From Adineta vaga (taxonomy: Eukaryota; Animalia; Rotifera): a stretch of DNA of 64,000 bases. Of this stretch, positions 1 to 64,000 are shown in pieces. Within the stretch, counting starts at the first letter, position 1. Each line of letters opens with the position of its first letter. The DNA lies in assembly GCA_021613535.1 (NCBI GenBank), contig CP075496.1:5146001-5210000 (forward strand), given 5' to 3'. The position numbers were made by a program, and so were the translations under genes. The notes beneath the pieces were generated by a model. It saw only the letters and a list, made by a program, of their open reading frames with translations, had not been told where the DNA came from and ran no database searches.

Positions 1-610
1 TGGACAATCATAACATGAATACGCGAAGAGAGATTGTATACTACCAAGTATGAATAGATATAAACAATAATGAAAATAATTAACGAGAGACATTCTTCGA
101 AATGTAATTTCAGTTTAAAATAAAGAAGAAGAAAAGATGTTTTTACAACTGGACTATCTTTATAAATCAACAAAAAATGCCTATAAATTTTGTCACTTCA
201 TAATGACAGAGATAAAAGAAAACATCATCTCTAAATCAACAATCTTATACATAAAGAAAAACATGTGTTTTGCATTCTATAAAAACAAAATCACCTTTCA
301 GGTCAGTTTTTTGCGAATCCATGATTGATAGATTTAATCTTAGATTCATTAATGGACATATCATTCATCTTTTATTATGTCAAACATTTGAATAGACTCG
401 ATCATTTACATATATTAGTCAAGTAACTTACACTCTATAAAGAAACAACATATATACATCAGTCTTTTTTAGTTCTATATGACTATTTAATGAACTATTA
501 ACGTAAGGTACTTTCTTGCTCTCTCTCTCTCTCTCACTTTCTTCAAAGAAAAACAACTGGTATCTTACATGATTTAGCACACTAAACACGACAGTATCTG
601 TTTCGAAAAC

Positions 611-1518
611 ATGAATAAAGTTAATAGGTCAGAAGAAAATCTAACAACTATTATGACGAATACATCTACGAATAATTATGATACGAATGGTGCTATGTTA
701 TATATAATCACAGTTCTTCTTTGGTACTCAGTTGGTGTCATATTGATTTTAGCCATGCAAATGTCTGGTCGTTCTCATGAAATTGAAGATTCTGTAAAAC
801 GTCGAGCAAGATATCTGATTCGAAACTTGAGTGATCATTATAATACACAAGAAATCTTAGGTAATTTATTGTAATATTTATGGTGATTTTAAATCTCAAT
901 TCTTTTCTTTTTCCTGTAGAAGAATTAGCCAATAAACAAAATCGAGATCGACTTTGGAAGATATATATGGGTACCAATACTAAAGATTGTCTGATGGGCG
1001 CTGAAAATGTTCGTATTCGTCATATTAAAAAACAATTAGCAACTATAAAACGAAATCATCGAATAAAACATGATGGACTTTTCCCTTCAACAAACGAACA
1101 GACACATTATCTTCGTAGTCGTTCAGAATATCAATCAGATTTATCAGCACCAACGTCGACTCTTCGACGTCGCTCATCTTTTGATCAACAAGCTCTTGAT
1201 CGTTTGAAACAGTTTGATAATCAATCAAAATCATCCGAAACACAATTATTATGGTCAAGTCGAAAAACAATTATTCGAAAATATTTTCGACGTTCTACAA
1301 AAAAACCTTTTTTAACACCATCTCCACACACAGATTGTTCTGTTAGAATCGATAATCCAGAGCCAATGGGCTTTTCGACAACATCAAGTCCCACTTCGAA
1401 ACTTTCACGTCGTCGAACAGAAGCGAACATATCATTGATAACATCAACTATTGCCCATAGACAAAATCCTTATTTAAGTTATTTTTCCATTCCATCTACT
1501 CGAACAATAATAAGTTAA
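611..1518 (+). CDS. Single-pass membrane protein with short N-glycosylated N-terminus and long basic/Ser-rich tail; 2 exons
   Basis: ORF 611-874 joins ORF 880-1518 in frame through a GT-AG intron at 861-919 (QEIL|EELANK). It has one hydrophobic helix (GAMLYIITVLLWYSVGVILILAM) and sequons NRS/NLT/NTS upstream of it. Confidence 0.7.
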
Positions 1519-2183
1519 TGATCGTTATTTGTTCTGTAATACTTCTCAAAATTAATAGACATTAAAATTTTTTCCGAACAGAAAAAGAAAGAAAAATTAT
1601 TTCAAATCAAACAAACAAAAATCTTATAGGCTCGACAAATACAAAGAAAATCAACAAAATGCAGCGCACAAATGGACGGAGCGAGAAGAACAAAGAGGAG
1701 GAAAAAAAACGCTTAAGTACAAAGATATGAGTAAATGCCCATATTCATGGCGCTATTACATACAATATACAAAAATCCGAAAAACATTTATACACACCAC
1801 AAGATTATTTAAGAAAAAGAAACAGGAGATCAAAGGTGAAGAGAAAAACAGAGCGGATAATCAAATAGAGGAAGCGTTCGTGATTCAACATGAGACTGAA
1901 TATATTTATCACTGTTGGTTAGTTAGAGAGGGAGAAAGAAGAAAAAGGAAGGAGAAAAAACTGATTATTGACGTCGAAAACGTTTGATATCATTATCCGA
2001 TGTTGAAAGATTTTCATCTATAGAACGTTTGAGTAATAATTGTTGTTTATCAACAAGATCAACAATAGTCAATGGTTGCTGTTTTTGATAGTTACTAAGA
2101 GCCGAAAGGACTTGTTGTTTTTCATTGGTTGATAATGTTGATGAAGTTGAAGACGAGTCATCATATGAATCACACGCTGATTG

Positions 2184-5100
2184 TCAAAGAGCTTTGCCTG
2201 GTCTGTGGAAGAAAGAAAAAAGAGAATAAAACGAAAATTAAAAGTGAATCTCTTCTTACAAAGCAAATGACATATTTTTAAAATCATGTTCAGGAAATCC
2301 AGTTAAAAATAATGTTGAACAACCACCATTTAGTTGTCCATTTGCTGTTGCAACAGCTACAGCTGAATTTGTTTGTTGCATTTGTGTCATCCCTGCTGTT
2401 GCTTGCATTGGATGACCCATACCCTAGAAATAGACAATAGATACATAGAAAAAGATGAAATCGATTAATAAAACAGATTGTGTAACAAGCAAATCTGTGC
2501 ATTTAGAATAAATAGAAGAAAACGGTATAAATATGCGCGCGCATGAACGAACCATTGAATTAAAGAAGAAACAAATTGTACGAAAAGTAAAGAAACAAAA
2601 GTTCTTTTTATATTGATCATTCACACGTATAAATATTAGGAAAGAAAAAAAAGAAAGTAGTGAGTACTAGATACTAATTCAAGGTCTTGTATGCTCCTGT
2701 GTCATATTATTGTTCAGTTTTGGTTTTATATGTATATTTTGTTTTTGATTGTTTGGTTTAATAGTGTATACGCGCGCGTGTACGTGAAAATGTTGTTTAA
2801 TTGGAGCTGTGTCGAATGTAGAGTAAGAAAAGTATATGAGAAAAAACAAATTGACACTAATCGTGCCAGTGGTCAGTGATCGAATGACTAGTAGTGGAAA
2901 GATAGATCTTTTTAATACTATTTTGATTTGGTTCTTTTTTTTTGCTTTTTTAAATGCTGTTTCTTTTATCGAACCATCGATACTTACATAACAGAACTCT
3001 GTCAGCTCATCAACTTAAATAATACATAGGAAGGAAATTGCTGTGGTTTTAATAGATATTTCGAAGATGAAAATGAGAATATACGTACCATTGGTGGACC
3101 ATGAAGAGCAGTATGTAATAAAGCTGGATGATGAAGACCAGCTGGACCTAAATCAAACGTTAATGGTTGACCCCAAGCTTCTGTTGGAAAGAAAGCGGCG
3201 CCAAGTTCTTCTACAGAAAACATCATGTCAATTATTTGAATCGATATTTGATTAAAATGGAAAACATACGTGGAATTTGAATAAATTGTTGTGTTGCAGC
3301 TGCTAATGAATTTTGTGTTGGATGTTTAGGTTTTTGAACTTTCGTATTCGATTTAGCAAATTCAAGACGAAGTGTTGCTGGTAAATCAGGATCAAAACGA
3401 ACACCCTATTTACAAAAAAATGAATCGTTATATAAAAACACAAATAGATAATCTTCATTCTTACAGTAAGGTCTTGTTTAGCTGTTTCAGCATCAACACG
3501 ACTGGCAAATGTAACAAAGCCAACAGGTGATAAATTTTTACCATTTTTATTGGTCACTTTCAATAGACTTCCTTCATAACCCTAGAAATAATAAAAAAAA
3601 AGAACTTTGATAACCATAACGGTCATACATGTCCAATTCAATCGTATGTTTGATCAGCCGATAGACAAGTCTCTAATGACTAACACTTCTCTTTCTGTCT
3701 GTCAATCAAATTCATGCAAACGATATGTTATAAAAGAGAGAGAAATAGGGAAAAAAGCAAAGTAAAATAGGATTAATGAAATAATTTCAGTGGAGATGTG
3801 ACATGAATATAACGCAATAAAAATACTAGATTATTTCTATCATTTACCTTGAATCCTCGAAATAGAAGATAGAGTTCGCGAGGTTTTGCATCCATCGGTA
3901 AACCAGAAACGAACAATGTTCGGACCTATAAAAATAAAATTATTGAAATATATCATATAAAACAAGACACAAATTTCTTCGAAAAAATTTTATATCTTTT
4001 TTACTAAGATGGTGAATAAAAGCATGGACACATACCGGTCGTCTATATACTAGATGTGCCTGATCGATATTGGATCGAAATGCTTTTTTGTTGGTGCTAG
4101 TATTCGTGCTAATAGTTGCACTTCCGTTGTCGACAGTTGTTTCATGTGTCATCTCAAGTTCTCCTATGAATTTTGTGTATGTATGTGATAGTCGAGGTGA
4201 TGATGAAAATCTGGTTATATTTTGATCAATAGCGGGAGAGAAACAAAGAATGATTGAAAAGAAAGCAAGTGAATGACACACTTGAAGTGAACAGTTCTTC
4301 CTAATTGAGAAATGAAGAGCAATGATGTGAAGGGAGACGACAAGTAACGACAATTAAGAGAGAGAAAGAAAATAAGAGACGAAAAAGAAAATGTTGTTTA
4401 TACAATTGGTGATGACGAGAACAAGAGATGTTGCGTGTGTTGATCTAACTTGCATATGCGCATCAGGTGTGTCGATATATATATATGTACGTGTGTGTGT
4501 GCTTATGCTTTTCAATTAGTTAATGAGAGAGATACATGAAAAAAAAGAAGAAGATAAAACAAGGGTTACAAGAATAGAATCTAACGGCTTCTGGTTACAC
4601 TCACCTCTGGGTTACACGACAATGATGATGATGAGGACGATGACATTGTCGTGCACATACCAACACACTTCAAAAGGCTTTTACGGTGAAAAGAAGAAAA
4701 ACAGACGATGATGACAATACCGGTAACGAAAAAGGTCTTTGTTCGAACTAATTGAATTTTATAGATCAATACTTGAAAAAGAATAGAGAAGCAATGCGTC
4801 TACCTTTGTTTGGCACTATTAAATAGACAGAAGAACGAAAAATAGAAGAAGACGAGTCAATAGAGACACACGAATGGATGAAATCATTTATGTTTCTTTT
4901 TGCTCTTTTCTTTTTCTTCTCTATTTGCTACTGTATTGAGACATTTTCAAAATTCCACTTCTCAAATCATAAAAAAAAACTAACACTATAATCAAAGGTT
5001 ACTTGGTATCCGTTTGATGTAGTGCCATACATCATGTAATACGAGAAGATCAAATCAAGTTTTCATTTTGTCTCTATGTGTTGAAACTGAAGGAAAGAAA

Positions 5101-8100
5101 CTCTAGTCGTGATAGATTACGAAAAATCAGTTTGATACTTGTTTTTCGATTTTAATTTGAATAGAAATTTATCTCGAGAATGAAAAATAAACTACGAGAA
5201 GACTATTCTCATTTAACTGGAACAGTTAATAATGGTGTGTAAATATATGTATATTCGGTTCAATAAATTTTCTTTTCTTTCAATCAAATATATCACAGAT
5301 AGCGTGACTAATTATGTCCGAAACAAGATTGCGTGATAACATAGTCGTACAATTCTCAACTCGACTAAAAGCTTTTTTTCTCTTTTTCTTCTTCAATGTT
5401 AGATTTTTTGCAAATAAAAAAAATACGTGTTCGTCTTTCTTTTTTCGATATACATGAAGTCGATCGATTGATTTAATCAAGAAATATATTTATTTTGTTC
5501 TATTGTTTATATATTTAGACGAACGAAACAATCTGTGTATATATACATATATATCTTAATTGTTATCCAGGGGATACTTATCGTCATCAAGGAACAATTT
5601 GATCATTACCAGATATCGTCTCTGACTTTCGAAGTGCAACAACAATTCACGCATATACATCGAGACAAAGCAGTGAATACAAAGCTATAAGATATAATCA
5701 GATGAAAATCCGATTGGTGCGAATAAAAAGTGACTTTTCTGTTTATATTGGATAAGTGCTCATCGTGTTTAGACATGTACGTTGTGCTATACAGTGCATA
5801 AGCGTCATCGACTAAAGAAGTGCGACAAAGGATTACGTGCTAATCAGAAGTGTTGAATTGAACAGACAACTTAAAATGTGTTGAAATTCTGTTTATCTAC
5901 TTACTTCATTCAGTTCATCAGTAGCACTTTTCATTTTGTAGCAATGACTACAATAGATAGGTCATAATAGAACAAATTGATAACTGTATACACATATATA
6001 TATATCAATAAAACAATCTCTACTTTCGCTTCTTCTTCTCCTTCTCCTTCTCTTTTATATCTATTTACCTCAACAATCAATATGAATGTTCAATAACGAT
6101 TGAAAAAAAAGAGAGAACGGTAGTGAAACTGTGGTAGTAGTTATAGAGTTTGTTCGATCGTTTGCCGCCACCACTGTAGTCGCATCATGATATCAATTTA
6201 AATAGGTAACGCGAGAGGAGCAAAAAATGCGATTGCACATTCTCGCGTTCGTTTTCAATGATTATAAGAAATAAAAGAAGAAAAAAAAGGAGAAGACGAA
6301 GAAAAAAGAAAAACTAGAGAAAGTTCTTCATTTATTCCCTCGGCACTCTGCTACTTCTTCCGTCGAACATTATATACAAAAGAAGAAACTAAATTTTCTT
6401 AAATGCATAAAATTAAGAAAAAAAACCGAGAGACCGGAAATAAGCCAGTCAAAAGATCGATCGGAATGAAGAAACGATTCGATCACTTGTTACATATAGG
6501 GAAAAGTTTAATGTACCCTCGAGTAAATGCAACCAAATGCTCGTCTGTAATCGGAAACACTTTTCAATCAGGTAGAAAATGAAAAGTAAGTTAGTGAAAG
6601 TGATGAAAGAACAGTTGAATAGATATTCAATGATTTTTGAACATTCGAGATTGACTAATGAAGTTTCTCAATGAAACGAAACGAAATTGAAAATCAATCT
6701 CAATCAATATTGCCTACAATGATCTTTAGAACTTCTACCATTCGAGTCATATATCAATCTCATTTTTCAACATTGACATTTAACATCATTGATAGATTTA
6801 AATGCCGCAATATCTCATTTAAGTTATCTACCAACAGATATCACTAAATCATGCAAAGATAGTTTTCTTTCAATCAAATCTTACTCGATTACTATATACA
6901 TGACATGTATTCTCTACTATCTCGTAATTGTTTTGTTTGTAGTTTTAGACGAGTTCTTTTCTCGTAATCAATTAAAACTAACTAGTATAAATTTTCAGAG
7001 AAAATAACCAGAAATACGATATTATCATTATTCTAGGTCGAAAAATATCCTTTGCCTCTACGCATCTACAATTACCGAGATATACAGAGCGTAACGATCG
7101 TATTCTTTATAAAAGTCCAAAATTGCTATGATAAAGATCTCTAAGTCAAACAATCAATAATTAATCAGATCGTTAATTATAAGTTTGACAAATACAAATC
7201 AGTTTCGTCTTACCTAGAATCATTTCTATTCATATTATCATCAGTATCTTCACGATGAATGATAGATTCCATAGAAATTATTTTTATATGTGAAAATGTA
7301 TTGTTACTATTTAGAATGAATTCATCGATGCTATATTCTCGTTTTATCAACAAGACATTCGAAAAGAAAAGAAATGAAATTTAACTCGTAGTCACCTTTT
7401 TCCCTCTATTATTATTCTATTGTCTTATTGCGTAAAATAAGAAAGAAAAACTAGAGAAAGTGTCGTACAATTGTAATTCCATCTGACTTGCATTGTTCTT
7501 TCTTTTCCCCTTTTTTTCAATCATATATCTAAATTTTTCTTCTTTTTTTATAGTGCTATTTCAAAGTTAAAATATAGCCCAAAGGTAATCAAGTTGCGAG
7601 TTAGTGTCACTTTGATTCATAAAAGCAATACTATCGCAATAACGATTGTTTGTCAGTGTCTTTCATCCACTCAATGCTTTGACAAGTATCTTCTAGTAGC
7701 AATAGTAGAACGATAATAATTGTCTGTATAGTTGCAATACGAATAATATGTTTCTTTCTTTCTTTCTTTTGATTTATTTCCTTTGTCAATCGAAGACTAA
7801 GTCAAAAAGCATGATCATTATTAATCTTCTCAAGTAAATTATTATCTATTGAATAAAAGAAAACCTTCAAATTTGTCTTGCTTGCTTCACTAATATTATT
7901 ATGAATTTGATGTATTTATGATGAATAGTTCCCTCGTGTAATAATAATAATAATGATAAGTAAAAAAAATGACATGAATGTACGTGTGAATCGCCTTAGG
8001 GACAAGTGGAAAATCGATTTTCTTTTCTCGAAGAAAAGTATCTTTATCATTCAGCACGTCTTTCTTCTATTCTTTCATTCGTTTACTCAATCGTTACAAA

Positions 8101-9629
8101 GAACAGCTGCGCATTTTAACAATGAGTCTACACTCTCGTTTGAATCTTCTATCTTTCAGGCCATTAACTGCATATGCTTGCCACACACTCAATAATGTAA
8201 TAATCAGAAAGTGTCGACAATCAATGTAGATCGTCGATCGTGCGTGAGCTTTTCATAAGTTTTCTTTTCTTTTGATTCTAAGAAGCAAACATCCTCTAAG
8301 ACACATATTTGCACAGACAAAGGTTTCTTCTACAATGAACAGGTCATCGAAAGAATAAGAAAAAAGGTTAATGTCCTGCATCGATTCTTGTCTTACTTGC
8401 TCGTAGGTCCATAAGCTAACATTGGTAACATCTGCATCGTTCTTTGACAATGTTGAAGAAAAAGTAACACGAAACAAATGAATTGTAAAATAAAAACAAG
8501 ACGACGACGACGACGATAAAGCAAAAGAAAATCTCGTCTTTATCTAAAACCTTTAAATTAGTTCATTTGCAAAGCTTATCCATATGTTTGCATGTCAACT
8601 AAGTATTGCTTTTATTCCCTTGTCAATGTTCTTAATGCTTTTTTTCTTCTTCTTCTTCTTCATCTGATTAAAGAAAGAAACAGAAAACGAAAAGATATTT
8701 CAATACCTAGATTGATTATCATTATTAACTTTATTTCTAAATTGATTATTCAATCTGGGAGAATAAAACGACAATGAATGATAGATTAAAACATCAATGA
8801 ATTCAGAGTGGAAACTAACTTGGTTAGTTTTGTCTTCCGAACGACGAAAAAATACACCCGAACAATGGCACTTTATTCGAAACAATCGATTAAGATGATA
8901 ATCATCAACAAGCTTAATAGAACTTAAGTTTTTTTTCTTCTAATCACAATACTACGATTATTTTACTGAATCGATTATAGTGCAATCGACGATTAGAATC
9001 TTGTCATGTGTATGAGTATAAAAAGAAAGAAGGAAAGAAAGAGAGAAAGAAGATGAGGAATAATAAGAGTAGAAAGACAGACTACAAGATAAACAAATAA
9101 GACAAAACAATTAGAGAACGAACGATGCCAGGTGGCGATCTCCTTATTGTTACTTATATATACATATATAAGGAAATGAATCTAATCATCTGGATATAGT
9201 AAATGTTTTATGAATTATCGTATTGCTTACCTCATCATCTGTAAAACCAATATTATTAATTGATTCCATACTTTGTGAGAGGCTATGTCCGCTAGAACCA
9301 CTACCTCCGCCATTCTCTTCAATATTATTTGGATTATTATTTGATGTTGTTGTTACAGTTAATAGTGAATTAACATTATTTGTATGAGGAACTGTTAATG
9401 AGTGAAATGTATCCGTATTAGATGTTGGTCTCGAAAATTGTTGATGAGAATGTGATGAAATAGAAGATCGATGGAGGGGAAGTTGAACTTGATGATGAGC
9501 AACATTGGAAACAGAATGAAGTGTTGCTGGTGCTGTTGGTAACATCTGTTTAATAAGAGGAGATTTAGATCCTATTGTCGATGATGGACCTGGTAGAAGA
9601 TAAGCGGTAGAAGATGTTGTCATTTGCAT
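2184..9629 (-). CDS. cpo: RBPMS/couch potato/MEC-8 family RRM RNA-binding protein, long isoform (first coding exon 9629-9231)
   Basis: Spliced exons give DDE|[26 protein letters not shown]|[10 protein letters not shown]...SPVGFVTF...|[22 protein letters not shown], the diagnostic cpo/MEC-8/RBPMS RRM. Further exons lie at ~3213-3087, 2423-2260 and 2202-2184 (TGA). Confidence 0.9.
4036..4152 (-). CDS. Alternative first coding exon of the RBPMS/cpo gene ([11 protein letters not shown]...VYRRP)
   Basis: ATG at 4152, 39 codons, phase-0 GTATGT donor at 4035 that is compatible with the RRM exon starting at 3925. Confidence 0.55.
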
Positions 9630-12600
9630 AATCAATTTTCTATATGTATATATTTATTTATAATATCGGTCAATCTAAATAGAATGACATTCTGTTAGAA
9701 ATGTTTTATGAAATAAAATATACAGTTTCTTTTTTTTTTGTATGTATGGTTTATATTTTTCATCTGTGTATATGAGAAAGGGAAGAGAAAAAGTGATACA
9801 CGTCCGTTCAAACGACGGTCATGCACATAAAATTCTTCATCATCAGACAAAAGAGAAAGGGAGGGAAAGAGGTAAAAGAAGAGAATAGAAGAAAAGGTCG
9901 TTCTGCTAGCTCTACATGCTTATTCTCTAACTGTGCGACTAAAGAGAGAATTTAAAGGTGTTGTGCGCCGTCGCGCTCTCTCTCTTCCTCTCATTTGTGC
10001 TCGTTTCATCGTCGGGCCGGAGGGAGAGGTGCGAGTGTTTTCTTCTATCTCTCTTCGCATCTTCCATGAATCTTTTACTATTCTTTGTCGTTTACATTGA
10101 TCTATCCATCTATCTATTTTTCTATCGCTTCGTTTTTTTTCCTTTTTTCATATTTCTTCATCCTACATGCACGCATATAGATAAATACATAACATACTCA
10201 ACTATGTTTCAAATAAAAAAAAATATGTGTGAGAGTAAATGAAGCTAAAAGAAAAGAAATAGGAAAAGAAAGAAACTACATCAGTCGATAGAGTCAGTTT
10301 TTGACAAGTAAATTGTCTTTATCATTGCGCTAGTCGACGACTGGTGCACACGCACATATATTCTTATTGATGAGAAGCATAAGGAAAGCATTGGTAGAAG
10401 AGAGATAGAGAGAGAGAGAACGACAGTGAGAGGAAATCATCTTCTGCTCGTCGTTTACTTTGTCGACAACATCGATGTACTGCTGTTGCACTCTTTCTAA
10501 CCGATAATCATCGAACATGGCGTTTAGTCCAATTAGCCATTGGCATTTTCACAAAATTGCAATCCTACATAAGAAGACATCATAAGTTACCATTATCAAG
10601 CATGTACGCTTAGACCATGTTGAAGGTCGAGTAGCCTATGGTCTATCCGTATTTTGACATGATTAAAATCAAAACAAGAAAAAGAATAACAGAATAGAGA
10701 AGAAAAGAAAGTCGTGCATGAATATCCTCATTATCATAATTTCTTTCTTTGTTCGTACTTCTGCGAACTGAAGGATGCATGCATACACACATACATCGAT
10801 TTACGCTGTTACAAACACATGAAAAGAGGCTTGCAAGTCGAGAAGAATAAGAACAGCAGTAGTAGAAGAAGAAGAAGAAAAAGAAGACGAAGAAGGAAGA
10901 GTGCAAGTTTGATTGTTTGTTAATGTTTTTTCAGGACAAGGATTGTGGCGAGCTATTCTCTCGTTCTTCAACCTATTGATTATTATTTCTTTTTATACTA
11001 CTATATATTATTGCGATTGCTGTGACACATATCCCAACCATCCCTCTTATGTATGATTAGTGTCAATATCCCATCACTGTATATGACAGACGTCAGATCA
11101 TAAGAAGAGAAAACTCAGCAGTTCCACATATAATTGAAGACAAGGAAGAAGAAGAACAAGAAGAAGAAGAAGTAAAGATGTACTTCAAGTCATTAAAATA
11201 GATGGAATGATTAGTGAACAATACTAACAAAACTAATCAACGATTCATACAAGAAAAAATGATGATTTTTCTTTTGTTTGTTGATTTCTAAAGATTCTCA
11301 AGGAACAGAAAAGTTGTCTTTTGGCTTCGAGTTTATTCAATCATAATAATAATAATAATAATGCGTAAAGATTATAGGACAGAAAAACGATTTGAGTGTC
11401 AATATATCTATTGCAAGGAAATGACCTTTTCCAGATCTAGTGATGAAACATGGATGATAAACAAGCAGTAAAAGAATCTGAGTAAAAAAAAGAGCAAAAT
11501 GATCTTATTAGAATATGTTACATTGACGATTGGTTTACTTTCCTCAGTAAATAAATAATGTATCCGATTTTGATTTTTTTTCATTGCTAAATTTATTTTC
11601 TTACGCGTTAATGAGTGTGTAATCGTTGTCGAGTTTTGTTTCATCTTACCATTTGATGTTTCACGCTGTTCTTTCGGATGTTATTGTCTATTATGCAAGT
11701 TCATGAACATTTACCAAGTCTATTTTTACAGATGGAATGAATTATACAATGAGTAAAACGAAATTGAAAGGATGACTTTTTTTCAAATATTGAATAGAAG
11801 GGAAGCTCGTAAAAATTCATTCGATCATTGACCTTTTCATGTTTTATATTCAATATTGATTTTTGCCTGTAAAAATATGCTGAATCAGTTTTTTTTCACG
11901 AGTCATTATTAAAAGTCAATGGAATATAAAAATGTATAGCTGATTCAAATACAATTTTGCATATTGTTTATAGAACTTAAATGGAAGAAAAGAAAACTCA
12001 TTCGATGGAAATAATATTCAGATATTCGAAAAACACACATACATTTATTTATTGATTATTAGTGAAATTAACTTATAAGAAAAAAAAGCTCCAGGGAATT
12101 GATCGGAAAGGAGATTTTGGATGGAAATAGTAAAATATTATAAATATTCTTTTAAAGGAAAAGATATCCTTATTTAGTAGATAGTTACATCCGTAAATAC
12201 TTCAAGATTGAAGATGAGATTATAAAGTGGTAGGAATTGTTGATCGATTGTCTCGAAAAGATTTTCGTTCTATCACAAAGACGATAGATGTCACTAGAAG
12301 ACGATATAAATTATAATAAACGAATATATTCGAGAATCTTCCTGAAAAATAAATTTGATAATGCTTTTCATATTATTCTATGAAAAGATCTGATTTCTTT
12401 TTAAAGAAAACTATTAATTCTATAGTGAGATGTCGGTAGTATCAATGTTTGTCAACTCAGTGACATTTGCGAATGGTTGACTTTAATAGCTATTTTTCCT
12501 TTCCTTTTTTCCGATGCAGGGGATTTTATTTCATAAAAACGGAAAATACATATTAGTCATTATGCAACAAAACTATTTAATTTCAGAACAAAATTAGATT

Positions 12601-12635
12601 TTTGTTTACTTTTAAATGTTTGACATCGAATAAAT

Positions 12636-14539
12636 ATGAGTTCATCCAATAGTTCACAATCAAAATCAAACGCTTTGGAAGCGATTAAAAACTACCGTGT
12701 TTCCGAATTACAAGTTTGTCAATTCTTTTTCAAAGAAAAATCAATTAAAATCTTGCATTTGTTTTTTTTCGTTTAGGCTCTACTTGATCATGCAAATCAA
12801 TCTCGTCAAGGAAATAAACGTGATTTACTTCAACGTTGTAAATCACTTATTAACTCATATTTTACTCCTCAATTAGCAAATATAATTCAACAAATAAATA
12901 ATACTCGTTCAAAGTCATCTCGATCAAATCAAGTTTCATCTTCATCAACATCTTCATCTTCATCATCACGACATCAACCTATTGTTTTACCTAAAACACC
13001 TCCAATTGAAGTTTTACCACAAGCAAATCATATTCAATTTATAAGTTTACCATTCTTCGAAAAAATGCGTACAATTGACTGCGCTAATATACCTGTTGAT
13101 TGGCATACATTTTCACCGATTCGATTTGTTTTAAATGAAACAGATATTGATTTAATACGAAAGAATACTGCGAAAGTTTTCCTTCGCGTTGCTCCAACAA
13201 TTATTTCTGAAAGACACAATGATATTTTACCGCCCTATTTATTCGTTCAATGCAATGTAAGTATCTTTTTCTTTGTAAAGATGAAATATTCTCGATGTTT
13301 TTCTTTTCTAGAATCAACAAGTTATTAATAATAATGTTTCAAAACAAGTCGGTTCACAAGCACATGCAATATCTTTTCCAAACGATATTACAGATAAAAT
13401 AATACTCAAAGCAAATGCTAGTAATACTCTAACGTTTCTTTGGCTACAATCACCAACAACCATGTCCTTTAAAAATTTACCCCGTTCATACACATTAGCA
13501 ATTCAATTAGTTCATTGTGTATCAATGAATACAATTTTTGATATAGTTCTTAAACGTGAACCATATATCAATAAAACAGATCCTGATAGTGATATTGAAG
13601 TAGAAGATTTAGGTTTAATGACAACACGACATCGAGTTTCATTATTATGTCCAATCACACAAGCATTAATTATTGTACCAGCAAAATCTGCTTATTGTTC
13701 ACATTTAACATGTTTTGATTTGAAATCTTTTCTACAAATGAATCAACGACGTTTACAATGGACATGTCCACTATGTAAGAAATCAGCATCTTATGAATCA
13801 TTAAGAATTGATGAACGTTTACAAACTATTCTGTCAAATGTTCCACCAAATTGTTCGACAGTTGAAATTGATTCATCAGCTGGCTGTCAATATATATTAG
13901 ATACTGTTAAACAAGAAAAAATTGATGCTGTCGATTCAACACATATACAACAACATCATGAAAATGAATTATTACATGATTCTTCTATAAGTAAGTGAAT
14001 ATAGATTTGAATTCTCAGAAGAATTTTCTATTTTATTCTAAGGATCTCGTCGGCAATCAACTGAAAGTGAATGCATCGTTCTTTCATCTGGTAGTGAAAG
14101 TGAAAGTGAAGATGAAACAAACGATACTTCGCCATCTGTCTCTCCTACAACGCATCAACAAAATGATGAGATAAACAAACGAAGAGAAGCTTCGGATCAG
14201 TCTAATCATGGAACTCCATCAACACCTTCTCCAATAATATCAACTACGGATGATATTAATTATTGGGAAGATATTGCCCAAATAACATACGATCTATCTC
14301 CAGATCGAAATGAAGAAATTTCGAATCGAAAACGTACAAATAGTTCAACATCATCTGTTTTATCTTCAGCATCGTTATCCGTATCATCTACATCCACATC
14401 ATCCAAATCACATGATGATCGTCATCGTAGGAAAAGAAATAAACGATCATCATCAACAAGATCACGAACAGCTGATATCGAAGTTATAACACTTTCATCA
14501 AGTGACAGTGGTAGTGATATTGATGAAGATTTATCCTAA
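12636..14539 (+). CDS. PIAS: PIAS/Siz-family SUMO E3 ligase (SAP, PINIT-like region, SP-RING, SIM-acidic tail)
   Basis: SAP motif YRVSELQ|ALLDHANQSRQGNKRDLLQR; SP-RING VSLLCPIT...CSHLTCFD...WTCPLC; SIM-like CIVLSSGSESE and IEVITLSSSDS. Confidence 0.88.
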
Positions 14540-15012
14540 TAACTGATGTTCTTCCCTTCTCTTTTCTATTCAACTCTGTATTTTTCTTTTGGTCGTGTGT
14601 TATTATTTTTTCATAATGATTGTACATTTAGATCGTTATATACATATTGTTTACTAGTGTCTATTGTCTTAATCTGTTTGTACGTTTGGTGGATAAACAA
14701 GAGCTAGAGAATAACGAAAACAATTTCAAGAGCAGATTCAAACAACTGTTTTATCTTGATATTTCATATTATGTTCTAGATTTTTCTTTCTGAGTAAAAT
14801 ATATCGATGAATATATATATATTACATCTAAGTATAGACATTATTCTTGTTTAAAACGATAAAAAATTTCTTTTGTTTAATCATTGAAATATATATTCGA
14901 TGAACTTAAAATGTATAGTTACTTTTTATTCTGTAAATAGATTTTGATATGAAACGAAATCATTCGTACAAATTCTTTCTTTTGATCTATTATTTAATTA
15001 TTCTAGATTAAT

Positions 15013-16897
15013 ATGGCGGATTTTACATCTGTTAAATTATATATTTATGACATCTCATTTGGTCTTGCTAGTGCCTATGGTTCCAGTTTACTTGGTATTT
15101 AGTCATCCATTTGTTTTCATTACTAAATCACGATCGATTCATATTTAGGTAAACAAATTGATGGTGTTTGGCATACAGGTGTTGGAGTACATGGACGAGA
15201 ATATTTATTTGGTTCCAGTGGAGTTTCATATACAGCTCCGGAAGAAATTCATCGACAAGGATTAGCACCGAAACCTAAAGCGTAAGTTTTTTTTAAGAAA
15301 TGATATTCATGTTCAGATATGAATGAAATTTTGATTTTTTTTTAGAAAGAATCTTGGTCATACAAAGAAAAGTCCTGCTGAAATACAAACATGGATTAGA
15401 GAGAAAAGTTCGAGTAGTTTTCGGTAATGTTTTGTTTTTTTGATTAACGTAAATAATTGCAAGTCATAATGATATTTCGTTTTAGTGGAGATCGATATGA
15501 ATTACTTGATTGGAATTGTAATAATTTTAGTGATGAATTTACGAAATTTCTTCTTGATAGTTCAACTTCTTTGATACCTGAAGAAATTCTTGAATTACCA
15601 AGATTTGTTAAAACAACGTAAAACAAATAACTTTCATTTCCATTTGCTTTTTCAAATCTATTTATGTTTTTTTTAGACCATTAGGAAGAATGCTTCTCTC
15701 ATTTCTTAACAAAGATCCTATATCAATTGCACAGCAAAATGGAACAAACAATACTTTTGCTGATTCTTCCATGCATATTATACCATCAACGACAAATAGT
15801 AATACAAAATTAGATCATATTCCTGCACGACATTGCATTTTACCAACAATGGATAAATTAAAACCACGTGTTGATTTAATAGAAGGAAAATGTAATCGAT
15901 CATTGACGGTCAATGAAAAAGAACAATTGAAAGATATCGATCATTTACTTCGACCAGATGGAAATAGTTCACCTTTATTAACTCGTGATCATTTCATGCT
16001 TTTAAGTAAAGTTGAATCGGTTTTTTCTCCTTAGTGGAAAGTTTCATCCTAATTTTTAGTTTCTTTAATGGTGAATGCAATTGAAGAAGAATCTGGTCAA
16101 AAATTAATCTTAGAAGTTCTTCAATTATTATCTGAATACGAATTTGTTATTAAAATTTTAAGTGAAATTAAAGGACAAGAATCTCCGATTGAATTATTGA
16201 AAGGTTTATCGGAACAACCAGAACAGATTCAAATCGAATTTTTACGTTGGGTAAAGACACATTAACGATGATTTTTATCTATGACATTCTTCGAAACTTA
16301 CATTCGAAAAAGATAATTCTTCATCATTTTTTCCATTTAGTTTTCTTCGATTGCAGCTACATCGAACGGACGAACAATGTTAATAGATATACAAGATAAT
16401 ATAGCACCAATATTCACAGATTCGATTCATAATGAAACGACATCAACGAAAGTTAAATATGAAATTATTGTGGTGTTACATAATCTTCTATGTATCAATA
16501 CAGATACTCGAGTAAGAGAAAACTGAGTTGATGAATGAAATTTTTCACATCCCTTTTCATTTCGATAGTAATCTGAGAACGAACTAACTATCTATAAATT
16601 TTTCTTTTCTTTAGTTAAGTTTCATGAATTCCATTTCTATTGGATCAGCTATGGTTCAATACATGGCTACTCCAGTAAATAGTGATGAAGCAGAAACATA
16701 TCTTGCTGTTTTTATTGCATTAGCCGATGCAGAAAAAGATGTAAGTTTATTCATTCATCGACTAAACAAAAACAAGTTATTTCTTTTAGCTCTATGGTAT
16801 TGCCCAAGCTATGGAATTTACTCCAGATTATTATTCATCTCTTGTTGGATGTCAACCAATAATTGCAAAGATAAAAACAAATTTTCAAAATGTATAA
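15013..16897 (+). CDS. DESI1: DESI1-like PPPDE deSUMOylating/deubiquitinating peptidase with a C-terminal helical (PUL-like) region
   Basis: Short exons read VKLYIYDISFGLA...GKQIDGVWHTGVGVHGREYLFG (catalytic His) and YELLDWNCNNFS (catalytic Cys). The last exon is 16790-16897. Confidence 0.85.
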
Positions 16898-17430
16898 ACA
16901 ATTCCAGTACAATTTTCTCTGTTAAAATGCGAACAACACCAATAAATACATTGACTCAAATGGTTTTCCTTTTCTCATTTAAACACGAATTGACATATAT
17001 ATGCATTAAAAATCATTTGATTCTTGCTTTCGTTTTTTTCTATAAATTATATATATTTATTCGATTAAAAATGTCGTCAATTGATTTTATAATTCATTCA
17101 TACAACACAAGACAAGAATAAAAAATATGTTAAGCAGTTGAATTTAAGATTAAGCTAAAAGAAAGAAACAAAAGTAAATGAGTATTTCATATAGAAGAAA
17201 AAAACAAGTATGGCGGAAGGAAATCACATCTGACATGACAATACAGTGACTAGGACATTCACCTTGTTTGATGTCTGTATCATATTGAGAGAAATGATGA
17301 CTTCTCCCTGAAGTTACAGACAATAAACTGTCAACTCTTTTTCTTTTCATCAATGCTAGATTTAAAAAAAACGAAAGTGTTTATTTTTTGTATTGATTTA
17401 TGCATTTCCAAGTTTAGAGCATATAATCGA

Positions 17431-20269
17431 CTAGGAATCATTACCTTGTTCATCTTGATCCAAATCTCCAAAGATCATTTGGATATCATTTTTAACTTGT
17501 TGAATATCTGAAGAAACTTCAATAGCATTATGAATAAGATCTTTACCATAAAGAGCACGAAGACTAATTAGAAAATACAAAAGAAATTTTATGATTATTG
17601 TTACGTTAGAAGCAATTCTAGTTAACGAACCTAGTTGGTGCTGATTCTGATGCTTTCGCTGGTTCTTCTGGTCCAACAACTGCTTGCCAGCTTTTACCTG
17701 CATCTTCTTTTGCTAAAACTAATAATTCTGATGGACCGCTAGAAGAAAATCAACATTCGAATGAATTTGATATCAAAATTAACAACAAACCTTGTCATAT
17801 AATGAACTAATTCATCATAATATTCTTTGCCATGATGTGACTTTTGAAGGTGTGCTACTTGTTCTGGTGTTAATGTTTCAGTTTTACGTGCCATAACAAA
17901 GAAATGAGCTTTTCGAAATGTATCGATAATTTCCGCTAGAATTACAGAGAAATCAATAAAATAAATTCGTACGAATATATAAATCTTGAATATTTTTACT
18001 TCGTTGTTGATCAGTTAGATTTGGTTTAAGAATAACTAATATACGTTCTTCAGGAAAGAAGAATTGTAAATTACGAGTTGCTTCAGTACGTGATCGTGGA
18101 GCATGTAATGAATTAATTTTCGCATCAACAATGTCAAAATCATGTCGAAATCTATAGTAAACAAATAGAATTATTTATATCTTCATGGAATTCGAATCAA
18201 TCTTACGTTCCAGTTGCTTCTTTTATACGAATCTTCTCAGCTGGACCAAGTAAAGTACGAAAACCTTGTATAGCATCTTTCTTTGTCAAATACAATGCTA
18301 ATGATGGTCCACTAAGAAAAACGATTTCATTAGAGATTCATATTCATCTTATTTTTCTATACCTTGTCATTTCATGAATAAGATCTTGATAGAATGGTTG
18401 ATCTTTCTTTCCTGCATAGAATTGTTCGGCTTGTGCTTGTGTTAATTGAACTTCAGCGGTACGTGTTACATCGAAGCCACTTTCTTGAATTCGTTTAATA
18501 ATCGCATCTAAACACGAGGAAAAGCGTTATTTTTCTAGAAGAATCTTCATATTTGCAAAACCTTTGTATAATTTCAATGCACTTGGACGTACAAGTGCTA
18601 ACGTTCTTTCTATTTGTTTTTCACGTGCTGACTGTGGTTTTTGAGCAATACTTGGTAACAATAACATTAGTTCTCTAGAAGAAAAGAACGCATCTTGAAC
18701 TTAGTGTTTTATTCTTTGATTTACTCACTGCTGAAGAGTATCTGTTGATTGTGTACAATCAACATGTGCTTTTAATAATTCATCAGAATTAACAAATTCA
18801 CGAAATTCTTCCACAGTAGTTTCTTTTCCATCCGTTTTTTGTAATAAGAGAACAATTGATGGACCACTTGTTATACGTGTTATATGCTCATCATAACCTT
18901 CCTAAAAAAGATACAATCAATTGGATTTTGTTTATTAAGAAAAGAATATCAATAACAGACTTGATTCATTCGATGACGATGTATTTGACGTGCATCATGT
19001 TCATTAAGATGATGTTCTTGTTGTAAGAGAATTCGATATCCTGCTTGTGTTATCTGTCCAAATAGAATCTCATGAAATTATCAATAATAAAAGAAATTTC
19101 ATGTACCTTTTCAATAATTTCTTCGACTTTACCATCTGCATAAGCATCAGGATGAATAATACCCAATGTATATTGATGACTAGCTAAATACTCTCGTCTT
19201 GTTTTTCTATACAAAAAACAACACTTCAAATGTTTTACTTACCAACAGCATTGACAATAGATGGGCTACGTTTACGATTTGCTCCAGCTGCTGCTTCATC
19301 GTCATCTTCTTCTTCATCGACCGGAAGTTGTACACGATGCTAACGAAATAAAAATATGAACTTACAAAAATGAATTAAAAAGGAAATTTTGTAGAATTAC
19401 TTCAGCACGTTGACCACCTTCTTTCAAAACTTTTTTTTCTTGTTCTAAATTCGAACTAATTTTTCGTTGTAACTCAGGTGCATTAGCTCCAATGACTGAA
19501 TCAACGAGAACACCACTCTAAAACGAATTTATTAATAATTCATTGACAAAATTAACGTTTATCCTACTGCATAGAAAAGAAAGAATGGTTCACATCGTCC
19601 ACGATATTTTTCCAGTGAATCAATAGTATCTGCTTTAGCCTAAAGAATAGAAAATCGTTCTCAGTATTTAACTTACATAATTTTTTTTTATCTATTCAAT
19701 ATTAGTGTGCAAGATTATTTCTTTTACAAACAAAAGCGTGTAAATTGATGTTAACTCACAACAGCAAAAGCCAAAAGTGGGTCGCCGAGCGTATTCTTAA
19801 TCGCTCGAAATTTTGCTTCCAATGCTTTACATGGTCCGCCATAAGATTGATAAACATCGACGACTAAAATAAATGTGTATACATCAAGTGTAAAAATGAA
19901 TATACAATATAATAATGTGTGTCATCAGTGATTATGTATAACAACATCGTGTGGATAGAGATACAATATATAGAATGATTATTACAATAGCAAATCGCAA
20001 TAATGGTTCTTCGCTTTCGAATTTAATCTTTTTGAAATATCCTTCTGCACTTTTACATGGTCCTGCCCATTGTTGATAAATGTCGACAACTGAGAATGAT
20101 AGATAAAGGAAGATTTTGATGAAAATGAAAAAAAAAAGAAAATCGATCAATTAAAAATGATTGTATTTTAACAATCACCTGTGAGTCCTTCTTTATTAAT
20201 TGCATCATTCCAATCTTCTTGTGTTTCAAGTTCAGTTTGTAAAGCGATTTCCTGACGACGACGAGCCAT
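17431..20269 (-). CDS. NME8: NME8/TXNDC3-like protein (thioredoxin + three NDK domains; dynein-intermediate-chain type). The 3' end may extend into an extra exon to ~17150
   Basis: MARRRQEIALQTEL...VVDIYQQWAGPCK thioredoxin fold, followed by three NDK repeats (YTLGIIHPDA, ERTLALVRPSA, ERILVILKP, each with TSGPS). Confidence 0.88.
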
Positions 20270-20348
20270 CTTTTTCCAATCTTTCGAATAGAAACAAAAT
20301 GAAATATAAATAAAACATATTCGCCATCATTGAGTTTTTACATATGAG

Positions 20349-20362
20349 ATTACCATGGTGAT
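20349..20362. promoter_or_regulatory. Possible RFX X-box upstream of the ciliary NME8-like gene
   Basis: ATTACCATGGTGAT is a near-palindrome resembling GTTNCCATGGNAAC, ~80 nt upstream of the ATG. The terminal bases mismatch. Confidence 0.3.
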
Positions 20363-20591
20363 TTTAAGAAACAGAGGTTACTAACAGACATAAAAAGAAC
20401 TCATCGACTGTATATACACACGGTTACGACATCTGTGAGAGTGTTTATTATATTATATATGTGCGGAATCAGAAAGATGTCTGTTTTTAATGAATTGTGA
20501 TGTGATGATAAATCAACTACAAGTACAGAATACATAACTAGATAATAAGCATTGATTAAAGTTCGTAAAAAAATAGTGTCCAAAGCAATTG

Positions 20592-21826
20592 TTAAATAGC
20601 TCGATAGATTATTCGTTCCCAATCAAATGCGTTATGAAGATTCTTGACTTTTCCGCATCTATCACCACCACCCCGATGAACGTTCGATCGAAGTGACCAA
20701 CATAATCGATATTCTGAATATTGATCATTTGAATCACAAGGATTTAAACGAACTGAACTAAGAAATGAATTTTGATTGTTATAATAATGTGCTGAAGTGA
20801 AGTTCTAAAATAGAATTTTACAAGTGTTATTATTAAATCTACAATTCATGAAACGCATCCTGTCATGAATACAATAATATTAGTTTCATTTGTCTTACTT
20901 TTGGTCTTCCTTCAAAACCCCAAGCTTGATCATGTCGATAGAAACCAATGCCATTCTTTATATCAAAAGTACATTCATTAGAATTGGAACAATGTGATGA
21001 CTGATCTTGGGATATAGTTACACCAGCTAAAGTTAATGTTTCTGTGTTATTAACAAGATTACAAGCGACTAGAAATCTTCGACCTATGCATTTGATCCAA
21101 GCTGATTCAAGATCAAGTGGTGTTTCATATTTACTTCGATAACATTCTTGCCATCCTATTAGCGATTTTATATGTAAGTTTGTATATACACCGTTTAGAG
21201 GTGATAAAAATTGTTCAGCTAAAAGGATAATTTCATTTACAGATGAAAATATTGATAATATTTGCAAATAAATCTACATACGACTGAGACCCAAATCGGA
21301 AATTAAATCGGAAAAATTTGTTTGTATTTTGGCAAGTGGTGCATCATAATGAATTTCATAAGGTGATAAGTCTTGTCTTCGTTTAATAGTCCGTAATTGA
21401 TCCAGAAGATACTTGAACTGTATAGGATTATAGTCGAAAAAAACTGCATTGAACTGATCTTTTGATTTATGAACTTCTGTATTATTTTTCGAAAACATAA
21501 GTGCTAATTTAGAGTTAGGTACAGCAGTTAAAGTAGAACGTAATGTTGTTATTCTTTCACCACCAATGTTTAATTCGATCACATCATCATCATCATCATC
21601 AAATAATTGTGTAGAATTCCCATCCAAAGTAGTAGCAGTGTTTGCTTTAGCAAATAATGAAAGTTCTTCATTTGTATATTCTTTGTATGCTAGTCCTCTG
21701 AAGTCTCTTGTATGAAATGCTGTACTTTGCTTCAAGAGGAAAAACCAAAGAATCTATGTACAGAAGTAAAATATTGTAAATTAGGTCATTCAAAAGGCAA
21801 ATACCTACCAATAGAACAGAATACAT
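20592..21826 (-). CDS. Signal peptide + KCTD-type BTB/T1 domain + Cys/Trp-rich C-terminal domain (paralog B)
   Basis: An 18-nt first exon (MYSVLL) splices to ILWFFLLKQSTA. BTB reads VIELNIGGERITTLRSTLTAVPNSKLALMF...FFDYNPIQFKYLLDQLR. The C-domain reads GWQECY...GIGFY...WGF...YRLCW...GDRCG...WERIIY. Confidence 0.82.
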
Positions 21827-22209
21827 CAACAAAGATTTCTTCGACGTATACAATACACCAAATAAAATAGTTTATTCTCATTCTTCTAGATATATAGTAT
21901 GTTATAAGACTAATTATTTTCGTCTAGAATCCAAGTCATAGTGCGAAGATTATCTGTCAACACTTGAAAAGAAAATAGAAATTAAGATATATTATGTGAT
22001 GAGTATATTAAGTATAGATATTGAGTGTATTGCAGTATTTTCAATAAGCAGATCGAACCTTATCGACATGAGAAAGAGCCATTCTTCAGTTTCTTTGTCA
22101 TTTTTATTTTGAATAAAACTCCTAATTCGTGTATAAATATATGAAATCAAATACAATCAAGAATAGAACTAAAACTAAAATATTATTAAGTTGAGATCAT
22201 GCAATAAAA

Positions 22210-23557
22210 TCAAGCAATATAATAAATAAGACGTTCCCATTTCTTAGAATCTTGTAAACTTTTTGCACTACCACATCGATCTCCATTACTCTTCTTGATA
22301 TCTTTTTGTGATGTCCAACAAAGTCGATAATCAGAATCTAAACTACTCGAATCACATGGATCAACAACGAATGATAAAGATCCACGAACAAAACCCCATG
22401 TTTGATTATTTGCATTATACCAACCAACTCCTCGTTTTGCTTGTGTAATACATTGATAATTTGATGAACATGCTAATTTCTTTGGTTTCTTTTTCGATTT
22501 TCCATTCGATTTACATTGTTTTGGTAAACATGGATGAGAAACATCCTCATATTGTCCAATACCAGCAAGTGTTAAGATCTTCTTGTTATTTACATGACGA
22601 CATGCAACGAGAAGTCGACTACCATTACAAGTTTTCTTTAAAACAGAAAAATCAAACGGAACATCATATGTACTATGATAACATTCTTTCCATCCAGTAA
22701 GAGAATTAACTGTTAAATTAATATGTGTACCTTCGGTTGGTGATAATAGAGAATCAGCTAAAATCGAAATAAAAAATTAGATTAGAACCTGAACATTTGA
22801 GAAGACTTTACTTAAAGATATTTTGTCTTTCATCATATCGGCCTGACTATTACAGGTTTTAGGTTGAAAAATCCCTTGAAAAAAATTCATCGTCTTATGA
22901 TTATTATCACGAAATTAAAGATATGTGTGTGTGTGTGTGTTCTTCATTATTAGAATATATCTATTCTTTTTCACTTACGTGTTAAACCAAGATCAACAAG
23001 CATATGAGTAAAATTCACTTGAGAATTGATATACGGTGCTTGAAATCGAACTTGATATTCTGGTTTATTTGGCAGACGTTTTAAAGCTCGTAATTGATCA
23101 AGTAAATAACTGAAATGTATTGGATTATAATCAAAGAAGATAGCACCATATTTATCCATCGGAACATTTTGATTACCATTCTTTTTGCTAAACATACGAC
23201 CTAATTTTGAATTGGGTATAACTGTTAATGTTGAACGTAAAGTTGTTATTTTTTGTCCACCAATATTTAATTCAATCACATCATCGGATAATGCAACTGA
23301 TGTATCAATCTTTTCATCATGTTCAATTTCTGATGGAGTTGAAATTGTTGTTAGTTCTATCATTGTTGTCTCTTCATTAACGATAGTAGTATCAGCGATT
23401 GTATCATTTGGTCCCTCATTAGTATTAATTGCAGCTGAATGAACAAATACTTGTTGATTTACAAGTATGAATAATGTTATCTAAATATATTCGAAGAAGA
23501 GTTTTAAAACAAAGAATATTGATGTAGAAGTATACGTACAGAAAGGATTGAAAACAT
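22210..23557 (-). CDS. Signal peptide + Thr-rich linker + KCTD-type BTB/T1 domain + Cys/Trp-rich C-terminal domain (paralog A)
   Basis: An 18-nt first exon (MFSILS) splices to ITLFILVNQQVFVHSA. BTB reads VIELNIGGQKITTLRSTL...FFDYNPIHF. The C-domain reads GWKECY...GVGWY...WGF...YRLCW...GDRCG...WERLIY. Confidence 0.82.
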
Positions 23558-24570
23558 GACTGACAATGTCTGTTTGACGATTAGTTATGAATGGCTATCA
23601 TCATCACCAGACAGAGAGACTTCTATTAGATTTATCACACTTATCGACTGTTTTCTTTTCCAGAATAATATATCTCTTTATATACATATATAAATGAATG
23701 AGACATCATATTGCTAGAATAAATCTCTAAATAAGAGAACATTACAAGGAAATACGTTTCTCTTTTTTTCCCCTTCTTTCATACAATGTTTTATTTATTT
23801 ATGTATAGATGGATTTATAATTTGTTTCATGGTAGTCCTTGATTAGATCTCTAGAGACGGAAAGTATCAAATACAATGCCCTTCTTTAATATATATTCGA
23901 GTTGTTTATTCATTGATAGAAATACATATATAAGTATTATCATCATTTGAGAATATCACTTACATTTGTCCTCGTAAAAACATATATATATATATATATA
24001 TTGTTTGAACATATGCAATGTAGAAATCGATACATAATTAGAATGACAAGATGTTAGTATAAGAACATATTTGTTTATCTAGAATGGTTGCACATGATTG
24101 ATTCTCATGGTCTTAGTTGATTTATCGTCTTGAGTGTTATACAGACTTCGAATTTGAATGAATGTGAAAGTAAAGAGAAAATATATATATTCTCGATAGA
24201 ATAAATCACGTATCAATCAAGAAGTGATTAACAAGACGGAAACGATTTGTATTGATATAGAATTCAGATCTATATATATATGTGCAAATAATCAGAAATT
24301 TCTTGTAAAAATGTACTTGAAGTAGATTGATGGATTATTCTTAGTGTACATCTGTCGATTATCAAATCAAGGTTTTGTCATCTAGGTCATGATTAAATCA
24401 AATTAGTTCTTTTCTGAAAAAGGAAGATTAAGTCAAGACATGTATATATACAATTTCAACTTGATGATCCAGTATATTTATCAAATCAAATACTATCGAT
24501 TAATATTTTGTTAAAATGAATCATATTTATGTAGTCCATGGATGATGTGAATATGTTTGTTAACCGTCCA

Positions 24571-24984
24571 TCATTGCTTTCTAGTTATCTTGTAATTGTT
24601 AATCAAAATATGAATGACATCGTCGATAAAATCGTTTCTTTGATATACCCAAATACATATATATATATATGTCTCTATGATTTCAATATACATTGTTATC
24701 TTATCCAAGATTCTTTTATTAATAATTTTTTCACGAAAATGTTGAGTAAATAATCGAGAGGAATATTTAAATGAATCGTCAGTAGGCCCAATGATTTGCA
24801 TTGTCAATAGAAAAACAATACTCAAGGAATACCATAAAATCATAACAATGAGAAATATAATCGCACCATTTGAATTGGACATATCTGTTGATAGATGTCC
24901 CGATACTATAGTAATATTACTTATCACTATTATATTATCAGTAACTTGAAACAGAGAGAAATACAAAAAATGTAGGACATGCAA
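24571..24984 (-). pseudogene. Divergent or degenerate paralog of the 611-1518 membrane protein
   Basis: NGAIIFLIVMILWYSLSIVFLLTMQ aligns with NGAMLYIITVLLWYSVGVILILAMQ. At the position of the paralog's intron donor the sequence reads G-ATAAG rather than G-GT, and similarity fades afterwards. Confidence 0.45.
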
Positions 24985-25653
24985 TCATGCATACACGATG
25001 AGTTGTAATATCTATATATTTATCATTCGATACAATTATAAATATATATGTAAATTGAATACAAACAATGTCATCGATACTTGATAAATTTTCATTTAAA
25101 TATTAGAAAAGCCATCTCTTACATAATCATTAAAGTCGTATGAAAGCCATTGTGACGCTGTTTCCTGATATTCAACTAGTTCTATTTGCAATTCAGTGAT
25201 TTTGTTTTCATTTCAAACAAGCACATCAATGTTAGTCAATGATCAACACAAAAAAAGAAGACATTACATTTATCAATAAGGACAAAAGAAAGAGAATTGA
25301 ACGAAATAAAGGTTTTCTCCCTATGATATCTTAGTACAAAACAACGAACGAACAAACAAAAAAGACAAGACATATATTAGTAAGGAAAAGAGTAGAAAGT
25401 TGTTGTGAATTGAAATATATTTTCAATCTTAGGTTGACATTAATAGAATAGAATCGAACCGTATCAAAGGTATTGACTAAAATACAAAACAAAACAAAGG
25501 ATAAGATGATTGATTTTGATTGTAGTTCGTTTCGTTTTTTGTTTGTAAATTATCATTGTAAAATCAATAGTCAGTTTTCGCAAGGTAAATAGTGAGAGAG
25601 AAAAAAACGAAGAAAATAAAAATAAAAAAATGGTAAAAAATACAGTCTGAGAT

Positions 25654-30074
<4,421 letters not shown>

Positions 30075-32146
30075 TGTGATTTCTCTGTGCTTTTAATTAA
30101 ACAATGATGCCAGTTGAAGAATACATCTAGAAATTTAAAAGAAAAACGAAAGAAACTTACTTCTAACCTTTTGAAGATAGTATATCAATCAATATAGATA
30201 CGAACGTATCTACTTGATGAAAACGAATATTAGTTAGATATTGAATGAACAAAAGAAGACAGGTGAAAAGACGTCTGATAGGCACATGCCTGTATATATA
30301 TATATGTATATTTATATGTTGTATTGTTTAGTAAAAGTGATTGAACATTATATTCATATGTGTTAATTGCCTTGTTTAATCGAGCGAATGAAGAAATGAT
30401 AGATAAACTTCTACTGATGTTCTTCTTTCCTTGGAAGAAAACAAAAAAGAAATTCTCTAAGCCTTTGCAAAATACGCGCAAAGGGGGCGTATGTATGTTA
30501 ACAAAATTAAATAGGTTAAGAAACAAATCGAAAAACGTACAAAGTTAATTTGATTGACCGGTAACAAACATAAGACAGTTGGTTTGTCGTTCTTCTCCTT
30601 TTTTTTCTTCTCTATCTGTGTCTTCTATCTAACGTATTCAATCAATGCCATAAATAGTACAATAATACGTACGATAAAGAAGTCGAATGATAAAACTAAC
30701 AAGTCTACCGATTGTATGGTGAAATCTCGTTATGATGATTGAAATAAAGAAGACGAGCGAGAGAACAAAAACGTATACGACAAGATAAACTAGATCGAAT
30801 TAGAAAAATAATATAAATAATAAAAGAACAGTAGTGTAACCTCTTTTGTCTGAGATTAAACAAGATAACAAAACAGTCGAATAGCTCGGATTTCTGTTCT
30901 TGTTGTCTTGTATATTTGTTATTGACGAATAACTCGTTAGAAATCGGATAGAAGATGCAAGAGAAAGAGTAACAAACATAACGACAACGCATCTTTCTTC
31001 CAAAGAGAAAAAAAAATATACGAAGAGAGAAGAATTAAGATGATCTTTGGTATTGCAGATGTTCGATCTGTATGTGTACTTAGACTAGTAAGACGCGTCG
31101 ACACTGCATAAAGCTTTCTTCCTTCGAACGGCAACGACAGACTTGTATACCTATGTGTCTAGATGTCTGCTCATATTCTAATCTTTTCCTTCTCTCGTCG
31201 CGTTGTTCTCTTTCTTTCTCGCTTTATTTTCTTACGGTTTCCTGTAGTACATATACACATATACATATACATGCAGCACAACATCATTAGAAGAATAAGA
31301 CCGATAAATAAAGAAATGAGAGAATGCAAAAAATAACTTGGGATATGTAAGACGCACCACAATGATAAATCGTCCATATAGACAGAGAGAGAGAGAGAGA
31401 GGAGGTAAATGATCTCTTGTTGAAGATTCTCTCTTTCCTCTCTTTTATTCGTTTGTGTCGATACAATCTCTTATCTTTTATCTGCTATTTTCCTTCCCTC
31501 CTTATTTTGTCTCTAACAAGACAAGTGATGATATAAAACAGGGAATCAATGATAAATTGATAAACTTAAAAGTTTTGTTTTCTTTTTCAAAGAAGAAAAT
31601 GTGAATATACTCAAAAAGAAATCAATCATTCAACAGAATAGTAAAAAACAAATTGAAAAGTCAGATAACTTTATCTATATACTTCTAGACAATAAGAAAA
31701 AGAAAAAGAAAAAGAATATGATATCTCATTCTCCCTCTTCAACAATAATCGACAAACAGTAGCAAGATGTTCTATCACCCACAAGATATAAGTCAGCTAG
31801 CTAATTTGTTTGTATTGTATATGTCTGTTGGGGCAGAGGTGGAGCCATTTTCTGATTGGTATTTCATAAAGTATTCTATCAAAAAAGAATTCTCTACTCA
31901 ACTCTTGTTCATGTTCATTTATTGATTTGAAAAAATAATTAAACAATACATGACACTTTGACATTCCAAGAAAACAATTTTTCCTTAGTCTAAAGTTAAA
32001 TTATTTCGAAAAAAATTTCATAGTGAAACAAGTGAATTCTCATTCTTTTTTCGAATTCGAATGTGTCAAATTTCTTGGTTTCTAAAACAAACATAAACTC
32101 TAAATAAAGATATTGATTTTTTTTTCACTTTAGTATAAGTCACTCA

Positions 32147-33298
32147 ATGCATTCTCGAGCTTATTTACTGATAAAACGTGATTTATATTTATTGGAAAAC
32201 AGTTCAGTCAATGGAATCGAAATTAAACCAATTAATGATAATAATTATTTTGATCTGACTTTAATTTTCCGTCCGATAAAACATTCCATGTGGGATGGTT
32301 GTCTCTTTCGAATCTATTGTTCATTTTATGATACATATAATATTCAACCACCTATTTTACAATTCGACCCGATGAATATTCCATACCATCCAAATGTTGA
32401 TCCAATAACAGGTCGAATTAGTTTGATCACAAGTGAAAAATGGAATCCAAATTTTACATTGAAAATGTTATTTGATGAATTAGTTAGTATATTTATTACA
32501 CCAAATGAAAACATAATGATCAATTCAGATGCTATGCGTATGTTGAAATATCGTTTAAATGACTATCGAAATTTAATCGATGAAACTATTGAAAAAAGTC
32601 GACAATTCATAGAAATACTAAATGAAGATAAAACAAGTATTAGTCAAACGCAAATTAGTTTACCAAAAGAAAAAGATTGTAATGAAATTAAAAGAATATC
32701 GTCATAAATTCTTGTTACTTCTTTTTTTTTCCTATAGTAATTGATCGAGCACGTTTACATACACCACAAGTAGGTGCACGACGACAACAACAACAACCAA
32801 ATTCATCAAAAAATCAACGAATCTCATTTGAAGATTATCTCATGACATGGAAAGGTATTGCAACATCAAAAGCTACATTAAAAGAAGAAAATCCGTTACT
32901 TAAACAATTAAGTTTACAACCAAAATTACACGCACAACATCTTGCTTTGAATGCTAATGAACTTGGTAAGATTTTTGTTGGAATACAATTCATCAAATTT
33001 ATCGATTCACTTTTTAGCACAACAACTTGATGATCGAGCGCTTCAATTTGAACGTCTCAAATATGGACAACTATCAAACCAAGAACATAGACGAAAAATT
33101 GTTCCTCACTCACAGATGAGTCTTCAAGGAAATGATCAACAACGTCATGTTGTAACTCAAGCAAACAGTAGTCTTGATCTTATAACAAACTCAGAAAGAC
33201 AAAATGATAATCAAATACAAAATGAAGAAGTTGATGAATTAATCGAATGGACACAGAATCTTCCAACTACTGCCGAAGAAATAAACGAAAATCATTGA
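32147..33298 (+). CDS. UBE2U-like ubiquitin-conjugating enzyme fold protein (catalytic Cys position reads Ser)
   Basis: UBC fold WDGCLFRI...YNIQPP...IPYHPNVDPITGRISL...WNP, with the downstream motif SFEDYLMTWKGIATSK. Three exons. Confidence 0.75.
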
Positions 33299-34393
33299 TT
33301 TGATTTTTACATCATATCTTATTCTTTCCTTCCGTTTTTTTTTGTATACAAGTATTTGAGTAAATCTTTTTTTTTCTACATTACCATGGCAACGAATGAG
33401 AATTCAACAGTATGAATAAACAATAACGAGCATCAATGATGCTACTTTACGTTCAAATAGTAAACGACGAACGATTGAATGTAATAACGGACATTGAACT
33501 TTGTATTTCATTAAATATTGTTGTACAATTATCATCTATTTATAATGATGAAAATAATTTGACTGATTATGAGAGATTATAAGTAAAAGTCTACAATCGA
33601 TTTTGAATATTAAAGAACTTTCATTATAGAAATTGATATTGATGTTATAGTTTTAAACATTTAAGTAGATCTATATTTCCATTGTTTCATCATACACAAA
33701 ATGAACTAATATAGATATGTTTAATTTGTATTGAAATTCGTTCGTTAATTAAAACTAATTCAAACACTTTTTATTCGACGTTATTTTTCTTTCCTTGATT
33801 AATACGATCAAAGCTGATCGAAGAAGGATTATAAAACATAATCTATAAATACGATCGCTTCATTCCTTGTTTACATATGGCTTATTCAGTTCTTTCATCT
33901 CGATACAACTTCATAGTATCGAAGAAGCAGCTTGTCCTAAGAGAATATCTATGTATATACAAAAGAATTTACTGCTGTTATTGCTCTATTGATAGTAATT
34001 TACGAAAGTAATGATTGATAAAAGTTTATGGCAATAGAACGCCATCTATATATTCATGCATCTATTTTGTAGTATACCAACGAACTATAATCGTCGATTT
34101 TCATTTTGCTTTCTGTGTGGTTGTTTCTGAAGTACAGGATTTATACTTATACTACATTACATGTAAAAAAATTTCTTTTATCAAATCTTTTTATAGAAAA
34201 AACTGCTTTGTAATCATATAGATTGACATTCAATAATTCTCATTTATTCCCAATGTCATAGTAGAAGTCTTTCAGTTGAAAATGATCACTGGGAAAAAAA
34301 ATTGCCTTTCAAAACAAAGCATCATAATAATCGTAAAATTTGGAGAAATATATCGAATGTTGATGTCAACTATATGTTTTCTTTTCGCTCCAG

Positions 34394-36768
34394 ATGTTTG
34401 TGTTATCAATATTATCTAAACGTTACTCGATAGGTTCTTCATCATTTCAATTTCAGAAATATCATTCTAGCTCAAAAAGAATGGACGCAATCAAAACAAT
34501 TATAACAACAATAGTCGGTGGTGATAATGATACGAATCCATCGACAGCATCAAATGAACAAATTCGTCATCAATTATGTAAAATTGATGAATTACAAAAT
34601 GGACAAATGAAAGAATTTGAAGTGAAAACTTCACTCGTCAATACAAGTGTTCTACTTATTAAACAAGATGATAAATTTCATGCATATTCAAGCAAATGTT
34701 GCCATTACAAATTACCATTAGCGAAAGGTTCAAACGAAATATTTATTTTTATTTCTATGTCTATGTTTTAAATTGAATAGGTGTTTTAATCAATAATCGT
34801 CTTCGTTGTTTTGCACATGGTGCATGTTTTCGTGTCGATACAGGTGATATTGAAGATCATCCTGGTCATGGAAATTTACCAAGTATCGTATAAACGATGA
34901 TTGATAGTATATATATAACTTAGAAATGTTTCTTTTATAACTTAGAATATGATGTGGAAATTGTTGATGGACAAGTTATTTTGATTGGAAATAAACAAGA
35001 TCTTGAGAAAGTGGAACGTTCAAAAATACCTGATAATCTTGAAGTTGACGCTAAACCAGTTGTAGCTATTGTGGGTGCTGGAGCAGGTAATTACCTCTAT
35101 AAAATACACGTACCGTTTGTTAACATTCAAGCACTCTGATTGCTTTAAATATGAAATTTGTCTCTAACAAGTTTTCTTATTACAGGTGGATTTACATGTG
35201 CTGATATGCTTCGTCAAAATGGTTTTCGTGGTCGTATATTACTATTTACACGTGAAGGAACTTTACCATACGATCGTGTAAGTTATTTAATTTACATTAT
35301 CTTTCGAAAGAAAACATATTCAATGACTATTTAGGTACAATTATCAAAACAACCATTGAAAAAAGCTCAAGATTTACTTCTTCGTGATCAAACATATTTT
35401 AAGAAAGCTAAAATTGATTTAATACTTGATACAGATGTAACAAATATTAATTGGAGTACGAAAAATTTAACTTATCATACACTTGGTAAACAGATGAAAT
35501 CTGAACCATATGATTATCTTGTATTAGCAACTGGTTTACGATCACGAAAATTACCTTCATCAATACGTGGAGGTGATCTTCGAAGCGTTTTCTATGTACG
35601 ATCTATGGCAGATGCAAATAATTTAGTTAGTAAGTTTTCAAATTGCACAATATATTTTTCGATCATTGTATTGATTAGATAAAGTAAAATCACCTGAAAC
35701 GAAAAATATTGTTATTATTGGTGATTCATTCATTGCATTGGAATTATGTGGATGGTTGACAACAGGTTTAGCAGGTCCGGATGGTAAACAAGACGAAGCA
35801 GACAAGAAAAATGTATCGGTCGTTATGCTTTTGAAAGCTCCTATGATTCGTAAATATTGATTTGATGCTAAATCAAAAAGAAAATTTATGATGCTTTTTT
35901 TAGGTATATTTGGTGAGAAAATTGCCTGTGCATTACAAAAAGTTCATGAAAAAAATGGAGCTAAATTTTATTCCGAAGCCAATGTTACTGAATTGACTGT
36001 GAGTTGAATTTGAATTGAATTGATTGCTTGATTAATCGTATTCGAAATATATAGGGTGAGAATGATATTGCTAAGTTTGTGCAATTAGCTACAGGTGAAT
36101 CAATTCCCTGTGATATGGTCATTGTTGCAATTGGCAGTGAAACATGTACAGAATTATATAAAGATTCACCTATCGAAATGAGTGAAGATCATTTTATTAA
36201 AGTCAATGATCGTTTAGAAACATCAGTCGAACATGTTCTAGCTGTTGGAGACATAAGTAAACATCCATTGAAAGTATTTAATTTAAATGAAGTCAATTGT
36301 CAACATTGGCAAATGGCATGTTCGACCGGTCATCAAGCTGGTAAGAAATTGATTTGAATAAATTAAATATCTGTATTTTATTTTCCTCTTTCCAATTAAG
36401 CGGATACAATTTTACATCATTATCTCGGTCAAACTAAAGGCGGTTCGCGTCCATTAAAAACTGATCTTTATACAGTTCCAATCTACTGGACAACACAAAA
36501 TAATAAAACTACTATTCGTTATGCTGGTTATACTCGTGATCCCGAAAATGTTGTTATACACGGTGATCTTGATGGAGAATTCAAATTCGTTGCTTATTAT
36601 ATTGTTGATGGTTATGTTCGAGCAGTTGCACAATCAAAATATGATCCATTATCAAGTGAAGTTGCTGAAGTATTTCATCATCGACGTAATATTCGTAAAG
36701 AAGATATTGAGAACGATATGTATGGTTATCGAAAATATTTGGATTTTAAAACCAAAAAACCAGAATAA
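34394..36768 (+). CDS. AIFM3: Apoptosis-inducing factor 3-like (Rieske 2Fe-2S + FAD/NAD oxidoreductase + reductase C-terminus)
   Basis: Rieske ligands CCHYKLPLAKG / RCFAHGACF, then IVGAGAGG, LPYDR, YDYLVLATG, VIIGDSFIALE, AVGDI, HWQMA, VPIYWT and IRYAGY. Confidence 0.92.
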
Positions 36769-36872
36769 ACATTGCTGTAGTCTTTTTTCTTTTATAAAAT
36801 TTAAAACTTAGCAATATAGTTTTTTTTTATCTATTTATGTCAGCTGCAATCATATTTAACCTTTCTTTTTAG

Positions 36873-39800
36873 ATGAATGATTCATCTGCTTTCTATGCCA
36901 TAATACAATGTCGAAAATGTGAACGACGTTTAAATAAACCTCTCGAATTAAAATGTGGACATCTGATCTGTCGGGATTGTCTGGAAAGTAAAGTGAATAT
37001 ATATATATATATAAATGTTCTATTTCACACTGTTTTTCTTTTCTGTTTAGCTATTCTTCGAAATCATCGTACTACTGCTGAATGTCCAACTTGTAAAGAA
37101 GTTCTAGGTGATTATCAGATTGAAAATTATACATATTTATCAACGAAACATAATGTATCACGTCTTATATTGTCATTTTCTGATGTTAATCTATGTGAAA
37201 CATGTAAACAATTTACCACAGTAGAAGAATGTCCACAATGTTCAAAAGATCAATGCGATTCATGTGCTGAAAAGCATGCAGAAACACATCGTCAACCAGA
37301 AAAACATTCAATAGAAAATGCTGTTCATTTTTCTGACGAAGAAAAACGTATTCTTGAATCGATAGAAAAATCTCTTACTAAAAACGAATATGAAGATTTT
37401 GTTCATACAGCAAAAGTTTATTTGAATTATGCAATATCAAAAAGCAATGGAATTAACTCATCTATAGGAATAGCTGAATCAAAGTTAATTACTGAAGAGA
37501 AATCTATTCTACCTATCAAACCAATACCGTATGATTGGTCAAAACATGAAAAATTCGATGCAGATGATATTCTCAATAGTAAACCAGAACGAGTGAAACA
37601 ATTGTTGCGTTTGAATTTTACTCCTCGACCATATCAAATACGAATGATTCGAGCTGGTTTGAAAAAACAAAATTCACTTGTTTGTCTACAAACTGGTGCT
37701 GGAAAAACATTTGTAAGTAGTTTTATTTTCGTTCAATCGTGTCTCAAGTTAATCATATGATGTAAAACAACTCTCATTATTTACCTGTCCATCCGTTAAC
37801 TTCATATACTTATGATTATTCTTTCGCGCTGATTCTAATTGATAGTATCTTTGTTAGGTTGCTGGTATGGTTGCTAAATTTTTCCATATACTTTCATTAC
37901 AAAACATCAGTAACTCATCTAGAACGTCCTCGAATTCAGGAAGAAGATTCAAAGCTGTTTTTCTTGTACCAATTAAAGCCTTAGTTGATCAACAATACAG
38001 CGCATTTCAAAAAGTGTTTATCGATGAACCTGATTCAATCCTAAAGACCATCGAAAATCAAGTTGGAGAACGGTAAAGAATAATATTGACCTTAAACATA
38101 TTCAAAAATTGCTTTTTCCATATATTTATTCGTATTTAGATTCGAAAGTTTTTATCAAAATTTTGATATTTTCTTCTTTACCGTCCAAAAATTTGCAAAT
38201 TTTGTTGAGGCAAAACATGCCGATTTAGCAAAATTTGATTTAATTATGATAGATGGTAAGGTTCAATAGATAGATAAAACAATCTTTCGAAATTTTCTGA
38301 CTATTTCACTTAAGAATGTCATCATTGTTATGATAATCATCCTGTCAATTCTATGATGCGTCAATATCATCGATTGAAATCATCTGGTTATACTGTACCA
38401 CAAATAATTGCTTTGTAATGAAATAATTGATTTATTTTAATTCATACAATCGATTTCATTTGTTGTTTATAGAACAGCAAGTGTTGGCACGAATAAAAAG
38501 AATGCATTCGATCATCTTGTTCATCTCTGTGCTAATCTTGATTGTTTTGATATCTGTGCTATTAAGAAAGGTGTCGAACAAGAAGAACTTCAAAATTCAA
38601 CAAATACACCATTAGCTGATACAATTATCACAGTGCCAAAAGAAGAGAATGATCCAATTGTTCGATTACTCCAAGATGATGTTATGAAAAGCATTGCGCA
38701 TCGTCTTGCTCTAGATATATCAGCGATGACTAATGAAAAATTAGAAAATTTCCTTGTTATAGCATATACGAATGCTTGTAAAACGAATGATCGTGATGGT
38801 ATTATTGGTTGCGACTATCTACGAAAATTAAATGTATGATATGAATAAGAATATTTTTAATATTTTATTGATTGATTTGATTACATATTTATTTAGCGTT
38901 TTCTTCTCTTCTACAATGATTTACCACTTGAGCAATGTATGGAAAGACTAGAAGAAGTTTTACAAGATTGTTCACCGAGTAATCCAACAGCATTTCAAGC
39001 TTTTTGTCAGAAAAAATTAAACGAACTTCATGCTCATGTTGCAAAACAGATATCACTTAATGCTCCACCTAAGCTTAAATTACAAAAACTAGTTGAAGTA
39101 CTTATTAGTTTGCATGCTCCTAATTGTCGAGGTAAGATTATGAATGAATCTTTCTCAATTTCTTTTTTTTAACTAATTGAGAAGATTCAAATGAAATGTG
39201 ATATTTATTGATTAAACAATATGAGTATCTTTAAGGTTTGGTCCTGGTTCGTACTAAATTTCATACTGTGGCCTTAGAAAAATTTCTCAATGAACATCCG
39301 CAAATGCGCAAACGTCAAATATCTGTGGGACATCTGACTGGACAAGGTTCAGCAGACGATCTTTGTTTACCAGGTACTCAACAAGCAACAGTTTTGAATG
39401 AATTTCGAAAAGGTACTAAAAGTTTACTCGTTGCTACTGGTAAGTTAATAAAAATCTATTGATGAAGAGCTTGATATATATATATATATATATATATAAA
39501 TATTTGTGTAGATGTTGCTCAAGAAGGATTGGATGTAGCAGAATGTTCATATGTTGTTCGATATGAATTTGTATCGAATGAAATTGGTACAGTTCAAAGT
39601 CGAGGACGAGCTCGAGCTGCTCAAAGTAAATGTTTCCTATTGACAGAAGCACGTAAGCGTTTTGATGTGATAGGTTTTAATAATTATGAATCAAAATTTT
39701 TTGTTCTATAAAAGAATCACTGAATAGTCAACGTGAACGCGATAATCGTCAACGAGAAGATGAAATGAAAGCCGCTATCGATGAATGGTATAAACGAGGA

Positions 39801-40350
39801 ATTTTAGAATTTCGAATACTCGTGGAGAAAAAACAAGTACAATCTAAATATGCATTTGTTTTCATTATATTTTTGTTCATATTTTTAGACAGAAATCATC
39901 GAGGAATTATGCAAGAATGATACTCAATCGCCAATAACACCAGATAATAAATCACAAAATAATCAAGCAACTGCAAGAGAAATTCGTTGTCGTTTTTGTG
40001 ATAAATATCTATGTAATGGTTCAAGTTTAAGATATCAAGGCACTACTGTTATTTGTAAAGATCCAGCATTTGAACAACTAGTGAACCTACCAAAATCTCC
40101 TGGAGGTAATTGTGTTTTTATGGTTCAAAAGTCTTGCTTTTGTTTTTAAACTTCAACTTGAACTTTAGCGAAATTTGTCTGTCCAAATCCAACATGTCAA
40201 CGAGAACTTGGTGGCGTTATTTTATTATCACGTAATGATCCGGCATATGCATTACAAATAACTGCATTGAAATTTATCGCTAATCAATCAAAAGAACCGT
40301 GTCTGTACAAAAAATGGAGTCAATATCAAGGTTATATAAAACCCTTATAG
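36873..40350 (+). CDS. RIG-I-like (RLR/DRH) DExD/H RNA helicase with N-terminal C3HC4 RING and B-box-like zinc finger and a C-terminal RIG-I CTD
   Basis: Helicase motifs PRPYQ, QTGAGKT, FLVPIKALVDQQ, TVQKF, IDECHH, LTASVG...LCANLD, LVATDVAQEGLDV and QSRGRARA. The CTD reads CRFC...CPNPTCQRELG...YKKW. The N-terminal zinc fingers lie in the same ORF as Walker A. Confidence 0.9.
39474..39497. repeat. (TA)n microsatellite in a helicase intron. Similar short tracts occur at ~23982-24001 (TA), ~47173-47192 (TA), ~22924-22940 (GT) and ~31384-31401 (GA)
   Basis: Read directly from the sequence. Confidence 0.8.
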
Positions 40351-41755
40351 TTTCGTTTTTTATATATTTAGATAGTATAAAAATTAAGAAAAAACAATTA
40401 TTTTGTTAATAATAAATATTTATAATATATTTAAGAACTTTTAAGATCACGCGAAGTTTTGTATGATGTCTTTAATTATTTAAAATGAGCAATTAATAGT
40501 TTTCATATTTCAAAAAAATACAAAAGATTTACTAATCATCATCAAGAAATGACGTTTTTTACTCCACTGAATACATATCTATTTCTTATAAGTAAAAGTT
40601 TAATTGTCTTTCTATGAAGGAGTCAGAGGATGTCAGAAATAAAACATGAGTCAAGTAAGTTATAACACATGATTCGAATACATTGCATCTATTCGTAAAT
40701 GTAGGATGCAATTTTGAAATATTACGAAGTGCATATTTCGATCATCAACTAAACACATGATTAAATATATATACAACGCAAAAAGACGAAAATAAATGGA
40801 GAGAGTACAATATGATTCATATTTATTTTGTAAAACGCACTTTTAAATAGTAACTTATTGTTCGTAACGTTGAAAAACAAATACAATAAGTTAATCATAA
40901 AGATACGTCACGCCATACCGAAAATACTTAGTCATTCTCAAACAAACTTACAGAAGGTATGTTTAAGAAGATGTCAATGTTTGTAAAAACGCAAGCGATT
41001 TTGTTTTGTAATTAGTCATTCATTCGAAAGTATCTTATTCACTGATTGATAAGTATACATATGTATATTGACAGAAAAATCGGAAAAAGAATCTTTTTGT
41101 TTTTAATTCAATTGTATCTACCCAGCAGTGACATCTTTCGTTTGAATTCTAAAAAGGATTTTTTACCTATTTAAGAACATTCTTTATTATCGATTTAAGC
41201 AATAGAAACGTATTTAACAATTAATTACTTCATATATTGTGAGATAATTATAAAACATCATTGAAATCCGTTCGAAGGTCCAATATACATCTCATGGCGG
41301 TCGATTACACAAAGACCGTACGAAAAGCACGCGTTATGTTTCTATTGATATGTTGATTATTTACGATTTTTTGCCCATTGATTATTATTCTTTATTCGTT
41401 TGTATTTTGTAAAAGGACATTGTCGCGTGTGGTCACCGTCGTCATCAATCCTGTTTTCTATTGTTCATAGTGTACATAGGCCTTGTCTATCTATTCCCGT
41501 TTCGTGTCTTGATTTATTTCGACGTTTTGTACCTATGTAAAAAGAAAAAACTGAAAAGCGACCATTCAACATTGATTAATTTCAACTAGCAAACCCCGGC
41601 TGATTATTTTCAACGTTTTTCTATTTTTGATCAAGCAGTGTTCTCTTTGTTCAATACTTTCTATATAAATATAGTAAGTTATATTTGCTTAAAATAAGAT
41701 TTTTTTATCAATTTTATCCTTTTTGCGTAGTTATTTCTATATACTTATATTTCCT

Positions 41756-44700
41756 ATGATGTGGTCTTCACAGGGAAATACGGATTACAATTCAAATGGT
41801 AATTTGTTTGTTTAAATTTTGGCAAATTTTTATCTATGAATTCTTTTTTTTCCATTTTTTAGAGCGTTCAGCGCATTCAGTTTCACAACCAATTAATATG
41901 CCAAATCGACCATTGGATTTGACCGCAGGTTACGTTGACACACACAGTGCGGTTTTTTCACCCAAGTCAACAGATCCAACTAATCTCGGTGTTAATATGT
42001 GTATGAATATATTAGAAGGTGATAATTCACCACGCGTGAAAGATAATACAATTAAAGATGTTTCACAACGTTTACAAAATATGAAAATTTATGTAAGTAA
42101 AATAAACATTTCTAATACATTTAGTTCACTTTCGCTTATATGTGTGACCATTGATTCGCATTACTAGTCTATGATAGGATAATAGATTACCCCCATGTTG
42201 TATAGTTAATATTCAGTTGATTATTGATAACAGATCTGATCTTCAGTAGTGAGCAATCTGATTTGAATGATAAGAATAATCTTGATGAATTTCATAATAT
42301 TCATTCCTCCATTTTATTCTATTCTAGACTGACAGTGATAATGATAAAAAAGCACATGATAATCCAAATGAATTTCATGTTGATGATGGTAAATCCGATG
42401 AAACAGTAGGTGATAATGTATTACCAAATACAAGTCGTAAACAATCACCACGCGCATCGCCTGGTCATATTCATAATGATTTACCAAATGGTAGTACTAA
42501 TGAAAATCTTTCATCCAATGATCCAATGGGTCCTCACAATGATATTAATGATAGTGGTTTACCATCAGTACATTCAGTAATGAATGGTATGCCAACAGCA
42601 TCCGTACCGATACCATTTCAACGAATGCAACCAAATGATCATCAACAACAAATGTTAATTTATCAACAACAGCAACAACAAGCGTAAATAACAATTAAAA
42701 TGACGAAATATAGTTTTTTTAAAATAACGTTGTTCATCCATTTTTAGTTATCAAGCTCAACAATATCAAATGCTTCAACAGCAAGTAGCGCATTATGAAA
42801 TGGATCCGCGTACTACAAACTTTCAACCATTCGATTATACATTAATTCAACCACAATCGTTAGTTTTTTTAAATTTTCTTTTCATTCAAACACGAACATT
42901 TTTCTTCTTTCAAGATATGAAAGTCAATCAATTATTTCCGCTTTTAATCCACAAGCATCAGGCACAGCACAACAAGATCCTCAGCTAGCTAATCTTGCTC
43001 AAGGTCCATTAATGCCTTGGTTACAAAGCACTGTTGCTGCACAACAACAATCCGCTAATCAACAAACACCATATGGTTCATCATCCAATCAATATATACT
43101 AAATAATTCTCAAGATAATTATTTACAAACATTAGCAAATTTTCATCAAACACCAGGTACGCATCCATCGTTTCAACCTCAATATTGGTCAGCAGTTCCA
43201 ACTACTCTCATGTTTTCCGCTCCACCATCGCAAACAATGCTAGCACAACAACAATCATTAAATAATGAACAACAATCACCACAATCGAAAACTAACAATA
43301 ACAATAATAATCGTCCATTGACACCTTCAAATTCCAATGATTTATTGAGTACATCACAACCCAATCAACAACAATTTATGAATATGCCTCGTACTGCGCA
43401 AACACCACGTATGACAAATGAAAGTTGATTTTTGTTAGAACGATTCTAATCCACTTCTATTTTAGTTAATTTTCCATACTATGCAGCTGCTTCACCAACC
43501 TTCCTTGATCCAGCTTTAATGATGCAAACATCCAGAGCACCTAATGGTTCACCGAACATTCGCATGTATCAACAACAAGTACCAATTCCAAGTATTTTAT
43601 TCTGAAATTCAATCTTTTTATTCACATCGTATATATCTTATTTTAGTCAATACAAATAATCAAGGTGGTCTTTATGGCAGTCCAGTAGCAAGTTCACTTT
43701 CAAGTTCATTCAATGGTAAGTTAAAATCGATTGATTAGCCAGAGATCACAAGGCACAAATATTCTAGAAGCTTTGTTTCAGTTGTATCAAAATAATCTTT
43801 CTATATAAAACTACACTAACTAATCAAAGAAAAGATAGATATTTTGTCTGTGAATTCGAAATGAATAAGAATTTTCATTCTTTACTATGGTTGTCTGATT
43901 TGATTTGACATGGTTGTCTGTTATTTGTCATCATTTTGTTTTGTTCTTTTTACAAAAAATTCGAGACATTTCATTTAGTTATTTTTGCAATTCAGAAAAG
44001 ATGACTAAACCAATGGTAACATGACGTTGCCCGAGATTCGATCTTCAAAATTCTCATTGATTACTAATTATTAGAGAATTGTTTGTTTTATACTTAGCAG
44101 TTCCTTTTCAACTAAAGTCTTTCTTCTTCATAGATGCATATACTGTTCCAAATCCACGACGTGACGGTTCCATAGTTGATTTCTCTCGTTTTCCAGGTGA
44201 TCCTCGTCTACCAAAACAAGGTCAACAACAGCAACAACAACAACAACAAACGCCGTTATTTCACGGTCAAATCAGTGGTCTACCACCCTCACCGGCTTAT
44301 AACAATTTAATACCATCAATGACTCCACCACCAACTTCTAACACTGCAACATTTGATGGTATGTTCAATACTCGATTTTTTCCTCCAAATGGTTCATCAA
44401 CTGGTGGATCTCAACAACAAATTCTCAATGGTAATGATATGTATGTTGGCCGTCGTAGTGTGGGTAGCATCAGTGGAACAATGCCAAGTTTTTATCCTCC
44501 AAATGTATTTGGTGGTAATGGAAACTGCCAATAACTTACCCGGAAATGGCAATGCTCGTGATGCAAATATTAATCGAAGTAAATTATTGGACGATTTTCG
44601 TAATAGTCGAATGCCAAATTTACAATTACGTGATGTTGTTGGTCATTTTACGGAATTTTCAATGGATCAACATGGTTCAAGATTTATTCAACAAAAACTT

Positions 44701-47027
44701 GAACGTGCAACTAATAGTGAAAAAGATATGGTCTTCAAAGAAATTCTTCCTAATTCATCTCAATTAATGACCGATGTCTTCGGAAATTATGTTATTCAAG
44801 TAAGAAATCACAAACGAATAATCGTTCTTTTTCTTAAAAACATTCTATATTTTAGAAATTTTTCGAATTTGGTACAGTTGAACATAAAGGACATTTGGCT
44901 CATCGCATTCGTGGAAATGTTCTAACACTTGCATTGCAAATGTATGGCTGTCGTGTTATTCAAAAAGCTGTCGAAACTTTACCAGGCGACTTTCAATTGC
45001 AAATAGCAAGAGAATTAGAAGGCAATGTAGTGAAATGTATTGAAGATCAAAATGGTAATCATGTTATCCAAAAATGTATTGAATGTTGTTCAAGTGAAAG
45101 TATTGAATTTATTATACGAGATGTAACCAGACAAGTTTTCTCACTTTCATCGCATCCATATGGTTGTCGAGTCATTCAGCGTATATTAGAAAATTGTAAA
45201 GATTTTCAAACACGACCAATACTTGACATCTTATATAATGAATTGGACAATCTTGTGCAAGATCAATATGGTAAGAAATATCTAGGAATGAAAAGATTCA
45301 ATTTTTGTTTTTTGTTTCGTGTTTTAGGAAATTATGTCATTCAACATGTATTAGAGCATGGCAAAGTCGAAGATCGAACTCGTATAATTAATGCTATAAC
45401 CGGTCGTGTATTACAGTTATCACAACATAAATTTGCCAGGTAAGAAAAAAATCTCGCGTTAAAGTTAATCGAATACACATGTCATTTGTTTGTTTCTTTG
45501 TTTTAGTAATGTTGTAGAAAAATGTGTTACGTATGCAACAAGGGATGAAAGACGACAGCTTATTGATGAAGTTGTCACATCTGGTGATGGGTAAAGTTGA
45601 CTGCTTAAAGATTTACATGAGAATTAGATAATATTGTTGATTTCTTCTTTCTAGACCTAATTGTGCTTTATTAACAATGATGAAAGATCAGTTTGCTAAT
45701 TATGTTGTTCAAAAGGTAAGTTATTTATTTAACATTTTTCCATACGATAAACTTATACATTGAAAATCAATGAAAAAAGTTAAGAAGTAATCTATTCCTA
45801 AAAAATTCATCGTTGTGCTTTTACGATGATTAAGAACTATTCAATGACTAATATGTAAAAGAAAAGAAAAGTAACTTGAAATCTAGCTCCTTCATACTGA
45901 CATATATGATTAATAGAGCTGACAATATGCACGATTTGCATAAATTGACTATGTTGAATTAATCATTATTTTAATAAATTATGCTCATAACAGATTTGAA
46001 ATTGTCAATTGTTCTAAGAACATGAAATAATAACTGTTGAGCTGTTCAAGATTATTTTAATCCGATTTCAACATTTCAATCATTCTCAACGATGAATACA
46101 AGTACTTTTTGAATATTTCTTACTGACATTCTTTATCCTTTCCATTTTCTACAGCACGCTTTTAGTTTTCTCAAACCGCCTTCTCTCCTCTTCATCAACA
46201 TAGCTTGTGATTCAATCACATACGCACGTCGAGAAAAGAAAATACTAACTGGATAAAATTAGATCGATACTCTTTGAACTACACAAATAATTGTTGATTG
46301 AATATAGAACTCGCTTTTTTTCTCTTCTCCATTCGAAAGAAAAGAAACGATGCTTTTCTACTGTCTAACCGTAGACTATTGTATAGTTTCATTGATATAG
46401 AAAGTATTCTAATTCAAAGATTTGCAATCGCTTACGTTTTTAACGTTAATTATTACAAAACTATTCATATCATCAAAGATATAATGTTTATGGACGGACA
46501 TTTGATTCAGTGTTTCAGAATAATAGACGATCGTCGTCTTTTTTCATATCAAAATACATTAGCAAACATTGACATCAAAGATTCTTTGTTTCGGAATGAG
46601 CTTTCTTAACTTCCTACGCATGCCCATCATTAAATATTCTCTCATGAATCTTTCCACTTACAATAGAAGCTAGTTCTATTATCTTTGATATATTTATATT
46701 CATTCTCAAAAGAATTCTATTGAAAATTGTCTTTTTTCCTGATCTAGTCTTTTTTTCTTAATTAATAATCCAAAACAAGAAGATTTTTTTTATTTATATT
46801 TAATTTGTTTTTCTTCTTCTTCTTGTTCAAATCAGATGATTGATGTTGCTGAACCTCCTCAACGAAAAATTCTCTTACAAAAAGTTCGACCACATATTCA
46901 ATCACTTCGAAAATTCACCTATGGAAAACATATTATTACTAAACTTGAAAAATATCTTAGTAAAAGTACAGACATGGCCTCAATGTCATCATCAAATTCG
47001 AACGGTTTATCACATTATGACAATTAA
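41756..47027 (+). CDS. pum: Pumilio (PUF) RNA-binding protein with 8 canonical repeats; one apparent frameshift near 44522
   Basis: [20 protein letters not shown], then repeats with SRFIQ, NYVIQ, CRVIQ, NHVIQ, CRVIQ, NYVIQ, SNVVE and NYVVQ, ending [16 protein letters not shown]. The N-terminus is Q/N-rich. Confidence 0.95.
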
Positions 47028-47160
47028 CATATATATTTTGTTTGCTCTGTTTTCTTGTTTTTTTTCTCTGTTATTCTCTAGTTAGTTTGTTTGTTTCCTT
47101 CGTTTTCATTGCGTGACAGTGGTCGCTCTCAAACTTTGTATGTCTGGTTTTTTTTTGCTC

Positions 47161-47168
47161 TGTATATA
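47161..47168 (+). promoter_or_regulatory. Pumilio response element (UGUAHAUA) in the presumed pum 3' UTR
   Basis: TGTATATA, 134 nt after the stop codon. Such matches occur easily by chance in AT-rich DNA. Confidence 0.35.
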
Positions 47169-48473
47169 CATTTATATATATATATATATATACCTGGCTC
47201 AGGCAATGTGTTTTAGTCTTGCCAGCCTCAGACTGTGTTGATGATCATCCAAAAAAGATTTTTTTTGTTATCTTATTTATCTTGTTGTTGTTGCTCAAAA
47301 AAAAAGAAAACAAAAGACCAGAAAAGACGAATCATGATTTTGTACAGTTTTCTTGTTAATCATCTGTAATCGATTCAGTTTTCTATATTCTATAAATATC
47401 TTTCTGTATATGTTTTGTGTGTGTAATTCATATAATGTAAAGAAGTTTCGTTTAAAGTGTCATACACTTTCTACTGAAGGAGAAAGAAAAACCAAACATG
47501 ATATGTGAATTCATACTCGAACGGTGAAAAAAATTGAAAAGAAATTTCGGAATAGTTTATTGACCGCTGCGCGCACAGTTTATTTTTGTTTCCGTCTTTA
47601 TTATATACGTCCCTTTTTTCTTCTTTTTCTTTTCTTTTCTTTTTTCTTTTTCTTTTTCTTTTCTCAGGGAAATGTGTGACGATATCACGCATTTCACTAT
47701 CATACGCACACGTACGTTTTCTTTTCTTTGTTTTTTGGGTTTCGTATATAGATGTTTTTCTTTTCCTTTCTTTCTTTTTTTGTATCCAGGAACGATTTTG
47801 TTGTTTTTTTTTCGTCAAACTTCAATCTGTTTAACTTGTTCTGGTTCTTTCTTCATGTAGTGAATGACCTGATTTTTCTTTTGTTCTTTTGTTTTCTTTT
47901 CATAAAGTCTCAGTTTTTTTCTTTCTTCTTTTGTTTGCTCTTCTTTTTTTCTCTCTATTCATCTGTTTGCATCACCCAACTATATACATGTACTACTAAC
48001 GAAAAATAAATAGACAGAGAAAAAAAACTCAACAAATGATGCTCTTTCTTGGACGATCAACGGAAAAGGAATAAATTTATAAATATTCATCTTACTCAAT
48101 AAGTGTATGATGGCAATCAATGTTGATTTTGGGGAAATCTTATACGAAAGATATAAAAAAAAGAAAGTTAACTTCTAAGTTTGAATGACTGTTATAATGT
48201 TCTCCTATTCATTAGCATAAGCAATGATTAGAGGAAGATGTTGAAGAAGGATATTCAAGTAGATCGAGTGACAATTAGTCTTTTGTATGAAGCGAACGCG
48301 TCATCATTTCTCGCCGCCATCCATCTTCCGCTCCAATGCAAATAAAACTTCTTCTCTCGCTTCTTTTCTTTTTTCCGCTTCTTCAGATTCCTATAATTCA
48401 TAAGTAATATTTTATATTCATGGATAGTCAAAATCTACCACAAGTTTATCGAGTAATATAGTACAAAATAATT

Positions 48474-49723
48474 ATGCAGTCACATCAACATTCCGGTTCG
48501 AGTCAAGCTCCTCCACCACCACCATATCATAATAACATGCAACAGACTCATCAACCGATCAACTATAACCGACCAGCCGAAGAACGTATGGCTGATTTTC
48601 AACAACTTGTTGCTCGCTATGAGAGTAAGATTTTAATTAAGATTTATATTAATAAAAAGAAAATGAACAGAAATAACTTGTTTTTCGATAATTATTTAGT
48701 CAATCATACATTTGCAACAAAATTACGCGTTCTTGAAGGTTACGAGATCGTCTTCATTTGTGATGATTCAGGCTCGATGAATACTCCACTCGGTAATTTC
48801 ATTTTGATCGTCTATTATCTTGATAAAATTAAATTATCTGATTATTTCAGGAGATCTTTCCGGCCCGTTTGATAAAATGCCATCTCGCTGTAAGATTTAA
48901 TACATTGCACTTTTAACTTTAGTTTTTCTATTTTATTAATTACAGGGGATGAACTTAAACAGACAGTATCTATTGTTGTGGATTTAGCAAGTGTTTTTGA
49001 TCCTGATGGTGTGGACATTTATTTTCTCAATCGTGAACCAATATTTCATGTTCAAAATTCTGAACAATTAATACCGATTTTCTCCATACCTCCAGCTGGT
49101 AAATTACAAAGAAAAGAAAAGAAAATAAACATAACTTTTTATGTTATTATATGCATTTTATAATTCAGGTCCAACGCCCATTGTTCCGGTTTTTCGACGT
49201 GTACTTCGTGATAAACAACATGAAATTGAAGAACGTAAATTACTGATACTTTTAGCAACTGATGGTGTTCCAACGGATAATCAAGGTCATCGAGATATTC
49301 GTTCATTTGAATATGTACTTAAACACGAACGTAAACCAACAGATCGTATTCCAGTAACAATCATTGCTTGTACAGATGATGATGATTGTATTGGATATTT
49401 AAATGATTGGGATAAGAAAATTCCTAATCTTGATGTTGTTGATGATTATCGAAATGAGAAAAAAGAAATTCAAGGGCGTCAAGGAAAACATTTTCCATTC
49501 AGTTTTGGTGATGTATGTAAAATTATGTTCTTTGATAAATATCTCGAACGAATTATATTTGATTTTTTTTATTAAGTATGTCGTAAAAATTCTTATGGGT
49601 GGTGTTGATAGTTGGTTTGATGATCTAGATGAAAAGAAAGTTACTACTGATGGTTATGGACGACCAAGTAAAAGTAGAGATTCCAAACGGAAAACGAAGA
49701 TGTCTTATTCAATAATCAAGTAA
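48474..49723 (+). CDS. vWA (MIDAS) domain protein, copy 1
   Basis: IVFICDDSGSM, RWDELK, FDPDGVDIYFLNR, GPTP, LLATDGVP, VVDDY and FPFSFGD. Multi-exon. Confidence 0.88.
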
Positions 49724-50676
49724 TTATATGCCAATCATCTTTTTTTTTCAAAAACATACATGAATATTCAATTGTTTGCTGTCTTTTATAGACATTCGAA
49801 TGATCATTTTCAATCTAGAACTTTGATACATATTTCGGAAATAGATGATTGATCACATGATTAATTGAATAAAATGTATTCGAATTGTTACACATCTATT
49901 TTTTGCTTTACAATTTGTTTATTCATATTGTACAACGAGAAATATTTGGTGTTACTTTTTCAACGAAATTTCATTTCCAGTAGAATGTTATACAACAAAG
50001 ATCTTCTTTCTTTCTTTTTTTTATCTCTTTAACATCTATGTGTGAATGATGTATATACTGTTCCTTTCACTGTTTGCGTTTCTGAATTATTCACATCGAT
50101 ATTTCCTCATGGCTTTTAGCTTGTTAATCAAAATTATGTTCATGACTTCTTTCTCTCTCTCTCTCTCTGTCTTTTTTGTAATAGTTCTATGGGAGAATAA
50201 AATTTTTAATAATAATTTGACAAAGATGAAGAAGGTCAAACATCATACATTTTGTCTCTTGATTGCTTTAGTCATAAAAGGAGAAAAGCGAGGGAAAAAA
50301 GAGAACGTAGTAGTTTGTTACTAGTTGCAATCAAGAAATTGTTTTTCCTCTTTCTTCTTGCGTTATTTGTCTACATAGCGTCATTGATGAATTGACGTCA
50401 AAATAAAGAAAGACAACATTTTACATTGTCGTCCGTTCTTATTCACGATACCTGCATAGTTCTGTCTCGCTTTTTTTTATTGTTTAAGTAATAACAATGA
50501 GACAAGAGTTGTGATATAATATAAAACAAACTAGTCTTAGATACTTTCATGTCTTTTGTCTCGTGTCTCCGTAGAAACTTATTTATCTGATAGGTTAGAT
50601 AAAGAAGAGTGAGCTGGAGAACAACAGATGTATGTGTTTTTTCTTGTTCTAATAGAAACTCGACAGATTTACATCG

Positions 50677-52390
50677 ATGCATCCACAATATGGTTCACCA
50701 TCACCATCAGCACCACCTCTACCAAATCAATATCCTCAACCAATTGGTGTTCAATCTCCACAACAAAGAACAATTCCATTAAATCAAGAAGAACGTTTAC
50801 GTAAATTTCAATATTTAGTCGATCGATATGAAATTAATCGAACATTTGCAACAAGATTAAGAGCTTTGGATGGCTATGAAATCGTTTTTATTGTTGATGG
50901 TAAGTTAAATTTAAGAAACAACAATACAATATTATGAACTTGAACTTCTATTAGGAAAAAAGAGGGATCAACTTCGATAGAATAAAACTTTTTTTTTCAG
51001 CTCATTTTTTATTCTATTATATTCTCAAGAGAATATGTGCTGCTATATAGATGGTAGTATTGTGAAAAAGAATAATGGTAAAATGAGGAATTTTTTTTAT
51101 CAGAAGCTTTGTTCTAATGATATCTTATTATTTATTTATACCTCTCATTTGCTAAAAATACTTGGAATTGAAAGCTCAAGTGATATTTCTATAACAAGAA
51201 AGAACGATTATTGAAATGACTTTCTCTTTTCCCTTTTTTCGAAAAATCCTTTCTATTAAATTAAATAAGATCTCAACTTTTCGAGTGTAACGTTCGAGAA
51301 CATTCTTTTTTTTCTTCTCCTTCTGTCGGAATAGAATTTTTTAATTTATTATTTAAATATCGATAACATAACTATTTGCTTTCGACTCGTAGATTCCGGA
51401 TCGATGAATACACCACTCGGTAGGTTATTTATCTAGGAAAAAAACTTAAAAAAAAAATATAGATCATATTTTTTCTATTTTCCAGGTGATGTTTCTAATC
51501 CATATGATCAAAGTCCAAGAAGATGGGATGAACTTCGACAAACGGTCTCAATTGTCGTTGATATTGCTTCCGTGTAAGTTTTTCCTTTTAATTTCTAATA
51601 GTTTTTCAACGAGATTTCTTCGTTCTTTAATTTAGTTTCGATCCCGATGGTGTTGGTAAATAAAACACTTAAGTGTGTATAATTAAATTATTTCTTCTTG
51701 ATTCTTTAGATGTATTCTTCTTAAATCGTGAACCATTACGCCATGTAAAAAGTTCAGAAGAACTCATTCCTATATTTGCTATTCCACCTACTGGTATACA
51801 TGAGTATAAATATATATCAACTGAATTTGTGCTTCATTTTTGGATTCTGAATAGGTCCAACGCCAATTGTTCGAATACTTCGATATGTTCTTCGAGAAAA
51901 ACAATTGGAAATTCAAGAACGTAAATTATTAATTTTGATTGCTACAGATGGTGTACCAACCAATGAACATGGTCAACAAGATATTAAATCTCTTGAATAT
52001 GCACTTCGTTATGATCGAAAACCACCGGAACGTGTACCAGTAACAATTATTGCTTGTACAGATGATAATGATTGTATTGGATATTTAAATGATTGGGATA
52101 AGAAAATTCCTAATCTTGATGTTGCAGATGATTACAGATCCGAAAGAAAAGAAATTCTTAAAACTCAAGGAAAAGAATTTCCATTCAGTTTTGGTGATGT
52201 ATGTTAAAGATATATTTTGATATCTCATAATCTCGATGTGTTTTTGTTTTCTTTCAAGTATGTTGTCAAAGTCTTGATGGGTGGCATCGATGAATGGTTT
52301 GATAGACTTGATGAACGTCGGGTAACTAGTCGTACGTCTTCAGGTCGACGTTCAAGAAAAGATAAAAAAGATAAATGTTTGATATTATAA
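50677..52390 (+). CDS. vWA (MIDAS) domain protein, copy 2, ending in CaaX (CLIL*)
   Basis: IVFIVD|DSGSM, RWDELR, IATDGVP. The last exon ends RKDKKDKCLIL*. Confidence 0.88.
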
Positions 52391-54360
52391 AAAACATAAT
52401 CATTCCTATACTCTTTTGATATATATACCTTTGAATGATATTTTGTGCGAATAATTCGATTTTGTTTATTTTTTGCTTTGCAATATATTTTATGTACGCA
52501 TGTATGTTTTTATATGTTGTATGGTATTTTTCAAGTTCATAGTTTTTTTTGTTAAGGAAAAGAGATACTGAATAATTGATAATGATGATTACTTCAATAA
52601 TAAAACAATACACTCGTAAATCAATTGTCAATAACTAAAATAAAGATTTATATCGATAGTTCTATTGAAGATTATTGAATAAAACTTGACTGAATCAATG
52701 AAAACATATCTATCGAATGTTATTCACCATGTCTTTATTATTCTTGCGAATAATATCGATTGAGTACGCCATGATAGGAAGCTATCGGTACAGAAATACT
52801 GAAAACACTTTTCAAAAAAAAGACGTCAAGTACACTGCATATTTTACAAAGGTTACATTTATAAACAATGTACTTAAGTTAATAATTTATTCGAAATATA
52901 AAAGTCAAGAAGAGTAATTGTATAAATTGTTCGTCTGAAAGCATTTCATGATTAGATATAAAGTGTTATTGCTATGTCGAATACATGGTACAACAACTAA
53001 TGAAAACATTTCATGCAAATCTTGTAATTAAATAGAAAAAAACAATGAACTATTCTTGGGAGTTTTGATTAGATCTTAAGACAATCGTGACTAAACAAAT
53101 TCTTTTCATTATTAGAATCTCGAGCTCAAAATATTAGATCTAACACTTTCATTTAAACAAAAATAACAGTAATTTGTATAATTTATTGAATGAATATTAA
53201 AGATGATCGAAATTTTCATTATATAATTGAACTATCATAGAAAAAAGTAGAATCATATTTATTGTAGATAAGTATAGAGCTGATAGTTTCGAAAATATAC
53301 ACTTCTGTCAATGATATTGATTAAGTGATAAGTTACATTACACAAGTTATTTTGTGTTAAATATAGAATTCAATCAGGATCTCATAATTGATGTATTTTG
53401 TTCTAAAAGATATTAGATACTAAATTCTGTATCTATCAGATTAAATTAAACATTCACTCTATTAATTTGTTCTCGATAACATTATGGACGGAATGTCATT
53501 TACAAAATATCTTTATTCAACAACGATCATAAAACCATTTCTTATCATTTTACTCCTTCTTCATCAACGGATAGTTTTTAGTCGGTCATTGCGTCGGCTT
53601 TGTTCTACATAACATTTGTAAATAAGTTATCTTCTTTAAAGAATATCTACAAAAATATTTGTCTATTGAATTCTTAGAAATGCTCTGATTCATATCATCT
53701 TTCTCATGTTAATAATCTCGCTTCGATCAATATTTATTCCTGCTTTGAAAATATCATGCATCAGTTTTTCTTTCGGAGTAATGTCACTTGTATTTATTAT
53801 ACACCTACGCTTTCGTTAGTTGAGAAATGAAATCCATTGGTTTGATAAAATTCCTGATATAGACTTGGCCACTGGTTTCAAACATTGTTCTGTTTTGTTC
53901 TCTCTTCTCTAAATTCTTCTTATCATAGTGTTGCGTTTATTTTCTTTTTTATCTTTATTTTCAACAAAACATCTTGCTACTTGGTTACATTGGTTAATCA
54001 GCTGTCGTCCTCAATGAATTTACTTGTTTGACGTTAGCAGTCGTCAAAATCAATATTCTCTATCTTATTGTATTAGTAAGTATTCTCTGGCGTAAAATAT
54101 GAGTAGATTGAATGTGAAATGATCGAAAATTATGCGTCATCATTGACGAAACACCATGAGTATGTGAAGTATGTCAAAGCAAGATTACATACGTTAATGC
54201 CCACGTCGTGCTGTATGACGTTTCACTGAAAAGAACAAAAAGAATTTTTTATTTTTCTTTCTGTCATCATATATATATGCGAGACCGTTTCTTTTATTTT
54301 TACATAGATTATACTCATCCTAGATAAGTGTTTTTTAAATTTTAATCTTTCACAATCTTG

Positions 54361-55378
54361 ATGGCATATGGAAATACAACTTCTGCTCAATATTCTGGTA
54401 TACAAACATCTTCAAATCCATATGAATCAAACGTTCCACCAACTTATAATGATGCAGTTGCTGATTCAATGACCACACCAGAAGCACGTATGCAAAAATT
54501 TGCTCAAATAGCTGCTCAATATGAAATCAATAATGATTTTGCAAATCGTTTAAGACAACTTGAAGGTTATGAAATTGTCTTTCTTTGTGATGATTCTGGT
54601 TCTATGGCTACTGTTGTTGGTAAGTTGATTTGTCACCATTATATCAGCAATAAAATAATTGTTTTTTTTGTTTTTTGAAAAGGCACAAATGCAAACGCTT
54701 TTGGAGTACGTTCTACTCGTTGGGATGAATTGAAGCAAATTGTTACGATTACTGTTGACATTGCTTCTGTTCTTGATCCTGATGGTCTAGACATTTATTT
54801 TCTTAATCGTCCCGCAGTTTTACGTGTTAAACATGCATCTCAACTTAGATCTGCTTTTGATGCTCCACCGAATGGTTTAACCCCTATAACACGTGTACTT
54901 CGTCAAATACTTCAAGCGAAAAAAAATGAAGTTCAAGAACGTAAACTTTTAGTCATTATTGCTACAGATGGTCAACCAACGGATGATTTTGGTACGACTG
55001 ATGTTGCCACTTTAGAATATGTTTTAAAACATGAAAGAAATCCAGTTGGTCGTATTTTAATCACTTTTTGTGCATGTACGGACGATGATGCAGCTGTTGG
55101 ATATTTGAATAAATGGGATGCAAAAATTCCTTATCTTGATGTTTGCGATGATTATCGATCAGAACGAGATGAAATCTGGCGAGTAAGCATGATATTATTT
55201 CTTAGAAATATCTTTTCTAATGGTATTTGGTTTTTAGGTTCAAGGACGACAGTTTCCATTTTCATTCGGAGATTATGTCGTGAAAATGTTATTAGGCTCA
55301 GTTGATCCATATTTTGATAATTTAGATCAAAAACGTGTTGGTAAAACGAACAAAAGAACTCGTTGTACATTAATGTAA
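54361..55378 (+). CDS. vWA (MIDAS) domain protein, copy 3, ending in CaaX (CTLM*)
   Basis: IVFLCDDSGSM, RWDELK, IATDGQP. The last exon ends KTNKRTRCTLM*. Confidence 0.88.
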
Positions 55379-55893
55379 TTTATTGGTTTTTATCAATAAG
55401 ATAAATATGCATTGAATAAAAGAATATAGTTTATGTTCAGATGATGTGATGTTTTTGTTATATTTCAATTCTTTTTTCTTTTAATTTTTTTTAAGTAAAA
55501 TATATGTTTTTTTTATAAAAAAAATATATTGATCTTAATTAAGCAATCATGAATTTTCACAGCAATATTATGAAACAGATTACATTCAATAATCGATCGA
55601 TGTATTGAATTTGGTTAGAGAATCTAGGATAATAATTAGTGGATTCAATGGTACGTTATGTTTTCTTTTTGTTCTATTTATCTTTCATTCTATTATTAAT
55701 CATGAAATAAACATACACAATACAAAAGAGCCATTTCATGACTAAGGACAACGAACATAAAGTTTGTTTCTTTTTGACTTAGATTAAGAGCACAAAGCAG
55801 AGAACGTGCATGAGAAACAGAAAGAAGAAAAAAAACACAGACAGCGTGAGACGAACAGACAGAAAGAAAGTGGAAAAACAAGAAAATTAAATG

Positions 55894-58800
55894 TTAAGTA
55901 TTCATTGGTGCTGTTGATTGATCATCATTGCCATCGAGCAAAGAAGATGATGATGACGGTGTAAGAATAATATTGGAAAGATCGGTAGCAGTAGTTGAAA
56001 CCGATGTTGAAGTTGGAGGATCTTTTGATTTAAAAATCTTATATCCAACACCGGTTGGTTTAGGTAAAATTACAGGAAGAGGACGTAAAGCAACTTTGGT
56101 GAAATATGGCGAAAAATTTGTTTTCTGAATTCGTTGTTGATCCCTGTAGAAACAGATGAAAAAAAAATAGATTATCACAATAAGAAAATCAACTTACATT
56201 GCTTTGGGAATAGTTGATAAAGTATTAGCTTCACTCACTGCACACTGAATGTCACGAGTGAGTCGATCAAAATTGACTTCATTTTTTCTGACAATATTTT
56301 TCGTTGAACTTTTATAGATTGGTAATAAATTCGCTGGTTGTGCTAATGTTATTTTTGATCGAATTATGGTCGAATCGTCATCTTTAATATCGTAATTACT
56401 ATTACTATCATTTGAACGTGGTGGTGATGCATCGTCAGGACAAAAAACAGAATTTTCATCTGCACAATCCGATGTTGTATCATTGAGTAATTTCATATTG
56501 TTTGTTCGAAGTCGATTTCGTCGTTGAACATCATTCCATCGGCGAACAATTTTTAATGTTTGATTAGAATTTGTTATAACAGATTTCATTTGCTGAGAAT
56601 TACCATCACCATTGATATAAATTATGGGTGAACCAAGTTTGTCATTTAAATCAACCGATGTATGATATAACTAAATAAATAAAAGATCATCTTTTCAATT
56701 CTATCGAAGAACATATTTCTAGTCATGGTAAATAGTAGATTGACTAAAAATAGTAGAAATAAATGACTTACACGTGGTGCAATAGGTTTGGGTTTAATAT
56801 ATTGATCATTTCGGGCAATTGGTCGATAACGTTGATTAAGTAAACGTGTCATTTTCTTTGGTATTTGTACATCAAAATTGGTAATTTGTGTTGGTGTATC
56901 AATATATTCATCATCTTCTTCAGTATCTGAATTATTTTCATCTGTTTCATCATCATTATTAAGCATTTTATTCATATCAAAACGTGTTCGTCGATGCCGA
57001 CCACGTTGACTAATATTTTTATTTGGATAATCGAAATACGTTGAGGATAGATTACTATTTTCATTTGTTTGACTCATTGATAACATTGATTCTTCACCAT
57101 GAAGATTATTATCGAGATTCTCTTGTTCAGATTCTGATGCTGTGATACTTTCATCACTCGTATATTCTTTTGGTTTTAATTTACGTTGAAGAGTTCGTTT
57201 CAAATCATGTTCTAAACGTTTGGTTTCAATTTGATTAAAATTAATTAATAATTCTTTTAATTTGTCAATTAAACAATTTGATAATTTTTTATGTTCACAC
57301 AATGGACAAAACCAATCACCATCAGGTACAGATAAAAGTTTTGGACGTAAACATGCCAAATGATAAGCATCATCACAATCATCGCATAATAATAACACTT
57401 CTGGTCGATCACTTTTTGAACAAACACGACAAGCTGTTATTATTGTTGATGCTTGAGCTGTTTTAGCTGTACGTAATTCTTCACCTGTTGGATTATTATC
57501 TTCGTCTAATTCAAAAAAATTTTCATCATGTTCGATTTGACTTGCATCAGGAAGATAATCATCAGAATCATAATCAGATTGGTAATCAAGATGATCATCA
57601 GAACTTGAACTTGATAGACAAAATTCATCGTCGATATTTCGTCGAGATGTTGTTTTACGTCGACGTCGAGAACGACCAGATTTATTTGTAGTTAATGTAT
57701 CATTGCTTCCTTTCGATTTTCCATTGATTGAACGTTTCTTTCTTCCATTGGTGATCTAAAGAATTCAATAAAATTTTCGATCGCTATTTTTCGAGAGTTT
57801 CATACTTGTGAATTCATCTTTGAGCCATTACTAGTTGTTGTTGTTGTTGTTTCCGATACAAGTGCTTTTCGAGGTCTTGTTGAACGACGAACACTTGAAT
57901 TTGTATTTTCAACAGGTGATTGCTCGTGCTGTTTGCTATTGTCTTCTTCGGTTTTGATTTGCTCATCACTGTGATTTTCTTCTACGAAACTTTTACGTTT
58001 TCTCCCACGACGAGATGGAGTTCTTGCTTCCTCTTTGATTTCCTTATTTATTGATTTTCTAGCACGAATAAATTTTTTCTTTGTCGACATATCAGATTCT
58101 TCCTCTTCTTCATCTTTCATCTTCATATCAATTGGTTTTGTTGAATTTCGTGAACGTCCAGATTTACGTTGTGATGATATCTCAGATGTTTCATTCTGAG
58201 CAGTTTCGTGTTTGATTTCTTTGATTACCTTATCCGTATGAATTGGTGATGATTTAGTCACAGCTTTCGATCGGCCACGTTTTTTCTTCATTGTTTCAAT
58301 CAATTTTTCATCTTCCTCTTCTTGTTTAATTTCAGGTACTATCAACATTTTTGGTCGGCCACGTTTTTTCTTTGCTGGTTCACTAGGTTGTTCATCATCA
58401 CTTGATGAAACATTTACTTCCTCTTTAATTGGTATGTCGATTTGATTTTTTTCATTCAGTTTTGTGAAACCTTTTGGTCGACCACGTTTCTTCTTTACTG
58501 ATTCATTTTCTATTACTGATAATTCAATATTTTCGATTTCTTCTTTAGTTTCTTCTTCTTCTTCATACATATCTACCACAGCTGAAGGTAAATAACGTTC
58601 TTCAAAGTCATTTGACACTGATAACGAAGAAAATGCCTCGCAATCAAACGTCCAATCTATACATATACAATGTTAATTGATAATGATGATGAAAAGATTT
58701 CATTAATAATCTTACCTGCAAATTTTTTTCGTACGACAGAATCAGTGATTAATAATTTAATAAAATTTTCTAATTCATCTCGGTTTCTATAAATATAATA

Positions 58801-59642
58801 TTATAAGATAGCTTTCGTAACGCTTCGTTTTACTTACTTGGCAACATGACTCCATGTTCGCTCAAGATCAATATCTTCACGAAATAAACGTACAAAACAG
58901 TCAGCATCCTAAAGTAGGATCAAAGGTTTCTCTGTGATCAATTTCGAAAAATATTAATACCATGAAAAGCCAATAGGATACTCCAAAACGATCACGACCT
59001 ATAGGTATTGATTTAATTTCTCTCGCAGTTTTATCAATCAATGTATTTTTAAATGTTTGATTTAGATCGAATTGACTTTCCAATAGATTCTAAAAATATA
59101 CTGTTCTTTCATAAAAATTATATTAAAAGATTAGTTTACCTTTAAAATTCGAACTTTTACATTGATTTCTGCCTGCAAATAGCCTGTTGCTGTTAAATGA
59201 TCACTATCATTGTAATCAAATCTCGAAGCAAACTACAATAAAATGTAAAATGTCTAAAATCTTCGTCAATATCATTAATTTACTTTGGTAATAATAGTAT
59301 CGAATTTCTCTCGTTGAGTATTTTTAGCTAATGATAATCGTTTGAGTAGAATAAAATGAAAATCAATTAAACGTGGTGGAACTAAATTTAAAAAATAGAG
59401 ATTATATTTTTATGTAAGAAAAATTTCAATCATTTACTTCGTTCTTGATTATGAATGAGATGATCTTCAAGTCTTTGATAGGAATAGGTGGGTAAATCCA
59501 GTGTTAAACGAAATCGTTCAAGGAAACAAAGCACTATACCATAATTTGGATCATTGAGTAATGATACTTGACGTTGATCTTTTTCATTTGTATCCATTTC
59601 TTTAGGACTAAATTCAGTAGAATGATCGTCTTCGGGAATCAT
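55894..59642 (-). CDS. RSF1: RSF1-like ISWI partner (DDT-like, WHIM, AT-hooks, PHD finger)
   Basis: LLNDPNYGIVLCFLERF; PIGRDRFGVSYWLF (WHIM2); repeated KKRGRPK AT-hooks; PHD CRVCSKSDRPEVLLLCDDCDDAYHLACLRP...DWFCPLC. Confidence 0.85.
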
Positions 59643-60513
59643 TGATATTTTTTGTTGATTGTTATTGTTTCTATTGTTAGTAGAACTTCATTGACGATGT
59701 TAATCATTCGATGATGATGATGATGATGATAATTTCAAGATCTGAAAAGGATGAATTTATTTTTCTTAAGTAAGAAGAGATTGTTTGTCATAAACGATTA
59801 TTTTTTTGCTTTCTTCTTTCATGCTGTTGCCCTCGTTCTTGTTCTTGATTCTTGTCTTGTCCGCAACCGCTTCCAATTTTTATCATCTTTGTTAAACTTA
59901 AACTATCATTCGTTGACGAATCAACGACTAAAATCTAAATAAGTATAGATGTCACTATAGAAAGTTTCTTTCGACACTATATTTTTCATTCGATTTATAA
60001 TGATAACATTATAGAATCAGAACAACGTAATTATATGAAGTTTACTCTCATACTACATGAAGAATTGCTGTCTTTTCTTGATGGAGATGAGAGGTGAGAA
60101 CATCCTCTTGAAACAGTATTCAATCAATAATTTCTACAATGTTGAACATTTGAGATTCAAGAAAGTTAACAGAGTGAAATATCTTCTATTTTGTTGTTTT
60201 ATGGAAATAGTTGGTCGATTCGTAATTTCTCTGGTGATTCATGGTTTAATAGACCGTTCCATTCATTTTTTCAAACAAACTCCTTTTTGCGCATTGTTGA
60301 AATAGTTCCTGTCGATTTTCATATATATATATGTATATATGTATGGAAAACAAAACGATCACAATGTGTTTACATTTTAAAGAATATTTGTTGAATTAAT
60401 TATGAAAAAAAAATATAGTAGAAAAGAATAAGAGAGGAAAACAGCATATAAAATAATTGCCATTGTATATATAATTTAAATAAAAAGAATACATCACAAA
60501 TGTATTTCACATA

Positions 60514-62477
60514 TTATTTTCCATCACGTGGATTTAAATGTCCTTGATCATCGCGCCATATTCCATCGAGATCCACTTTTCCATATTGATATGTAGATTG
60601 ATTTTTATACAAAGCATCCATCCATTCTTTGACTATTAATGGTGAATCAATCATTGTATTGATTTCCTGTAGAGAAGAAAATTAGTTACATCCTCAAGTA
60701 ATAGAATATTCCTTTGATATATTTACTTGAGAATGAAACCAAGATTGACTATCCATATTTCCATTTCCCATAATTGCAACTTGTCCATCAATAGACATAA
60801 ATTTTATATGACAATTTCGTTTCTGTTGTGAAAAATTCAATGGACGAGTTTGATCTAAATTTCATTCGATAGTTCAAATCTTATTCTACATGATTAATAC
60901 AAACCTTTTCCTGTATACCAATAGACTTCAAGAAAATGTTCTGCACCCGAATGTTCTTTTCGTAACTTCTTATACATTTTCTTTATGACATGTTCATTTG
61001 TACCACCCTGAAAAGTTCCATGTCCTTCTTTTAAATCATTAAAACCTAAATCAAGCCATAGAATAACTTGAACTTTTCGTTGACATGCTTCGATAATTCC
61101 GTCAATTGCTGGTTTTGCATTTAATGTAGGTGATTGAATGAAAATCGATTTTTCTGCATAACGAAATGCTCCTAACCATGCTGCATCTTGTGGATTTGCT
61201 GTATCTGCATGTCCTGGTGTACCATGAGGTAATCGATTGACTAATGCAATAGGAAATGGTCGATGTGCTTCATGATATATAAATGGTGTAAAATCATCTG
61301 CAAGTTTTTCTAATTCTTCATTCGAGTATTTTTCATCTGGTTGTGTTTTAGAAGCAGATTTAGCTGACAAATTTAAATGACGAGTTAAAGGTGATTCAGA
61401 TGATAATAATGGTTCATTGAAATAAATATCCGTTTGTTCAATATCTAAATGATTTTGTAATCGTAGACGTGCTCGAGCAATTGCATGTTGTAATGATTCT
61501 GTAAATGGTACAATACTCGAATAATTTGTACCAAATTCAAATTGATTGTTTTGTGTTGGTTCATCATTTAAACAAACAAGATTTGGTTGAAATGATAACC
61601 ACCATGATACAAGAAATGTATCATAGAATGAATTAACAATATCTCCTTCATAATGTGCCATCATTTCCAGATTAGGTCGATCTTGAATATTATTACTATT
61701 CAAGAGAGCAATTCGACGATCTATAATCATAAATTTTGAATGGAATGTACCCATAATTAAACGATGATAATTATTAATTTCAAGGGATATATGTGGAATT
61801 TCATCTGGTGTTGGAATATCATAATGTGACCATTTATGTGAAGGAAGAATACTATGATAATGTAATACATTTTCTTTTGTTGGATGATCGATCATTAATT
61901 TAAAAATAATAAAACGATTTTCTTCTTGTGCACGTTGATTTAAATCTCGTAGTGCTTTACCAATAATACTTACACTATGTCCTTTTTCCCAATAATTTGT
62001 TGCTAGAAGAACTTCTCTTTTGGCATGAACGATACAATGATAATAATGTTGCATTATATCAGGTATAGTAGAAATAATTGTTAATGGAATGACACCTGAT
62101 GAAGCAATTAAAGATGGTGAAACACGACCACATAATGGATCACGTTCAAGTGTACATAAAACATTATGAAATAGTTTTAAAAAAAGATTACTCGGCCGAG
62201 AAGGAAATTGTCCATATTCGGCAGCGAAATTTAATTCTTCGTCAGTGATGTCATTTTTAGAAAATTCATAATTAATTCGAGATCGTAAGTAAGGTAAGGG
62301 TTTAGAAAAGAGAATTTCAGCTGCTTGTTTTGCACTTTGAATTGTCAATGATTCAGAAGCTAATAATGATGTGATTGTTTGTTTTATTTCAGTATTTGAT
62401 CGTGGCAATTCCTGTACAGTATTGAGCATGTTTACGGGTATGGATGCAGATATTGAATTGGGCGTTAGATGAAACAT
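60514..62477 (-). CDS. Phospholipase D superfamily protein with two HKD motifs (fungal-type appearance)
   Basis: FHSKFMIID...SNNIQD and CHIKFMSID...GNGNMDSQSWFHSQE. One 1.57-kb exon plus two short 3' exons. Confidence 0.85.
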
Positions 62478-63058
62478 GTTTCGATTTATATTCTTTTTTT
62501 CAAGGACATATGAAAAATATATAGATATTCAATACTTTGTTTGAATGATTCAATCACAAACAGATGATATACTCAAAGATAGCAAGACGTCATCAACGTT
62601 TTATCTAAAATAAACGTGAAGGATATGATGCGTCATTGGTGTATGATATATAAGTAAATAATAATAATATTGTTAAGGTGATAATAGAATATAAAGAAAG
62701 TATAAAGAAAAGAACTAGAAAATATGGGCGTGACCAAAAGTTATGATTATAGTGCATTCAGTATAAATATAAAGAAGATGGTACGGTGAAATACGGGAGT
62801 CATACTATCAGTTATAGATTGACTCTTTTGAATCTTGTCAATTTGTATTTAAATATCGAAACTTTTTTAGATAAGAAATTTGATGGAACAACAAGAGTTG
62901 AATTTACAATTGTAATTCGTTTCTTTTTATTAACTATTTGATTAATAAAACAGAGATTTGTAACATATTTTTTCGACATAATTCATAGATATTAAATTGA
63001 GGAAGACACAAAAAAACATAGAATAAATTATTCGCTGGAATAAGATTTTTGTTTTCTA

Positions 63059-64000
63059 TCAATAAACCATTGATTGTTTGATGCTATTCGTTTTTTCATC
63101 GACACCAGCTTCTGTATCAGGTCGTTCTAAAGCTTCTTCTGGTAAATATCTTCCATAGATATATGTAAGTAATTTAAGCTTATCTTTTGCTTCCTGTTTG
63201 ATTTGATCCATTGAAATCGCCAACGCCAATTTTCTTCATAGTCAGGTGTAAATGCTCTATAGAAATTTATTATTGAAATCAAGTCCATAAGAAAGATTCA
63301 TGAGTAAACTTACGGATCATTCATTTGACAACCTTCTTCAAGATCAAGAACATCTTGAAAGAGTAAAACAGCAGTATTTGCAACACTTGCAAGTACTAAT
63401 CGTATTAAATCCCAATTAATATGACGTTCAGGATCACCTTCTTTCTGTAAATAATTGATCAATGTTTCTTTTTCTTTCGAACTAATATTATGACGAAACC
63501 ATGCAACTAAATATTTTCCAATGAGGAAGAATTGATTATTCATTTAAAAAAAAACAACAACAACTTGTTTTCTTACTTGTTGTGTTATTATCATGTGTAC
63601 CTGTATAAGCAATACAATTTGAAATATAATTATGTGGTAAATACATATTATTTGGGCAATGTACAAATGCAAAATGAAGTACACGCATACCCACAAGTCC
63701 AAATTTATCACGAAGATCAAATACTTCTTCTGTTAAATGTCCTAAATCTTCAGCAATAATTGGTAAATCATTACCCAATGCTTTTGTTGCTGCGGTGAGA
63801 AATTCATCACCTAAAATAAATCATTTGATAAGAATTCAAAAACATCGATATTCTAGTGCGAGAACATTACCGCAAGCTTTAATCCACTGTCCTTTCATTG
63901 GCGAAACAGCTTTGCCATCACTACCGATTGGAATAGCCCTTGAAAAGAAAAAAAAGATATTTAAAACACAAAATGGATGTGAATCAAAATATCATCCATC
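63059..64000 (-). CDS. malQ: 4-alpha-glucanotransferase (amylomaltase, GH77), 3' part, with spliceosomal introns; 5' end lies outside the window
   Basis: PIIAEDLG, GMRVLHFAF, YLPHNY, AYTGTHDNNT, QDVLDL...MNDP, NWRWR, and LTYIYGR after a 1-nt shift. Confidence 0.88.

Follow-up and report, generated by a model that had tools for sequence, protein, structure and literature searches.

The window, a stretch of 64,000 nucleotides of the genome of the bdelloid rotifer Adineta vaga, carries on its minus strand a gene whose exons were delimited from the translation of open frames together with the splice joints of RNA contigs. The exon at 3847–3923, recognised from its stop-to-stop translation and bounded by joints 3580/3847 and 3923/4034, encodes the RNP-type start of an RRM of the RBPMS/MEC-8 type; the RRM continues in the exon at 3464–3580 (translation; joints 3404/3464 and 3580/3847) and ends, together with a linker, in the exon at 3270–3404 (translation; joints 3210/3270 and 3404/3464). 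A further coding exon occupies 3089–3210 (joints 2422/3088 (cut +1) and 3210/3270). The penultimate coding exon, at 2260–2423, is defined by its translation, by RNA joints and by conservation among orthologues, and ends in ...DFKNMSFA, followed by two of the three bases of a leucine codon that the intron splits. It is separated from the last exon by an intron of 57 nt with GT..AG ends (2203–2259), the donor being ...TT|GTAAGA after 2260 and the acceptor ...CACAG|A at 2202. Joined in phase 2, exon 2423–2260 and the start of the last exon (2202–2187) read SFA-L-PGKAL and then TGA at 2186–2184. The coordinates and the phase-2 splice from 2260 to 2202 given in the original prediction are therefore correct. 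From the sequence and the orthologous proteins, PGKAL is the canonical C-terminus; indeed, nearly all orthologous database proteins end in LPGKAL.

The TGA, the first and putatively leaky stop, is directly followed by the hexanucleotide CAATCA (2183–2178), which is of the CARYYA type and opens a candidate readthrough extension of 72 codons (2183–1968) that is closed by a second stop, TAA, at 1967–1965, exactly as had been claimed. The extension contains no Met codon, and its last part encodes a bipartite basic motif, KR-x13-KRFRR (1971–2030), a candidate nuclear localisation signal. Stop-to-stop intervals of at least 72 codons make up 1.8% of all such intervals in this window of 30.6% G+C, real exons counted in; the open frame is therefore more than would be expected by chance. 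Behind the extension the 3'UTR covers at least 1508–1964, as defined by an RNA contig that runs unbroken from 1508 to 2202, and contains three conserved islands (1917–1874, 1774–1756 and 1682–1651).

Identity of the gene and its mature mRNA

The gene is identified by sequence as an orthologue of RBPMS/MEC-8/couch potato with a single RRM in its N-terminal half. The family test was run on P0015, an orthologue that differs hardly at all from the window in its RRM exons: its RRM matches MEC-8 (1e-37), RBPMS (1e-35) and RBPMS2 (1.2e-33) in the PDB and Pfam RRM_1 at 6.3e-11. The exons and the tail of the window were searched separately. From the protein P0007, in which the caller of its source rendered the TGA as W, only residues 201–271, which lie behind the stop, were used as query. 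The rotifer protein has its RRM in common with the RBPMS/RBPMS2 (Hermes)/MEC-8/couch potato family; the region after this domain, the PGKAL end and the tail alike, was matched in bdelloids only, within the reach of a word-sharing search.

The mature mRNA includes the stop together with its context and the open tail. The joint 2202/2260, with CT..AC ends on the plus strand, is present in spliced RNA contigs of three runs (X1, X6 and X5) from three studies, all of which carry the TGA unchanged, so that it is not a sequence error; no splice joint lies within the tail in the RNA contigs of these studies. The transcript of the duplicate gene, also represented by an RNA contig, shows the identical splicing pattern, and PGKAL-TGA-tail recurs in contigs of naturally spliced mRNA from further bdelloids (L008, L019 and L020). 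The tail shows only two variants in the RNA contigs, at 2127 and 2160, both synonymous and in third positions. As this evidence consists of assembled contigs, from which rare forms are dropped, a minor spliced or edited mRNA could have escaped it.

Conservation and coding signature of the tail

Thirteen distinct copies, all bdelloid, were compared: both ancient duplicates of the A. vaga genome, Adineta steineri, A. ricciae, both duplicates of Rotaria magnacalcarata, Didymodactylos carnosus, one further NCBI assembly and five environmental or Logan contigs. The TGA-CAR-YYA context, whose conservation had been named as support for readthrough, is kept as TGA-CAATC in 13/13 copies, which span Bdelloidea and include both ancient duplicates, and as the full CARYYA in 11 of them, the sixth base being A in these and C in the other two. 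An open tail of 36–105 codons follows in the same frame in every copy, with no in-frame stop in 773 codons as against 40 and 145 stops in the other two frames; the downstream frame, whose lack of conservation had been listed as a possible refutation, is thus conserved.

The original prediction further expected synonymous-biased and indel-free conservation behind the stop. The synonymous bias is borne out, with a dN/dS of about 0.28 for the whole tail (0.30 for the first 30 codons, which lie ahead of a candidate alternative acceptor, and 0.26 for the remainder), although pairwise statistics of this kind draw repeatedly on related sequences. Indels, on the other hand, do occur, all of them in frame: in pairwise alignments at the nucleotide level every one of the 35 gaps in the tail has a length divisible by three, whereas in the 3'UTR this holds for 20 of 85 (24%). 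Parsimony assigns 44, 29 and 53 events to the three codon positions in the 30 codons after the stop and 66, 42 and 94 in the rest of the tail; the third-position bias is modest over the proximal 29 aligned codons (binomial P = 0.025), and the proximal dN/dS of the B-type copies, calculated from few codons, is 0.59. The dS of the tail is similar to that of an upstream control (0.36), from which only dS was retained, as the variable stretch of that exon had been compared ungapped. The middle of the tail was lost by independent in-frame deletions in L011, L009 and the B-type copies, and despite these deletions the first codons, QSACDS, remain in frame with the KR...KRLRQ end. Peptide motifs of the tail are preserved through synonymous change. 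Judged by these comparisons, the tail evolves under selection at the protein level across Bdelloidea.

Used as query in its own genome, the 72-residue tail matched only itself, the duplicate gene having been located via a neighbouring exon and not via the tail. A search beyond bdelloids, limited to sequences sharing words with the query, gave no match, and Pfam yielded no domain in the tail, only sub-threshold chance matches.

Readthrough and its alternatives

We consider it highly probable that the bdelloid orthologue of RBPMS/MEC-8/couch potato is subject to programmed UGA readthrough in a CARYYA context of the tobamovirus type. Since a leaky TGA and a protein-like tail are kept in every relative found, some ribosomes very probably pass the stop. 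Most ribosomes would end at the UGA (2186–2184) and release a product terminating in PGKAL, and a minority would decode the UGA by a near-cognate tRNA, because UGA-C followed by CAAUCA, a CARYYA-type sequence, terminates poorly. Ribosomes past the UGA would proceed for 72 codons to the UAA at 1967–1965, and the longer isoform would gain a disordered, acidic, Ser/Gln-rich tail ending in KR-x13-KRFRR. We infer that translation of the tail does take place. Readthrough appears to be driven by the linear context and not by an RNA fold: no stable conserved RNA structure was found 3' of the stop (z = +1.05, +1.33, +0.68 and -1.61), and alifold returned a single invariant hairpin of 5 bp without covariation (-1.55 kcal/mol), with the TGA outside it.

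Readthrough would not be needed if an alternative 3' splice site joined donor 2260 to the in-frame AG at 2096–2095, with the exon starting at 2094, which would skip the TGA and the first 30 codons of the tail and give ...SFA-F-NYQKQQ...KRFRRQ. Such an acceptor past the stop had been foreseen as a refutation, and the AG does exist: it is phase-compatible and preceded by a pyrimidine-rich stretch, A-type copies from both Adineta and Rotaria retain the homologous AG, and it is used in the NCBI models P0001 and P0008–P0011 (Rotaria sordida, R. magnacalcarata, Adineta steineri and GCA_905331535.1). These models, however, are predicted; for the same genes and species there are also models that stop at PGKAL (P0017–P0019), and predictions for Didymodactylos and Rotaria socialis (P0029 and P0028) step over the stop at quite different places, which suggests that the predictors respond to the coding potential of the tail. 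Moreover, all RNA-derived sequences (RNA-read contigs, JGI metatranscripts and Logan transcripts) use the proximal acceptor and keep the TGA, and the AG is missing from 6–7 of the 13 copies (B-type, Didymodactylos, L009 and L011), the tails of which are still open. The acceptor also leaves unexplained why the 30 codons upstream of it have no stops, indels only in multiples of three and the low dN/dS given above. As a substitute for readthrough this splice site is thus quite unlikely; that it serves the A-type copies as a minor second route beside readthrough is doubtful but less so.

A conserved in-frame UGA with a conserved open frame behind it is also the hallmark of a selenoprotein, in which the UGA would be decoded as selenocysteine by means of a SECIS element in the 3'UTR. 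The genome does contain a tRNA-Sec gene (66.7 bits, above the cut-off), and most copies have a Cys four residues after the UGA; in three copies, however, this Cys is replaced by Tyr or Ser. No SECIS match was obtained at E values up to 10 either in positions 1–2600 of the window or in the four transcripts or loci of orthologues that were scanned, but SECIS_1 found no match anywhere in the whole genome, so that these nulls stand without a positive control for the sensitivity of the model here. The AUGA...GA core is not kept across copies in the conserved 3'UTR islands and, to our knowledge, RRM proteins perform no redox chemistry, which counts further against selenocysteine, a reading that we regard as extremely improbable. 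RNA editing is hardly more credible. ADAR would convert UGA to UGG (Trp) in some of the mRNAs, and a tail translated from edited messages would likewise keep a TGA in the DNA with a coding tail behind it, while a minority of edited reads can escape contigs. The TGA is nevertheless read in all RNA-derived contigs (three A-type runs, the transcript of the duplicate, L008, L019 and L020), the surroundings of the stop and the region behind it form no conserved or significant double-stranded structure, the alifold hairpin excluding the TGA, and of all 5' neighbours G is the one that ADAR favours least. Editing, besides, would leave the invariant CAATC after the stop unexplained.

The stretch might, finally, be an untranslated conserved element of the 3'UTR in which the open frame is incidental. 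The strongly conserved non-coding islands in the 3'UTR of this gene give some weight to that view, and nucleotide conservation by itself therefore proves nothing; yet the lack of stops in 773 codons, the 35 of 35 gaps in multiples of three, the dN/dS of about 0.28 with its third-position bias and the survival of peptide motifs through synonymous change all argue against non-translation, which we hold to be most improbable. Four further arrangements were tried and rejected. A NAGNAG-like acceptor, TCAG|CG, just after the stop does not fit the phase of the one donor observed, leads to an immediate stop and is missing in four copies; skipping of the penultimate exon enters other frames that are quickly closed; independent initiation in the tail finds no ATG in the window and no conserved Met; and a gene on the opposite strand would meet 98, 21 and 49 stops in its three frames across the span of the tail in the 13 copies.

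A candidate import signal and comparison with known systems

RBPMS-type proteins work both in the nucleus, in splicing, and in the cytoplasm, in the control of mRNA. In a classical bipartite nuclear localisation signal a linker of some 10–12 residues, or at times more, connects the basic clusters KR and K(K/R)x(K/R). The pattern KR-x(9-20)-K[KR]x[KR] is found at the end of the tail in 13/13 copies, where 0.01 would be expected from shuffles, with a linker of 13 residues in the window. The motif may be a nuclear import signal, and in the extended isoform KR-x13-KRFRR would shift part of the RNA-binding protein to the nucleus. In Drosophila, readthrough tails with a predicted nuclear localisation signal sent a cytosolic reporter to the nucleus in three of four tests (Dunn et al. 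2013, PMC3840789). More tentatively, readthrough may constitute a regulated switch older than the bdelloid genome duplication, which would send part of an RBPMS-type regulator of splicing and mRNA to the nucleus, and to which Adineta and Rotaria would, in their A-type copies, have added alternative 3' splicing as another way to the same tail; we regard this wider scenario as possible but rather unlikely. Were the tail with its import-like end indeed used in this way, it would be a simple means of dividing one gene product between nucleus and cytoplasm.

The conserved leaky stop of this RBPMS-type gene is in all likelihood an added case of known programmed readthrough. The rotifer CAAUCA directly 3' of the stop fits CAR-YYA as does the tobamovirus signal (UAG-CAAUUA in TMV); unlike there, the stop is UGA and not UAG, the gene is that of a cellular animal and not of a plant virus, and the sixth base is C in 2 of the 13 copies. 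CARYYA is known to raise readthrough in plants and also in human cells, where UGA followed by CARYYA gives about 15% readthrough and all six bases matter (Loughran et al. 2014, PMC4132726). If the present case is confirmed, a cellular animal gene would have relied on this tobamovirus-type context throughout an entire class of rotifers, a genome duplication included.

Among animals, readthrough genes of Drosophila have reportedly been predicted by comparative means by Jungreis et al. in 2011. The Drosophila readthrough genes (PMC3840789) have in common with the rotifer gene a conserved leaky stop and a protein-coding tail in an animal gene; they differ in phylum and in gene, the rotifer evidence is purely comparative and its 3' context is of the CARYYA type, and couch potato (cpo) is absent from the main text of that paper. 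We found no paper that ties RBPMS or cpo to translational readthrough, nor any on readthrough in rotifers, which, upon confirmation, would join the animals suitable for its functional study. In the vertebrate UGA-CUAG genes (OPRL1, OPRK1, AQP4 and MAPK10; PMC4132726) the UGA and the bases 3' of it are likewise invariant over deep phylogeny and among paralogues, and the conservation of the tail is, as in the rotifer gene, concentrated near the C-terminus. The rotifer motif differs in being CAAUCA, and the rotifer tail is longer and varies in length by in-frame indels.

Cryptic peroxisomal signals are exposed by readthrough or alternative splicing in fungal glycolytic enzymes and in mammalian LDHB and MDH1, and in fungi splicing and readthrough serve the same targeting role in different species. 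These systems, like the one proposed here, produce a minor extended isoform with a short C-terminal signal and thereby a dual localisation, the candidate signal in the rotifer, by contrast, looking nuclear. The fungal duality of splicing and readthrough may recur in the A-type rotifer copies. In the bdelloid annotations examined the longer isoform is either absent or mis-modelled, as predictors halt at the TGA or invent introns across it.

Gene architecture and the open frame behind the TGA

The assembled RNA contigs place exons of the minus-strand RBPMS/MEC-8/couch potato (cpo) orthologue at 3923–3847, 3580–3464, 3404–3270, 3210–3089, 2423–2260 (the penultimate one, ending ...TCA TTT GCT TT before GTAAGA) and 2202 to at least 1508 (the last one, preceded by ...CACAG). 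An optional 27-nt microexon (3013–2987, minus strand) sits between exons 3210–3089 and 2423–2260; its joints, 2422/2987 and 3013/3089, occur in run X1 only. A long N-terminal exon near 9650–9190 resembles the N-terminus of a Rotaria orthologue, and an orthologue's RRM matches the solved structures of MEC-8 (1e-37), RBPMS (1e-35) and RBPMS2 (1.2e-33). The orthologues are named Adineta, Rotaria and Didymodactylos, which identifies the source as a bdelloid rotifer.

The original prediction comprised splicing from 2260 to 2202, a TGA at 2186–2184 and a 72-codon open frame behind it, all of which sequence and translation confirm. The codon split by the last intron encodes Leu and is followed by Pro-Gly-Lys-Ala-Leu and the TGA, directly behind which CAA TCA (2183–2178) begins the 72 open codons closed by TAA (1967–1965). 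Only 1.8% of all stop-to-stop intervals in the window (30.6% G+C) span at least 72 codons, real exons counted. Contigs from three studies (runs X1, X6 and X5) carry the 2260/2202 junction, corresponding to a 57-nt GT..AG intron; since they are spliced, they are RNA-derived. In these contigs the TGA is unaltered, the sequence is unbroken from 2202 to 1508, and no joint was found inside the tail, it being understood that assembled contigs lose rare forms such as minor isoforms and low-level editing. They differ within the tail at 2127 and 2160 only, both third-position synonymous changes. A second contig family (joint 2202/2263, loose end 2167) comes from the duplicate gene, whose transcript is spliced in the same way.

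Conservation of the tail among bdelloids

The genome (100.8 Mb, six contigs) was searched with the window's exons and the tail separately, each as its own piece. A second copy on contig C1, recovered via the neighbouring exon (76% identity), has the same layout, namely PGKAL, TGA CAA TCA, 58 open codons and the end KRLRQ-stop. A wider search with the neighbouring exon against 1.84 billion protein representatives, followed by contig look-ups, yielded copies from NCBI assembly GCA_905331535.1 (L007), a JGI metatranscript (L008), two divergent Logan contigs (L009/L010 and L011), Didymodactylos carnosus (L012/L013, whose last intron is about 1.9 kb long), Rotaria magnacalcarata A and B (L014 and L017/L018), Adineta steineri (L015), A. 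ricciae (L016) and two spliced Logan transcripts (L019, L020). Where the TGA-CAR-YYA context was proposed for relatives, all 13 distinct copies have TGA CAA TC(A/C), the sixth base being A in 11 and C, outside the motif, in two; each copy reads ...PGK(A/S)L before an open tail of 36–105 codons; the stop is invariably TGA and CAATC does not vary. Three JGI metatranscriptome proteins (P0002, P0007, P0012) run straight through the stop and revealed the tail in natural mRNAs; the W that the source's caller put at the TGA (L008 612–614), and also at a second TGA, is a gene-calling artefact.

The 3'UTR beyond the second stop contains three islands (1917–1874, 1774–1756 and 1682–1651, minus strand), likely regulatory sites, that are conserved at the nucleotide level in both ancient duplicates and in Adineta, Rotaria and divergent bdelloids, and are separated by indels that are not multiples of three. 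Conservation of the tail alone would therefore not count as evidence of translation, whereas frame-specific signals do. Summed over the 13 copies, the tail span contains no stop in frame, while its other two frames hold 40 and 145; the three opposite-strand frames contain 98, 21 and 49. In pairwise nucleotide-level alignments that ignored the reading frame, each of the 35 gaps in the tail is a multiple of three, compared with 20 of 85 in the 3'UTR. Thus, of the synonymous-biased, indel-free conservation originally expected, the bias is present and the freedom from indels is not, but every gap preserves the frame. The mid-tail was lost by independent in-frame deletions in several lineages, the QSACDS start remaining in frame with the conserved end. 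Among six A-type copies (one of the two ancient duplicates), dN/dS is 0.30 in the proximal tail, defined as the 30 codons that separate the stop from a candidate alternative acceptor, and 0.26 in the distal tail. Parsimony events at codon positions 1/2/3 number 44/29/53 (proximal) and 66/42/94 (distal), a third-position excess with P = 0.025 and 7e-5, respectively; the tail dS, about 0.36, is similar to the synonymous rate of the upstream exon.

Routes into the tail and its possible role

The candidate acceptor just mentioned, the in-frame AG at 2096–2095, would give access to the tail by alternative splicing, and its homologue is used by NCBI gene models P0001 and P0008–P0011. However, genes with such models are also modelled to end at PGKAL (P0017–P0019), predictors bypass the stop elsewhere in P0029 (Didymodactylos) and P0028 (Rotaria socialis), the junction is seen in no RNA-derived sequence, the AG is absent from 7 copies, and its use would leave the 30 proximal codons untranslated, contrary to their coding signature. 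The predicted introns over the TGA in P0001, P0008–P0011, P0028 and P0029 (loci L007, L012, L014, L015) lie at three different places, and sister assemblies of the same species close the same gene at PGKAL; these bdelloid models are inconsistent and probably wrong. A TCAG|CG acceptor just behind the stop was rejected, being in the wrong phase and not conserved. Decoding of the UGA as selenocysteine would be compatible with a tRNA-Sec gene on contig C2 (L021, G000:C2:2054217–2054302; 66.7 bits, above the Rfam cut-off), whose presence indicates that the genome probably encodes selenoproteins, but neither the window nor four orthologous loci yielded a SECIS element, and the Rfam SECIS_1 model, which lacks a positive control in this genome, gave no match genome-wide. 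Editing of UGA to UGG is disfavoured by the TGA in all RNA contigs, from which rare forms drop out, and by the lack of any evident double-stranded structure; of all contexts, ADAR favours a 5' G neighbour least.

Readthrough accounts for every observation, among them the lack of variation in the bases 3' of the stop. The weakest of all terminators is a UGA with C as the next base, and the CAAUCA found here matches the CARYYA motif. Through this context ribosomes would pass the UGA at 2186–2184 and translate the tail. In human cells, a UGA with CARYYA next to it is reported to be read through at about 15%, each of the six bases being important (Loughran et al., PMC4132726). No significant fold was detected 3' of the stop (z-scores +1.05, +1.33, +0.68 and -1.61) and Alifold returned a single invariant 5-bp hairpin (AAUCA/UGAUU) without covariation, so that we regard the linear context as the probable readthrough signal. 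This hairpin (2180–2166, minus strand; 5-nt loop) begins two bases past the stop and would be inside the ribosome with the stop in the A site. Across the 13 copies its loop is variable but its stem virtually unchanged. Judged from sequence comparison, this is very probably a conserved programmed UGA readthrough in a CARYYA-type context, adding a nuclear-import-like tail. Readthrough of stop codons is a familiar phenomenon in animal genes; a literature search found no report of it in rotifers or in RBPMS/cpo.

The tail matches no Pfam domain and was not found outside bdelloids. Most strongly conserved within it are its six opening residues, a VLS(A/T)L block, LKR(S/T)xDE and, at the extreme end, KR(L/F/V)R(R)Q. 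The last two together form KR-x(9-20)-K[KR]x[KR], a predicted bipartite nuclear-import-like pattern carried by every one of the 13 tails, where shuffling predicts 0.01, and may direct nuclear targeting. In Drosophila, functional nuclear localisation signals have been documented in tails added by readthrough (PMC3840789).

Neighbouring genes

A convergent gene at about 700–1470 of the window ends a few hundred bases beyond the 3'UTR of the RBPMS-type gene, and the orthologous loci have a minus-strand gene at the same place. Further along, stop-to-stop translation of 25600–30100 (minus strand) reveals alpha-actinin-like exons with calponin-homology, spectrin-repeat and EF-hand peptides.

Follow-up and report, generated by a model that had tools for sequence, protein, structure and literature searches.

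Vertebrate RIG-I-like receptors (RLRs) depend on RING ligases acting in trans, and a locus of the bdelloid rotifer Adineta vaga raises the question of whether both components can reside in one polypeptide, and of what an RLR would do with a RING and a B-box in the place of CARDs. The locus lies in a window of 64,000 nucleotides, the whole stretch of DNA that was analyzed (contig CP075496.1 of assembly GCA_021613535.1, positions 5,146,001 to 5,210,000), in a genome of 100.8 Mb assembled into 6 contigs, with a GC content of about 30% and introns of roughly 60 nt. The relevant features are listed by their positions in the window.

36861..36872, + strand: pyrimidine tract and AG directly before the ATG, probable trans-splice acceptor
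36873..40350, + strand: RING–B-box–RLR gene (RING-RLR), 12 coding exons, 2670 nt, 889 aa plus stop
36873-36987, 37051-37712, 37858-38072, 38140-38255, 38315-38414, 38473-38833, 38897-39131, 39236-39439, 39512-39652, 39715-39836, 39889-40105, 40169-40350, + strand: coding exons of the same gene
36909..37094, + strand: C3HC4 RING, aa 13-53 (C13-C53), split by intron 1, zf-C3HC4 above cut-off
36988..37050, + strand: intron 1, 63 nt, in frame and stop-free, within the RING, spliced out in the NCBI model
37194..37277, + strand: single B-box-type zinc finger, aa 87-114 (C87-H114), C-x2-C-x8-C-x2-C-x4-C-x2-C-x3-H
37332..37451, + strand: conserved two-helix hairpin, aa 133-172, with helices 134-144 (11 residues) and 149-172 (24 residues)
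37617..37709, + strand: Hel1 Q motif and Walker A, aa 228-258 (GAGKT 254-258), same exon as the B-box
38252..38322, + strand: Walker B motif DECH (aa 369-372), interrupted by intron 4
39595..39615, + strand: motif VI QSRGRAR, aa 698-704, followed by a long pincer helix, aa 719-770
39967..40350, + strand: RIG-I-type zinc CTD, aa ~785-889, split by intron 11

The encoded protein comprises, in this order, a C3HC4 RING, one B-box-type finger, a short helix pair, a RIG-I-like helicase, and a zinc CTD, and all the motifs that an earlier note on this DNA had reported were found where it had placed them. The spliced product of the locus is 100% identical to I4U23_018699, an 889-aa hypothetical protein of A. 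vaga at NCBI. The earlier note had also described the RING, B-box, and Walker A as lying in one uninterrupted frame; the open reading frame concerned (36873-37760) is real and spans all three, but it includes the 63-nt intron 1 inside the RING. This intron has the same position and phase in the orthologs. In four of them it measures 48-55 nt; one of these copies contains a TGA, and two are not in frame. The associated claim that the fusion does not depend on splice guesses nevertheless stands, since exon 2 (662 nt) by itself joins the last Cys pair of the RING, the B-box, the Q motif, and Walker A.

The gene is expressed. GT..AG joints were observed for 9 of the 11 introns in contigs from four RNA-like runs belonging to three studies; the nature of these runs was only guessed, and they were taken as RNA because of the spliced joints. 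No joint was present for introns 1 and 8 among the RNA-contig matches listed, intron 8 coinciding with a skipped repeat. RNA contigs also cover exon 1, and one of them begins exactly at 37051, the acceptor of intron 1. Two adjacent genes or read-through between them, or a transcript starting after the RING, would be compatible with the missing intron 1 joint and with the fact that no single RNA record among the contigs of the four runs spans the gene from the RING to the CTD. Such an artefact is nonetheless difficult to reconcile with the exon shared by the B-box and Walker A, with the same full-length fusion in seven independent NCBI gene models, with conserved intron positions and ATG context, and with the RNA coverage of exon 1 and the contig start at 37051; we regard it as largely refuted already and as exceedingly improbable.

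In the head of the protein, the RING is the best supported element. On I4U23_018699, zf-C3HC4 scored 25.1 bits against a Pfam cut-off of 21, and a structural model of residues 1-175 was confident over 11-116 (pLDDT about 90). On either side of the modeled RING sits a helix (aa 4-10 and aa 73-80), in the manner of dimeric RINGs of the TRIM/BRCA1 type, and the best structural matches of this RING were dimeric RINGs, with Z scores of 10.1-10.7 against those of TRIM69, RING1B, TRIM2, TRIM25, and TRIM21. The zinc ligands were invariant in the seven orthologs for both modules, with 8 of 8 in the RING and 7 of 7 in the B-box. The set of Pfam matches that the earlier note had anticipated was recovered above cut-off for zf-C3HC4, ResIII, DEAD, Helicase_C, and RIG-I_C-RD, but the B-box finger gave no match at cut-off. 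Its assignment rests on the ligand spacing, on homology to rotifer RING–B-box proteins, and on model-based leads, among which the language-model neighbors of aa 80-175 were B-box proteins (0.89, a lead only). Profiles of the RING-RLR heads aligned with the rotifer RING–B-box–coiled-coil group at an hhalign probability of 98.8 over 115 columns. Members of this group, such as CAF0998971.1 of A. ricciae, share with the RING-RLR the RING and a single B-box-type finger whose ligands are spaced alike, whereas in them an extended helical part follows and no helicase is present.

The helix pair that follows does not have the length of a TRIM coiled coil and is succeeded by a linker of low model confidence and poor conservation. 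No relatives of aa 133-172 were found in Pfam, the PDB, or the genome, and the possibility that the pair forms half of a PAH/harmonin-like bundle was likewise unsupported in these three sources. The description of the head as TRIM-type is correct as regards the RING with its flanking helices and, putatively, the B-box-type finger, but the long antiparallel coiled coil is missing, and because of this absence the protein is not a TRIM.

The remainder of the protein is that of a true RLR. The SF2 DExD/H motifs Q and I-VI are all intact, including TAS at aa 404 and LCANLD at aa 421, and the CTD exhibits zinc-binding Cys residues at 791, 794, 834, and 839 along with KKW at 877. ResIII, DEAD, and Helicase_C exceeded the Pfam cut-off on the full-length protein, while RIG-I_C-RD (PF11648) did so on the isolated C-terminus (26.9 and 33 bits against 25.6). 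The Hel2i profile PF18119 gave no Pfam match; in the model, helices at aa 464-576 (Hel2i) and 719-770 (pincer) adopt a fold that matches RLR structures. Superposition of the AlphaFold model (mean pLDDT 79) on MDA5, RIG-I, LGP2, and DRH-1 yielded TM scores of 0.75-0.82 (0.76-0.82 for MDA5, RIG-I, and LGP2), normalized by target, over ~700 columns, and sequence matches in the PDB followed the same direction, with RLRs at E values of 1e-52 to 1e-42 (1e-52 to 1e-45 for the vertebrate receptors), Dicer at 1e-25 and weaker, and FANCM at 1e-11. In a quick IQ-TREE phylogeny of the helicase core, evaluated by SH-aLRT only and containing no MDA5, LGP2, or DRH rows, the RING-RLRs constituted one branch (support 100) that joined the bdelloid DED-RLRs and a Brachionus RLR (99) and nested within RLRs (97), apart from Dicer and Hef/FANCM. 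Neither RNase III and PAZ nor nuclease/Hef domains were detected in the RING-RLR, and separate Dicer (three genes) and FANCM-like genes occur elsewhere in the A. vaga genome. Both the tree and the PDB matches therefore bear out the assignment of the helicase to the RLR kind rather than to Dicer or FANCM.

Tandem N-terminal CARDs were sought, and no CARD match was obtained in I4U23_018699, the N-terminus of which is the RING–B-box. Pfam, the structural model, and the motifs hence agree with the earlier note on a CARD-less RLR with its own RING/B-box, intact ATPase motifs, and a CTD. The loss of CARDs is not peculiar to this protein, as the other RLRs of the A. vaga genome use DEDs. Profile searches of the same genome with PF11648 and PF16739 returned no match and carry little weight, since the PF11648 search missed the intron-split CTD of this very gene. 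The CTD is short of the ~12-residue basic loop of RIG-I, a trait shared with the Brachionus RLR, and neither His nor Lys is found where RIG-I has His830 and Lys888, respectively. These absences would make the RING-RLR an unlikely sensor of 5'-triphosphates, as judged by sequence.

Full-length orthologs of 882-893 aa, 49-69% identical to the A. vaga protein, were recovered from A. steineri, four Rotaria species, and Didymodactylos carnosus, so that each of the three bdelloid genera represented (Adineta, Rotaria, and Didymodactylos) has a RING-RLR. They were reached through a chain of natural database proteins, a first-ORF search of 50% representatives having given only fragments. Five further genomic loci from environmental assemblies encode the same head, and a metagenome search returned at least one true ortholog fragment. 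In the haploid A. vaga assembly, no second copy or ohnolog was found, which places the copy number at one or more. Averaged over ortholog pairs, the RING is 73% identical, the B-box 63%, Hel1/Hel2 75-78%, and the CTD 65%; the RING is thus about as conserved as the helicase, unlike the linkers, which showed 34-39%. Besides the zinc ligands, invariant residues include R19, E25, E38, N43, H44, Y60, I62, E63, Y65, and H72, some of them located after the RING.

Outside bdelloids, the closest match was the Brachionus RLR, which is intronless, 670 aa long, and headless, with a closed frame before its ATG; because it is headless, the fusion appears to be bdelloid-specific. The RING pattern was also absent from the small sample of 12 non-bdelloid RLRs and other helicases that were checked. 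With non-bdelloid sampling being thin, the fusion looks to have been either gained in the bdelloid stem or lost in monogononts. The head itself was likely taken from a TRIM-like gene, for which the rotifer RING–B-box–coiled-coil family would be the likely donor.

Whether the RING acts as an E3 ligase is uncertain and constitutes the main risk to the view of a self-contained, dsRNA-activated ubiquitin ligase proposed in the earlier note. The positions corresponding to Ile26 and Leu28 of BRCA1, which are E2 contacts and usually hydrophobic, are occupied by Lys (position 15) and Glu (position 17), each in 6 of the 7 orthologs, with both residues occurring in Adineta and Rotaria. The linchpin varies as K/T/N/N/N/S/Q across the seven orthologs, being Lys in A. 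vaga, whereas a cationic linchpin is the rule in RING E3s (PMC12326332). It is these two contact positions and the linchpin, all non-canonical, that render the activity uncertain. Among TRIMs, TRIM6 and TRIM22 (Gln linchpin) are inactive while TRIM32 (Ser linchpin) is active, and TRIM RINGs require their flanking helices to dimerize and act (PMC11992055).

These residues speak for a reading in which clustering on dsRNA would display the RING–B-box as a pseudoligase or scaffold, recruiting an adaptor or an active partner RING into a BARD1/BMI1-like heterodimer with no catalysis of its own. The numerous invariant non-ligand and post-RING residues would fit a conserved partner surface, TRIM pseudoligases are known (PMC11992055), and the many RING–B-box proteins of the A. 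vaga genome could serve as partners. Against this, position 15 is canonically hydrophobic in several more distant orthologs (I, V, F, and I in the loci L007, L010, L009, and L011, respectively), Pro51 and the hydrophobic position 40 are mostly retained, and RINGs with a non-Arg linchpin can be active. We consider this reading a serious possibility, although a minority one.

The reading that we prefer, at even odds, is a dsRNA-switched ligase on one chain. In its boldest form, to which we give slightly less than even odds, it would be an RLR that polymerizes on foreign dsRNA and thereby dimerizes its own RING, acting in bdelloids as a CARD- and MAVS-independent, RNA-directed effector akin to Trim-Away and reinventing the vertebrate RLR–TRIM partnership as a fusion. 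The helicase and CTD would close around dsRNA and hydrolyze ATP, probably with no selectivity for 5'-triphosphates given the missing basic loop, and several molecules would load side by side on long dsRNA, assuming that filaments form. Until then, the RING would stay monomeric and off, no coiled coil being available to pre-dimerize it; upon clustering, RINGs would dimerize across neighboring molecules over the flexible linker of ~25 residues and activate the E2–ubiquitin conjugate. Ubiquitin would be attached to the RING-RLR itself or to proteins sharing its RNA, for instance viral proteins or DED-RLRs, or it would be built into signaling chains. The central step, in which clustering on dsRNA dimerizes the RINGs and switches on ubiquitination, has in our estimate an even chance of being correct. 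It is plausible by model and by analogy, as both RING dimer helices are kept and the RING of TRIM21 offers a parallel; the RING fold, its strong conservation, and the Lys linchpin of A. vaga also speak for a ligase. For TRIM21, clustering was found to dimerize and activate the RING and the B-box to be inhibitory, and a RING–nanobody fusion lacking the coiled coil is functional (bioRxiv 2020.07.28.225359); RLR filaments, in turn, are recognized by RIPLET and TRIM65 through avidity (bioRxiv 2020.08.26.268649).

Among known systems, RIPLET, TRIM65, and TRIM25, which act on RLR filaments, and TRIM21/Trim-Away come close to this reading. Both sides exhibit a RING with dimer helices, and theirs is gathered by clustering on a polymeric target; however, these proteins act in trans by means of a coiled coil and PRY-SPRY, whereas the RING-RLR would act in cis and has neither. 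The helicase–CTD of the RING-RLR would stand in for the coiled coil and PRY-SPRY of RIPLET, TRIM65, and TRIM21 as the part that reads and clusters the target.

The same active E3 on dsRNA might instead behave as an LGP2-like brake or clean-up factor that does not trigger defense but clears or dampens filaments of DED-RLRs or complexes on self dsRNA. Such a role would suit a protein that lacks a death-fold head, that shares its genomes with DED-RLRs, and whose closest non-bdelloid match, from Brachionus, is headless; as this role differs from the one-chain dsRNA-switched ligase in output only, we weigh it as a quite improbable variant.

The genomic surroundings of the gene are also conserved. 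At the A. vaga locus, the upstream neighbor is a Rieske/Pyr_redox gene whose stop lies 104 nt before the pyrimidine tract, and among the five further loci, the same gene lies upstream in four and a Pumilio-like gene downstream in three. In 6 of 6 loci, a pyrimidine tract plus AG stands immediately before the ATG, the distance from the upstream stop is 104-149 nt in the five loci that reach it, and the upstream mRNA is polyadenylated at 36873 (run X6). Together, the tract, the spacing, and the poly(A) site would be in keeping with an operon in which this gene is the trans-spliced downstream member; such an arrangement is stated not to have been reported for rotifers (PMC7986045). If so, the gene may have no promoter of its own, and a missing induction by poly(I:C) would be compatible with the model. 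An upstream UBC-like gene was considered as a Ubc13-type partner and rejected by eye.

The operon-like position downstream of a housekeeping gene, which would point to constitutive expression, could favor a further alternative, in which the RING-RLR is an RNA-silencing cofactor like nematode DRH-1/DRH-3: the helicase would aid a Dicer on viral or transposon dsRNA, and the RING–B-box would serve complex assembly or turnover and not signaling. The three Dicer genes, the lack of a CARD_2 match in the A. vaga genome (a weak negative), and the scores of DRH-1, on par with those of other RLRs, point the same way, while no sequence link to the DRH N-terminal domain was seen and the tree contained no DRH proteins. 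We judge this alternative rather unlikely.

As for what is already known, the grafting of N-terminal domains onto invertebrate RLRs and helicase–E3 fusions are both established. With RIG-I, MDA5, and LGP2, the RING-RLR shares the Hel1-Hel2i-Hel2-pincer-CTD arrangement, all motifs, and the best sequence and fold matches in the PDB, differing in the RING–B-box that stands in the place of the CARDs and in the CTD devoid of the basic loop. The heads reported for lophotrochozoan RLRs comprise Death, CARD, DED, IG, SAM, and CASc (Yao et al. 2022, PMC8998645), and the main text of that study mentions neither RING and TRIM nor rotifers, Adineta, or Brachionus. These grafted-head RLRs and the bdelloid DED-RLRs keep the RLR core seen here and differ in the effector at the N-terminus. 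ZNFX1 unites an RNA helicase and an E3 on one chain, activated by RNA and dimerization (PMC13710534; bioRxiv 2025.09.05.674436), and is thus a precedent for an RNA-activated helicase–E3. Its helicase, however, is of the SF1/UPF1 type and acts on ssRNA, and it carries a C-terminal RZ and Z-RING, so that the core is unrelated, the RING is another one, and the order is opposite. No description of a RING–B-box RLR was found in the literature on rotifer RLRs and RLR architectures, of which few subscription papers were covered, and the same literature yielded no RLR study of bdelloids.

The protein of this locus is a genuine RLR and not a TRIM, and no earlier description of its head was found. Should the RING be dead, this would still be a new RLR architecture, if one of less interest. 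Should the one-chain ligase hold true, the head of an RLR would be a ubiquitin enzyme and not a death-fold adaptor, and it would represent a second route to an RNA-activated E3 besides ZNFX1 and open a way to study how bdelloids defend themselves against viruses or transposons. Being a single protein of 889 aa, the RING-RLR is a direct test object for dsRNA-dependent RING activation.

The RING-RLR (I4U23_018699) is flanked in the window by the following features:

27251-30074, minus strand: alpha-actinin-like gene, upstream of RING-RLR
32147-33298: gene for a UBC-fold (UQ_con) protein extended at length beyond the fold on its C-terminal side
34394-36768: Rieske and Pyr_redox gene, spliced and expressed, upstream of RING-RLR
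36769-36872: candidate trans-spliced operon junction (acceptor AG, stop spacing, upstream poly(A))
41796-45443: Pumilio-like gene, downstream of RING-RLR and syntenic

The Rieske/Pyr_redox gene, which we take to be AIFM3-like, is syntenic upstream in five loci, and the UQ_con gene in the related loci L007 and L008. The RING-RLR ATG was immediately preceded by an acceptor AG in all six loci compared, the spacing from the upstream stop to this ATG spanned 104-149 nt in those loci reaching that stop, and the upstream mRNA carried a poly(A) at 36873 in the RNA-like run X6; because of these three features, the intergenic sequence is a candidate trans-spliced operon junction. One X6 contig starts at 36871 with a single unmatched letter. 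Separately, contigs of runs X1, X3 and X5 diverge from the window at 37456 and 40552 with the same loose letters at both sites, possibly short matches to other transcripts.

Genome-wide, the A. vaga assembly (G000) harbors 33 DED matches, three Dicer genes (L024, L026, L027), one FANCM-like gene (L025) and numerous RING-B-box and B-box-coiled-coil genes (L005, L017, L019, L022, L023); a whole-genome profile search found no CARD_2 match, a weak negative. Two further RLR loci were delineated:

G000:C5:14943560-14950750 (L006, L004): tandem DED-RLR locus of A. vaga
L012:8001-10013: Brachionus plicatilis RLR, intronless, 670 aa

In the former, two DED exons are followed by an RLR whose motifs are degenerate (GGKKT as Walker A, DECD as Walker B and QARIRAR as motif VI), after which stands an intact DED-RLR. 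The first DED may form a gene by itself or belong to a 2xDED protein. The B. plicatilis RLR is devoid of any N-terminal head and has a CTD loop deletion in common with the RING-RLRs.
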